A DNA stretch of 63,779 nt, the filler included, from Salisapilia sapeloensis CBS 127946 (taxonomy: Eukaryota; Protista; Oomycota), in NCBI GenBank assembly GCA_023334545.1. It is 13 parts of 13 records of this genome, joined end to end, with 100 filler letters (N's around TTAATTAATTAA, not from the genome) between each part and the next. Parts side by side here need not be neighbours in the genome. Positions count along the whole stretch, not along the records: positions 15,215 to 19,974 come from JAADVB010000652.1; 12 more parts are not named here. One strand, given 5' to 3'. Within the stretch, counting starts at the first letter, position 1. Each line of letters begins with the position of its first letter. A program made the translations under genes and the position numbers. Of the stretch, positions 1-63,779 are shown one piece after another. Below the pieces are notes generated by a model. It searched no databases, was not told where the DNA came from, and saw only the letters and a list, made by a program, of their open reading frames with translations.

Positions 1-141
1 GTGCGAGACCATCAGCGTCTCGAACGGCAGGTGCTGGGCGCACGGCGGAGGCAAGAGGTGTCTGTATGACGGCTGCAACAAGCCTGCTTACGGACGGACG
101 GAGCACCTTTGTCGAGCTCATTATCAGGCTCAAGACAAGTG
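1..141. repeat. Exact 141-bp inverted terminal repeat, left copy (partner 4819-4959)
   Basis: 1-141 (gtgcgagacc...caagacaagtg) is the exact reverse complement of 4819-4959; the first mismatch is at position 142. Confidence 0.97.
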
Positions 142-154
142 CGGTACAATATGA
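2..154 (+). CDS. 3' end of WRKY19-like CxxxGCxK/HGGG zinc-finger repeat protein (5' truncated)
   Basis: Frame from base 2 reads CETISVSNGRCWAHGGGKRCLYDGCNKPAYGRTEHLCRAHYQAQDKCGTI*. The C-x-x-HGGGKRC-x3-GC-x-K pattern is typical of this oomycete-expanded family. Confidence 0.8.
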   Translation, partial: CETISVSNGRCWAHGGGKRCLYDGCNKPAYGRTEHLCRAHYQAQDKCGTI

Positions 155-2050
155 AGTTATGGTTGGAACGCTCTGTGGTGCTGCATGAGCTCGTGTGTTG
201 CTCATGCTTGTATCCCTCCTCGACGCACGGAGGGCTCGAACTTTCCACAGTCCCTCGCCGAAGTAGTTTAGTCAAGGAAGCGGGAAAGAGAGAGATAGTT
301 TGCGCTGTAAAAGTTGAATGATCCTCATCCGGTAGAGCGGTTCGTAGCGCGTTGTAGCGTAGTCTTTGGGAGGTAGCAAAACGATGACTGATGAGATACA
401 CGTTTTGAAGCCACCGGTACTGGTACCTGCTGTTCCTAAAGTAACGCAGCTAATCGGCACTTCTCGCCGACGTGTGCGTATGAATACCCAGTAATCGCGT
501 TTGATGTGCACCTCGTGCACGGTTCGTGCTCAAATACTAGCCAATCGACCATGACGACACGAGTAACGAATTCGTAGCCTATATGCTGTACGATTGCAAT
601 ACTCATTGTCGATCCTCTTCGAGTTCGTAGAAGTAGAAACTTGGAAAAGAAAAGAGCACGTACTGTCGAGTGCAGAAAGCTCCGATCAGCAGTATGTAAA
701 GTTCGAATCAGGATCTAATCCAGGACGGAAGAGATGCACTCTTAAGCTGTGGTTGTAGCTTGATTAGATTTGCAGTCTAGGCATCGTAGTACCCAGCAAC
801 CCTCAATCTGCAACTACAACTTCGTTGTGTGTTGGGTATGATCCATGATCACGAAGCACTTTAGGCGATTGAAGCTACCTATGGGTAATGCATAACTGTA
901 AAATACTTGGCGATCTAAATGTAACCGTTGACATTCAACTTTGACTTGATAGTACTTCAACAATTTCTCCCAAGTGTCCAGAGTCGTTTCTTGGCTATAA
1001 AAATTCCTATTGCAAAAGGTAGGTGGATGCAATCCGCTTCTTATTGTCTACTGAAACGTTTGGTGCAAAGCTTGTGGATAACTATAGCGAAGCGAGGAAG
1101 GTAAGCTGGAATGAAATATGTGGAAACTACGATTGGAACAAGAGACTACGTGACATGTGGGCGATATGATATGCCCACTAGCCATCACGTGCATGCACTT
1201 GGGAATCGTCTGCATTTCGAGCAATGAGCTGCAAAAAGGGAAAAAAGAAAACTATGTCAAGGCAAAGGCTATAATTATAGAAACAAGCGATTTCTAGCTC
1301 TATCAAGTGTAGATATATCCGATAAATTTTACGCAAAGAAAAGAACATGAGAATGGACCGAATCATGGACTGAAAGATACAAGCTATTCTAGCTCCTTCG
1401 CTGTATGCAGATATCTATAGATATAAACATATGAGTCAATGATCAAAGTTTTCGGCTTATTTGCATGCTTCCACCTCGTCCACCTCATAACTAAAGCTAG
1501 ATCTACATTCGCTTTGATATGATTTTTACTGAAAGCTTGGCTATTTCGTGCTCTAAATTATCCTTTTCCTTTATGCAAAGGTAAGTGCTGGGCTTCTTGT
1601 ACTTTACAGTGCAAGTGAATAGCTCTACAAGACTCTGGTGTGTTGACTAGTTTCTAAATAATCAGATAGATCGACCTCTATCCAAGCATGCAAACTACTT
1701 TCGATTGTCCTGCTCGCACCGACCAAGGCTCAGTTAATGGTCAAAACTAACAGCAAGCCCCTCTCAGTCCTACGTTGAATGCAGTTAAAGCTGGATTGAC
1801 ATGTAGCTGACTACACACTTTGGCCGGTCAGAAGCGGCTCGAAGATTTTAATGGAAATGACAATAGAACTTCCTGCAATACTTGATGGTCAAAGGACGTT
1901 CGCGTCAAGTTTGAAAGGTCCAAATGAAACGGAAAGGAACAGATCGCTCCTCGTACAGGTATGTGCACACTAGCTGAAACTAGATTTAAGCAAATGAAGG
2001 AAGATGAAATCTGATTGACAAAATGCTTATATTCGTAGCATTCACATCCC

Positions 2051-2956
2051 TTAGTACTTGAAGACGCCGTTCTGCGAGTAACCGAGGTCCTTGAGCACAC
2101 CGGTGAGTTCACCCTGGCTCTTGTCCTTCGCCTTGTCTCCCGAGATGGCGTTCATCATCGGCGGCGGGCCGCAGACGCAGATGAGGTTGTCGTCACTCGG
2201 CGCAGGCAAGAGATCCTTGATCAAGTCCTTGGTGACGAAGCCCTTGTATCCCTCCCAGGCCTCGCTGGGGCTGTCGAGGACGTGGTGGACCTTGAGCTGC
2301 GGGTACATGTACTCGAGTGCATCGAGCTCGTCCTTGATAATGATGTCGTTCTCTGTCTTGTTGGCGTAGATGAGCGTGATCTCCGTGTTGTCCTGCGGGT
2401 CTCGGCAGGCAGTCTTCACGAGCTGGAGCATGGGCGTGAGTCCCGAGCCACCGGCAATGAGGCCAAGCTTCTTGTACATGTTGCGCTTGTACTCGAACTT
2501 TTGCAACGGGCCCTTGAGCTCAAGGGTGTCACCTTCCTTAAGGTCAGTAATGTGCTTGGACAAGTTGCCCTGAGGGTATCCCTTAACGACAAGCTCGAGG
2601 TATCCCTTCTCGTCGTTCAGGTTGACCGGCGTGTACGGGCGGATGACGTTCTTGCCGTCGATCTGGGCCTTGGCCAAGAGGCACGAAGCAGTGGTGACAC
2701 CCATCTCCGTGTCCGGCGTCGGGAGAGCGAAGACGACGCGCTTGGTGTCGTGCGTCACGTTCTCGACCTTTTGCACCTTGAATTCGCGCCATTCGTTCGG
2801 GTTGAGTGCCACCTTGGTGTCGTCACCACCGGCATTCTGGGTCGTGGCGGAGGCCGAGAAGGAGGCAAGGCCGAGTGCAGCCGCCGTAACGGAGGCAGCG
2901 GCCTTGGCAGCCGTCGGCTGGGGCATCGAGCGGAACAGTCCTTGGAGCATCTTCAC
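2051..2956 (-). CDS. NADH-cytochrome b5 reductase, probably mitochondrial (MCR1-like)
   Basis: 301 aa, intronless; FAD motif RPYTP, NAD motifs GGSGLTPMLQ and CGPPPM; Ala-rich N-terminal targeting/anchor segment. Confidence 0.95.
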   Translation of the reverse strand: MKMLQGLFRSMPQPTAAKAAASVTAAALGLASFSASATTQNAGGDDTKVALNPNEWREFKVQKVENVTHDTKRVVFALPTPDTEMGVTTASCLLAKAQIDGKNVIRPYTPVNLNDEKGYLELVVKGYPQGNLSKHITDLKEGDTLELKGPLQKFEYKRNMYKKLGLIAGGSGLTPMLQLVKTACRDPQDNTEITLIYANKTENDIIIKDELDALEYMYPQLKVHHVLDSPSEAWEGYKGFVTKDLIKDLLPAPSDDNLICVCGPPPMMNAISGDKAKDKSQGELTGVLKDLGYSQNGVFKY

Positions 2957-3120
2957 TTGTTCTTGTCGGATTCGATCGGAAAATGATCGAAATTAGAAGT
3001 CGATCTGCGGCCAAGAAACTCTCAAGTAATTCAAGAAAAAATTCAAACACGCTCGTGGGAGCGAATCAAAACGCTCTGCATGTTTACGCAATCGAAAGAC
3101 AATTTCTCATACTCTTTTTC

Positions 3121-4473
3121 TTAGCTGCCCGTCACGCAGCCCTCCGGTAGGTGCCCCGTCTCGTTCAGACACTTGAGACTCCAGTTCCCCAGCGCATCTG
3201 TCTGGAGGATTGTGATGCTCGAGTTCGCGACACTCAATTTGCCCCACATGCCACTCGGGTCCGACGCGCCCATTCCCTTGCAAGCCAAGTACTTGATCAC
3301 GTTTGCGTGGGTTACCACGACGCGGACATTCACCTTGCGCTTCTCGGCAGCCTCATCGCCGTTGGAGTAGTCCATTGGCGTCTGGAATTTGAGCAGACTC
3401 CTCTCCACCACCTTCATGCGCGCATGGTCCGAGGCCATGTACGCCAATCGTTGCTTCGGCAGCTTTTGCTGGTTCGTCGACGGCAGCGGAGGACACGGCC
3501 ACGCTTCGCGCAGTAACTTGCACTCGACCACTTGTCCGTCCTGCTGCACGACCGAAGGAGCCGTTTCAGGAAGACCCCACTTTTCGTCGCCACTACTCAG
3601 CTTTTGCTGGATGTACGCAGCAGTCTGTTGCGTCCGACGGACTCCGCTGTGGTAGACGACCGGCTCGTCGTTAAAGTCCACGCGACGGAGGTACTTTGCA
3701 ATGTACTCGCCCGTCGCCTCGGCCTGGGTCTGCCCAAGCCTCGTCAATGGCATCGACATGTCCTCGTCCAAGTCCTTGCTCGGCTGTCCGTTGTGCGCCA
3801 TCAAGTACTCTCCGTGACGCACCAGGATGATGTGGGTCGTCTTGGACGTGTTGACGTACATGGATGCCGACGTAGGGGGGACGCACGTGGCGTTGGCAGC
3901 AATACGGATGGCCGTCATCCAGTCAATCATATCCCTCACACTCTCTGCCTGCAACACTCGCGTGCAGTCGTCCGTCTGGATGGAGAAGGAATTGTTGTCC
4001 ATTCTCTCTAGCTGCGTCGTCGGAGACAAGTCAAACTTTCCCTTGAGCGCACCGCACTTGATTTCCGAGTTGGAACTCGTCGTATCGAGCGTATAGTAGC
4101 TCAGCTCTTGTCCTCTCAGTACAAACATCCTCTATATCAGCAGTCAGTTTCGATCATCCTCTATATGCAGAGTTAAAAGTACTCGTGGGGGACGAACCTG
4201 AATGAAGCGAGAGAGCTGGTCCGGGTTCCTCTTTTTGAGGACGCCTTCCATTAGGACGTCGTGGGTGAACAAGTGGAGACCAATGTCTTCCAAACTTTTT
4301 TCCTCAAACACATTCGACGAGTCTCGGAGGCCGGACGGACGCACGAGCGTGCCGCCCATGGCGTTCAGTCCCGCCCATAGCGACGAACGGGTGTTCGGGT
4401 TGGAAGATGTGTTTGGCGAGTCGTTAAACCCCGCTGGGCTCTTCGTCATGGGGCTCTTGGTGATGGTGCTCAT
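3121..4473 (-). CDS. PH domain + PGAM5-like histidine phosphatase (2 exons: 4473-4198, 4131-3121)
   Basis: A GT-AG intron at 4197-4132 joins LKKRNPDQLSRFIQ to RMFVLRGQELSYY...DWMTAI (PH domain). This is followed by IILVRHGEY, RTQQTA, VVTHANVIKY and LNETGHLP (histidine phosphatase motifs as in PGAM5). Confidence 0.85.
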
Positions 4474-4790
4474 CCTTGGTACTTGATAGTGAAGAAGAGC
4501 GAAAGTGACTCGAAACAACAGATAGCCGGAGGTCTTGAGAATCATATGGCATCCCAGAAGCAAACGTGGATTGCCAAATAGTGGTCCATATCCTCCGACA
4601 ACCAATAAAATACAACTCTATTTGAACCTGATGATTAGACGCTTTTGTCGATGGACTTGGGAGATTGACATCCTCCGAACGTTACAAAGGTTTGGACGAG
4701 CATTTTCTACTTATTTACAGAAGGGATGGAAGCATGAGCGACGAATGATCTCCAATGCCGACCAGTGTCCTACCCTCTCCGACACGTATT

Positions 4791-4958
4791 TTACCTCTGT
4801 CGGACACGTAGTGTACCACACTTGTCTTGAGCCTGATAATGAGCTCGACAAAGGTGCTCCGTCCGTCCGTAAGCAGGCTTGTTGCAGCCGTCATACAGAC
4901 ACCTCTTGCCTCCGCCGTGCGCCCAGCACCTGCCGTTCGAGACGCTGATGGTCTCGCA
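4791..4958 (-). CDS. 3' end of second WRKY19-like zinc-finger paralog (5' truncated)
   Basis: Same peptide as 2-154 up to QAQDKCGT, then LRVRQR*. Confidence 0.8.
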   Translation of the reverse strand, partial: CETISVSNGRCWAHGGGKRCLYDGCNKPAYGRTEHLCRAHYQAQDKCGTLRVRQR

Positions 4959-4959
4959 C
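4819..4959. repeat. Exact 141-bp inverted terminal repeat, right copy (partner 1-141)
   Basis: Direct sequence comparison. Confidence 0.97.
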
Positions 4960-5059
4960 NNNNNNNNNNNNNNNNNNNNNNNNNNNNNNNNNNNNNNNNN
5001 NNNTTAATTAATTAANNNNNNNNNNNNNNNNNNNNNNNNNNNNNNNNNNNNNNNNNNNN
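4960..5059. other. Artificial contig linker (44 N + TTAATTAATTAA + 44 N); same linker at 7208-7307, 12450-12549, 15115-15214, 19975-20074, 22594-22693, 24161-24260, 29733-29832, 34544-34643, 56562-56661, 59553-59652, 62396-62495
   Basis: Identical 100-bp spacer with stops in all six frames occurs 12 times. Genes are cut off mid-CDS on either side, so neighbouring contigs are not necessarily adjacent in the genome. Confidence 0.99.
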
Positions 5060-5141
5060 CGCCTGCTGCGGATGCCACCGGTAAGTCTAGTGCCGCTTCG
5101 CCTGCTGCGGATGCCACCGGTAAGTCTAGTGCCGCTTCGCC
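5060..5141. repeat. 39-bp tandem repeat (coding SPAADATGKSSAA), at least 2 copies, cut by contig start
   Basis: cgcctgctgcggatgccaccggtaagtctagtgccgctt occurs twice exactly, then degenerates. Confidence 0.95.
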
Positions 5142-5454
5142 CGGTGCAGATGCTACTGCTTCTTCTGGTGCTGCCAGCCCTACCGCTGCTTCGGGTGGTG
5201 CCGGTGCTACGGCTAGTTCAAGTGCCACGAGCCCTGCCGCAGATTCTTCTGGTGCCACTACCACTTCGGGTGGTATGGACTCCACTCCCTCTGCAATGGG
5301 CGGATCGACCGCCGCCAACGCCCCCACAAGTAGCGGCATGTTCTCTAGTGGTTCTACCGACACTTTCGGTTCTGGTTCGGACGGCGCTGCTTCGATGTCC
5401 GCTGCCGGTGCCGCCGTCACGGTCACGGCTGCTGTCGCCGCTTACTTCATGTAA
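5062..5454 (+). CDS. Ala/Ser/Gly-rich small surface protein with GPI-signal-like C-terminus (5' truncated)
   Basis: Frame reads PAADATGKSSAAS...SMSAAGAAVTVTAAVAAYFM*, with the same C-terminus as 6638-7033. Confidence 0.8.
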   Translation, partial: PAADATGKSSAASPAADATGKSSAASPGADATASSGAASPTAASGGAGATASSSATSPAADSSGATTTSGGMDSTPSAMGGSTAANAPTSSGMFSSGSTDTFGSGSDGAASMSAAGAAVTVTAAVAAYFM

Positions 5455-5941
5455 ATTGGCGTGTCGGTGCTAGACGTGCAAACTTTAAAACTTGCGTTTT
5501 AAAGCGCTCAGCGTCTCGGACGAAGCTCGGTCATTTGTGCATTAGGAACAGGATTCTACCATGACGGTGTTTTCCTTCTATCAGCCGACTAGTTTGAGGT
5601 GGTAGTACTATTCGTAGCAACACATCTCACTGGACGTTCATGTAGATGTGCATTTCTTTTCATTTTCTAAGCTTGACAATAAAAACCATTTTGCATGGTA
5701 CATATCGTTTTCCTGTAAACGGTTCGTCTACATCCAAGTTTCCATATCTTGATGGGTTTCGGATACATCGTTTGATGGTGAAATTACACTACGTTTTTGC
5801 TCCAATCGGGATTGCGTAGACTATGCTTAACTTGCGAGCTCGTGCGTCAGATGAATATCGGCGACGGAGCGAGAGCAAAAGGAAAAAAAAGAGGATTATG
5901 CTCCAAAGGTAGATGGAAAATTACCAAAAGCTAGTTTACCT

Positions 5942-6582
5942 CTATCGCTGTAACGATAAGAAGTAAAAGGATCGCGGAGTGTAGGCAAAAGGTACTTTAA
6001 TTCTGATGCAACCGCTTAGGAGGATACAGGACATGCTTTGAGTAAAAGCTCGGCGACTACTTGAAAAGATGGTTATGCTGAAGACCTTCCGCGTTACTGA
6101 AAGAGATGACAGCGAAGAAATATAATTTCGATGCTGAGGAGCATTTGTCCGAGGAACTGTAAGAACACTATGGTCAAAGTCGTAGCGTACGGCTAGGCCG
6201 TTAGGCGAGCATGCGACTAGCGCATACTCGGGACGGACGTTGGACATAAGAAGTGTTTTGAAATCAAAGTACCTCACTTCCTAAAAAATTGTCAAAATCG
6301 CATCAGAAAGAGGAGGATGTAGCATGGTTGACATCTCGAAAGAATCAGTTAAACCAGCGCATTTCGACGGTAGCTCGGCTCGTTTCGCAGTAAGAAGTTC
6401 AGATCGAGCTTGTATTACACGATTACTCTGCTGCGATTAAGCCATTGGATAATGCACCAGCAGTTGAAGAAGGTTGCGACTCCACGAGCCTGTACAAAGC
6501 TTTCTACATCCTTTTGTCTCATAGCACTCGGATACGCTTCGCTCGTCAGGTCGACAACCTGATCCAAGCTCGCATCGGAGCT
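5942..6582 (-). CDS. Possible small multi-exon hypothetical protein (boundaries uncertain)
   Basis: Two collinear minus-strand ORFs (MSSDASLDQVV...WLNRSR and EVRYFDFKTLLMSNVRPEYA...) with plausible GT/AG sites; no recognisable family. Confidence 0.25.
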
Positions 6583-6637
6583 CATTCTCAAACTTGCCAG
6601 CAATTCGCCTCCGCAAAACACTAGTTAACGCTCAACC

Positions 6638-7033
6638 ATGAAGATTTTTGGATTGCTCGCTCTTGCTTCTTCTCTCGCTGTCGCTGCCAGTCAGGCCGCT
6701 GGAGGAGGTGCCGATGGTAATGCTGCTGGAGGTGCCGGTGGAGCTGGGGCTGATGGTAATGCTGCTGGAGGTGGCACCGCTACAGCAAATTGGGGCGGTT
6801 ATGGCGCTGGTGGTAACGCTGCTGGAGGTGGCGGCGCTACAGCCACCTGGGGTGGTGCTGGTACTGGTGGAAATGCTGGTGGAGGTGGTGCCGCAGATGC
6901 TACCGCTGCGAATGCCCAAAAGAACGGAGACATGCCTTCCAGTGCATCTACCGACGCTTCTAGTTCTGCTTCGCTGTCCGCTGCCGGTGCCGCCGTCACG
7001 GTCACGGCCGCTGTCGCCGCTTACTTCATGTAA
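6638..7033 (+). CDS. Secreted Gly/Ala-rich protein with signal peptide and GPI-signal-like C-terminus
   Basis: MKIFGLLALASSLAVAAS signal peptide; repeated GADGNAAGGG units; hydrophobic tail SLSAAGAAVTVTAAVAAYFM*. Confidence 0.85.
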   Translation: MKIFGLLALASSLAVAASQAAGGGADGNAAGGAGGAGADGNAAGGGTATANWGGYGAGGNAAGGGGATATWGGAGTGGNAGGGGAADATAANAQKNGDMPSSASTDASSSASLSAAGAAVTVTAAVAAYFM

Positions 7034-7309
7034 GCTGGCATGCCTGTGCTAGGCTTGGAGGCTTCAGAGCGCAATTTTTGAAGCGCTCAGCCTCTCGGAC
7101 GGAGTTCGGTTATTTGTGCATTAGGAACGGGATTTGACCACGACGGTGCTTTTCCTTCTATCGGCCGACTTTGTCTGGATGGCAGCACTCTTCCTAGCGA
7201 TGCATTCNNNNNNNNNNNNNNNNNNNNNNNNNNNNNNNNNNNNNNNNNNNNTTAATTAATTAANNNNNNNNNNNNNNNNNNNNNNNNNNNNNNNNNNNNN
7301 NNNNNNNAG

Positions 7310-7432
7310 AACGGACCCTTCGACCCGCTCACGAGAGACAAGGTCACGCTCCACCAGCTCCGACCCAACAGAGCCATCCAGCTTGCCATCTACGACTACC
7401 TTGACAGAAACCCATGGGCCTTTGAGTACTAA
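7310..7432 (+). CDS. STUB1: C-terminal U-box end of CHIP/STUB1-like E3 ubiquitin ligase (5' truncated)
   Basis: NGPFDPLTRDKVTLHQLRPNRAIQLAIYDYLDRNPWAFEY* matches the CHIP U-box terminus (FDPxTR...LxPNxA...NxW..Y). Confidence 0.8.
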   Translation, partial: NGPFDPLTRDKVTLHQLRPNRAIQLAIYDYLDRNPWAFEY

Positions 7433-7660
7433 GCTAGCGCAGCTGAGGAAAATAGAAAATTGTACTTTTGCTTAGAAGGTTTAGTCAGTATGGATACTTT
7501 TGTAGTACGTAATCATAGAAATTCGACACGCTTAACAGATCCCCCCAAATCTGCTGATAAAAATAGATTTCTTTGTCACTATTAATAGCTCAAATGTTTG
7601 GCTTCCATAGCTATGTGTCAAAATCTGTCTCGCGCTCATTAGGTCCTCCGCATCGTAGAT

Positions 7661-9184
7661 ATGACTGGTATCAATCCAGTACAAGTGTCGAATCAGCAGG
7701 AACATTTAGACAAATTCCTACGTCCGCACTTGAGTGAAAACCCTACCAAGATCACTCGAGTGACCAACTACATCGCCGACATCGATGGGGCTAGACCACG
7801 CTACAAGAGCACTGAATTCACAAAGAACCGTCCGTGGCTGCATGATCCGCAGGACATTCCCGGTACGAAAAGCAACCGTCTACACCCGATTAATCGCAAT
7901 GTCGGACAAGATGAGCGCTTTCAGCAGCTGCCTGTCGAAGGTATTGTATCAACTATTTTTGTGCTATACTTTTGAGCAGATATGTGATTCCGTACGGACT
8001 AGGATCCCGTCCGCGTCAGTCCGGTTTCCATACCAAACGGACGTGCAACCCCCTCGCGCCAGAGTACAAACTACCGACGTTTGTCAGAGCTGCCGAGGTA
8101 GCTGAGCTCTTGCCAATATCGTTTAGAAACACAATGATGATGGTATATTGTTGCTAGCCTCCGCCAAAATTCCTACGAGATAGTTATAACGTATCAGACA
8201 TTGAAGGAACGTCGAAAAAGCCCACGATCATTGACCAGCCTCGAGATATCTTGAAGCTGGTACGCAACTCTATCTTCAGGTCACCAAGATACAAGACCTG
8301 ACATGTTTGTCGTAGGATGATATTCCAGGAGCCCATGCAGGATGGCGACCTCGACATCGGCGGGAATCTCTGGAGCACCCACCTCGCGATATTATTAATG
8401 TCCAGGACATCACGGACCCTGGCTTTCGCTCTACCCGTGTTACGTACGCTCCACATCTAACGCTCTACAACTACTCCATCTAACGACTTGTATCAATCCT
8501 AGGAATGTCCTCAATCCCGTCTACGAAGTGAACGGCATGACGTACCAAGACGATGAACTGAGCCATCCGTCTGCCCTCCATCCGCCCAAGAACAAGGTCT
8601 CGTACGTACTGGAGACGGCTGACATCAAGGTAGTATCTATAGTTCTGCTCTTTCATCCTCTTCCAACTTTCCACTCGTAGGGAGCCAACTCGACGGATCC
8701 CAAGGACCGTGTCGTGGCGAGGATCCCGAATGTCCTCCGTCGTCACTATATCCATACGAACAAGACGGAGGATATTCCAGGCGCTCAGGCCAACACCACC
8801 CAGCGGACACTCCGTAGCGAGCGTCGAGTGGACCCGACGTTCCCGGACTACATCGCGCTCGACGGCCAGCACGCCGACATGCACGAGATGTGTCTTGGCC
8901 GGAACGTCGTATACGCCAGCAAGGCGCAGGAGCAAGAGTCCATCATCGCCGCGTACCGGCAGAGGCACCAGCTGGACGTCCCACTCCCGTACGTTACGGC
9001 AGGCATTTCGAACATCGGGCAGCTCCCTCCGTTCCGACCAGGACAAAAGTGGGTTCCTCCTCGACCAGCTCAGAGCACACCCAAGAGCAGTAGGACGTCT
9101 GGGAGTAGCAAAGCGACTCCAATGCAGAAGCAGCAGGACAAACGGCGGCAGGAAGAGATCGCACTCGTAAAGTCTCTGTCGTAG
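7661..9184 (+). CDS. Multi-exon protein built of DI-x-G(A/T) and R-x-x-(N/D)P-x-x-P-x-Y repeats; function unknown, possibly ciliary
   Basis: Exons linked by short GT-AG introns give DIDGARPR, DIPGTKS, DIEGTSKK, DIPGAHAG, DIKGANS, DIPGAQAN and RTCNPLAPEY, RVTNVLNPVY, RRVDPTFPDY. Confidence 0.7.
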
Positions 9185-9197
9185 ATGCAAAACATGT

Positions 9198-10454
9198 TCA
9201 AGTTAAATCTAACTCGTCCTCCTTCTTCCTACTCGGTTTCTTGACTCGATCAAAGAATTTCTTCGACTTGGAGCTGTCGGCACGCTGAGGCGGCGGCGGA
9301 GCGAACTCGAGCGAGTCAAAGTCAAAGTCGTCGGCCGGACTCCCGTCTCCATCCGACAGGAGATCGATATCGTTGAGCGTGTCGTTCACGTCGTCCATGG
9401 CGCTCTGAGCAGCCGCCGCGGCGGATGCCATGCCACTCTGCTTTTTCTTCGAAGGCTTCGCAGCCGGCACGTCGTCCATATAGGGCAGCTGGAGGGTGCG
9501 CACGAGCTTCCCGACCTCTGTGTCAAGGACCTGGAAGGCCTGTCGCTTAGTGGTTTTCCCCAAGAGCTCTTCGCTACTGGTTTTAAACGCTCGAAGGAGG
9601 TCGTCGGCTAGCTCACACGGGTCAGATGAGAGGTAGCTGTCGTCCTGGAGGTGTCGCATGTGGGCCTCATCCGCGGCCGCCACATCTCCTACCGCCAAGT
9701 ACAGCACGACCTCACTCAAGTGACACTTGTGGACACTATGGTCCTGCGACATTTCCTTGTAATTGTCCTTCTCCCGACGTAGATTGGTCAGCGCTTGGTC
9801 GTATTTACGTTTTTTCACGAGATAACTCGTCGTCTTCCGATACGTTTCGGCCGAAAAGTGTGCTTTGCCCTGGGTTTCCACTAGATCCGATGCCTGGAGA
9901 TATAGGTCACTCACGTCCTCTGCGCCATGCTTGTCGCAGGCCGTCGCGGCCTTGACGAGAGCCTCGGCGGCCTTCCCTAACTCCCCCATGTCGGCGTAGT
10001 GGCCACTCGCAGTCTCGTACGCCGACCGGAGTTCATTTCGAGCCTGCTCCCGACGATTGGAAGATGAGAACTGCCGGTGTCGGAACTGGTCCTCGACGAT
10101 CTTGGCGATCTGCTCACTGTGCTGCGCAGCCTTAAAGCTCGATCCGTTCCGCTTTTGAGTCGCGGCGGCTCGAGCAAAGACTTTTTTGGCTTCTTCCAAC
10201 TCGTTCGCAGCTCGGTAAGCCTCGGCTGCTTTTTCTAAGTACGGAGCCGCGGCCATGTAGTCCGCACTCCACTTGAAAGCGCTCGTCGAAAGCGCTTTTT
10301 CAGCCAGTTTGAGCTGTTCCTGGGCCTCGGCGAGTTTCTTGGTCTGGACTTTGGACCGTTCCTTTTCACGCTTGTCTCGTTCCTTTTCTCGCTTTTCCAT
10401 GTCCTTATCTTCCTTATTCTTCTTCTTCCCGAACATGATGATGGACGTGGGCAA
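9198..10454 (-). CDS. NAPG: Gamma-soluble NSF attachment protein (gamma-SNAP)
   Basis: AEKALSTSAFKWSADYMAAAPYLEKAAEAYR and downstream TPR-like helices as in gamma-SNAP; acidic tail EDELDLT. The start may be the MFGKKK Met. Confidence 0.85.
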   Translation of the reverse strand: MPTSIIMFGKKKNKEDKDMEKREKERDKREKERSKVQTKKLAEAQEQLKLAEKALSTSAFKWSADYMAAAPYLEKAAEAYRAANELEEAKKVFARAAATQKRNGSSFKAAQHSEQIAKIVEDQFRHRQFSSSNRREQARNELRSAYETASGHYADMGELGKAAEALVKAATACDKHGAEDVSDLYLQASDLVETQGKAHFSAETYRKTTSYLVKKRKYDQALTNLRREKDNYKEMSQDHSVHKCHLSEVVLYLAVGDVAAADEAHMRHLQDDSYLSSDPCELADDLLRAFKTSSEELLGKTTKRQAFQVLDTEVGKLVRTLQLPYMDDVPAAKPSKKKQSGMASAAAAAQSAMDDVNDTLNDIDLLSDGDGSPADDFDFDSLEFAPPPPQRADSSKSKKFFDRVKKPSRKKEDELDLT

Positions 10455-11206
10455 AGGGAGGTAGAGTCGATGCCTCGAGGTTCAGAAATGGCGATACGAG
10501 GCTGATATGTAGAATTAGCGGATGACTTAAATGTGGAGAGTGTGTTTAGTGGGAGGGTGGGGATTAGACTGAAAAGGATTTTAATGTCGAAAGAGATGGC
10601 ATTTGGATGTATGCAGGAGGTAGATGGATGTCTGGATATGCAAAGAGACATGGCTGTTGGTAGATGTGTATAAGTGTTGATGGGTTGGAGAGAAGAGATG
10701 TATTAGATGATTGAGAAGCTTAGAAGGCTCTAGGTTACCATTACTGAGTGATCGTTTAAGTAGGAAATAACTATGTTATCGGAGGTTTATCGGTAGGATG
10801 AAAATCTTTATGGTGATTGTCATCTAATTAGAAAAGCTAAGGACGGCTCCTGTATACGACGACAGGCGCTCTGCTAGGTTGTTAGCTTGCACGTCTGCTC
10901 AAATGGTTGATTGTCTCTGGACGTACCAAGCCTATAGGATCCTACTTTCAAAAGATGTATCTTGGACGCAACATTGACAACTTGGCAACGGTAGAAAAAA
11001 TGGGCTTTCTGCGTGCGACTAGCGTCCTGTCAGTAAAGAAAAGCGCTTGTTCTGGCAGTTCGCAGCTTTGACATCCAGAGCGAGCTTGTTTATGTCTCCA
11101 CCGTGTAGCTGGACGCGCTGGGTATAAGCTACAGTTTCATTCCATCCAGTTCTGATTCAATTGATCTTCTCTTTTTCATTTTACTCTTGGCTTATGTGAG
11201 TCAGAG

Positions 11207-11830
11207 TTGGTCATAGCAGAGGAGAACTGGTCTCTGGACCCAAGAAATCGAAACTCGACGTGGCGTCTGGACAAGAATAAACTCTACGTGAAGACGGGGA
11301 ACGAGTGGAAGCAGACTAAGCCTTTTCATTCAGTCTCTGATTTGTTCAGCAAGGTAGAGGTGGCTTTTGTGGGCATTCCCACTACGACTGCTTCCATCGG
11401 AGGATCTACTTAAGTCGAAAGACGGATGAAAGGCTTCAACCGTTTGTCTGTCTACGTGAAATACACCACCCTCGACTGACATATGAAGCTATTTACTAGT
11501 GGAAACCGTAGCTCTTTCTATAACTTGTTATCCTCCTCTCCTGTCCAGTCGAAACCTTCTTTCGTCCCCACAGAGCATGATGACACATAGAATACGTTGG
11601 TGCTCTTCTATCTACGCTTGCGAAAGGATACTCTGTGTAGAGACTTCCATAACGCTCTAAGGTTTTATCCAGGTGACGAGCACTGTGTGACGAGCAGGAG
11701 ATGGTCCTGGCCTATGCGTCTGTCGTCTAATGCTTTTCATGACCGTATCTTTGCCATGCTTCAAAGATACTTTCCACACGGAGGTGTAGCAGTCGAGACC
11801 GTACCTTTAATCAAGCAGTTTGGATTTTAA
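11207..11830 (+). CDS. Possible multi-exon hypothetical protein
   Basis: Two collinear ORFs with protein-like composition and a pyrimidine-rich acceptor (ccccacag) before the second; no family recognised. Confidence 0.25.
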
Positions 11831-12373
11831 TCACGACTCATGGACATTTACCAAGTATAGCTGCTTGCCAATGACTGACACACGCACGTCGATGCCTTGG
11901 CAAGCGATGCATACTCCCTAGAGATTTACAACGACATGACTTTGCGGCCATGCACAATCCTACGTCAGATCATACGACGCCCCTCTCAGACTACGTACGC
12001 TGCTATTTGACATTGCCAAAGACTAAAGCTGCATTTGCGTGCCCAAGAGTGGTATTTAAAAGGCCTTAGTCTACCAAAGCATTCCCATCTAGGTGACGGA
12101 TGGAAATCAAGTTCAATCACGTGTCTTGAAAGATGGTCATCTGCCGATCCTCCGGCTCTTGCAGGTGGTCTAGTCAGATCTTTCATCATTGACGACGAGA
12201 GACCGTGTCATGCCGGACGGTACCTCGTCGCGCGTACGTCATTGAAACTATTTTTTAGCACCTGCGATCGCATCCACGTGCGCTCAGTATATTGCCAGCA
12301 TACGCAAAGCCGAGACGACTTGAAGTCTCTCGGTATCTCATTCCGGAATCGACCACCAAGCACCTCGTTCGAC

Positions 12374-12449
12374 ATGTCCAACACGCCGCTCAAGATCGTC
12401 GTCTCCGGCGCTGCTGGGCAGATTGCCTACTCCCTCCTCCCCTTGAGTG
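12374..12449 (+). CDS. MDH1: N-terminus of cytosolic-type malate dehydrogenase (3' truncated)
   Basis: MSNTPLKIVVSGAAGQIAYSLLPL contains the MDH class-2 Rossmann motif GAAGQIAYSL. Confidence 0.9.
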
Positions 12450-12549
12450 NNNNNNNNNNNNNNNNNNNNNNNNNNNNNNNNNNNNNNNNNNNNTTAATTA
12501 ATTAANNNNNNNNNNNNNNNNNNNNNNNNNNNNNNNNNNNNNNNNNNNN

Positions 12550-12690
12550 AGCGGTGGGCGTGGCCATTGATCAAAGTCCTTCTATAGCTATTCTGCATTG
12601 TGTAAGACTCCCATGTGAAACAAATAGATAACGTTCGACTATGCGTAGAAGAAATATAGTCTTAGAGAACTCATATGAAGCAAATATCAG
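12550..12690. repeat. Exact 141-bp inverted terminal repeat, left copy (partner 14974-15114)
   Basis: agcggtgggcg...caaatatcag is the exact reverse complement of 14974-15114; identity stops at 141 bp. Confidence 0.97.
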
Positions 12691-14973
12691 AAAAGCTTTA
12701 TAGTGGTAAATATTTAGTATGGTTTTATTTAATGTTACATTAAAAAGAAACTAAGAAAGAGTATTATCTCAAACGATTTAAATATGATGACAAACAAATA
12801 TAAGCATAATATTAGTATAAAGTTTGTGAAAAACCTTTTTTTTAGTATATATAAGACCTACAAGTACAGGTGTGTGATTGCATAAATTATCGTTTCGTAT
12901 ACATAGTACATGAATTTCCAGAAATAATAATATGCTTTTAAAAATAATATATAGAATTTGAAATAAACGAAGAGAGAAATTCGAATGGTGTATTTATTTT
13001 TTTTCCAATACTAAACAGTTCTAAATGTATTGTATATACAAATACGAAGTAGCAAACAGTATCATACAAAATAAAAACTATAGCACAGAACACTTAGATC
13101 ACAACTTGAACATAGTGCTTTAGCAAACATTAAATTTAAACTAATATTAAAGCTTGATAGAACGTTCTGCTTGCACTCATGCAAATATATGTTTGCTGTA
13201 AGTCGTACTAACTACTTACAATTGTAAAAACTTTTTTTAGTTCATAGTCTATTAAAAGACAATTTATAAATAACCAAACTCAATATCTATTTTATCAAAA
13301 GTTACAATGTTTTTTACGACAATTTTATTTGCTATAAAAGTTCTAGCTTAACAAAAGAAAAACGACAGCTCTAAACGTAGTAAACATACAAACATGTAAA
13401 CAATGCTATATTAATAAATATTTAAAAATCAAAAAACCACCAAGAAAAAATACACAATTGAGTTAAACTTTAACGTATAAAAAGCTTTGTTAATATAAAT
13501 AGAAATACACATTTTATATTTGTATTAAAGTGAATTGTATGTAGAGTTTTACTAATTTAATTGCATGTTTTATAAGAAATGAAATTACGTATAAATTAAC
13601 GCTATTTCTTATAAGAAACAAAAAACAAACAACTGAAAATACATTGTGTAAATATATGATAAAAATTATGTGTATATTTGTATAAAGCATTATGTTAGAA
13701 AGTTTTTACAACGTTATGATAGGCATTTTTTTTTACTTTAAATAGAATCTTTAGAATTTATTAAGAGATCAAACCTATTTACACACGTGCAATTTGTAAA
13801 CAATGTACATGAGATCAAATATTAAATTCACATTATTTATGGCAAACTAATACTGTTAGTTATAACAAAATTTATTTTTATATACAAGTAGTTTAGTTTT
13901 ATAAATGGTCTTAAATTGTACAATATTTTTTTTGTTTTTGTATGTACATTGTTTCTTTTTAAAACAGTCATATAAACTTCAAGTTTATTTATATTAATGC
14001 AGTATAATATGCAGACAAGAACTTTTAAAAGAGTTTTGGTGCATCAAATATATGAACATTTATTGCAATTTGACATGTTGCTTTTTCATCAAAACGTGTA
14101 ATTATTCATAACAAATTTCAGACTTATATGGGTATAAAATGGTCAACTGACATGCCACAACATGTTTAAGAGGGCAAATCGTTCATTGTCTTATTAGTTG
14201 CATAAATTTGTTTATATGAAGATAAATATGTATCCCAAAAAATTTTTATGCCTTATAATGTAAAGCATTTCGAAAACATTTGTAAAATGTTATTATTTTT
14301 ATAGTTTTTTATGTGAATTGTTCTAAAACTAGTATGTGTACAGTTATAAATAAGAAATATTTGTTATCTACTTGTTTTTGCATAAAATTGATTTTACGTA
14401 TTTTATTTTTGTGCATAAATATAAATGAAGTTTTTAAAGGACAATTTGCTTAGTTAAAATTAATTGATCTTTTTTTTGCCTTTGTCTTCTCACAATTGCG
14501 AACTCAATTTATGCTCTTAAATTTAGCTGATAAAACATATTTTAAACAAATTTCAAACGTATTCGTAAATGTCAACTGAAGAACTTTTTTTCATTATTAA
14601 ATATAGTTTCGTCTTATATATTTTGAAACACACAAGCTTCTTTAATTTTGATATAAAAAATTATAAGCAGTTTTAATCAAATGAAGTATACAGGCAGACA
14701 CTTGCTAACGTTAAATATTGTATGTAATTTTATGCTTTTTATAAATTATATGTTTTATTAAGTTACGTTGCACTTCAACAAGAATCATAATCTTTAGTTT
14801 ATTTTGTTTATATATTTTTGTTAATCAGTACTGTGTTTAAAGATTTTTAACATTGGGTTTTGTTTTGACATTACTTTTTTTAAATTTTAACAATATTAAA
14901 AATATGCAATGATATTTAACAATTTTCGTCACTTTGAATTTATATCGATGTTTTGCTCTAATAAGAATATTTC
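12691..14973. other. Very AT-rich non-coding core
   Basis: About 22% GC in a hand-counted 150-nt sample versus roughly 50% in coding regions; no ORF of 60 aa or more in the track; no tRNA or rRNA seen. Confidence 0.9.
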
Positions 14974-15114
14974 CTGATATTTGCTTCATATGAGTTCTCT
15001 AAGACTATATTTCTTCTACGCATAGTCGAACGTTATCTATTTGTTTCACATGGGAGTCTTACACAATGCAGAATAGCTATAGAAGGACTTTGATCAATGG
15101 CCACGCCCACCGCT
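14974..15114. repeat. Exact 141-bp inverted terminal repeat, right copy (partner 12550-12690)
   Basis: Direct sequence comparison. Confidence 0.97.
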
Positions 15115-15214
15115 NNNNNNNNNNNNNNNNNNNNNNNNNNNNNNNNNNNNNNNNNNNNTTAATTAATTAANNNNNNNNNNNNNNNNNNNNNNNNNNNNNN
15201 NNNNNNNNNNNNNN

Positions 15215-17727
15215 TTACCGCTGGTGATTTGCTCTAGCTTTTGCTTTCGTAATCGGTCGAGTCGGTGCATTCGCTTCTCCATCTTCGCTTTTAAAGTCTC
15301 GTCACCCGTAGTCGACGTTGATGTTTCAATGGTAAAGAAAGAGTGCTTGCTGAGTTCCTCCTTTGTGCCTCTATATCCTTCGTTTGAAGGTACATTTGTA
15401 GCTTCGGTAGGTATCGTTTCCATGACTGTTTCTGGCTGTATGCTAGTTCGGTGTTGGGTTTGTGGACGAGTTCGAATCGGTATTTGATCAGTGCCATCAA
15501 ATGGTGTTCTGTCCGTTTCTGAGTCACCGATCGAGTTTCTAGTACCCTTTGCTCTTAAGCTTGTGGAGTCAACTTCATTGCTTTCGGATTTAGAAACTAC
15601 GCTCGCTTGATCACTCTCACCTCGACTGGAGTCAGGGATCGCAGCAATATTCACCAAAATTGGTACATCTTCGTCAGAACTGCACGATGCCGATCTTGCT
15701 GGATCTTGCTCAGCATCGCCACTGTTAACACCAGTAGCGCTTACGTTTGCTATGCTCGGTACTTCTTGCAAAGGCACATGCAAGATTGTGTTCCCTGGTA
15801 CTTCTTCGAGCTCTCCCGGCGTTTGACCTGCTTCTGTGGGGTTGGACCTAGATGCTTTCTTTGTGTCACTGGTACTCATTAGGATCTCGGTGCTATTCGC
15901 ATCATCCATCTCCGGGCATGATAGCGCAGCAGATGCCTTTTCAATCACGTTCTCTTCACTTTGTTCTGTGCCATGCAGTGCTACAGGGGATAATACCGCT
16001 CGGCAATCTCTTTGATTTGAGCTCGGCATGAACGGTCTCCGAGCCATACCTTCTCCGGCTAAAGTCCGAGCCTGGTATTCAAATTCCCACCAGACCTGTC
16101 TCCCGCGTCTGCCCTTGTAGATGTCCATCATGGATTTCTTCGGAGCTTGCACCTGTACATCTTCGCCAATAGCCTGACAACGAGGCGGCTCGGAGTCTTT
16201 TTGCGATGAAGAAAGAGTCTTGTTGTTGGGCAAAGACTGTTCAACGTCTTCTTTTTGCTTTTTATCTTCAGACGAATTGTTCACGTCCTCCGGAACCACG
16301 TCTTTACCATCTTGGTTTGATGGGAAGGCGAAAATTGACTGAGGCTTCTCTACTCTTGCTATAGGTTCGTCGGTCTCGACAGGATTCGTAGTAGTGTTAC
16401 TTTCCCCTGAGACGCTATCTGCGTCAGCAAGCTGTTCCGAGCCACAAGTAGGCTCGGCAGCTTCCTCTTGGCTGACAGCATCGTCGACTTTCTCAGGTAC
16501 TTGCTCTAATGGAGGCAGCGGTGGAAGCTGAAGACAGTTACCGTCCATGCTTACGATCATAGCTTTCGGCAGTCGGAAAGGAGACGGCAATGACATGGAT
16601 TTGGAAATAAACTCGCGCCGGGTGCGATGGGAGGGCGGAAGACTTTGAGGACTGACCTGGGCTTTACTTTGATGGTCTTCTCGGCGTTTATTTAAGGTGG
16701 CATCATCTGCTGCATTCGTGGTCGGTGACAGATTCAAAATAAATGTATCATCGGTTCTCGCCCTCTTCCCATGCGAGAGTTTCACTCCATTTCCTTTTGT
16801 AGTCGGTATATCGTTCTGCTGAGCAAATGCAAAGATGCTTGCTGCTCTGTCGTCTGAAGTGTCTTTGTATGTTGCCACTGCTTTGCGTTCTCGATTGTAA
16901 CGTGCATTTCCTTTCACCTGATCTGGTACTTGCGCAAGTTGCTGCGGAATGAGCGAGTCTTCGTTCACCGGCTCATCCTTGAATGCCTCGTCACGAATTT
17001 CATCCCATGATATCTTGAACTGATCGTCTGAAGGTATCTCTGTATCTGCTATCGGTGCCTTGGGTGTTATACTTTGTAGTGCAAACTTCCAGTCACTTTG
17101 CTCTGATGGCACCTCTGCGGTAATCTTCTTCGCTAGCTCTTCTGTGCTTTTCAGCACTTTGACTCGACTAGGAGGGATGTAAAGGATCCACTTTGTCCTA
17201 CTTGGATCGCTCGTTGGGAAAGCGACGAGTACCATGATCTCGTGCCTTCCACTTGATGCATCTCGGAGCGTGCATAGACAACACCAACGTTCATCTCCTC
17301 CACGTCGACCCTGTATTCTTTCGATAGCGAGTGACATATTTTCGCTGCTGTAGTCCTCGGACCCGATGGATTGCTGGCTCTGATTCTGCCCCGATGTGGT
17401 ATCCGTGGCATCGACGAACAACGGATTGTACTCTGCGTGATCTCTGTATTTCCGCTGAAACTCGTCTACGAATGACAGCAAATCTTTGTACGGATTGGGC
17501 CATCGGTCATAGCTGTGTGACTGAACTAGTGAATGCGCTTTGACGACGAAAGAAGCGAGCACATTTCTACTACAGATCTCAGAACTGGACAGTGACGAGT
17601 GGAGAACTTGAGATGTGAACGCCAGGCAAGACGCCGCTTTGGCTATGGTCTGTCTGTCAGTCATTGGAGCTTGAAAAGCCCTCGTAACGTATTCTCTGGC
17701 GAATGAAAATAGATATAAAACTAACAC
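15215..17727 (-). CDS. Large hypothetical protein: helical N-terminal domain plus long S/E/D/P-rich disordered region (true start uncertain, 3' truncated)
   Basis: Uninterrupted ORF of more than 830 codons running to the contig edge; no family recognised. Confidence 0.7.
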
Positions 17728-17910
17728 TGGATATTAGTGATCGATACTTTGGTTTCCGCAGACATAACGCAATATACCACAAACTTATGATAATATTAAT
17801 AATACCAATACTAATTAAACTAACGCGGTTCCTTATGCATAACGTCGTTTGGTGGATGTGTGCAAGACGATATATTCTCAACCTTTACGATGGATTGATC
17901 CAAGATCGCT

Positions 17911-19974
17911 CTAGGCAGTCAATGCCACGTCTGCTGTCGTCCAGTTAAACTCGACGAGTTGCTGCAGCTGCATGCCTTCATCTTCCGTCAGCGGCCAGCG
18001 CATGAACACCCCCGGCTTTCCCCACGGAGTGTCCACTTGAACCGTGTCGCCTGGCTGGTACATCTCGCCAGTCCACAAGTGCTTGTACATGACGTCGTCT
18101 GCAACCGCACTGCCGTTGCTGCTGATTTCGATCGGAGGGAGATACACTTCTAAAGACGTAGCTGCCATATCGTAGACTGGCGCAACGAAGAGTGCCTCGC
18201 CCATCCAGAAAGTTTCGTCGATGATACTTCGAGCTTGCTCGTCCTCTGGGGCGTACACAATCGGGTGGCGGACCATCGGCCATCCCTTCTCCTGATAGTC
18301 TCCCAACAAGGCTTTGCGGTAAGGCTTCAGAGCTCTGAACAACTGAGCATTGTAGGCGTGATACGCGACCGTCGAGTCGTTCGTGTACGCCTGAGCGTTG
18401 ACACTCGGGATGTTGCCTTCGTGCGTCCTGAACGCAGCACCAGAGAAGGCGCCCATCTCCCCCCACCGACCGAGCAGAGCAGCGCTGCGCGTGATGTTAA
18501 AGTCGGGAGCAAGCGTGTTGGTGTACCCGCCAATGTCCGAGTGTGCCTGCGCCCAGCCAGAGGACCCGGCGTGGAAGGTGCTGCTGATGACTGCACGCAT
18601 GCCATCTTCACGACTTTCATCAATGTTCTGGTCACCGACCCAGAAAAGATTCTGGTGCTTGGCGGAGAACGTGGCAGCACTACGGTGGAAGCCGACGGTC
18701 TCGTCCTGGATTTCGAGCTCCTCGGTCACTTCACGCAATATCTGAGCCCATACAGCGGGGTAGGCATTGTGGAATTGACGAGGGTTCACTTGACCCGATG
18801 ATATACGAATCGTATCGTCTACTACAAGATATTCGCCAAAATCTTGCATAGCTCCAGAGATCGGGACGCTGTAGAACTGCTCTTTAACAAGCTCTTTGAA
18901 CCAGTCAATGGTAGTCTGGTTGGAGATGTCAAGCAAGCCAGCGTCGATACCCGGACCACTCGTGATCGTCCATGCACTGCCATCGTTCGCCGTCGCGTTT
19001 TCAGCAAACCTTCCTTCTTCCAACGCCATCTTGTAAAAGTTGGTTCGATAGCCAGTGTCCTTGTTGGACACGTTGGCAAGGAACGTGTTGACATAGCTCA
19101 TCGTACGGACGCCATAGGTGCTTTGGAGGTGCGGCACCCAGTCAGCCCAAGTCGGGTACAGCGTCTCATCGTTCTCCCAGTTCCACCACAGACGCTTCAG
19201 GTCGATGCCATACAGCCCTTCTTGCAGACGTGTGCCGCACCAGTCTTGCAGCCACACGCTTACCAGTGGCATGCTCGAGTTAAGTGCGTCTTGAATGATA
19301 CCCTCCACTTTCTCCTGCCCGCCTTGGATACCAAGGACAGCTCCATCGTGGATCCAGTCCGGCAGCTCCGGCTGACGTCCGGTCACTTCCGTCAGCGCTC
19401 CAGAAGCATCCAGCATTTTGTTCCCAGCAGCCTCAACTCCGAGCGAGCCACCTACAGACGTGCCTTCGTACATGATCTCGACTGTCGAGGAAGACGAGTC
19501 TGCATAGTCGCCTTCGTGGATTTCTCCATCGAGGTATGCCTCGATCGTATCTCGGAACGGATCAGAGCTCGAGTTACTTGCCAAGTCGAAGAGAGCATAC
19601 ATCGTGCCGTCAAGTACGATCCAGCGCCCGAGCGACGAGACCATCGACGCGATGGCAGTGTATGTCGTTCGGAGCGAGCCACCAGCGTAAGCACCAGAGA
19701 TGGACGCGTTCGAGTTCAGATACGTTGTTACCGGCTCTTTGCCACGACCGACGCCACCCTCTCGGGTCCAAATAGGGATCTTCCACCCGCGCAAGTTACC
19801 AATTCCGGTCTGTTCGCCCAATCCGAAAAAGGCTTCTTCTTGCGGAGACTTGTAAGCGATGTGGACGTTGTCTACGCCATCACCATTCACGCTGGCAAAG
19901 AACTTGAGCGCACCCTCTGCATCCGAAGAGAAGTTGAGCGTCCAGGTCCAGGAAGCACAGGATTCGTCGCTAAA
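17911..19974 (-). CDS. Glycoside hydrolase family 31, YihQ/sulfoquinovosidase-like (5' truncated)
   Basis: Nucleophile motif MQDFGEYL, acid/base motif WVGDQN, plus GIQGG, WLQDW, KRLWWNW, HSDIGGYT and FRTHEGN as in YihQ-type enzymes. The frame is open to the contig edge at 19974. Confidence 0.9.
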   Translation of the reverse strand, partial: FSDESCASWTWTLNFSSDAEGALKFFASVNGDGVDNVHIAYKSPQEEAFFGLGEQTGIGNLRGWKIPIWTREGGVGRGKEPVTTYLNSNASISGAYAGGSLRTTYTAIASMVSSLGRWIVLDGTMYALFDLASNSSSDPFRDTIEAYLDGEIHEGDYADSSSSTVEIMYEGTSVGGSLGVEAAGNKMLDASGALTEVTGRQPELPDWIHDGAVLGIQGGQEKVEGIIQDALNSSMPLVSVWLQDWCGTRLQEGLYGIDLKRLWWNWENDETLYPTWADWVPHLQSTYGVRTMSYVNTFLANVSNKDTGYRTNFYKMALEEGRFAENATANDGSAWTITSGPGIDAGLLDISNQTTIDWFKELVKEQFYSVPISGAMQDFGEYLVVDDTIRISSGQVNPRQFHNAYPAVWAQILREVTEELEIQDETVGFHRSAATFSAKHQNLFWVGDQNIDESREDGMRAVISSTFHAGSSGWAQAHSDIGGYTNTLAPDFNITRSAALLGRWGEMGAFSGAAFRTHEGNIPSVNAQAYTNDSTVAYHAYNAQLFRALKPYRKALLGDYQEKGWPMVRHPIVYAPEDEQARSIIDETFWMGEALFVAPVYDMAATSLEVYLPPIEISSNGSAVADDVMYKHLWTGEMYQPGDTVQVDTPWGKPGVFMRWPLTEDEGMQLQQLVEFNWTTADVALTA

Positions 19975-20334
19975 NNNNNNNNNNNNNNNNNNNNNNNNNN
20001 NNNNNNNNNNNNNNNNNNTTAATTAATTAANNNNNNNNNNNNNNNNNNNNNNNNNNNNNNNNNNNNNNNNNNNNGAGGTTTCCGCCTGCGCATCGTTCAT
20101 CAGGAAGGTATGACGGAAAAAAAAGAATACTATTCAGCGAAGCACTAGCTCTATAGTTTCAAGTTGACAGCCTCGACATTGCACGCAATCAACCAGTATC
20201 TTCGGATAGAATGCGCGTCGGAAACTACTTCAGCATGATTTCTACGTCGTGGAATGTAATGGCTCTGACATACAAGTGGAATGAGAAAAAATATGATACG
20301 AGTAGTCATTTTTGCATTGCACTGACAAGCTTCC

Positions 20335-20639
20335 AGATCAAGACGAACCCGCTGCGAGCTAGCGCTGACATTGAAAGCTATGAGCGACTGATGTCGGTAT
20401 ACTTATTGGTGGGCATCAAAGCCCAAAACAGAAAGAAACGGACCCGAAGCCGATGTCGGACGCGTCGCAACGTTTGTGTGCGCCATGCGACATTATTCTA
20501 TCAGAACGCTGAAAGCTCTCCACCTAGCTCCGTCAGTCAATCAAGCACCAACTTCCATTTTGATGGTGCGCCTGAAGAAGACGGGATGACTAGCGAAGCC
20601 TACATGGAAAGGTGTCAAGCTTATGGACAAGAGCATTGA
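20335..20639 (+). CDS. Possible 3' exons of a gene cut by the contig start
   Basis: Coding-like segment (IKTNPLRASADIESYERLMS...) with candidate GT-AG intron; no family recognised. Confidence 0.2.
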
Positions 20640-21603
20640 CGAGAAGAGATAGAAAGTAAATATGTTACGTGATACAAAGTCTCGTTGTAGTTGAATTCAA
20701 GTACTATATGCTCACTGTATAGTGAATAGAGTTCAGAGTCAGAGTTAAAAGCATTTCAATTTAAAGTTACATTTGCATCCTTTCCCCTTAAGCATCTTCC
20801 GTGTAGCTAGATTGGATTATACTTCATCTTGCGCTTAGCAAAACTATTTAAATACCAACTAATACCACACTAAACAAATCTCCAACCTAGAAACGTTTAT
20901 GGGGGTATTGGGTAGCTATCTCAGATCTTCATGATACCGTGCCACCCTTGAGCGTGTAAATGAAGTGGTTGGAAAGGATAAGCTTTGAAAATGGCTCGTT
21001 TTGGGTCAACCAACTCAGAAGTAAATATATTTTTGTAATTCTATTCTTCCTCATTGTGCTAGCCATATACAACTAAATATTGTACAACTATTGTGAAGAA
21101 TAAATGCTACTGGCGTGCTATCTTCTGCTCGCTAAGAAGTTGAAGTTTGTACCATCAGATCAGATCAGGCTTGACTATCATGCAGTCATTCAATTGTATC
21201 TTTCTGAAATTGGTATCTTTTCTCTGTTGCATGTAATAGCGTCTATATGATATAACGATGCAGCTGCTTTATCGTAACAAGACTCTGTTCAAGCACATAT
21301 AAAGTCACCGTTCTTTACATATAGCATTATAATTACGGAACGAGATTATATTTCGTGTTTCGGATACCAATTCTCTAAAATACATTTTTATTTCCAGTGC
21401 TCTCCTTTTCAAAATATCTCTGTTGTCTCCAGGTACGCAACGTTTTAGTATGTGATCAACTAGAGTAGAATGTCTTTCTTGTACTTCAAATTATGAGTTT
21501 TGGGAATTGAGCTCTTTTGGACTCTCCGGATAATTTAAATCACAGCAGTATACAGGATACGTAAAATGATCAAAATTGTTCATTGTGAAGCTCTATAAAA
21601 GGA

Positions 21604-21676
21604 CTCTCCCAGCTGGGCTTGAACCAGCGACCTTATGATTAACAGTCATACGCTCTACCAACTGAGCTATAGGAGA
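21604..21676 (-). tRNA. tRNA-Asn (GTT)
   Basis: Minus strand folds as a cloverleaf: acceptor tctccta/tgggaga, D stem gctc/gagc, anticodon stem tatga-ctGTTaa-tcata, T arm gctgg-ttcaagc-ccagc, discriminator G, no encoded CCA. Confidence 0.97.
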
Positions 21677-22693
21677 CGCTACGCACATTTCGTTCAGTAC
21701 AAAATAAGCATACTATTTGCTTTTATAATTACCATTTTCACCCGTTTTTAAGTACCTTTTAATTATAAAGTAGTAGGTACAAGTCCGGAAAGAGTGCAAA
21801 GGCCACTCCGTGGGGAATTTAGTATGGAATATAAGCTGGCATATTGCAGCAGCCACCTACATCGCCGATCTATGATTGACTCCAGTAGAAAACAAAACAT
21901 ACCTAAAGAAGATAACGTTAATATGAAAGTGTGGAACTAAAAGCAAATTAGCGTCTGAATTTAGAAATTAAGCTCTAGCACCTTGTTGAAAGATAAGACG
22001 ACGGTAGATGTAGGAAGAGCTTCTCAAACAGCAATTGCCCGTTTTATAATAGCAATTCTCTTCTCTTTTGCCACTAAATATTCGTTGCTATTTCCCATCA
22101 TCCACGTAGCTCTCAACTTTTACTTTACTAGTCCCATAACTACTAAATCTAGCGATTGACAAACCAAGGTAGAGTTCTATGGCAATAGCTGCAGATGAGC
22201 TCGTATGCTGATTTATAACCATCGTCTCAGATCTTTTAGGTATATGACATTCCAAATCGTCCACTGGAAAACTCGACGACTCTTCGCTATCTTGCAACGA
22301 CGTAGTTCTTGTAGGTAGCATTTTCACACACCAGCATCCATCTATGCATCTGACTGTACAGCGTAAAAATGTATAAGAAAAGAATGCAAAAATAGATACA
22401 CAATATGCGTGCATTTATACTACAAGCGTGTATCTTCTGGATACGGAAAAGCTGTAACGGGTATGCGCCCGTTACTTTAGGCTAGGTTGTTTCCTTTCTA
22501 CTTTACGGTTTTTAGAGTCCTGTACCCACTTGGTACAGGTTTGTTACATGTTTAGATGACCTACTCACTGTCTGGTTTAAGATATATGTTGTANNNNNNN
22601 NNNNNNNNNNNNNNNNNNNNNNNNNNNNNNNNNNNNNTTAATTAATTAANNNNNNNNNNNNNNNNNNNNNNNNNNNNNNNNNNNNNNNNNNNN

Positions 22694-24160
22694 ACATTGA
22701 CTGCTTCCGAGATCACATCCAACCCCGATGTGAACGTCGTCGACTGGACGGACCACGGAGCTACTGTTCAGATGACGTCTGGCAGTCGGACGTTGGAGAC
22801 GTACCTCGTGACCGGCATGCCGTACGTTACTACCAAGTACTCTGGCGGCGTCACGCCCGTAGTGTCTTCTGCTGCCGCGATCCTGAGTGTCAATGGTAAC
22901 AGCGGAAATGCCCAGTCTGGCTCGACCTTCAAAGTCCAGTACAACAGCGGACAAACGTGGATGGTCTACTCGCTATCGAGCGATGGCTCCTCTCCGAAGG
23001 ACATCAAGTTCAAGATCGATAGTGGAACCACCTTGGTGGCCAGTGGTAACTTCGACGGCATGATCCGTATGGCGCTCGTCCTCGATGACGGATGGGTCTC
23101 GGACTACAACAAGTACTCCACATGTGTCGTCACGGGTGGATCCATCTCCATTAGCAGCGATTCATCCTACGAGTTCAACTGGGACACAACGGGCAACTGC
23201 AACAACGGTATGCTCCACTTTGCCGCACCGCACCACGAAGGAAGACTTTTAGCTACCAAGCGCGACGGTATTGCCATCCCCTCGACGACTCGAGGCGTCT
23301 GGCAAGGCTACACGAGTGGCACGACGTGGAAACTGACCGAGCCACAGGCAGTCCCAGAGGACATGGTTCCAAAGTCGCCTTCGTCGGCCGACGCAGCCTC
23401 GGTAGGACTGCTCGAGAAGCTCCGTGACGATATTAATGCAGCTTGGTCCGTTCCGAAAGATGGAAGTTACTACTTCAACGGCAAGGCAGTCCTCAAGTAT
23501 GCCTCTCTTTGTCTCATTGCCAACGACGACGCTGTCACGGGCGGAGACAAGGGTCTCTTTAACACGTGCATTGAAAAGCTCCGATCGGTCATGCAACCAT
23601 ACCTCGAAAACTCGTGGGCTCACCCGCTTCGATACGATACTGTCTACAGAGGCATCATTAGCTCCCAGGGAATCGCTACGGGTGACATCAATTCGGACTT
23701 TGGCAACACCATGTACAACGACCACCACTTCCACTACGGCTACTGGATCCACACGGCAGCGTTGATCAACCACTTCGACCCGTCTTGGTCTGGCATTCGT
23801 GCGCTCAACACTATGACCGATCTACTCTTGGAGGACGTCGCCAACTTCGGTGAATCGGAAACCGACTATCCTCGCTTCCGCAACTTTGACTGGTTCCGAG
23901 GCCATTCGTACTCGCACGGTGTCACTCCATTTGGTGACGGCAAGGATGAAGAATCTACGTCTGAGGATATCAACTTCTCATACGCCATGTATCTGTACGG
24001 GAAGGTTACTGGTAACGCTGAGATGGAGAAGGTCGGCAAGCTCATGACGCGTCTGAACAGCTATGCGATTCAAACATATTTCCTCATGAAGGACGACAAC
24101 GTGGTCCATCCAGAGGAGTTCAAGCCCAACAAGGTCACTGGTATCTTCTTCGACAACAAG
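22694..24160 (+). CDS. Endo-1,3-beta-glucanase, glycoside hydrolase family 81 (truncated at both ends)
   Basis: GH81 signatures YNDHHFHYGY, FRNFDWFRGHS and GKDEESTSED. Confidence 0.95.
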
Positions 24161-24260
24161 NNNNNNNNNNNNNNNNNNNNNNNNNNNNNNNNNNNNNNNN
24201 NNNNTTAATTAATTAANNNNNNNNNNNNNNNNNNNNNNNNNNNNNNNNNNNNNNNNNNNN

Positions 24261-24401
24261 GGCGTGAGCAGTGTCGAGAGCAGTCCGGCTCAAGTCATTC
24301 AGGAGAGCAAGCCTCCGGAAGAGGAGGAGAGCAAGGAAGAGGCAGAGGGGCAAGCAGATCGGAAGACGGTCAAAGCCAAGCGACTCTCATCGTGGTTCTA
24401 A
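24261..24401 (+). CDS. 3' end of unknown gene that forms the left 141-bp inverted repeat (partner 29592-29732)
   Basis: GVSSVESSPAQVIQESKPPEEEESKEEAEGQADRKTVKAKRLSSWF*, with TAA at 24399-24401; exact reverse complement of 29592-29732. Confidence 0.7.
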   Translation, partial: GVSSVESSPAQVIQESKPPEEEESKEEAEGQADRKTVKAKRLSSWF

Positions 24402-24544
24402 ACATGACGGTTGAATGTATGTATAAAGCAGTTCTTTGCGATTTCAAATTCAAAGAATCGAAAGCTTCTTTTTACCCGTTTTTTATCTTTAGAAAAGTCT
24501 GAGTAGATGACACAGACGAAGGTATGGCTTCATGGAAGGGATTT

Positions 24545-25776
24545 TCACTGTGGCTTTTGCTTGTGCGAGTCCAAAAATTGACTGAGTCGACCATCCGTGG
24601 ATGGAGACAGTGGGTTTGTAAGTGCTTCATGCTGATTGCACCACGGATGGTTCAGTACCTCCCGCATATCGTACCGTTCATCTGGATTTAGCACTAACAA
24701 GTTAGATATAAGGTCTTTGGCATGATCTGAGACATCCTCCCATTCCTCTCCACTAAAGTCATACATGCAGCTTTTAACTCGACTGATGAGCTCACTGTCG
24801 CTACTTTCTCCACTCGGGTCGAAAGGATGATAACCACATAGTCTACATAACTGTCAGACAAAGCTGCGATGTCTACAAGATCCGCAGCATACAGCCAACT
24901 TACAGGATGTAGAGAATGATGCCTAGACTCCATGAATCTACCTTGTAGTCATATCCGAACGCAATGTCGGATCCTTGATTCATCTCTGGTGCCGAGTATC
25001 CCCACGTGCCACACTTGGTCTGGAGCATTGACTGGAGTCCAGCCGTGACTTTAGCTAGTCCAAAGTCCGCCACCTTTACCACTGCTTCTTCATCGTCTTC
25101 CGATGATAGCAAGATGTTCTCTGGTTTTAAATCGCGGTGGACGATTCCATTCCTATTTCCATCAACTATCATCTTGGACATGTACTTTTAAAAACAGAGA
25201 GGTTACTCGTGAAGGTAGTGGATGGCGCTTGCCATCTCGCGTACATGTCGACAGCAAGTGGCTTCGCTGTAGGCTCCTTTGCTCACCAGTCGATCGAAAA
25301 GCTCTCCACCGGTGCATAGCTCTAGTATGAGACACACTTCACTGGCACTCTCAAAGACATCTAGTAGCTCTACTACATTCTCATGCTTCCGCAACTTCCG
25401 AAGCACACGTATCTCCGTCGTTAGGCGCTTCGTGTCGGATAAGAACTTCCGAATGCGCTTCACTGCCACTGGACGCCCCGTTCGCTTGCATCGGCCTCGA
25501 TACACCACAGCATAATGACCACTAGATGCAAAGCACACAATGAGGAACATTGTAGGAATGGTGTGTGCATGCATGGTTGGATTACCGTCCGAGTACGGAG
25601 GACTCGACATGATAGAAGTCTTCAGCTCGCTCGTGAAGCCGCTCATCGTCCTTTTCAAACGAGTTTACTTGATCCCGACCTTCTTCACTTGTTCGTGGAG
25701 ATAATTGGAGCCATATCTGGCGCGAGTTCCGTCGTGAGCTGCTGCCAGTACCTGCGGAGGAGGCTTGACTTCCCAT
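24545..25776 (-). CDS. CAMK-group Ser/Thr protein kinase (4 exons)
   Basis: LGR|GHYAVV, VAVK, ELCTGGELFD, HRDLKPEN, DFG, CGTWGYSAPE, DSWSLG, LCGYHPF; N-terminus MGSQAS. Confidence 0.93.
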
Positions 25777-25927
25777 TATCTCGCGACTCTTGACAAAGAT
25801 TTCAATTATGACCAGAATAGCAACGCACTTGCGTACTTTTATCGTCTTTCTTATGCCCAACGCGGTTAAGAATAGCATTTATCGAGACTTTTCGTATATT
25901 TTAGATAGACTTTTGGAGCACGAAAGT

Positions 25928-28450
25928 ATGGTCGAAATGACCGACAAAGAGGTACTGCCCTTTGCTGCAGAGTATAAGACTGCATTCGCGCAATTCCTTG
26001 CCGACCATTATGCCATTGAAGTTCAGCAACTAGCTGAAACTCTACGTGCAACAAAAGGTTCTGCAAATGGAGTCTCAGACTCGAATCCGGCGGATGCAAG
26101 CGATACTAGCGCGAAGTCGTCGGCCGTTCTAGCTTATTCATTGCAAGTAGATGCACAGCTCTTCGTCGACAGTTGTCCACGCGAATCGACTCTATTATTC
26201 CGTCATCCAGAGCAATTACTACCTCTATTTCACAAAGCACTTGTTGAAAAGCTAAACCAGAGTTCCAATGGGTCCAGCGCTCTTCCCCCTCCCATCCCAC
26301 TGCACACGAGAAATAAGATCAAAGTACGCATCGAAAGTCTCCCGCCTGTATCTCCACTTCACAAGAAAACGATCAGTGCCATCCGATCAAATGATGTCAA
26401 GCAGCTTATTCAAGTCGCTGGTACAGTCGTTCGCACCGGTTTGGTACGTTTTCAAGCAATGCACGATGATGATTCAACGTTACTAAAGTCAAATATGCAA
26501 GATTAAAATGCAGGAAGTCTCTCGTGAGTACCAGTGCATGAATAAGCGATGTCAGTACCGATTCGTCGTATGGGCTGATCCAGAGCAGGGCAATACGCTG
26601 CAGATTCCCGTACGTACCACAGCCTCCACGCTTTTCAAGTATCCTTATCACTCGCATGTAAATAGCAAGTCTGTCCATCAGAAGGTGAAGGCAAGAAGAA
26701 GTGCAAGTCGTCGCAATTTGAGTTTCTTGAACACTCGCGCGTCGTGACGGATCACCAAGTCATTAAAATGCAAGAACAGGTCTCGACATTAGGTGTTGGC
26801 TCCATTCCTCGGTCTATCTTGGTCGTGCTTGAAGGAGATCTCGTCGATACCGTCAAGGCTGGCGACCACGTCATTGTCGTCGGGGTGCTCATTCGCTGCT
26901 GGCAGCCTTGTGTGCGTCATGTCCGATGCGATCTGGAAACACTTGTACATGCCAATAGTCTTCGTGTTCCGAGTAACTCTTCCTCTGGCTCTCACGCTGT
27001 CGCATCAGAAGAATGGAAGAGAGCGTTTTCATCGTTCTGGAGCTCATATACTTCCACTTCGAATCGACTGTCTGTCCTTCGAGGTAGAAATCATCTAGTA
27101 GACTCCATAGCTCCTGGTATCTACGGCATGTTCCTTGTGAAACTAGCAGTCTTGCTCACAGTCATCGGTGGTGTCTCACATACAGACGCCGCCACCGGTC
27201 TTTCCACAAGAGGAGAGCCACATCTTCTTTTAGTCGGTGATCCAGGAACAGGAAAGTCGCAAATACTGCGCTTTGCTTCTCAATTGAGGTCTCGGTCAGT
27301 CTTGACCACTGGCATCGGCTCCACAAGCGCAGGGCTGACGTGTGCAGCAGTGAAGGACGGAGGAGAGTGGATGCTGGAGGCAGGCGCATTGGTCCTTGCT
27401 GATCGAGGAGTGTGCTGCATCGATGAGTTTGGAAGTTTAAGAGCGCACGACCGGACGTCGATCCATGAAGCCATGGAGCAACAGACGCTGAGTGTCGCCA
27501 AGGCTGGTCTCGTCTGTACACTAAATGCTCGATCGACAGTGATTGCAGTGACTAATCCAAAGGGCAGGTACGATCCGATGGCTGACGTGTCAGTGAACAC
27601 ATCCATCGCCAGTCCGTTGCTCAGTCGCTTCGACCTGGTGCTTGTGTTGCTAGATAAACGCAAAGTAGAATGGGATGCACACGTAGCTGACTTTATCCTC
27701 AACCAAGCGACAAAAGACACAGACGTCAAGGACGAGAAGAGCCCTGATGAGCAAGGAGGAGAGTTTGATCCGCTTAATACGTCGCGTGCAGAGAGCACTG
27801 CTGAAGATACGGCAGAAGATAAGAGTAATGGGTCGTGGTCAGCAGCTAAGCTCCAAGCGTATGTAGAGTTTGTCCAGTCGAGGTATTTTCCGTACTTGTC
27901 TGATGAAGCTGTGCTGGTGCTGCAAAAGTACTATCAGATACAGCGCTCAAGTGATGATCGGAGTTTAGCAAGGACGACAGTTCGACTATTAGAAAGCTTA
28001 ACGCGACTTGCCCAGGCACATGCGCGCTTGTTGATGAAGGAAGAGGTGGATGTCGTGGATGCCGTGACAGCCGTGTTTCTGATGGAGGTAGGGAGAGGTG
28101 CAGACGGTCAATCTCCTCTGTTAGGACCTTCTGGAGCTTTGGATGAAGCACTGCAAGCTGCTGCAAGTGACGAAGTTGAAACGGAGTATGCGCTGCAGGA
28201 GTCTCTCGTTTTAGACTACTTGGGGCTAATGCACCTGTCAAGTGGCCAACCACCACCTGCAGAGGATGAGGAGGTAGAAGACGAGTACTCTAGACGGTTC
28301 GCTACTCCAGTGGAAACATCGTACGTCGAGTCGGAGAAGAAACGCAGAAGAGAAACCAGCTATTCCATGCCAAGTCAGACGTCTCCATTTGGTCGATGGA
28401 GTCAGCAGACGGACGAGCAGCGAGAGATTACGAAACGATGGAAACGATGA
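25928..28450 (+). CDS. MCM9: DNA helicase MCM9 (3 exons)
   Basis: Zn-finger exon (YQCMNKRC...CPSEGEGKKKC), Walker A GDPGTGKSQ, CCIDEF, IHEAMEQQT, SRFDL arginine finger; RSVLTTGIGSTSAGLT and RCDLETLVHAN fit MCM9. Confidence 0.88.
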
Positions 28451-28472
28451 AGCAAGTCGGACAGTGTCGAAG

Positions 28473-29184
28473 TCAAAGGTGCATTCGGGAATATAAAAGA
28501 CTTAGTCCATGCTCCTTTTCAAAGGTGGTAATGACGTCAATAATTTCATCATCTAAATTCTTTAAAGCGTCGATCTATCACGTTAAGCGAGATGAGCCTT
28601 ATGGAGATACGAAGATTCTAGGAGGGACGTACGTTTTGACACAATTCGACGGCTAAACTACCTCCGATTTTAGCATGCTCTGGCGTGTCTTTCGTGTCTA
28701 GACATAAAAGATGGACTGCTTTCCAGTCGTCCGACTCGTTCACTCGTAGTTGCATGTCTTCCAACACGATTTCGAAGATCCTGTCGTCGAAGCATACGAT
28801 CACGTCAAGGTTTTGTAGTTCCTTTACGCTCAAATCCTGCCATCTCTGAGGACTAGGCTTGGTCAAGATATCTCTATCAAGCATCGAGATAACACCATTT
28901 CTCCGGAATCTATGCATGTTCTATGAATACATAACGTCGACCCTCTATACAATATGACCGTACAATTCAGGATTTTCATCCAGGAGATGCTGCCGCATGA
29001 CTTCATACGGAGTGTAGAATTCAAAGATGCGAGGTTCGTGACGAGATGGACCTGGGAAACGAACTTTATGCCCAGCACCATAAGAGCACACGCGTAATCC
29101 AGCATCACGCAAATGGTCATGTGCCTCCGTGCTTCGATTCACATTGTTGGCGCAGATCATAGCGAACAACGGGCGAGACTCCAT
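28473..29184 (-). CDS. SSU72: RNA polymerase II CTD phosphatase SSU72 (3 exons)
   Basis: Catalytic CANNVNRSTEAH, VCSYGAG, VRFPGPS, DTKDTPEHA; last exon ends LYSRMHL*. Confidence 0.93.
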
Positions 29185-29591
29185 TTCTTTTCAATTTAAG
29201 ACTACGTTGGAAACAGTGTCTACTTGGGATGCTTTGGTTTGTACTTTGGAGCTGTCGATGCCACAGAGACGGCTACGACACGATTGCCCAAGCCTTGGTT
29301 ATGACTCGATTGTTTTGGTCATTTCGTTCGCACTTAAGCGAATATCGACGCCGCTGTCCGAGTTACCAGAGTTACCAGAGCTACCAGGATTTCCGTTGTC
29401 AGTGTCACTGTAGCAATCATTTTAACATTGAGCTCCTCTGTATTAACACATTCGCAAGACTTTATCAACTACATTCACATGCAGTAGTGTCATACTAACA
29501 TCATACATATGAAAGAGAATCTATGCCTCAGAACCGACCGATACCGTTGTTATTTTCTTATCTGTCACATAGTTCTTTCTAGCTGTACATA

Positions 29592-29732
29592 TTAGAACCA
29601 CGATGAGAGTCGCTTGGCTTTGACCGTCTTCCGATCTGCTTGCCCCTCTGCCTCTTCCTTGCTCTCCTCCTCTTCCGGAGGCTTGCTCTCCTGAATGACT
29701 TGAGCCGGACTGCTCTCGACACTGCTCACGCC
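29592..29732 (-). CDS. 3' end of identical paralog forming the right 141-bp inverted repeat (partner 24261-24401)
   Basis: Direct sequence comparison. Confidence 0.7.
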   Translation of the reverse strand, partial: GVSSVESSPAQVIQESKPPEEEESKEEAEGQADRKTVKAKRLSSWF

Positions 29733-30561
29733 NNNNNNNNNNNNNNNNNNNNNNNNNNNNNNNNNNNNNNNNNNNNTTAATTAATTAANNNNNNNNNNNN
29801 NNNNNNNNNNNNNNNNNNNNNNNNNNNNNNNNAATATCGCTTACTTATTCCATCCACCACTGTACTGTGCCTGTTCCGAAAGAATAGCGAAGGGCTCACT
29901 AGCGCAAGTAAAGCGAAGAGCTCACCAAGTCTTTCGCGCGCTTTTTCAAATGTGCACATTTCGAGCACCAGGCATGCCTTGAAATCTTCTCAAAGATGGT
30001 TTCTTCATGCTGTTATCAAAGACGAACGATCACTTGCTTTTAGATTCCTAGTTTGACGGGAAAGCTGCATGGAAGTGCTACGCTAACTTTCCGATGGCAA
30101 GTGGCAGAGCAAAATCGGATATTCTCAACAAACGTGGAATTGCCTGATTCGATTAATATGAAAAGGGATACAAAAGGCGAGTTCCAAATCATGCTAAGCC
30201 AGTATTCAACGCAGGTACTACTCGAATTTTACTGCTTTTATTTAAAGTGTATGTAGGTAGATGCCTTAGTCATGAGATCTCAATAAGAATCAATGCAAAA
30301 GTTCCAAAGCCGCAAGCAAATTTATAACGTCTCTGTGATTCCATTCCATGAAGACTACTCAATGACTTAAAGGATGACCATTTCGGACATTGAGCGCCTG
30401 GAGATTTGGACACCTGGTTAATTGCACATATCAAATATATGTATTTAGAACCCTCTTTCTATACAACTCCTACAACAACTGAAGTGCATAATATAACTCA
30501 TTGGTGTAAAAGTGAAATTCGGTTTCTTACTCCAAAAATTGGTTCTTTTCATTTTCCAAAC

Positions 30562-33472
30562 ATGAATCGCGTCCAGGACCAGCAGCAGCTTGTTCGGCGT
30601 CTGCGTGACTTTGTAGATGCTTTACGCGACATCGGACTCGCCACGGACGTCGACAAGCCAGTAGAAGACGCCATTCGAGCTCTATGCCAATCTTGCAGTG
30701 TCTCGCCAACGACTGGCGCTCCACAAGACCTCGTGTGGCAGCAAGCACTCGTGCCTACATTGCACAGCCTTGTGGCATGCATGGAGCAGATAGACGCATT
30801 GGAGGTTGGTTGCACATTTATATTGATCACCTACACTAGTTCTAAAGCTAATACAGAGCTGGCAATAGGCAGAGAAGAAAGCGGAGGAGCAGCACAAGCA
30901 TGGACCTGTCCGGCCGGAAGCACCAGCAGGACTTTTAAGTCTGCGAGACTATTCTGTCCTCCAAGCGACGATTGAAGTGCTCTTCTGCTGGTGTGTGCAC
31001 CCTCGTATTGATACAGGCATCCTACCATCCATCGAGAAACGACGTCCGACCAAGACGCTAGCAAGTACGTATCATCGCTCGCATTCTCTTTAGAATAAAT
31101 GGATTGTACTGACATGTACATACAGTTTATAGAAATGTGTTGCAATGGGGGACTGCTCAGTTATGGGACGAGTCAGACCGAGAAGTAGCTTTGCTAGAGA
31201 TCACGAAGACCATGTATCGCGTCCTCTTCCTAGATCAATTTCGACCGATTCTGCTTCCAAAGTACACTGTCGAACTACTAGCGCTCCTTGTGTATGGCAA
31301 GTCAAGCTCGGAATTCTCTGACGAGACTAGGCAAGAGTACGATCGGATACTACAGGACATCTTGCAGACACTACCTCTGCGCTTGAGTATGGGCAGCCTC
31401 CGTGCTGCTCTTGGTCAAGCCGATCGACAGTCTACTCACGACACTGTCATTCGCTTTCGACAAGAATGCAGTTCTTTGCTCACGCAACTTTTACTTAAGG
31501 ACGGCGGCATCTACACGACGATGGAGATGCTGCTTGGTGCGGTGGATGAAGGAAACACACAGGCGCGCATGCAGGTAGCGACTTTGATCTGCCAGTGCCC
31601 AAAGGACATGGAGGATGCTGTGTACGTTCGTAGTCTGTGTCGGCAGCTACAGGAGATCCTGCAGTCTTCGACGCAAAGTAGTAAAGTCATTGGCGAGACG
31701 GCTGCGCTCGTGGCCGACCAGCTCGCTGGAAAGTTTCCTCAAGTATTTATGACCAACTTTATCGTCCCTGTCTTCCACCACCTTTTCATGTACGAAGACA
31801 CGAGACGATCAGTACGTGTAGACGCAAGTGAGGACGAAATAAGCACTTGTATCGCCATGACAGAGCGACTCATGTGTGGTCCCATGCCGTCAAAAGCGCT
31901 CTTGCAGCTACTGACGCATGTCATGCGACCTCTAGCACATATGTACGGCCTAGCTGTCCAGAGCAAGAGCTTCCAACGAAGTCGACTCGAATCCATCCTT
32001 ACAAGTACGTTCTATCCATTTCCTGCAACCTACTACCGACTTGACTAACGCTCTTTGTAGCATACATGCGGCAGTGTCCAGGTGCAGAGGTTGTCATCCA
32101 GCTCTCCGTGCTGCCTGTAGTACCTTCTCTTCCTGATGCATTAGCTGCCTGCGGAGGATACGAACGACAGCAAGAAGAGGAATGGAAACCAGTACGAGAG
32201 TATTGTGCTGGACCTAGCGGTGGTATCGCAATGCGCTCCATCGAGTCTGAACTATCTGCCAAGGAGATTTTACAGAACACTTCCACCGCGTTATCCACGT
32301 TGCTCTGTTCAGACGCTTTCGAAGAGTCGAGTGTTGTGGGCGAACTCTTCTCTTCCCTCCTACTCACTTACATGAAGCTCAAGAATCCTGATGAAGACGA
32401 GACGAATAGTCCCTCCACCTCCTCTGACACTACAATCGCGTACCCTCGACAGTTCTATGCCAATGCAATCGTCCCGACGTCTGCCGATGGCGTCGAGATG
32501 ACACTGCGACTGCTCCTATCGATCATTGAGGCCTTGGGACCTTCCGTAATGCAAAGTGCTGAGACTATTCTCCACTGCATCTCGACCGTCCTATCGGCAT
32601 ATATTGCTCCGAAACAAAAGCTCGTGGACTCTGCACATGACCAGCAGTCGAGTCCAGAGACAGAAGATGAGGACGAGAACGATGAAATGTTGACCATCTG
32701 CCTTGGTGTCGTCATGACGATCCTCGAAGTCGGCAGTACGAACCGAAGTGAAAGCGAAGAGCAGGCACTCAAACAAATGCTCTCTCCACTCGAACAGCTC
32801 TCGCAGGACTCTCGTCCAGAGGTCGCGGACCTCGCGAGCGACTGTTGTGCCAAGATCCTGAGTCGAGGAGCTCCATCAGAAGAGAAGCGTCGCTCCTCCA
32901 GCCAGTCTTTCAAGATTGTCTTGGCGACGGCTCTACAGGACCTCCAGAGCTCCATGGTTCCCATGCGAGCGAGAGTAGTGACACTCACAAAACTCGTGCG
33001 CAGCAGCACAGCGGAGCGTCGAAAGCCCGAGTGGCAGAGCAGAGTGCAGCAGCTACTCGCCATCTTCCTGCAGCAGTTGGAAGACCAGGAGAGCTACGTC
33101 TTCCTCGCAGCTGTGAATGGTCTGTCGTCGCTTGCAGATGCTCATCCGGACGTTGCTATTCCGATGCTCGTAGCTGCGCTAGGAGACAAGACAGCGTCTG
33201 TCGAGAAGCGCATCAAGCTGAGCGAAGCACTCCTCTTCTCCGCTCGCAGATGCAGAGACACGCTGCCTAAGTACGCGTTCAAGTTCGTCCATGCCTACTT
33301 GAGCTGCGTCCAGCCGCCCAAGACGAAGCGGTCAAATAGTCCAAGAGGATCTGCACACAAAGGCCACCGTTGGATGGTGGAACGCCGTTCGGTCACTCAA
33401 TGCCGCGCTCTTGCACTTGAACTCGGACGAGACGCAGCGTTTTCTAGCCTACGCGCTCCCCAAGATCGTTAA
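30562..33472 (+). CDS. TANGO6: TANGO6/RTP1-like ARM-repeat protein, multi-exon, apparently lacking its normal C-terminus
   Basis: LLSLRDYSVLQ, GGIYTTMEMLLG and LQDLQSSMVPMRAR...FLQQLEDQESYVFLAAVNGLSSLA...RIKLSEAL match the RTP1/TANGO6 C1 region. The reading degenerates after about 33310. Confidence 0.75.
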
Positions 33473-34543
33473 CATCATGCTGGACCAGCAGCACGTTCCT
33501 CTATTATCTCCTTAGCTCTAGTCACGTCCTAATACATCACGTAGCCCGAGCAAAATCGGTTCCGTCGAAAAGAACTGTGTCATCCAGACCTTGTCGGCGT
33601 CCATTCGAGTCATCATCGTGTAGCTACGTGCTGGACGGCCGGCGTAGATGCTAGTGATCCTCGCCACCATCTTCAAGAAGCGCACCTTTTACAAAGACCT
33701 GCGTGCCTCACCTGCCATGATCGGAACCTACTGGAATAAGCTACCAGGATCACCAGAAGTCCGGTCGCTGTCTTTTGCGAACTCGGGGGCTTCCATGCAC
33801 TCTTGCCGGCGCTCGAGCAGATGCTGCTGACACAAGAGACGATCAAGGAGTTACAGGACGTAGGGACGAGTGAAGAAGAGATGAGTGAGACGTTGCTGGA
33901 TTGTGACACTTGCAAGTACTGCTGCAGGTGCTTATGGAGTTCAGAAGCTCTGTCCCGGAGACAATGTCCACGTAGATCATATTAGTCGTGTTAGAGTATC
34001 TGACCAAGTTCCCAAAGCCGGTGCGAAAGGACTTTCGTGGATCCATGGCCGCCATTTTGATCATCGCTAGACGCTTCGTGGACGCAGGTGTCGTCCCATC
34101 CAATGCCATCACGAACTACTGGCTAGAGATCACGCAGCGATACGTCGAGTACAGGTCCCTCCCCCCGCAGCTCTTCGGACTAGAGCAGCTGAACCAGATC
34201 GTCAACTTTGCTCGTGCGTCGCGGCCGTTCCCGAAAGTGTATATGGTCCACCACGCTGGCACGGACCCAGTTAAGGGCGTGTATAAGCTCAAGCACGAGT
34301 CTGGATCCGCCACATACACGCTGACGAGCAGCGAGACCGGGCAGGTCTTCACGCTCTTCTGCTGCACGAAGAGCGGACTCAAGTGGTGGTTCATCCCGGA
34401 GACAGACAAGATGCAGCCAGGCTCTGACCAGGACATTGACTACTACCAGCACCAGTCGCAGTACGAAGAGTACCTCCCGCCGACGCACCACTGGGTCGTC
34501 ACGGGGAAAGGAGAGGAGCCTCCACCGGAGCTGTCGCCTGGTC
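33368..34543 (+). pseudogene. Decayed N-terminal part of a large ubiquitin-specific protease-like (USP9/24/34-type) gene
   Basis: Protein-like segments in shifting frames (WWNAVRSLNAALL...MLDQ, PSKIGSVEKNCV, FKKRTFYK, KWWFIPETDKMQPGSDQDIDYY), interrupted by in-frame TAGs at 33621, 33645 and 33973 and at least two frameshifts. The family assignment is from recall of stramenopile USP N-termini. Confidence 0.55.
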
Positions 34544-34643
34544 NNNNNNNNNNNNNNNNNNNNNNNNNNNNNNNNNNNNNNNNNNNNTTAATTAATTAAN
34601 NNNNNNNNNNNNNNNNNNNNNNNNNNNNNNNNNNNNNNNNNNN

Positions 34644-35730
34644 ACAGAGACGGCAGTGATGACGCATTCGCTTGAAATTAAACTTGCGGTCACACACAGA
34701 ACAAGTTGGACGCCGGTCGTTTGGTACCCACTTCCCTCGACTGACCATGTCGGAATTCGACAAGTGTTTCGAGTCGACATACATGGACATGCTATTGATT
34801 TGTTCCATAAACGATTTGTACGCGAGATTGTTGATAAAGGTGCCTTTGACGTCTAAGTCACCCATGACGAGGATCTGTGTGGTTGAGCTATGACTTGGTT
34901 GGCTGCTGCTCTTAGTAGCACCAGTACCAGTAGCACTATTGCCCATACGGACAATGGTGGCAAGTCGAGCTGTCACACGCTTCACTGTCCGGCCATCATG
35001 TAGCAATGGACACTCGGGAACTTCGACAGGCAGCGTCAATCGGATACCGACCTCACGTCCTTTCGAGTCCATCCTGTACGTCAAGTACTACATCCAGGAC
35101 TATTAATAAGATGAATAATAGGATAGACTAGAAATTGATTACCTCCAGGTAGCAGTTATCCCGCCTGCTCATGAACTTGGAAGGAGCGAAGGCTGTCCAC
35201 TTGAGTCCCAAGTAGAGTGGTGGGGAGCCATCAGAAGCCGTGTGGATGTTGGCGAGGACCTGCGCGTCAATGGTATTGTCGACGAGGAAGCGAATGGACT
35301 CGTAGAGCTTTTGGGAAGAAGTCGCGTAGTAGAACTCGAGTAGCTGACGGTAGTCACCATGGATCTGGCCGTAGCATCGGAAGACACTGTTGGTCTCGGA
35401 CGTGGGCGTGACGTTCGGTTTCCAAACTGTCGTGAGCTCTTCAACTCGAGCGAGGAAGTTCCATGGCTGGTCATAGTGAGGTTTGGATCCCATCGCTTCA
35501 TGCTCTTCATACTGTTCCATGTACTCGTCTGCTGCATCTTCAGCTAGTTGCTTGTACGCTTGTACATGTGCCGGTGAGAGATTTGGTGGCGGGAAAAACC
35601 CTGCTGGCAGTGGGAACTTAAGAGACGCATAGTGGGAGCTATTGGTTACGTGAGTCAGGTGGATAGTAAGTATCTTTAATACGTCGGGTACCTTGCTTGG
35701 TCTTCCGCTGCCATTGCGCTTCCTTTGCAA
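34644..35730 (-). CDS. Oomycete START-like + FYVE domain protein (multi-exon, 3' truncated)
   Basis: KFPLPAGFFPPPNLS family N-terminus; FYVE start WVPNDRRPTCSVCDRKFNFKRMRHHCRLC. Confidence 0.85.
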
Positions 35731-36164
35731 ATGGAATTGTGTTTCTTATCAACTGAAGCTCGGATGCACCGAACACTCCCCTCCTTCTTGTTCCATTTGC
35801 CGATCGATGTAGAAAATCCCAGACGCACCTAAGCCAATGGTAGATTTAAGAAAAATTGAGCTAACACATGACGATCCAACAGGTCTGATAACGTAATATC
35901 TTCTTCGATCGCATACGTCGACTACGAAGGAAGTAGAGAATAGCTACGTCCATCTAGCGATCCATATTCTCCATCGAGCTAGTAGATATCTCTGAACGTA
36001 CGTATCACCTTGGAAATAGATCCGTTGTAGCTAGCGACTGGATCTAGCATCCAGGAAGAGATACAATTCACAACACCCCCATTCCGATGGTCGAACTAAA
36101 ATTCGCTACTGAAACCAACTAGCATTCTGCCTTCCGTGCGTCTGATAACAGTCGAAAAAGAGTT

Positions 36165-39050
36165 TTATTGGATATTGAAAACCTTCTTAAGTTGGACGAC
36201 GAGACGCCAGTCCTCTTTGCCTAGATCGTTCCGGAAGTTTTCCTTGAGCGCATCAATGCTTTCTCTCGTCAGCTTCGACACGAGTTTATTCGAATGATCA
36301 AAGTGACGTCCGTACGCAACGTTACTGTCGTTATCGATACGCACGGCAACACTCGCACCCTTCTTGGCACGATCCACTTCCTTATGATCCCGCTCAATGG
36401 ATGCGACCTTACCAACCGTCACATTCAACGACGGAATCACGAGCGGCGTGCCGACCTTCAAGATGCCTTCTTCGACATCGACACCGAGGATGATCGGATC
36501 TTTCTTATTGAAGATGCAATCCGGCAGGATCTTGATGATCGTCGGGAAGACCGCGACGTCAGCTAACGCCTCTCGTCTCGCAGCCCGGAACTGGTCCATG
36601 TACGCCGTGAACTGATCAAACAGGTGGTAGATGATATCTGCCGTAAAGATCTTGACGCCAAGCTCGTTCGCGAGGTCATGCGCATCGCTATGCACCTTGA
36701 CGTCAAACGCCAGAATCGTTGCAAACTCCTTCTGGTGTTCCAACTGGACACTCGCACGCATCACATCCTTCTTGTAAACCGTTCCGAGATTGACGCAACT
36801 GACCGGAATCGGCGGATCACATGTCTTGAGGAACTCGAGCAGAGCTTCCATCGCACCTAATGTACTCGCCTGAACCATTACACCTCGCTTCGTGCTCTTG
36901 ACACTGTCCATGACGCTCGTAAAGTCGGCCATCACCTGCTCCTTGAGCTCTTCCTCGTCATCGTCTTCGCCGACAACGTAGATCGGAGTACCTGCCACTG
37001 CCTTCTCCAGGCCATGTGCAGCAATCTTGACACCCATCGCAGCCTTCATGTGCTGATGGTGGACGTACTCTCCCTTGACACGAATCTCCTTCATCGGATG
37101 CGGCGTCAAGAGTGATCGGATCGTTGTCACCACTGGACCTTCGAGCGTACATGCGACGATCTTGTCTCCTTCGTTCAATCGACCGTTAACGAGGATTGTG
37201 TCGATGGTTGTACCGAGACCTTCGATTACCTTGACTTCGAGGACGGTACACTGCAAGATATCAACGAATGCGAGACTCTGCGCCATACGCTCTTGCGTCA
37301 ACCTCGTGACCATCCCGAGCAGGTCCGGAACACCTTCACCGGAGATGGCACTCGTCGGAATGAACGACACGGTACGTCCGAGATCTTTATTCCGCCAGTA
37401 CACCTCAGCGTTGAGTTTTTGTTCCGCGAATTCGACCTTAATGCGGTCGAGACGGTCTTCGAATTCACGGTGGACGTGCTCACTCTGATGCTTGAGGGCT
37501 TCTTGCACCGGCATGTCCGGCATCGTCTTCCAGCCGTACAGTCGGTCGATCTTATTCAATGCGACGATGAACGGAGCGCGCTTTTGACGCAAGAGACGGA
37601 GAGACTCAAGTGTCTGTGGCTCGAGACCGTGCATGATGTCCACGACCAAGATGGCAATGTCACACAAGGACGAACCACGACTACGGAGGTTGGTGAAACT
37701 CTCGTGACCAGGTGTATCGATGACAAGGAGACCTGGGAGTTTGTACTGGAGCTTCATCGTTTCCGTAAGCTTCTCAGTCTTGGATTTCAAAGCTTCTACT
37801 GGGAAGAAGGTGGCACCAATCTGCTGCGTGATACCACCAGCTTCACCGTCTTGGACCTTCGTACGACGAATGTTATCCAATAGCTTGGTCTTACCCGTGT
37901 CGACATGACCCATGATAACACAAATAGGAGAACGGAGGTCGTCTAGAGACACGTTCGCTCTTGCTTCTTCCTCACGCTTACGACGACGCTCAGCAGCCTC
38001 CTTTTTCTTGCGCTCCGCCTCTTGCTTGGCCTTGGACTGACGCAGCTCTTCCTCTTCCTCTCTCTGACGCTGCGCTTCTTCCTCCTGTTTGCGCTTCATC
38101 AGAGCGATACCTTGCTGACGCTTACGTTCTTCTTCCTTGCGTTGTTCCACCACGAGCAGATCCTCCTCTTCATCATCGTCTGCTTGCGCAGGTTCCTCCG
38201 TCTGGATCTTATCGCCGATACTTGCTAAGACGTCTCCAGATTCCCAATCCTCTGCGTCCCATGCATCCGGCGCGTCTTCCTCTTCTTCCTTTTCTTCAAT
38301 CTCGACCTTTTCCCAGTCGTCCGCGACATCGTCCTTAACCTCTGGCTCTGGCGTAGGAGGTTTTTCCTCTACCTTTTGCGTCTTGGCCTTGGATTTGCTC
38401 GCATACGTCGGTTTCTTCTTCTCGGTCTTGGAAGCCGTGGTGGGAATCATGCCGGCCTGCTCCATCGTCTCTCGCGCGAGCTTGGCCTGTGCATCCTTCT
38501 TCTTCTGCGCCTTGGTCCTGTACGTTCCCTCCTTCTTTTGCTGCTCAATCTTGGCCTTCTTACGCTCTTGCTTCTTGCGCTTCTCCTCCTGAATACGCTC
38601 TTCCTCGGCCTTGCGTCGCTCTTCCTCTTCCTTAGCCTGTCGTTCCGCTTCTTCTTCTTCCTTCTTTCGACGCTCTTCCTCTGCCTTCAAAGCAGCTTGA
38701 CGCTCCTGAGCCTTCTTAGCGGCAGCAGAGAGCTTCTTGTTCCCAGTGGAAGCAGCTTCCTTCTCCTCTCCACCCTTCTTCTTCTTCTTCTTTTTCTTCG
38801 AGTCTTTCTTTTCACTACTGGCACTCGGGTCAATACCTAGCTGTGCCAAGTATGCCGCAGCCTGTTCATCCGTGTTACTCGACTCTTTCGACGCTTCTTC
38901 CTTGTCGGCAGTCGAAGTTGCCGTTGGCGTATTCGATTCTTCCGCTTGTTTCGGAGCGTCCGTCGGTCCGTTGAATTCGTTCAAGATGTCATCTAGGTCA
39001 TCTGCCGCAGGGGCTTTCTTACCACCTTTCTTATTCTTCTTCGGTGCCAT
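36165..39050 (-). CDS. eIF5B: Eukaryotic translation initiation factor 5B
   Basis: MAPKKNKKGG start, charged N-terminus, G motifs MGHVDTGKT, GGITQQIGAT, IDTPGHESF, NKID. Confidence 0.98.
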   Translation of the reverse strand: MAPKKNKKGGKKAPAADDLDDILNEFNGPTDAPKQAEESNTPTATSTADKEEASKESSNTDEQAAAYLAQLGIDPSASSEKKDSKKKKKKKKGGEEKEAASTGNKKLSAAAKKAQERQAALKAEEERRKKEEEEAERQAKEEEERRKAEEERIQEEKRKKQERKKAKIEQQKKEGTYRTKAQKKKDAQAKLARETMEQAGMIPTTASKTEKKKPTYASKSKAKTQKVEEKPPTPEPEVKDDVADDWEKVEIEEKEEEEDAPDAWDAEDWESGDVLASIGDKIQTEEPAQADDDEEEDLLVVEQRKEEERKRQQGIALMKRKQEEEAQRQREEEEELRQSKAKQEAERKKKEAAERRRKREEEARANVSLDDLRSPICVIMGHVDTGKTKLLDNIRRTKVQDGEAGGITQQIGATFFPVEALKSKTEKLTETMKLQYKLPGLLVIDTPGHESFTNLRSRGSSLCDIAILVVDIMHGLEPQTLESLRLLRQKRAPFIVALNKIDRLYGWKTMPDMPVQEALKHQSEHVHREFEDRLDRIKVEFAEQKLNAEVYWRNKDLGRTVSFIPTSAISGEGVPDLLGMVTRLTQERMAQSLAFVDILQCTVLEVKVIEGLGTTIDTILVNGRLNEGDKIVACTLEGPVVTTIRSLLTPHPMKEIRVKGEYVHHQHMKAAMGVKIAAHGLEKAVAGTPIYVVGEDDDEEELKEQVMADFTSVMDSVKSTKRGVMVQASTLGAMEALLEFLKTCDPPIPVSCVNLGTVYKKDVMRASVQLEHQKEFATILAFDVKVHSDAHDLANELGVKIFTADIIYHLFDQFTAYMDQFRAARREALADVAVFPTIIKILPDCIFNKKDPIILGVDVEEGILKVGTPLVIPSLNVTVGKVASIERDHKEVDRAKKGASVAVRIDNDSNVAYGRHFDHSNKLVSKLTRESIDALKENFRNDLGKEDWRLVVQLKKVFNIQ

Positions 39051-39211
39051 CGTACAAGTACAACTATCGGTAGGAAGAGCAAATGATCTTAATGGTGGAT
39101 AAGAAGCGATTGAATGGTTCACTGGCCGTTGGTCCACAATCCACCACCTTTTTATCTTTATCATTTAGATACAAAAGAGTGTAACTTTTCAAGACGATAA
39201 AGAAAATAATT

Positions 39212-40171
39212 TCATATTTTCTTTTGGAAACTCCGAATGGCGTCTTCGATGTCGTCGCCATGGTCTTCGGAGACACCGAGGCTGATGGCAGACCAGTCCA
39301 AGTCACTTCGACCTTTGGCCATTTGGCTCTTGAAGCGTTGAAGAAGAGTACTGAGGAATGGCATGGGGACATCCTTTTCGGTTGATAGTACGTCGGCTAG
39401 TTTCTGATCTTTGTATCCTAGTTCGAGCGAGAAGCCACCTGGCTGATGGTCTCGTTCCGATACACGCTGGCCGTAGCCTTTGTAGATGGGAGATTTTAGA
39501 AATGTAGAGCTGTAGAACTGCATGGCCTGTACACGATCGACACCATGGGATTCCGCGAGGGTCAGTGCTTCCGCCATGGCTTCGATCGCAGATGCGATGA
39601 GAAAGTTACCACATACTTTGACAACGTTTGCAGCACCAGCATCGCCATTGCTAAAGTCGTAGACATTTGCACTCGTGCATGCAAGTAAGGAAGTCGCTTG
39701 CTGAACGGCATTCGGATCGTTGCTAGAGACGACAAATGTCGCTTGCATGGCTTCCATTCCGTCCGGGCGAGCAAAGATAGGAGAAGAGACGTAGGAGACA
39801 TCACAATCTTGATGTTTGATGTCTAAAAGACGGGCGGTGGTGGGGGAGATGGTCGAGCAGCTTAGATGGAGAGACCCTTGGGGTAAATGGTGCAATATGC
39901 CACCGTCATTGTCATCTCCAAGGAGCACGGACGTAAGTACCTTGTCATTTGGTAGGACAGAGACGAGAGTCGATACACTTTGAGCTAGCTCAGCAGCAGA
40001 TGTAGCTGCCCTGGCACCAGCAGCTACCATTTTTTCAGTCCGCTCGTCATCCTGATCGAAACAGACCACCTCGTAATTGGCTTTCAGTAGGTTATGAGCC
40101 ATGGGGGAGCCCATGTTACCAAGTCCGAGGAAACCGATTGGACCTTGGCTACCTCCAGCAGCTAGATACAT
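39212..40171 (-). CDS. 3-hydroxyisobutyrate dehydrogenase / glyoxylate-reductase-like NAD(P)-dependent oxidoreductase
   Basis: IGFLGLGNMGSPMAHNL Rossmann motif, catalytic ANVVKVCGNFL, GFSLELGYKD. An upstream exon is possible. Confidence 0.9.
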   Translation of the reverse strand: MYLAAGGSQGPIGFLGLGNMGSPMAHNLLKANYEVVCFDQDDERTEKMVAAGARAATSAAELAQSVSTLVSVLPNDKVLTSVLLGDDNDGGILHHLPQGSLHLSCSTISPTTARLLDIKHQDCDVSYVSSPIFARPDGMEAMQATFVVSSNDPNAVQQATSLLACTSANVYDFSNGDAGAANVVKVCGNFLIASAIEAMAEALTLAESHGVDRVQAMQFYSSTFLKSPIYKGYGQRVSERDHQPGGFSLELGYKDQKLADVLSTEKDVPMPFLSTLLQRFKSQMAKGRSDLDWSAISLGVSEDHGDDIEDAIRSFQKKI

Positions 40172-40628
40172 AAAGTGTATTAGATGCAGGCACTAGTTGA
40201 TTCACAGCGATACATAGTAGTAAATACACGAAAAGGAGCGTCTCTTGAACGGGACAGAGAGGCGAGGAAGGAGGTGAGAGAGTAACATGACAAGGGTGGT
40301 AAGGCGTTAAATGATGTGCATTTTGATCAGATCTGATACGAGATGCTTTTGTAGCAGCTATATTAAGTTAACAACGTTAATTGAAAACGTAGAAACCTAG
40401 GATTTGTCTTTACTTGTACTTGCTGGAAGCAGTCTAGCCGACCTGCATTGAGTGCTTTAGCAAAAAGACTATTTTCTAGCAAAAGTACCTGATCGAGATT
40501 TCTTCTGTCTGACATGTCTTATTCTGTGCGCAACTGGAAGAAATACAGAAGTGTACGAGGAGCTAGAACTATACCGAAAGCTATGATGCCAAAATATCCT
40601 TGTTTCGACAGTTTTATCTTCTCTACCT

Positions 40629-41435
40629 CTACCAGACAAATGGAATAAGTGCCTTGCGCTCCTTGGGGTATTCGTCTTTGAATTTCTCTTGGTACCAATG
40701 GTGATTATTAAACGCTCGTGGACCCAAGTTCGTGAACGTGTAAAAGGCAAAGGATAGTCCAGGTAGTGACATGGTCATGATCGCCCATCCGGTCCATTCA
40801 ATGATTTCACAAAAGTAGTTAGGCGCTGTGATGTATTCGAAGAGTCCGCCGTGTGGGATTTTGTACCCCTTCTCTCCTGGCTTTCGTAAGTGGATCAAGA
40901 CTTGGTCCGAGTGGATATTATACAGAAAACCAAGCGCAAATAACGCTGCACCGATGTAAAACGTCGGACGCTTAAATGGTTCGTCGGTATTGTACTCCCC
41001 AAAGTGACTCAGGTAGCGGGCATTAATGTAGGCATTGATGGTATTGTAGAAGATCGCCAATAGCGCAATACTCAATGGCATGCGTTTCTCGCTGTATCCA
41101 CGTAGTAGGAACGGGTAGATGTACGAGCGATAGACGTAGTGTGTCAGCCAGAGAGAAGCGCCGATGAGTGCAGTCCATTCACCTTTGTGCTCGCCAGAAA
41201 GGAATATGAATGCAAACCAAATAGCAGAAGGAGATTCCATGATGATCCAGCCAAGACGTGCTGGTATAGTTGGACCCCAGCCTTTGCGAACAAATCGTCC
41301 ATAGGGCGCATTGATAAGGTTCGTTCCGAGGTACGTTAGTGTCCCAAGAACGAAGACGAAATGGGTAAGCCACACATGAAGTCCCTGTTCATCTTGTGGT
41401 ACCTGTAGCAGAACATCCTTGTCGTAGAGGTTCAT
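40629..41435 (-). CDS. 3-oxo-5-alpha-steroid 4-dehydrogenase (SRD5A/DET2-like)
   Basis: APYGRF, GWIIMESPS, HYVYRSYIYP, NIHSDQVLIHLRKPGEKGYKIPHGGLFEYITAPNYFCEIIEWTG, HHWYQEKF. Confidence 0.93.
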   Translation of the reverse strand: MNLYDKDVLLQVPQDEQGLHVWLTHFVFVLGTLTYLGTNLINAPYGRFVRKGWGPTIPARLGWIIMESPSAIWFAFIFLSGEHKGEWTALIGASLWLTHYVYRSYIYPFLLRGYSEKRMPLSIALLAIFYNTINAYINARYLSHFGEYNTDEPFKRPTFYIGAALFALGFLYNIHSDQVLIHLRKPGEKGYKIPHGGLFEYITAPNYFCEIIEWTGWAIMTMSLPGLSFAFYTFTNLGPRAFNNHHWYQEKFKDEYPKERKALIPFVW

Positions 41436-42574
41436 GACGACGAAATAACTTGTGATTACCCAAGCGCAATCAAATGTGTCATTTTTGAAGTGCCGACTTA
41501 TCATTTCGTGCAAATGTAGAATTACATGTTTGACATAATAGATTAGATAATAGTACGTTTAAATTGTGGAAGTTGATACATAAGATAAAACTGATACCGA
41601 TGACCGATCATGGAGAGATGCGATATAGTTGTTACTGCCAGTGAGTGATATAGCCTTCATACAGGCTGAGAAATTTTGTGGTGAATAGCTTGAGTGTAAA
41701 TGCACGTTTTGTGGGATTAAAGTTTATGAGTAGTCTGGATGTCAATAGAACAATATCGCGTGTAAAGCCACGTTGATCTCGAGCAACTGAGATTAAAACA
41801 CGAACGATTGCATTAAGAAAATAAAGAGAGGAGAAATCCTAAGCACCATCCACTTTATACATTGCTAGTCTCTCTGTGTGTATGCTTTTCTTTATTATGG
41901 AAGTGTCCACGTCGGACAAAAGGCTTCCCTATTTCCGTTATCGTTTTCTTAATCTCTTTGAACTACAGAATAAACGTACGGAACGTACGCCAGATCGTTC
42001 ATAAAGAGACATCTGAGATTCTACCTTATTGCCATGCGATGGTCGCCAAGAATGGGATGCCAAAGTAGCGCAGATGCTCGTGACAGTGTCATCTCCAAGC
42101 TTGTCCTTTATAAAGATATTAGAATATTATATTAGATAGATAGCTTTCTATTCTCTGGGATATGCAAACACTTGCACGCTACATATCGATTCGAGCAAGT
42201 AAAGAGATATCTCAAGCTCTTTGGCCTTCAAAGATGTGCCAATCGGTGTCCATCTAGCTTCATCTCTATACTTTAATCTGAATAAATATTTTCCATCTTG
42301 CTTCTCATAGAGTCAAAAGCAGCTTTGATTGCATTTCAGGGATATATGTAACCATCTCTGACTGCAAAGTACTCGCAATCGAGACTACCTTCAAGGTTTC
42401 CACGTACTTACGTCAGCACTCTTCTCGGACCACTCAGAACGTTCCGCTATATTTCATCGGAACACAGCCAAATACATATACTATCTCGAGACTTCTGTCT
42501 GCTCCCAGTTCCCACACGCAACAGCTCCGGAACAAGAAGCCGGACAGTGAAGCTGGCGAGGGAGCATTATACTC

Positions 42575-43240
42575 ATGAGAGCGACATGGTACGTTCCGAC
42601 CTGTTTTCTGTCCGCTGCATCTTATACTCACAATCTCCATTCTCAGGAATCGCCCCGACGAGCGCGTTCAGGACGGACCTGGCCCAGCTCTGATTCCGCC
42701 GTCGATTTAAGCGCCCCAGAACCCGTGAAACCTTCTAAGTCAGTCCACTTTGCCGTCCCGCCACCGAATCCACGCAAACGATCTCTACCAACGATCGAGC
42801 AGCTATCACAGTCCACTAGTAGCACGCCGCTTTCCACATCTGCATGCGGATCTGATCCCACTCCACAGAAAAAGTTTTGCTCCAATACAAGAATGCAAGT
42901 CCAGTCCAGTGTTCATGTCCTGGATCGACCAACGACAAGCCCAGCCCTGGATGCCCAATCCCCGAAAATGATGTCTATGTTAAGAGGACTGGACCATGTA
43001 CAGAAATGTGGGTCGAACGGGTGTGAGAATCCGCTGTGTCTTTCAACGAGAAAGTTTATGGCGAAAGCATCCACCCACCTGGCTATGATAGCCCAGCGGC
43101 CGACGCATCAGACATCAACCTGTGGCGCCTGCTCGCTGTGGATTTCGATCGTGACGAACCACGCACGCACATGCTCGGACGACGACTGCATCGTGCCTTT
43201 ATGTCGGAAACAGAAGATGGCGGTAGGAAAAAGATTTTAA
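42575..43240 (+). CDS. TAZ zinc-finger protein
   Basis: C-terminal LDHVQKC..GCENPLC...CGACSLW...NHARTC...CIVPLC (His/Cys TAZ pattern). Confidence 0.8.
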   Translation: MRATWYVPTCFLSAASYTHNLHSQESPRRARSGRTWPSSDSAVDLSAPEPVKPSKSVHFAVPPPNPRKRSLPTIEQLSQSTSSTPLSTSACGSDPTPQKKFCSNTRMQVQSSVHVLDRPTTSPALDAQSPKMMSMLRGLDHVQKCGSNGCENPLCLSTRKFMAKASTHLAMIAQRPTHQTSTCGACSLWISIVTNHARTCSDDDCIVPLCRKQKMAVGKRF

Positions 43241-43870
43241 GCTTTTGTAAATATTAGATACCAATGCACTCGCTGTGCAGGTAGATAAACTGTTGCGTTA
43301 AAGTACCTCTATGCCTCCACGTGATCTCCTGCCGTGCCTTATGACGACTAAAGTAAAGAAGGATCAAAGTTTAATCACGACGGAGAATGGTCAGCAAGGT
43401 CTCACATTGAAGAAGAGGAAATAGATGACGAAATGGAACGCGATGAAGGTCCTACTCAATTGGTGCATGCGATGGGGATGGCCGTTGCTGGATTGCTGAT
43501 GTGGAAACGAGAAATGTAGAATAAGCGATGGTCGTACACCTCTTTGCAAGCGTCAAGAGTATTTACTCCGCGGATACGCATAGGTAGAAATGGAAATCCT
43601 TCCACCGACAAGATATCTGGACATCAACGTGCGTCCATAACTTGCTAGAGAAAGTGTTATCCAGTAGTGAATTTTCCATTTCCACTGCTACTAAGACTTC
43701 CTGCATACAATTGAAACTGCTCGTCTTGAAATAGGGAAACGGCTTCTGCCTCCCCTTCCCAGACGTACGCCTTCTCGTCCAACGCAACGATCCGACAATT
43801 GCCATCTTTCTACCTGCCACGCAAACTCATATCTACACGTTACGTCCAAAGAAGGACACTAGTCATTAAA

Positions 43871-44800
43871 ATGCACGTCCAGCGAGACTCGCCTGACCGC
43901 CTGCCCTTGATGAAGGCTCGTGTACCCAAGTTCCTTAAAAGTCTATACGAACTGCTGCATGCAGAGGATCGATCGATCATCCGATGGAATGCTGATGGCC
44001 GAAGCTTCCAAGTGCTGGACATCATGCGGCTCGAACAGGAAGTGCTGCCCAAGTACTTTAAGCATAGCCGCTTCTCGAGTTTCCAGCGACAGCTCAACAA
44101 CTTTGGGTTCCGAAAATGGACCAAGACAGAATCGATCGTCTGCACATTCAGTCATTACCATCTCGTCCAAAGACACCCGGACGAGTTGATCAATTTGATC
44201 GAGCTGCACCAACTTTTCCACGAAGATGACGAAAAGAGTTCAGATTCAAACGAGCTGATGCAACACTCCGGTGTGCTGCCTGCGAGTCAATTCAAACGCC
44301 CGCTCCGGCACTATGGCCGCAAGACTCGTTCGGTCAAGTCTCCTCGATTGTCCATTCCAGCAGCCAAACACGCACCTATGGAATGCGAGCCCGAGAACAG
44401 TCCTCCGATGGAAGAGGGAAAGCGACTGAGTAGTCCCACATACGTCCTACCACCATATCCGAGCGTGAAAAGTGTACGTGCACCGGTCAAGGAGGAGATG
44501 GACGCACCGTTGTGGCGCGGTGCTGGCATCATGAATGTCGATCCGATCCGATTTCATCCGCTGAAGTCAAATCAAAGCCGGTTAGCTAGCTATGGAGACT
44601 ACTTGGACAGCGATGTCTGTGGCCTAGACAAGGCCAAGTTCACCAGAGAGGAATTGGATGATTTGTTGCAGACCATGTCACGCGACGAAGTTCCTGAACC
44701 AGATGGCATGCAGGAAGCAAACGCATACCTTCCTCGTCCGCGTATTGCGGGCAGAAACACACACGGAAATAGTGATTGGAACGTAGCATCGTCGGCATAG
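43871..44800 (+). CDS. HSF-type DNA-binding transcription factor
   Basis: VPKFLKSLYELL...IRWNADGRSF...LPKYFKHSRFSSFQRQLNNFGFRK. Confidence 0.93.
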   Translation: MHVQRDSPDRLPLMKARVPKFLKSLYELLHAEDRSIIRWNADGRSFQVLDIMRLEQEVLPKYFKHSRFSSFQRQLNNFGFRKWTKTESIVCTFSHYHLVQRHPDELINLIELHQLFHEDDEKSSDSNELMQHSGVLPASQFKRPLRHYGRKTRSVKSPRLSIPAAKHAPMECEPENSPPMEEGKRLSSPTYVLPPYPSVKSVRAPVKEEMDAPLWRGAGIMNVDPIRFHPLKSNQSRLASYGDYLDSDVCGLDKAKFTREELDDLLQTMSRDEVPEPDGMQEANAYLPRPRIAGRNTHGNSDWNVASSA

Positions 44801-56781: not shown

Positions 56782-59339
56782 GTAAGTTTAGTTCATTTGC
56801 ATCAAGAAAACGTACAGTCATGTGAAAGCCTTACGCGAGCCACGTACAAACATAAAGAAGATATCATCCAAGGCTTCTTGGGTCGATCGGTCGTTCATAC
56901 CCAATGGGCGAAGTGATTTCAAATGACGAACGCGTGAAAAACGAGATGGAGATGCTCATTGGGTGCGAGTGGAAACGTACGCTTGCTTTTGTCCTGCATC
57001 ATCACAAGATCAAGATACTGCATTTTGCTTTTCAGACAGACGATACGGATGCGAACGATGACATCATTGACTGGATTAGCAGCAAGAAATGGGTTAAAGC
57101 GGCCACGTATTTGCATAGCTCGACTTTAATGCAGCATGATGGAATATCCGAAGACCTAGCAGCAGAGGGCGCATGCTATGATACGACTTTGACATTTACA
57201 CAAGCACCAATGACGGAAGGTCGGAGTCGGAAGTAGTCGACATTGAAAAGCCAAGGAAGAAAACACGACACACAGCTATGGAGATCCTGAACCCCGAGAA
57301 AATAGAGCGCGCTAAGAATATGGTCTTGAGCTAGGACGTTTAGGCAGTACGGAGCTAATCAATCTACTTTGCACCCATTTTCTCAGTGTCCCTGTATTGC
57401 GTTCATCTTATTTTATACTTTTACCACTAAAATCAGTAGAAGGATCGGCAGCATCAATTCGAAGAGAGTTGGATGTACCAGTTTGTTGATGCTTCGTCTA
57501 TGAAGACCACGGCCACCAGCTATTCCGCAAGACAGTTTTAATTTTCAAACTACACAAATATGGATGGCAAGTTTTTTATGATGTTAAATGTCCACTCTGA
57601 CACGCGCTAGTCGCTTACCGTCCTAATTGACCAATCGTCCTCGAGCATGCTTCTTGTGAATGCGAACTGGTGCAAAATGGTCTGTCGATCTTCGTGTGCT
57701 CAATTTAGGGAATGCCATTACTAGCTGCAAATTTGATCTTTATACTCTGTCTTTGTAGGGAACCAAAGGGGTATATTGTTAATTTTTGCTGGTACAATTT
57801 TGCATCAGCGGCCAACAGTTGTCTGCTTTACCATACATTGGCTCTGCAGTGGTCCACGAGGAGATCTGAAGGGTGTCTTCCTATATTCACCATGTCCGAG
57901 TTTGTACAACTAACTTGTCAGAATACCCTTCGTGCCACTGTGGCAGTAGTATTGCATCATATACTAGTCCGTGGAAGCACATGCGCTCGACGAGTCGATC
58001 TTTCTACAGAGTTTTCTTCTAAAATCCAATTAAAGTCCCGCACGGCGATCATTAAACGCAGATACGGGTCGCTTTTATGCTTCAATGATCATTCCAGTTT
58101 CGGAGTTAGCTATTTCTCTGAACCTTTTGATGATGACAATCAGGGCCGAACAGATACCGCGGACTCTCGACATCGAGTTAGGCTACGGATTGTAAAATAT
58201 TACGCATATGGTATCGTCACATATTTATATCTTACAGGGAGCAGAATTGAAGTATGGACGTTGGCTATTAGCCAGGCGATCGCTCCAACTCTAAGCGAGA
58301 TCGAACATCATTTTCCAATCCATTCAAAGTTAGGAAATGAGCAGACTCGGCTCCATCCTTCTGTGTTTGATGTTGAAACAGTGAGCAAGCTGCCGTTCGA
58401 AAGGTCGCTTCTTTGCCCGTCTTTATTCTAAGTCACCCCTATATCTGGCTTGAATCTATATTGGACCTAAGCGAGAGTTATGTGTACAAGTAAATATATG
58501 CGAAACCTCAATTTAAGCTGGATCTCTAGTAGCTGTAACCTCTCTTTAGACAATCTGTAAGCATCTAAGAGAGTGCGGATGAAGTGTCTGAGCATGATCC
58601 AGTCGATACTACCTTCCACGTTTTGGTATTTTCTATATTAATGAGACCTTGCGTTGTCGCATCATTTTCTAGCCTACCACTTTTGTAACTGAACAATCCA
58701 GTGGAAAGAGACACTTACGACTTGGCTCTAGTAACGGCTACTTTAAATCTATGGGAACAAAGGCCCGAAATTTAATACAGGTCTCACTTCTTACTGTCCT
58801 CGCTCACTGCCATCCTTGAAAGTCATGAGAGCTCGTCAAACAAATTAGGCAGTACACGTCAAAGAGATTTTAAATCTCAGCTATAACTTTTGTGCAAAAG
58901 ATAGAAACAATTCCTTGGAAAGTAGTTGATAGAAGGAAGCAAATTTGACCGACTAGTACAGACAACGTGCAAACGATGACCTTACAGGTACAGTCGCAAG
59001 TGAGCTGAAGGGGTGGGCTGGATTCAGAAGAGTCCAGATGGGTTAAGTCGTAGGAGAATACACTTCGGGTGTGGCAATTATGCGTGGTTGCTTATGAATG
59101 GATGCAACTTGGCCATATATCGCGCTGAAGACGATAATAAATACGATGCTTGTGGATTAGAATTTATAGGACACTCTTCGACTCTACGTAGGTCATGCTG
59201 ATTTAAAAGTCTCGACTAAGCCAAATGGATCGATTTCTTCGGATTGTGCTGCTGTATCTCATCGACTCCGAATGGGTACTCTCTGGATATATCTACTGGA
59301 CCGGTCTTGTCTCCTGCAAGTCCGTATTCAGCAACAGAT

Positions 59340-59354
59340 TCATTTTTCATTTTG
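59340..59354 (+). promoter_or_regulatory. Oomycete INR-FPR core promoter
   Basis: tcatttttcattttg matches the established TCATTYYNCAWTTT consensus, about 55-70 nt upstream of the ankyrin ATG. Confidence 0.65.
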
Positions 59355-59407
59355 ACCTTCCAAGCTCAAGTTTCCATTCGGCGCAACATCGAGTCGTGCT
59401 ACAAGGA

Positions 59408-59552
59408 ATGCCAATGTTTACGATCGACAGTACAAGCGAGAAGCTGTGGGAGTACGCTGCTGCAAGAAATATAGAAGGCGTTCGCAAGATGATTCGTGAG
59501 GGTGGAGAAGTGAACAAGCAGAATAAAGATGGCTGGACTCCGCTTCATAAGG
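59408..59552 (+). CDS. N-terminus of ankyrin-repeat protein (3' truncated)
   Basis: MPMFTIDSTSEKLWEYAAARNIEGVRKMIREGGEVNKQNKDGWTPLHK. Confidence 0.8.
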
Positions 59553-59652
59553 NNNNNNNNNNNNNNNNNNNNNNNNNNNNNNNNNNNNNNNNNNNNTTAA
59601 TTAATTAANNNNNNNNNNNNNNNNNNNNNNNNNNNNNNNNNNNNNNNNNNNN

Positions 59653-59676
59653 CCTATAACCTATAACCTATAACCT
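59653..59676. repeat. Telomere-like heptamer (CCTATAA)x3.4 at the contig 5' end
   Basis: cctataa cctataa cctataa cct are the first bases of the contig, followed by aaaccctatcacccta and a G-poor tract. Confidence 0.5.
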
Positions 59677-60077
59677 CCACTAGGGTCACAAACCCTATCA
59701 CCCTATTATTCTACTTTACACACACTACTTCCACCTACACATACTCTTTCATCATACTACTCTATGCTTGACATCTACACCATACTTCCAAACTACTTCC
59801 ACTCTTCAACAACATGAACCACACCATATCAACGCACTACCTTCCGCATCATCTATCTAGACCTTCCACACTACCAAACAACTACACATACTCCTACCTA
59901 ATCCACGCACACAGTCCCTTCACTTTCTCATCTCAGCGCTGTCGTATCTTTCGTAATCTTACCTTTTCTTGTATTCTACTCGTATCTCGTATGCATGTAG
60001 GACTCTCTATTGCCTTTCTGTTTGACCCTTATTCTCTTCGTTTGCAAGGTACTAGATCACACTCTGTATCTACCTCA

Positions 60078-60270
60078 TCTTTCTTGGATATCGCCGGATA
60101 TTTGTCGTCTTTCGTGGATCTGTCAGCATCCTCATCGTCTTTTGTGGATATCTCCGGATCTATGTCGTCTTTCGTGGATCTGTCAGCATCCTTGTCGTCT
60201 TTTGTGGATATTTACCAGGATATTTGTCGCCTTTTGTGGATAACTCCGGATCTATGTTGTCTTTCGTAGA
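60078..60270. repeat. About 30-bp minisatellite, roughly 6 degenerate units
   Basis: Recurring tcgtcttt(c/t)gtggat core, alternating ctgtcagcatcct and atctccggatcta variants. Confidence 0.88.
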
Positions 60271-60324
60271 TTTGCCTAAGAGCAGACCCAATTAGTTCAT
60301 AATCAAATTCGCCATCAAGAACCG

Positions 60325-62145
60325 ATGCGCACCAGATCCACCCGTCAACTGCCCTCACCTCCGTCTTCGCCTCCGCCACAGGAGGGCGAAGATCTAGACC
60401 GCTTTCACCCGATGGATCTGGATATTGACAGACTCGTTGTGAAAACCACACCTGCCTTCTTGCCGTGGTTTACCAAGTCTACCTTCGAGATTGGGCCTGC
60501 CTACGTTTCCTTCGAGGACATGGTTCTTGTTGCTTGGCGTCCTGGCTACGTGTACGCTGCGAAGCAGTACAGGGATGCTATCATCCGTCAGATCCGACGC
60601 CACTTCCTACGGCCTGAATTGGCTGCAGCGGGTCGATCGATGGCAATGCTTCAGCTTTCTCGTACACTGACTTCGACGGACCTCGCATACGTCCTCACCA
60701 CGGCTGGTGTGAAGAGGATTGCATACATTGAATACGCTATGAAGGCTCCGTTGGACTCGTATGCGTGGCTTGCCACCATCCCTGCGGAGTTAAAGCCACT
60801 GTTGACCCTAGACGTGGCTGCTGAAGTTGACTTCACCAGCCGCTCCTCAGAAGCCATGATTGGGCTTTGCCGTGGCCGCCGATTGACCGATTACAAAGTG
60901 CAGAACTATCCATTGTTTGCGACTTGTCAGAAGATGCCTTATTTTGGGTCTACATCCATGACTAAGCGTGGAAGGCATGATTCGCGCCTCCTAATGGCTA
61001 CTGTCTACTCCAAAATCGCGCATGTCTACAAGGCGGCCGTGTCGAAGCCAGTACCGCTGGAGCCTTCTAATCGGGTACTCCGCGACATCCATTATCGGGT
61101 TCGGCAGACTATTGACGCCTATGCGAAAGAGCCTGTTGATATGGGCGATATACGGTTCGAGCTACGCCTTCGTGTCGAAGATCCTTCCACGTTAGCGTTG
61201 ACGGCACTATACAACAGGCACTTTGCCTTTGTCTCGTCGAACCTACGCTACGGGCAAATCCCTCTCTCCATGGTGCTAGAAGCTTTTCCCATAAGCTTTC
61301 GGGTTCTCAAGGAGAGAAATTTGCTACGAGGTGATAACAACCACGAGTTTCCGGCTTGGAAACTACACTTGTATCATATCCTCCTTTCCCAGCTCGGAAT
61401 CTCTTCCGGACGATTCCGTTCGGCGCTTCTTCGGAACACCAGGGCCAAGCGAGCCGTCATTCGGGCTTTACAGCAAAATGGGATTGCTCCAGTTGCACTT
61501 GGGGCTGATGAAGATGTCTTGGAAGATTCACTGCCCACAGAAGAACAAGACATTCCTGCATCGGAACCATCTCAAGACCAGAACCCTCAGCCTACCTCCC
61601 AGCCTTCTCAAGATCAACAAGCTGCACCTGCTAATGAGGGTGTTAGCTACGACGAGGCGATTGACTTGGTTTCGATTGACAGCGACGTCGAGTTAGACGA
61701 AGTGGGGGACCAAGTACAAGAGCCGGATGTAGATGACGAGGAAGAGAAAGCGGAGGAAGCTGTCTATGACTGGTTAGATTCTTCATCTAGCTCTAGTGAT
61801 GGCAACGTCAGCATTGCATCTGACCACGGAAGCGATTCGAGCTCAAGTTCAAGTGAAGATAATGCGGCGGTTGAAGAGGAGACCCCACCAGACGTTCTGG
61901 ATGTCATTCAACGGCTTGACAGCATGTCATTCCTTGATGACCAACAGCATATCGATGCGATTGCCAAGTGTATGCTCGTGCGTACAAAGAGAAATTTCGG
62001 TGCAACGATCTACGTTGTTCGCGATGTTTTTGGCCGATTCGCATGTCAATCGTATGACCGAGATACTCTTCCACGGCTAATTTTCCAGAACTACGGACAT
62101 CAATGGCGTGAAGTCATCCAAATTCGTCCGGGTGACGATCTCTAG
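60325..62145 (+). CDS. Intronless 606-aa orphan protein (about 380-aa globular region, acidic linker, small C-terminal domain)
   Basis: Single long ORF with ATG and TAG; no family recognised with confidence. Confidence 0.75.
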   Translation: MRTRSTRQLPSPPSSPPPQEGEDLDRFHPMDLDIDRLVVKTTPAFLPWFTKSTFEIGPAYVSFEDMVLVAWRPGYVYAAKQYRDAIIRQIRRHFLRPELAAAGRSMAMLQLSRTLTSTDLAYVLTTAGVKRIAYIEYAMKAPLDSYAWLATIPAELKPLLTLDVAAEVDFTSRSSEAMIGLCRGRRLTDYKVQNYPLFATCQKMPYFGSTSMTKRGRHDSRLLMATVYSKIAHVYKAAVSKPVPLEPSNRVLRDIHYRVRQTIDAYAKEPVDMGDIRFELRLRVEDPSTLALTALYNRHFAFVSSNLRYGQIPLSMVLEAFPISFRVLKERNLLRGDNNHEFPAWKLHLYHILLSQLGISSGRFRSALLRNTRAKRAVIRALQQNGIAPVALGADEDVLEDSLPTEEQDIPASEPSQDQNPQPTSQPSQDQQAAPANEGVSYDEAIDLVSIDSDVELDEVGDQVQEPDVDDEEEKAEEAVYDWLDSSSSSSDGNVSIASDHGSDSSSSSSEDNAAVEEETPPDVLDVIQRLDSMSFLDDQQHIDAIAKCMLVRTKRNFGATIYVVRDVFGRFACQSYDRDTLPRLIFQNYGHQWREVIQIRPGDDL

Positions 62146-63779
62146 GAGTATCATTTTCTTTTCTTTCTTTCCTTTTTTCACTCTCATTTGTGGCGAGGAC
62201 TTCTAAACAACTCGTCGATAAAAAAAGAAAACTTTTCTTGCTTTCAATGCGACCAATTCATTTTGCTCTAAGCACATTCGTAGTCTGTAAACGAAGCTAA
62301 AGTACGAAACAAAACCACTACCTCACTTCGTCGACATACCTTCCTATTTTCTTCCAATACCTTGTGCATTTATAATTCTATAAAATCTATCCTTCNNNNN
62401 NNNNNNNNNNNNNNNNNNNNNNNNNNNNNNNNNNNNNNNTTAATTAATTAANNNNNNNNNNNNNNNNNNNNNNNNNNNNNNNNNNNNNNNNNNNNACAAG
62501 CACACGCACATGCACAGATGATCAGCACAGCATTCCTTCGCGCCCTTGCTCTCGATGGGTGCTCTTCACCACGATCATCCTGCCCCACGTACGTTGATGG
62601 CTATGGTGCAATCTTGTAGGACACCTATGCATACCTCGCACACCTCTTCCACTCGACTAGACGAACCAAGTCGGTATTGATATAGATAGTGTGCTGGATC
62701 TGATGAATGATCTGGTATGCTTAATCTGGTGGAGACGGAGGGGTGGCCATGACTGGGCATGCTACATCTAACTCCACTTTCACCCGACTAACAGCGAGGT
62801 TATGCTTGGAGAACATTGCAGAACCAAATAGCCATCTACTGCCCTCTCGCTCTCGACGTTGGAGCAGTCGAAAGCCCTTCGTACACATCCTGCCAGTGTG
62901 CTGATCAAGGCGATAGCGCCTGTGCTCATTGACGATGATGAACAGGACACTATCGTCTTCGGCAGCAAAGAAGGTAGTATAAAGAGCTAACAAAGGTGAT
63001 GAATACGAGTGAGGACTAGCAGAGCATGGTCGAACGCTTCGTGCAGTCGCCTCCATATGCTCGAAAGCGTGCGAAAGTGCTAGCTGTTGAATACAAAGAG
63101 CCCTCTCCAGCCACGGCTCGTATGCATCTGGATGCCGACTGGGTGGTCCGTGCATTCTTTTGGCGGGGTGAAGCTCCCCACGGGATGGAGATTAGCGAAA
63201 TAGAACATGAAAGATGTAGAAATGGACAGAGATGTCAACAGCGCTGGTATGCGCACATGTCATGCAGTGGACCAGGATAGAATCTAAATCGTCCAAGCAT
63301 TGAGTCGTGTCGAGGGCCCACTGCCACCCGCGAGGCAAGGAGCGCTGGTGCATGCTAGGATGAATGCAAAGTGCTGTCTGTTCGGTACAAGAAGCAATCT
63401 CGAGCCATAGATGGTACGCATCTAGGCTTTCACTGCCTGGACCTTGAAAGTGCTTTGCTAGGACGGAGACTATCAAGCTACAGCACGAGAGACGAAATCC
63501 AAATCTTGTAAGAGACTTCTCCCACACGTGACTCTCCACACATATCGTACAGTGAAGCAGAATCGACTACTCTTCTCCAAACCGCTTCCTTTTTTACTAG
63601 GCTCATTGCCAACCGGGAGATAAAGAGCATCGCTGTGGGATGCCAGTGCAATCTCATCGGTATATGCGTACGATTACCTCCTTGCTGGTATCTACAGGCT
63701 ATCGCGTTCAGAAAGACAGAAGGCTATCGACGGCCGACGGGAGCAGTTCACGGCTTGTCCGAAAAATGTAGGCGTCAGG

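Follow-up and report, generated by a model that had tools for sequence, protein, structure and literature searches.

The 2565-nt contig JAADVB010000877.1 of Salisapilia sapeloensis CBS 127946 consists of a unique, AT-rich, non-coding core of 2283 nt enclosed by identical inverted arms, of which 141 nt are visible at each contig end. It was analysed as positions 12550-15114 of a stretch of 63,779 nt (filler included; hereafter, the window), and all coordinates count along the window. The core is tentatively interpreted as the inert non-coding spacer of a non-autonomous mobile element of the long-TIR or foldback type, or of a recent or homogenised inverted duplication, which is the likeliest of the readings weighed below. 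The original prediction had proposed a compact centromere. The features of the contig are:

12550..12690, + strand: left arm of the inverted repeat, visible over its inner 141 nt and truncated by the contig end; all 141 columns identical when aligned to the reverse-complemented right end; GC about 40%, 52% in the outer 40 nt.
12691..14973, no strand assigned: AT-rich non-coding unique core of 2283 nt; 20-29% GC; longest ORF 58 aa; without tRNA, Rfam family, tandem array or above-cut-off Pfam match; halves not palindromic.
13405..13975, no strand assigned: zone in which the AT skew changes sign, the + strand being A-rich on the left and T-rich on the right; seen in 570-nt and 200-nt windows.
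14974..15114, - strand: right repeat arm, which reverse-complements 12550-12690 exactly; likewise truncated by the contig end.

A repeat search of the piece returned inverted arms of 145 nt at 99% identity. When the left end was aligned to the reverse complement of the right end, 141 consecutive positions were identical, counted from the first and last base of the contig, with a mismatch at position 142 and chance-level identity beyond. As identity runs to the contig end without divergence, the repeat is cut by the contig end and its real length is at least 141 nt. The repeat itself is real, and the inner boundary between arm and core is real and sharp. Perfect inverted ends had been part of the original prediction, together with the view that the assembly hides the true length of the repeat. 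The alignment bears out the former and sharpens the latter, the identity reaching the contig ends and the visible length being 141 nt, the usual largest k of MEGAHIT.

A largest k-mer of 141 is the MEGAHIT default, and 'k-max 141' recurs together with MEGAHIT in the literature. A unique segment L placed between a sequence S and its reverse complement, rc(S), of length at least k, would in a de Bruijn graph form a loop that leaves and re-enters one node; printed as a contig, such a loop would carry a k-mer at one end and the reverse complement of that k-mer at the other. Given a largest k of 141, inverted ends of 141 nt that extend to the contig limits and stop sharply at position 142 are thus the expected output for a unique segment within an inverted repeat of length at least k, and the layout found here (2565 = 141 + 2283 + 141) fits a loop contig exactly. 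We infer that the 141-nt ends most probably represent the overlap that a loop contig has in the graph, and hence a property of the assembler rather than a measured repeat. The same signature suggests that the assembly was of the metagenome style. Other perfect 141-nt terminal repeats in the pieces of this genome, direct or inverted, are accordingly to be read as graph overlaps; as a general caution, inverted ends exactly as long as the k of the assembler are a graph signature and no measured repeat.

No ORF longer than 58 aa was found in the six frames of the piece. By hand arithmetic, about 9% of codons are stops at a GC near 24%, which gives about 460 stop-to-stop intervals, the longest of them expected near 65 codons; the piece is therefore as ORF-poor as random sequence of the same composition, and is non-coding. 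A Pfam scan of the ten longest ORF pieces returned only sub-threshold noise, and exact-product look-ups for the three longest ORFs found none on record. In the piece, ARAGORN detected no tRNA, the Rfam search gave no family at E≤1, and TRF reported only micro-arrays of two to three copies (scores 30-38). The absence of an Rfam, tRNA or tandem-array signal led to the rejection of an RNA gene, an rDNA spacer or a satellite. An AT-rich core lacking ORFs and RNA genes, as originally described, was thus recovered over the whole 2283 nt. Each arm also carries two short open frames, both within chance expectation: one (12551-12628 on the + strand, and its mirror image) reads inward and meets a stop after 26 codons, and the other (15066-15114 on the + strand, and its mirror image) starts with an ATG and reads outward, with 16 open codons up to the contig end. 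A gene in the unseen portion of the repeat might extend into the arm as either of these frames.

The core has about 22% GC (22-24% for the contig), with values of 0.20-0.29 in 200-nt windows; the first such window of the piece, at its left end, has 0.335, and 570-nt windows of the piece have 0.20-0.28. Along 12550-12730, and mirrored along 14934-15114, GC falls from 52% in the outer 40 nt to 35-40% further in, and then to 22% and 15% in the first core windows. This gradient places the edge of the AT-rich island approximately at the arm/core junction, where the repeat has its inner end; outward, the arm seems to continue into DNA of normal GC. As the GC of the arms (about 40%, and 52% at the outer end) differs from the 22% of the core, arms and core have different histories. 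The core is a complex AT-rich sequence and no simple poly-AT: no A/T-only run of at least 25 nt occurs in the piece, where shuffles give 2.0 ± 3.7 (mean, sd).

The AT skew of successive 570-nt windows was +0.12, +0.10, +0.12, +0.02, -0.07, -0.09, -0.13 and -0.13, and the same pattern was seen at 200 nt. Within 12835-14829 the skew is antisymmetric around the centre of the core, with values near +0.11 in the left part and near -0.11 in the right part, and this holds in windows that exclude the arms. By a hand estimate, based on about 650 A+T per 855-nt interior block, each side lies about 2.8 sd from zero and the difference between the sides amounts to about 4 sd. When the left half of the core was compared with the reverse complement of the right half, only chance-level identity was found, which rules out that the core is a decayed hairpin or palindrome. 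The core thus combines compositional dyad symmetry with a lack of sequence symmetry, a state that would be in keeping with divergent transcription or with an origin of replication at the centre.

The piece contains 38 CpG dinucleotides; about 28 of these fall in the core, where hand arithmetic from base frequencies predicts about 30, so that CpG is not depleted. Counts of CA+TG and AC+GT were 294 and 278, respectively, giving a (CpA+TpG)/(ApC+GpT) index of 1.06, where RIP is indicated by values clearly below about 1.03. With this index and undepleted CpG, a RIP-degraded fungal repeat (AT-isochore) was rejected. The telomere repeat TTTAGGG is absent from the piece, and a telomere was rejected for that reason.

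Arm identity of 100% beside a sharply unrelated interior is a typical trait of elements bounded by TIRs and of inverted duplications that are young or homogenised. The perfect inverted ends of 141 nt, perhaps not truly terminal, have the form of the terminal inverted repeats of a TIR or foldback transposon. The contig would then be a single-copy AT-rich loop, and the perfect inverted repeat whose arms enclose it would exceed the k-mer in length. Identity of the arms may stem from the youth of the structure or from gene conversion that homogenises them, and recombination between the arms could flip the spacer; the structure may belong to an organism other than the host of about 50% GC. That the spacer is inert is supported by the lack of any ORF beyond chance, of an RNA gene and of Pfam signal in the ten longest ORF pieces. 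Against the interpretation as an inert spacer, an interior of 22% GC would be unusual for a mobile element in a host of 50% GC, the antisymmetric AT skew of the unique core is left unexplained, and no second copy was found in the collections searched, which hold few eukaryotic genomes. In these searches, blastn found no match to the piece in plasmid and phage collections, and an exact 27-mer from the arm and an exact 24-mer from the core were absent from metagenome, GTDB genome and IMG/VR contigs; with so few eukaryotic genomes among them, such blanks say little.

Several mundane sources can yield a lone, short, AT-rich and ORF-free contig in an assembly of normal GC. One of these, of lesser but still substantial probability here, is a fragment of another AT-rich organism (a host, prey or co-cultured eukaryote) that was binned with the genome or retained in it, the inverted repeat being the TIR of a transposon of that organism or a local duplication. 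A contig of 22-24% GC is far from the genome average of about 50% given with the original prediction, and no gene in it ties it to any taxon. The k=141 signature of MEGAHIT, in pointing to a metagenome-style assembly, favours this origin as well, and mis-binning of short contigs is common in such assemblies. Moreover, oomycete assembly practice discards contigs below 25% GC as non-nuclear (PMC11139960). A foreign source is opposed by the outer arm, whose 52% GC hints at GC-normal flanks, by the lack of a donor match in the collections searched, and by the undepleted CpG, which makes vertebrate DNA, or heavily methylated plant DNA, a less likely source. Gene-like GC in the outer arm would suit a nuclear alternative, in which the inverted copies of a duplicated gene, arranged either head-to-head with a shared divergent upstream region or tail-to-tail, enclose a long AT-rich intergenic region. 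An ATG-started frame leads outward from each arm and the other frame inward, and both halves of the core are T-rich when read outward from the centre, as for divergent transcription units. Frames of 16 and 26 codons are, however, expected by chance in sequence of 40-50% GC and are too short to search, and we know of no 2.3-kb intergenic region at 22% GC in oomycete nuclear genomes, which makes this arrangement decidedly unlikely. An organellar source was also considered, namely oomycete mtDNA, as the small single-copy region between the arms of the large inverted repeat or as a non-coding, repeat-bounded insert of the kind found in some Phytophthora mitogenomes. Oomycete mtDNA has 19.0-23.4% GC, and small unique regions of 2,133-2,342 bp lie between large inverted repeats in Aphanomyces (PMC5093560); that of Pythium ultimum is 2,711 bp (PMC2926784). 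The unique region of 2,283 nt at about 22% GC agrees with this composition (19-23% GC) and with these sizes (about 2-3 kb; 2,133-2,711 bp), and a single-copy region bounded by an inverted repeat gives exactly the graph topology observed. Some Phytophthora mitogenomes are up to 33% non-coding and contain entirely non-coding repeats (PMC9020773), which suits an insert. What makes a mitochondrial origin very improbable is the lack of dense coding and of AT-rich arms. Coding sequence makes up about 90% of Aphanomyces mitogenomes, whose intergenic GC is 8-16% (PMC5093560) and whose small unique region carries nad11; the present piece has no ORF longer than 58 aa, tRNA, rRNA or Pfam remnant, and its arms, at 40-52% GC, are unlike mtDNA. 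Hand inspection of the contig end for a truncated tRNA found none that was convincing, no register having the invariant U8 or C61.

The original proposal, a compact regional centromere with a low-GC core between inverted repeats in a host of about 50% GC, would place CENP-A on the AT-rich core and use the homogenised arms as boundaries; on present analysis it is very unlikely. Its analogies were accurate. In the Komagataella phaffii centromere a 2-kb inverted repeat flanks a mid region of 1 kb, and Cse4 occupies the core (PMC5010909); a unique core between identical inverted arms matches that layout. Centromeres of diatoms, C. merolae and Plasmodium are low-GC regions of 2-4 kb, one per chromosome (10.1101/096016), with which every 200-nt window of the core, at ≤29% GC over 2.3 kb, can be compared. 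The prediction rule for diatom centromeres, 100-bp windows at or below about 32% GC in a region of at least 500 bp (PMC12227449), has its compositional counterpart here in core windows that are all at 0.20-0.29. The core is free of genes, the steep increase in GC toward the outer arm resembles an island edge, and the mid-core change of sign in AT skew would fit a central replication origin. Long contiguous AT windows are stressed in the diatom paper, whereas the piece, scanned for A/T-only runs of at least 25 nt rather than by the window definition of that paper, has none. Phytophthora sojae centromeres, cited in the original prediction as large and retroelement-rich, span 115 to >270 kb, have 52-58% GC like the genome, are enriched in Copia-like transposons and are heterochromatic (PMC7082073). 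This Copia-like type recurs in Globisporangium ultimum and Peronospora effusa (PMC11139960). Here a size above 100 kb, genome-like GC and Copia-like content are replaced by a 2.3-kb core that has about 22% GC and lacks any transposon-like ORF or Pfam match, and the presence of the large type in all mapped oomycete centromeres gives a compact centromere a low prior. Positive support for a centromere consists of composition and architecture, with the inverted repeat visible for 141 nt, and more than one ordinary explanation suits the contig just as well. It is at least as doubtful that the contig is one of a set of compact centromeres, of a type not described in oomycetes or other stramenopiles, that would join the low-GC rule of diatoms to the inverted-repeat layout of yeasts. 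If true, oomycete and stramenopile centromeres would not be uniformly large and transposon-based, and the core would offer a candidate element of 2-3 kb for stable episomes.

When set beside known systems, the contig has in common with the centromeres of K. phaffii and Candida tropicalis and, at a larger scale, Schizosaccharomyces pombe a unique, gene-free core, compact at a few kb, that lies between identical inverted arms. In K. phaffii and C. tropicalis, which belong to another lineage, the arms are of kb scale, whereas those found here are visible for 141 nt only, are identical throughout and run off the contig end. Phaeodactylum tricornutum, Cyanidioschyzon merolae and Plasmodium provide the other likeness, a non-repetitive, gene-free, low-GC island of a few kb, well under the threshold of about 32% GC. 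Descriptions of diatom-type centromeres mention no bounding inverted repeats; each chromosome has one such centromere, as shown by ChIP and episome maintenance. Phytophthora sojae centromeres are likewise poorly coding, and differ in size, GC and transposon content from the 2.3 kb at 22% GC without transposon remnant described here.

The small single-copy regions of Aphanomyces and Pythium mitochondria are alike in GC (about 22%), in length (2.1-2.7 kb) and in their identical inverted arms (PMC5093560, PMC2926784). Theirs is, however, a coding region (nad11) between AT-rich arms that carry rRNA and protein genes, whereas the core studied here is gene-free and its arms have 40-52% GC. For the non-autonomous DNA transposons with long TIRs (MULE-like and foldback elements), the contig differs in that it ends inside the repeat, so that termini and target-site duplications would lie beyond it, and in that the visible arm is without sub-repeats. 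It resembles these elements in its identical inverted repeats of more than 100 nt, in its AT-rich non-coding interior and in its overall length of a few kb.

Follow-up and report, generated by a model that had tools for sequence, protein, structure and literature searches.

An open reading frame of the oomycete Salisapilia sapeloensis CBS 127946 (assembly GCA_023334545.1) displays motifs of bacterial sulfoquinovosidases, which are GH31 enzymes. The questions raised by this locus are whether the encoded protein belongs to that class, from where the gene was obtained, and where its product would act. The window, i.e. the whole stretch of DNA analysed, is 63,779 nucleotides long, filler included, and record JAADVB010000652.1 occupies positions 15,215–19,974. 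The gene lies on this 4.76-kb contig. Its product is a new addition, from a eukaryote, to an enzyme family already known in bacteria.

The reading frame and its sulfonate-recognition residues

The locus displays the following two features.

17911–19974, minus strand: partial coding sequence for a homologue of GH31 sulfoquinovosidases (687 codons, then a TAG stop codon at 17911–17913)
17776–17910, minus strand: probable 3′ UTR of the GH31 transcript, placed by the ends of gene-sized contigs from runs guessed to be RNA

The GH31 frame has no start codon because the piece stops at position 19974. The 5′ part beyond the piece edge is approximately 115 codons, as full-length relatives have a median N-terminal extension of 115 aa. 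The part of the gene that is retained has an intact frame and contains no intron. Phytophthora orthologues, with a chain length of about 800 aa, cover the fragment co-linearly at 96%–100%. An exact-pattern scan of JGI metagenome contigs did not find a longer contig with the 5′ end. Assembled contigs extend past 19974, and organism B adds a 30-nt loose end there. A contig of 1477 nt adjoins position 19974, and one of 2836 nt from run X2, a run guessed to be RNA, continues for 637 nt beyond it. An inverted duplication, with two copies of the locus, is suspected at this edge.

The domains, the signature residues (aligned with E. coli YihQ, whose residue numbering was checked against the E. coli K-12 sequence) and an insertion are located as follows.

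18373–19317, minus strand: GH31 catalytic (beta/alpha)8 barrel, residues 220–534 (PF01055, E-value = 5.9e-27; pLDDT mostly >85)
17998–18285, minus strand: GH31 C-terminal beta-sandwich, residues 564–659 (PF21365, E-value = 9.5e-8)
19486–19575, minus strand: insertion of ~28–30 residues, roughly residues 134–163 (pLDDT ~79–83)
19324–19326, minus strand: Q217 in GIQGG, aligned with YihQ Q262, first of the Q-Q pair
19246–19248, minus strand: Q243 in WLQDW, aligned with YihQ Q288, exactly 26 residues past Q217
19183–19194, minus strand: R261-L-W-W264 in KRLWW, aligned with YihQ R301 and W304, sulfonate-binding
18841–18843, minus strand: D378 in MQDFGEY, aligned with YihQ D405, catalytic nucleophile
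18631–18633, minus strand: D448 in WVGDQN, aligned with YihQ D472, general acid/base
18523–18525, minus strand: Y484 in HSDIGGYT, aligned with YihQ Y508, sulfonate recognition; Phe in YicI

The N-terminal beta-sandwich domain gives a weak Pfam match (PF13802), and the GH31 architecture of N-terminal beta-sandwich, barrel and C-terminal beta domain is present as judged by Pfam, the structural model and Foldseek. The first-pass annotation had reported a complete QQRWY set carried by GIQGG, WLQDW (26 residues on), KRLWW and HSDIGGYT, together with both catalytic Asp residues. All of these are found in frame. The five residues of the set (Q217, Q243, R261, W264 and Y484) and the two Asp residues (D378 and D448) fall, with their motifs, at the matching YihQ positions.

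The signature QQRWDDY occurs in all full-length fungal and oomycete relatives. D378 and D448 are invariant in 63 relatives and the sulfonate-contacting residues are invariant across about 100 eukaryotic relatives. One bacterial relative has a K-E variant of the Q-Q pair. E. coli YicI, another GH31 enzyme, displays S/gap/A/W/D/D/F at the seven columns, with four signature residues missing. Because YicI differs at those columns, the signature is not a chance pattern. The sulfoquinovosidase motif has been defined as Q/E-RWY, with a K-E pair in AtSQase (PMC12780224); the string "QQRWY" was not found in the literature searched.

A phmmer search against the PDB returns four characterised sulfoquinovosidases with E-values of 5.7e-87 to 4.6e-74, and the next GH31 enzyme follows at 5e-15. 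The AlphaFold model of the fragment has a pLDDT of 90 and a pTM of 0.92. The top 23 Foldseek matches of this model are all sulfoquinovosidase structures (TM 0.80–0.84), and YicI comes next with 0.67. Sequence identity to assayed sulfoquinovosidases is approximately 30%. The NCBIfam model NF007746 (PRK10426, YihQ equivalog) gives 470 bits, where the cut-off, which is tuned to the naming of bacterial proteins, is 553. Since this score is below the cut-off, the protein is called a member of the wider sulfoquinovosidase clade and not a YihQ equivalog. The alignments and the model support the classification of the protein as a predicted homologue of GH31 sulfoquinovosidases of the YihQ type: its sulfonate-recognition set is complete, and the two catalytic Asp residues are present.

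By homology, D378 would attack the anomeric carbon of the sulfoquinovoside with D448 acting as acid/base. R261, Y484 and the indole ring of W264 would hold the 6-sulfonate, with the Q217-Q243 pair behind. As this residue set would bind the 6-sulfonate, the enzyme would free sulfoquinovose, i.e. from sulfoquinovosyl glycerol and probably also from sulfoquinovosyl diacylglycerol, the thylakoid sulfolipid. This is the substrate that we infer, and the gene product very probably cleaves the sulfur-sugar head off plant or algal chloroplast sulfolipid.

A GH31 glycosidase may, however, have a YihQ-like pocket and act on another substrate, either a different 6-anionic alpha-glycoside or ordinary alpha-glucosides or alpha-xylosides. 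The equivalog score below the cut-off is in keeping with this, as are the 28-aa insert and the loop between Q243 and R261, whose length exceeds that of the YihQ loop and for which model confidence is low (pLDDT ~61). In addition, many database entries still carry the name "alpha-glucosidase", and no assay of any eukaryotic member of the clade, fungal and oomycete members included, was found in the literature searched. (The fungal "alpha-glucosidase" of PMC10268404 belongs to another GH31 subfamily.) Such a change of substrate is nevertheless improbable. Every sulfonate-contacting residue is present and is retained throughout the eukaryotic relatives, the true GH31 alpha-xylosidase YicI is without the sulfonate residues, and the structural neighbours are exclusively sulfoquinovosidases.

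Relatives of the protein and origin of the gene

The closest relatives are found in two groups of organisms. Among the matches listed, identity is 66%–75% to Phytophthora and Nothophytophthora proteins (highest in Nothophytophthora, 75%) and 61%–68% to those of Botryosphaeriales fungi; for fungi as a whole the range is 38%–71%. The identity to Botryosphaeria, 68%, is nearly equal to the 70%–71% seen with Phytophthora. Phytophthora and Nothophytophthora are the only oomycetes among the 120 matches listed, below which there are 283 lower ones. Orthologues are present in more than 10 Phytophthora assemblies, and that of P. cinnamomi lies on a 527-kb contig, which speaks against contamination in Phytophthora.

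In a careful maximum likelihood tree of fungal, oomycete and bacterial relatives, the window sequence, the oomycetes and seven Botryosphaeriales form a clade with support of 100/99. This clade is nested in the Dikarya, with Saccharata just outside, and the bacteria are the outgroup (100/100). Monophyly of the fungal sequences is rejected by the AU test (p-AU = 2.4e-50). Within the clade, the position of the window sequence is an open fork in this tree. The best tree joins it to Phytophthora/Nothophytophthora, with weak support (78/60), and the AU test rejects its grouping with the Botryosphaeriales by a narrow margin (p-AU = 0.044). It lies outside both Phytophthora paralogue groups.

Two features of gene structure bear on the origin. 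A phase-1 intron is found at the same codon in P. cinnamomi and in B. dothidea. A second B. dothidea intron, located before AMQDFG, is absent in the window sequence and in Phytophthora. The insertion at residues 134–163 is common to Phytophthora, Botryosphaeriales and other clade A fungi and is missing in clade B fungi, Mucoromycota and bacteria.

The first-pass annotation had proposed a GH31 tree as a test of bacterial horizontal transfer. Acquisition of the oomycete genes from bacteria would fit a family known chiefly from bacteria, and also the proposal that rotifer homologues are bacterial acquisitions. It is nonetheless extremely improbable. Identity to the 80 closest loci of bacteria and archaea is 30%–35%, below the values for fungi, the bacteria take the outgroup position, and a spliceosomal intron is held in common with a fungal gene. 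This reading is rejected on account of the low bacterial identity and the nesting within fungal genes.

The evidence indicates a transfer between fungus and oomycete, as the oomycete genes nest in fungal genes, one Phytophthora gene has an intron position in common with a fungal one, and the clade has the ~28-residue insert in common. These comparisons point to a gene transfer between Phytophthora and one order of plant-pathogenic fungi. The direction is that which we infer from the tree: the clade lies inside the fungal radiation, and the oomycete lineage therefore most likely obtained the gene from an ascomycete. The gene would have moved as genomic DNA. The fungus-to-oomycete transfer literature searched does not mention this GH31 gene, which may nevertheless have been listed elsewhere.

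Probable secretory route, likely expression and surroundings

Seven N-x-S/T sequons had been pointed out in the protein at first reading. All seven are present and four more are found. The total of 11 compares with 4.4 ± 1.9 in shuffles of the same protein (p ~0.001). Sequon density per 100 aa is 1.6 in the window protein, 0.45 in Mucoromycota and 0.15 in bacteria. Four of the sequons are conserved in the relatives.

19066–19074, minus strand: sequon N301-V-S, in 9/9 Phytophthora, 8/8 Botryosphaeriales and 10/10 clade B fungi
18991–18999, minus strand: sequon N326-A-T, in 8/9 Phytophthora, 8/8 Botryosphaeriales and 10/10 clade B fungi
18490–18498, minus strand: sequon N493-I-T, in 9/9 Phytophthora, 8/8 Botryosphaeriales and 7/10 clade B fungi
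18373–18381, minus strand: sequon N532-D-S, in 9/9 Phytophthora, 8/8 Botryosphaeriales and 10/10 clade B fungi

None of the Mucoromycota (0/5) or bacteria (0/7) compared has the N301-V-S sequon. A hydrophobic, signal-like N-terminus is displayed by every full-length orthologue from Phytophthora and by most of those from Dikarya, as judged by a Kyte-Doolittle hydrophobicity heuristic and by eye and not by SignalP. Such an N-terminus is missing in the Mucoromycota and in the cytosolic bacterial relatives. From the orthologue N-termini and the conserved sequons it is plausible that the window protein enters the secretory pathway, and most likely it passes through this pathway and is N-glycosylated. 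Passage by this route would mean that it acts outside the cytoplasm, in the extracellular space or in a lytic compartment. The lipid attacked would belong to a photosynthetic host or to plant debris.

The enzyme may instead be internal, entering the ER and then residing in a vacuole/lysosome-like compartment, the cell wall or the plasma membrane, where its role would be housekeeping or the digestion of lipid that the cell has engulfed or absorbed. A signal peptide and N-glycosylation tell no more than that a protein enters the secretory pathway, and lysosomal, membrane and extracellular fates are equally discussed for the animal homologues. Moreover the sulfolipid SQDG is enclosed in chloroplasts, and these become accessible to a secreted enzyme only once the host cell has lysed. 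Against this, the fragment displays no C-terminal hydrophobic tail or obvious retention signal, and oomycete secretome counts include secreted GH31 proteins, although such a count is not gene-specific. An internal location is considered rather unlikely.

Gene-sized contigs from two runs guessed to be RNA stop at 17776 and 17813, and positions 17684–17775 are without coverage in run X2. In the runs guessed to be RNA (X2 and X3) the depth over the GH31 gene is approximately five times that of its neighbour. Comparison with a 98%-identical copy in a second organism shows 30 synonymous and 9 nonsynonymous codon changes, none of which touches a signature residue. The GH31 gene thus looks expressed and under purifying selection. 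GC3 is 0.655 in the GH31 gene and 0.46 in the neighbour. This difference is not taken as a sign of foreign origin because expression level could account for it.

The sole neighbour in the piece is an orphan open reading frame at 15217–17664 on the minus strand. It has no Pfam match and no homologue in an index of 5.8 billion proteins. It also does not resemble the gene that lies downstream of the orthologue in P. cinnamomi, i.e. there is no synteny. The piece holds no sulfoquinovose catabolic gene beside the GH31 gene. Genes for glycosyltransferases, an MFS transporter and other proteins surround the P. cinnamomi and B. dothidea orthologues, and none of them encodes a known sulfoquinovose enzyme. 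Association with sulfoquinovose catabolic and transport genes is typical of bacteria; gene clustering is not required in eukaryotes. A search of the intergenic region for oomycete initiator-like promoter motifs gave no strict match.

Significance and comparison with known systems

The locus as a whole is best explained as a gene of fungal derivation for a retaining GH31 alpha-sulfoquinovosidase of the YihQ/SmoI/SftG type that follows a secreted route, and this explanation is considered probable. A broader proposal is put forward tentatively: plant-pathogenic oomycetes and the window organism may carry an ascomycete-derived, secreted and N-glycosylated sulfoquinovosidase which moved as intron-bearing genomic DNA and which removes sulfoquinovose from host thylakoid sulfolipid during necrotrophy or saprotrophy. 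If true, the entry step of sulfolipid catabolism has spread from eukaryote to eukaryote, and these oomycetes have a previously unstudied nutrition or virulence trait in common with Botryosphaeriales, smuts and an algal-parasitic chytrid. A secreted sulfoquinovosidase would open a major chloroplast lipid to Phytophthora-like pathogens and to fungal pathogens of woody plants. Among the fungal genes gained by oomycetes it would be a further clean case, marked by a common intron and indel. The idea is open to testing with existing substrates and activity-based probes.

The suggestion made at the outset that this route of nutrition is little examined in oomycetes holds in part. The literature searched yielded nothing on sulfoquinovosidases of oomycetes or fungi, and no paper linking sulfoquinovosidase with Phytophthora was found. 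The orthologues, on the other hand, are already named: that of P. rubi and several fungal ones are automatically designated "Sulfoquinovosidase" in public databases. As this class of enzyme is well known, motif and mechanism included, and automatic annotation has already reached the orthologues, the finding extends existing knowledge and is no surprise.

E. coli YihQ (5AED/5AEE/5OHT) has the same domain order and fold as the window protein (TM 0.81–0.84), with 32% identity and a match at all seven signature residues. YihQ is a cytosolic protein that lacks a signal sequence and carries hardly any sequons, and its gene belongs to a sulfoglycolysis operon. The window protein, in contrast, displays the 28-aa insert, and its loop preceding the Arg is longer. 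Its gene has no catabolic neighbour in the piece, and its orthologues combine signal-like N-termini with conserved sequons. Among solved structures, the closest in sequence and in fold are bacterial, intracellular, retaining GH31 sulfoquinovosidases, i.e. the assayed E. rectale SftG (6PNR, E-value = 5.7e-87), B. megaterium BmSQase (8R56, E-value = 3.2e-80) and A. tumefaciens SmoI/AtSQase (5OHS, E-value = 4.6e-74), which has the K-E pair where the window protein, like YihQ, has Q-Q.

The Phytophthora and Botryosphaeriales predictions (among them P. cinnamomi P0001, P. rubi P0011, B. dothidea P0007 and Lasiodiplodia P0013) are 61%–75% identical across the fragment and have the same insert, sequons and signature residues. 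None is identical to the window protein, and they are predictions named either "sulfoquinovosidase" or "alpha-glucosidase". GH31 homologues in eukaryotes have been noted before. Animal homologues with signal peptides have been proposed, in a giant clam preprint, to digest the sulfolipid of photosynthetic partners or of the diet (10.64898/2026.02.11.705467). These putative enzymes represent the same idea of a secretory GH31 sulfoquinovosidase but in a different lineage. The GH12 xyloglucanase is a secreted hydrolase transferred from fungi to oomycetes (10.1101/2023.10.09.561229) and displays the same pattern, with genes for a secreted carbohydrate-active enzyme of Phytophthora nested within fungal genes.

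The GH31 open reading frame and its relation to sulfoquinovosidases

The piece at positions 15215-19974 displays two open frames, both on the minus strand:

17911-19974, minus strand: GH31 open reading frame, 687 codons, TAG at 17911-17913, free of internal stops, start codon absent
15217-17664, minus strand: neighbour open reading frame, 816 or more codons, ATG at 17664-17662, cut by the left edge; downstream of the GH31 frame, in tandem

The GH31 frame is cut at its 5′ side by the right end of the piece (19974). Full-length relatives are about 800 aa long and extend N-terminally beyond the window protein by a median of 115 residues, so that roughly one seventh of the protein falls outside the piece. 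Residues are numbered here within the fragment. Pfam recognises the GH31 barrel (E-value 5.9e-27) and the GH31 C-terminal domain and, more weakly, an N-terminal domain.

The four best distinct proteins in a PDB sequence search are all sulfoquinovosidases (SQases): SftG of E. rectale (best match, 6PNR, E-value 5.7e-87), BmSQase of B. megaterium (8R56), E. coli YihQ and the A. tumefaciens SQase. Any other GH31 enzyme scores no better than 5e-15. SftG activity has been assayed with pNP-sulfoquinovoside (PMC11968277). An AlphaFold2 model of the window protein, with 63 relatives as input, has a mean pLDDT of 90 and a pTM of 0.92. Foldseek with this model places SQase structures at all of ranks 1–23 (TM 0.80–0.84, rmsd 2.2–3.1 Å in most), followed by YicI (TM 0.67). 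With the NCBIfam YihQ equivalog model the match runs end to end, yet its 470 bits are below the cut-off of 553, thus the protein is not called a YihQ equivalog and is filed, as a predicted enzyme, in the SQase clade of GH31.

The SQase residue set has been published as a Q/E-RWY motif with an Asp-Asp dyad (PMC12780224). The first-pass annotation had proposed a complete QQRWY set with both catalytic Asp residues, and alignment to YihQ bears this out at all seven positions, including the 26-residue spacing from GIQGG to WLQDW. Equivalences are from pairwise and 141-sequence alignments; the reference is YihQ as annotated in the E. coli K-12 genome, with the published numbering matched to its sequence.

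Residues of the window protein and their YihQ equivalents by alignment
Q217 (GIQGG): Q262
Q243 (WLQDW), 26 residues after Q217: Q288
R261 (KRLWW): R301
W264 (KRLWW): W304
D378, nucleophile: D405
D448, acid/base: D472
Y484 (HSDIGGYT): Y508

The negative control, the GH31 alpha-xylosidase YicI of E. coli, has S, a gap, A, W, D, D and F in the same columns, thus the pattern discriminates inside GH31. By homology the enzyme would act by retaining double displacement, where D378 would form the glycosyl-enzyme intermediate and D448 would protonate the leaving group and then activate water. R261, Y484 and the indole ring of W264 would bind the sulfonate, and the Q217-Q243 pair would sit behind these residues.

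Some prokaryotic YihQ relatives depart from this set. In seven bacterial loci (L002, L004, L010, L012, L024, L032 and L039) Gln replaces the sulfonate-binding Arg (SQLWWNW or KQLWWNW) and the other six positions (Q, Q, W, D, D, Y) are retained; the hosts are Hahella, Bacteroidetes, Nostocaceae, an actinomycete, Alicyclobacillus, Myxococcota and Kosmotogaceae. Two Asgard archaeal relatives have Phe in place of Tyr. These substitutions may reflect a different specificity or altered sulfonate binding.

Relatives and phylogeny

A word-index protein search gave 403 matches, and the taxonomic picture is from the best 120 of these. Closest among the matches listed are proteins of many Phytophthora species, in two paralogue groups (66%–71% identity, BLASTP), and a partial Nothophytophthora protein (71%, BLASTP; 75% across 543 aligned columns of the tree alignments). 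Botryosphaeriales follow directly at 61%–68% (Botryosphaeria, Neofusicoccum, Lasiodiplodia, Diplodia, Phyllosticta and Saccharata). A small number of further fungi come next among the matches listed: Aulographum, Fonsecaea, Aureobasidium, the alga-parasitic chytrid Quaeritorhiza and Ustilaginomycotina. A large second fungal group, clade B (Aspergillus, Penicillium, Mycosphaerellales), shows 40%–45% identity to the window protein and Mucoromycota 38%–39%. No identical protein is among the matches listed.

A quick ML tree (68 rows) and a careful one (48 rows, LG+C20+F+G4; without seven metagenomic/Logan rows, fragments and the longest bacterial branches) agree. The outgroup consists of bacteria and archaea (100/100). 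Within the eukaryotic part of the trees Mucoromycota are basal, and clade B is followed by clade A, which holds the oomycetes, Botryosphaeriales and some other fungi. Inside clade A the window sequence, 10 oomycete rows and seven Botryosphaeriales rows form one clade (100/99), with Saccharata immediately outside. Constraining all fungi together without the oomycetes is 205 log-likelihood units worse (p-AU 2.4e-50).

Two independent characters are consistent with the tree. An insertion of about 28 residues is common to clade A, including the window protein, and is absent in clade B, Mucoromycota and bacteria. The P. cinnamomi gene (L082:10001-12491) has one intron, of 67 nt, phase 1, after GDQVWK, and in the B. 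dothidea gene (L083:10001-12562) an intron of the same phase, 65 nt long, lies at the homologous codon, after GDEVWK. Both public gene models, with introns spliced out, translate to the stored proteins. A second B. dothidea intron lies just ahead of AMQDFG; Phytophthora and the window sequence do not have it.

Because the oomycete genes are nested in fungal genes, a fungus-to-oomycete transfer is the most economical reading. Given the patchy distribution of clade A in fungi, there may also have been more transfers among fungi, or transfer in the opposite direction for the Botryosphaeriales branch. A bacterial origin, raised for testing in the first-pass annotation, is not supported; in one-genome-per-species contigs, the 80 best-matching loci of bacteria and archaea show 30%–35% identity.

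The window sequence groups with the oomycetes in the best trees (support only SH-aLRT 89 in the quick tree and 78/60 in the careful tree) and branches ahead of the split between the two Phytophthora paralogues. A topology that places it with the Botryosphaeriales is rejected by a narrow margin (p-AU 0.044). The trees are thus in favour of a probable oomycete source outside Phytophthora. The neighbour gene, with neither homologue nor synteny, and the small contig set of the source run (about 23 Mb) are uninformative or call for caution here.

Locus structure, expression and selection

The neighbour frame encodes a product rich in Ser, Glu, Asp, Thr and Pro, and its GC3 is 0.46 vs. 0.655 for GH31. 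It has no Pfam domain and no homologue in an index of 5.8 billion proteins, and it shows no synteny with P. cinnamomi. It is an orphan without assigned function.

The piece is a single 4760-nt contig of depth about 59. Its left end is joined by two distinct contigs (9073 and 6838 nt, each of depth about 30), and its right end by both ends of one 1477-nt contig (depth 34.6) in opposite orientations. This is most simply read as a large inverted duplication with perfectly identical arms: GH31 and its neighbour would be present twice, head to head, and the 5′ ends would lie in a unique central stretch of about 1.4 kb between the copies. If this holds, the repeat would end inside the GH31 coding region, thus the copies would differ N-terminally or one would be truncated.

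Two runs of the same organism, guessed to be RNA, give gene-sized contigs over the locus. One 2836-nt contig (depth 57.8) spans 17776-19974 and extends 637 nt beyond the edge, and intergenic positions 17684-17775 are uncovered. The GH31 gene looks transcribed, and its 3′ UTR would be about 135 nt long, although contigs are no proof. The neighbour gene lies under gene-sized contigs at depth 9–11, about one fifth of that of GH31.

A second organism has a copy 98% identical to the window gene. Its 39 listed codon changes are 30 synonymous and nine nonsynonymous, and none hits a signature residue, which indicates purifying selection. One change, N89D, abolishes a sequon. The comparison is of window 17920-19971 with run X6. 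This second organism was sampled in five separate 2025 studies and apparently lacks the neighbour gene (word share about 0.2).

Secretion, possible substrate and comparison with known enzymes

In all full-length Phytophthora orthologues, and in most from Dikarya, the N-terminus has a brief polar segment and then a hydrophobic core rich in Ala and Leu, as is typical of signal peptides. Such a start is lacking in Mucoromycota and in the cytosolic enzymes of bacteria. These calls on the orthologues are heuristic rather than from SignalP, and the window protein's own N-terminus is outside the piece. The fragment has 11 N-x-S/T sequons, the seven of the first-pass annotation and four others, vs. 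4.4 ± 1.9 in shuffled sequences. N301, N326, N493 and N532 are kept across oomycetes, Botryosphaeriales and clade B fungi. Sequons per 100 aa are 1.6–1.9 in these three groups vs. 0.45 in Mucoromycota and 0.15 in bacteria. This pattern fits what N-glycosylated secretory enzymes in Dikarya and oomycetes would show. Of the initial suggestion of secretion, entry into the secretory route is plausible; the final site may or may not be extracellular. Six Mucoromycota proteins (P0108, P0109, P0112, P0114, P0115 and P0118) keep QQRWDDY, with no hydrophobic N-terminus and few sequons, thus the family seems to have changed from cytosolic to secretory within fungi.

The enzyme would act on sulfoquinovosyl glycerol and possibly, like YihQ, on intact sulfoquinovosyl diacylglycerol, the thylakoid sulfolipid. 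Clade A hosts among the matches listed are Phytophthora, canker and leaf-spot fungi, smuts, phyllosphere yeasts and a green-alga parasite, a range which is suggestive of use of sulfolipid from photosynthetic hosts.

The first-pass annotation considered this route little examined in oomycetes. The literature search found no paper linking SQase with Phytophthora and no characterised fungal member of the family, and the gene is not mentioned in the oomycete HGT literature searched (the 2011 catalogue lay outside its scope). Several orthologues, including that of P. rubi, are however already auto-named 'Sulfoquinovosidase' in databases. Thus the evolutionary story of the gene is unreported but not unprecedented; the literature has mentioned eukaryotic GH31 SQase homologues since 2016, and those of algae and animals are now under discussion.
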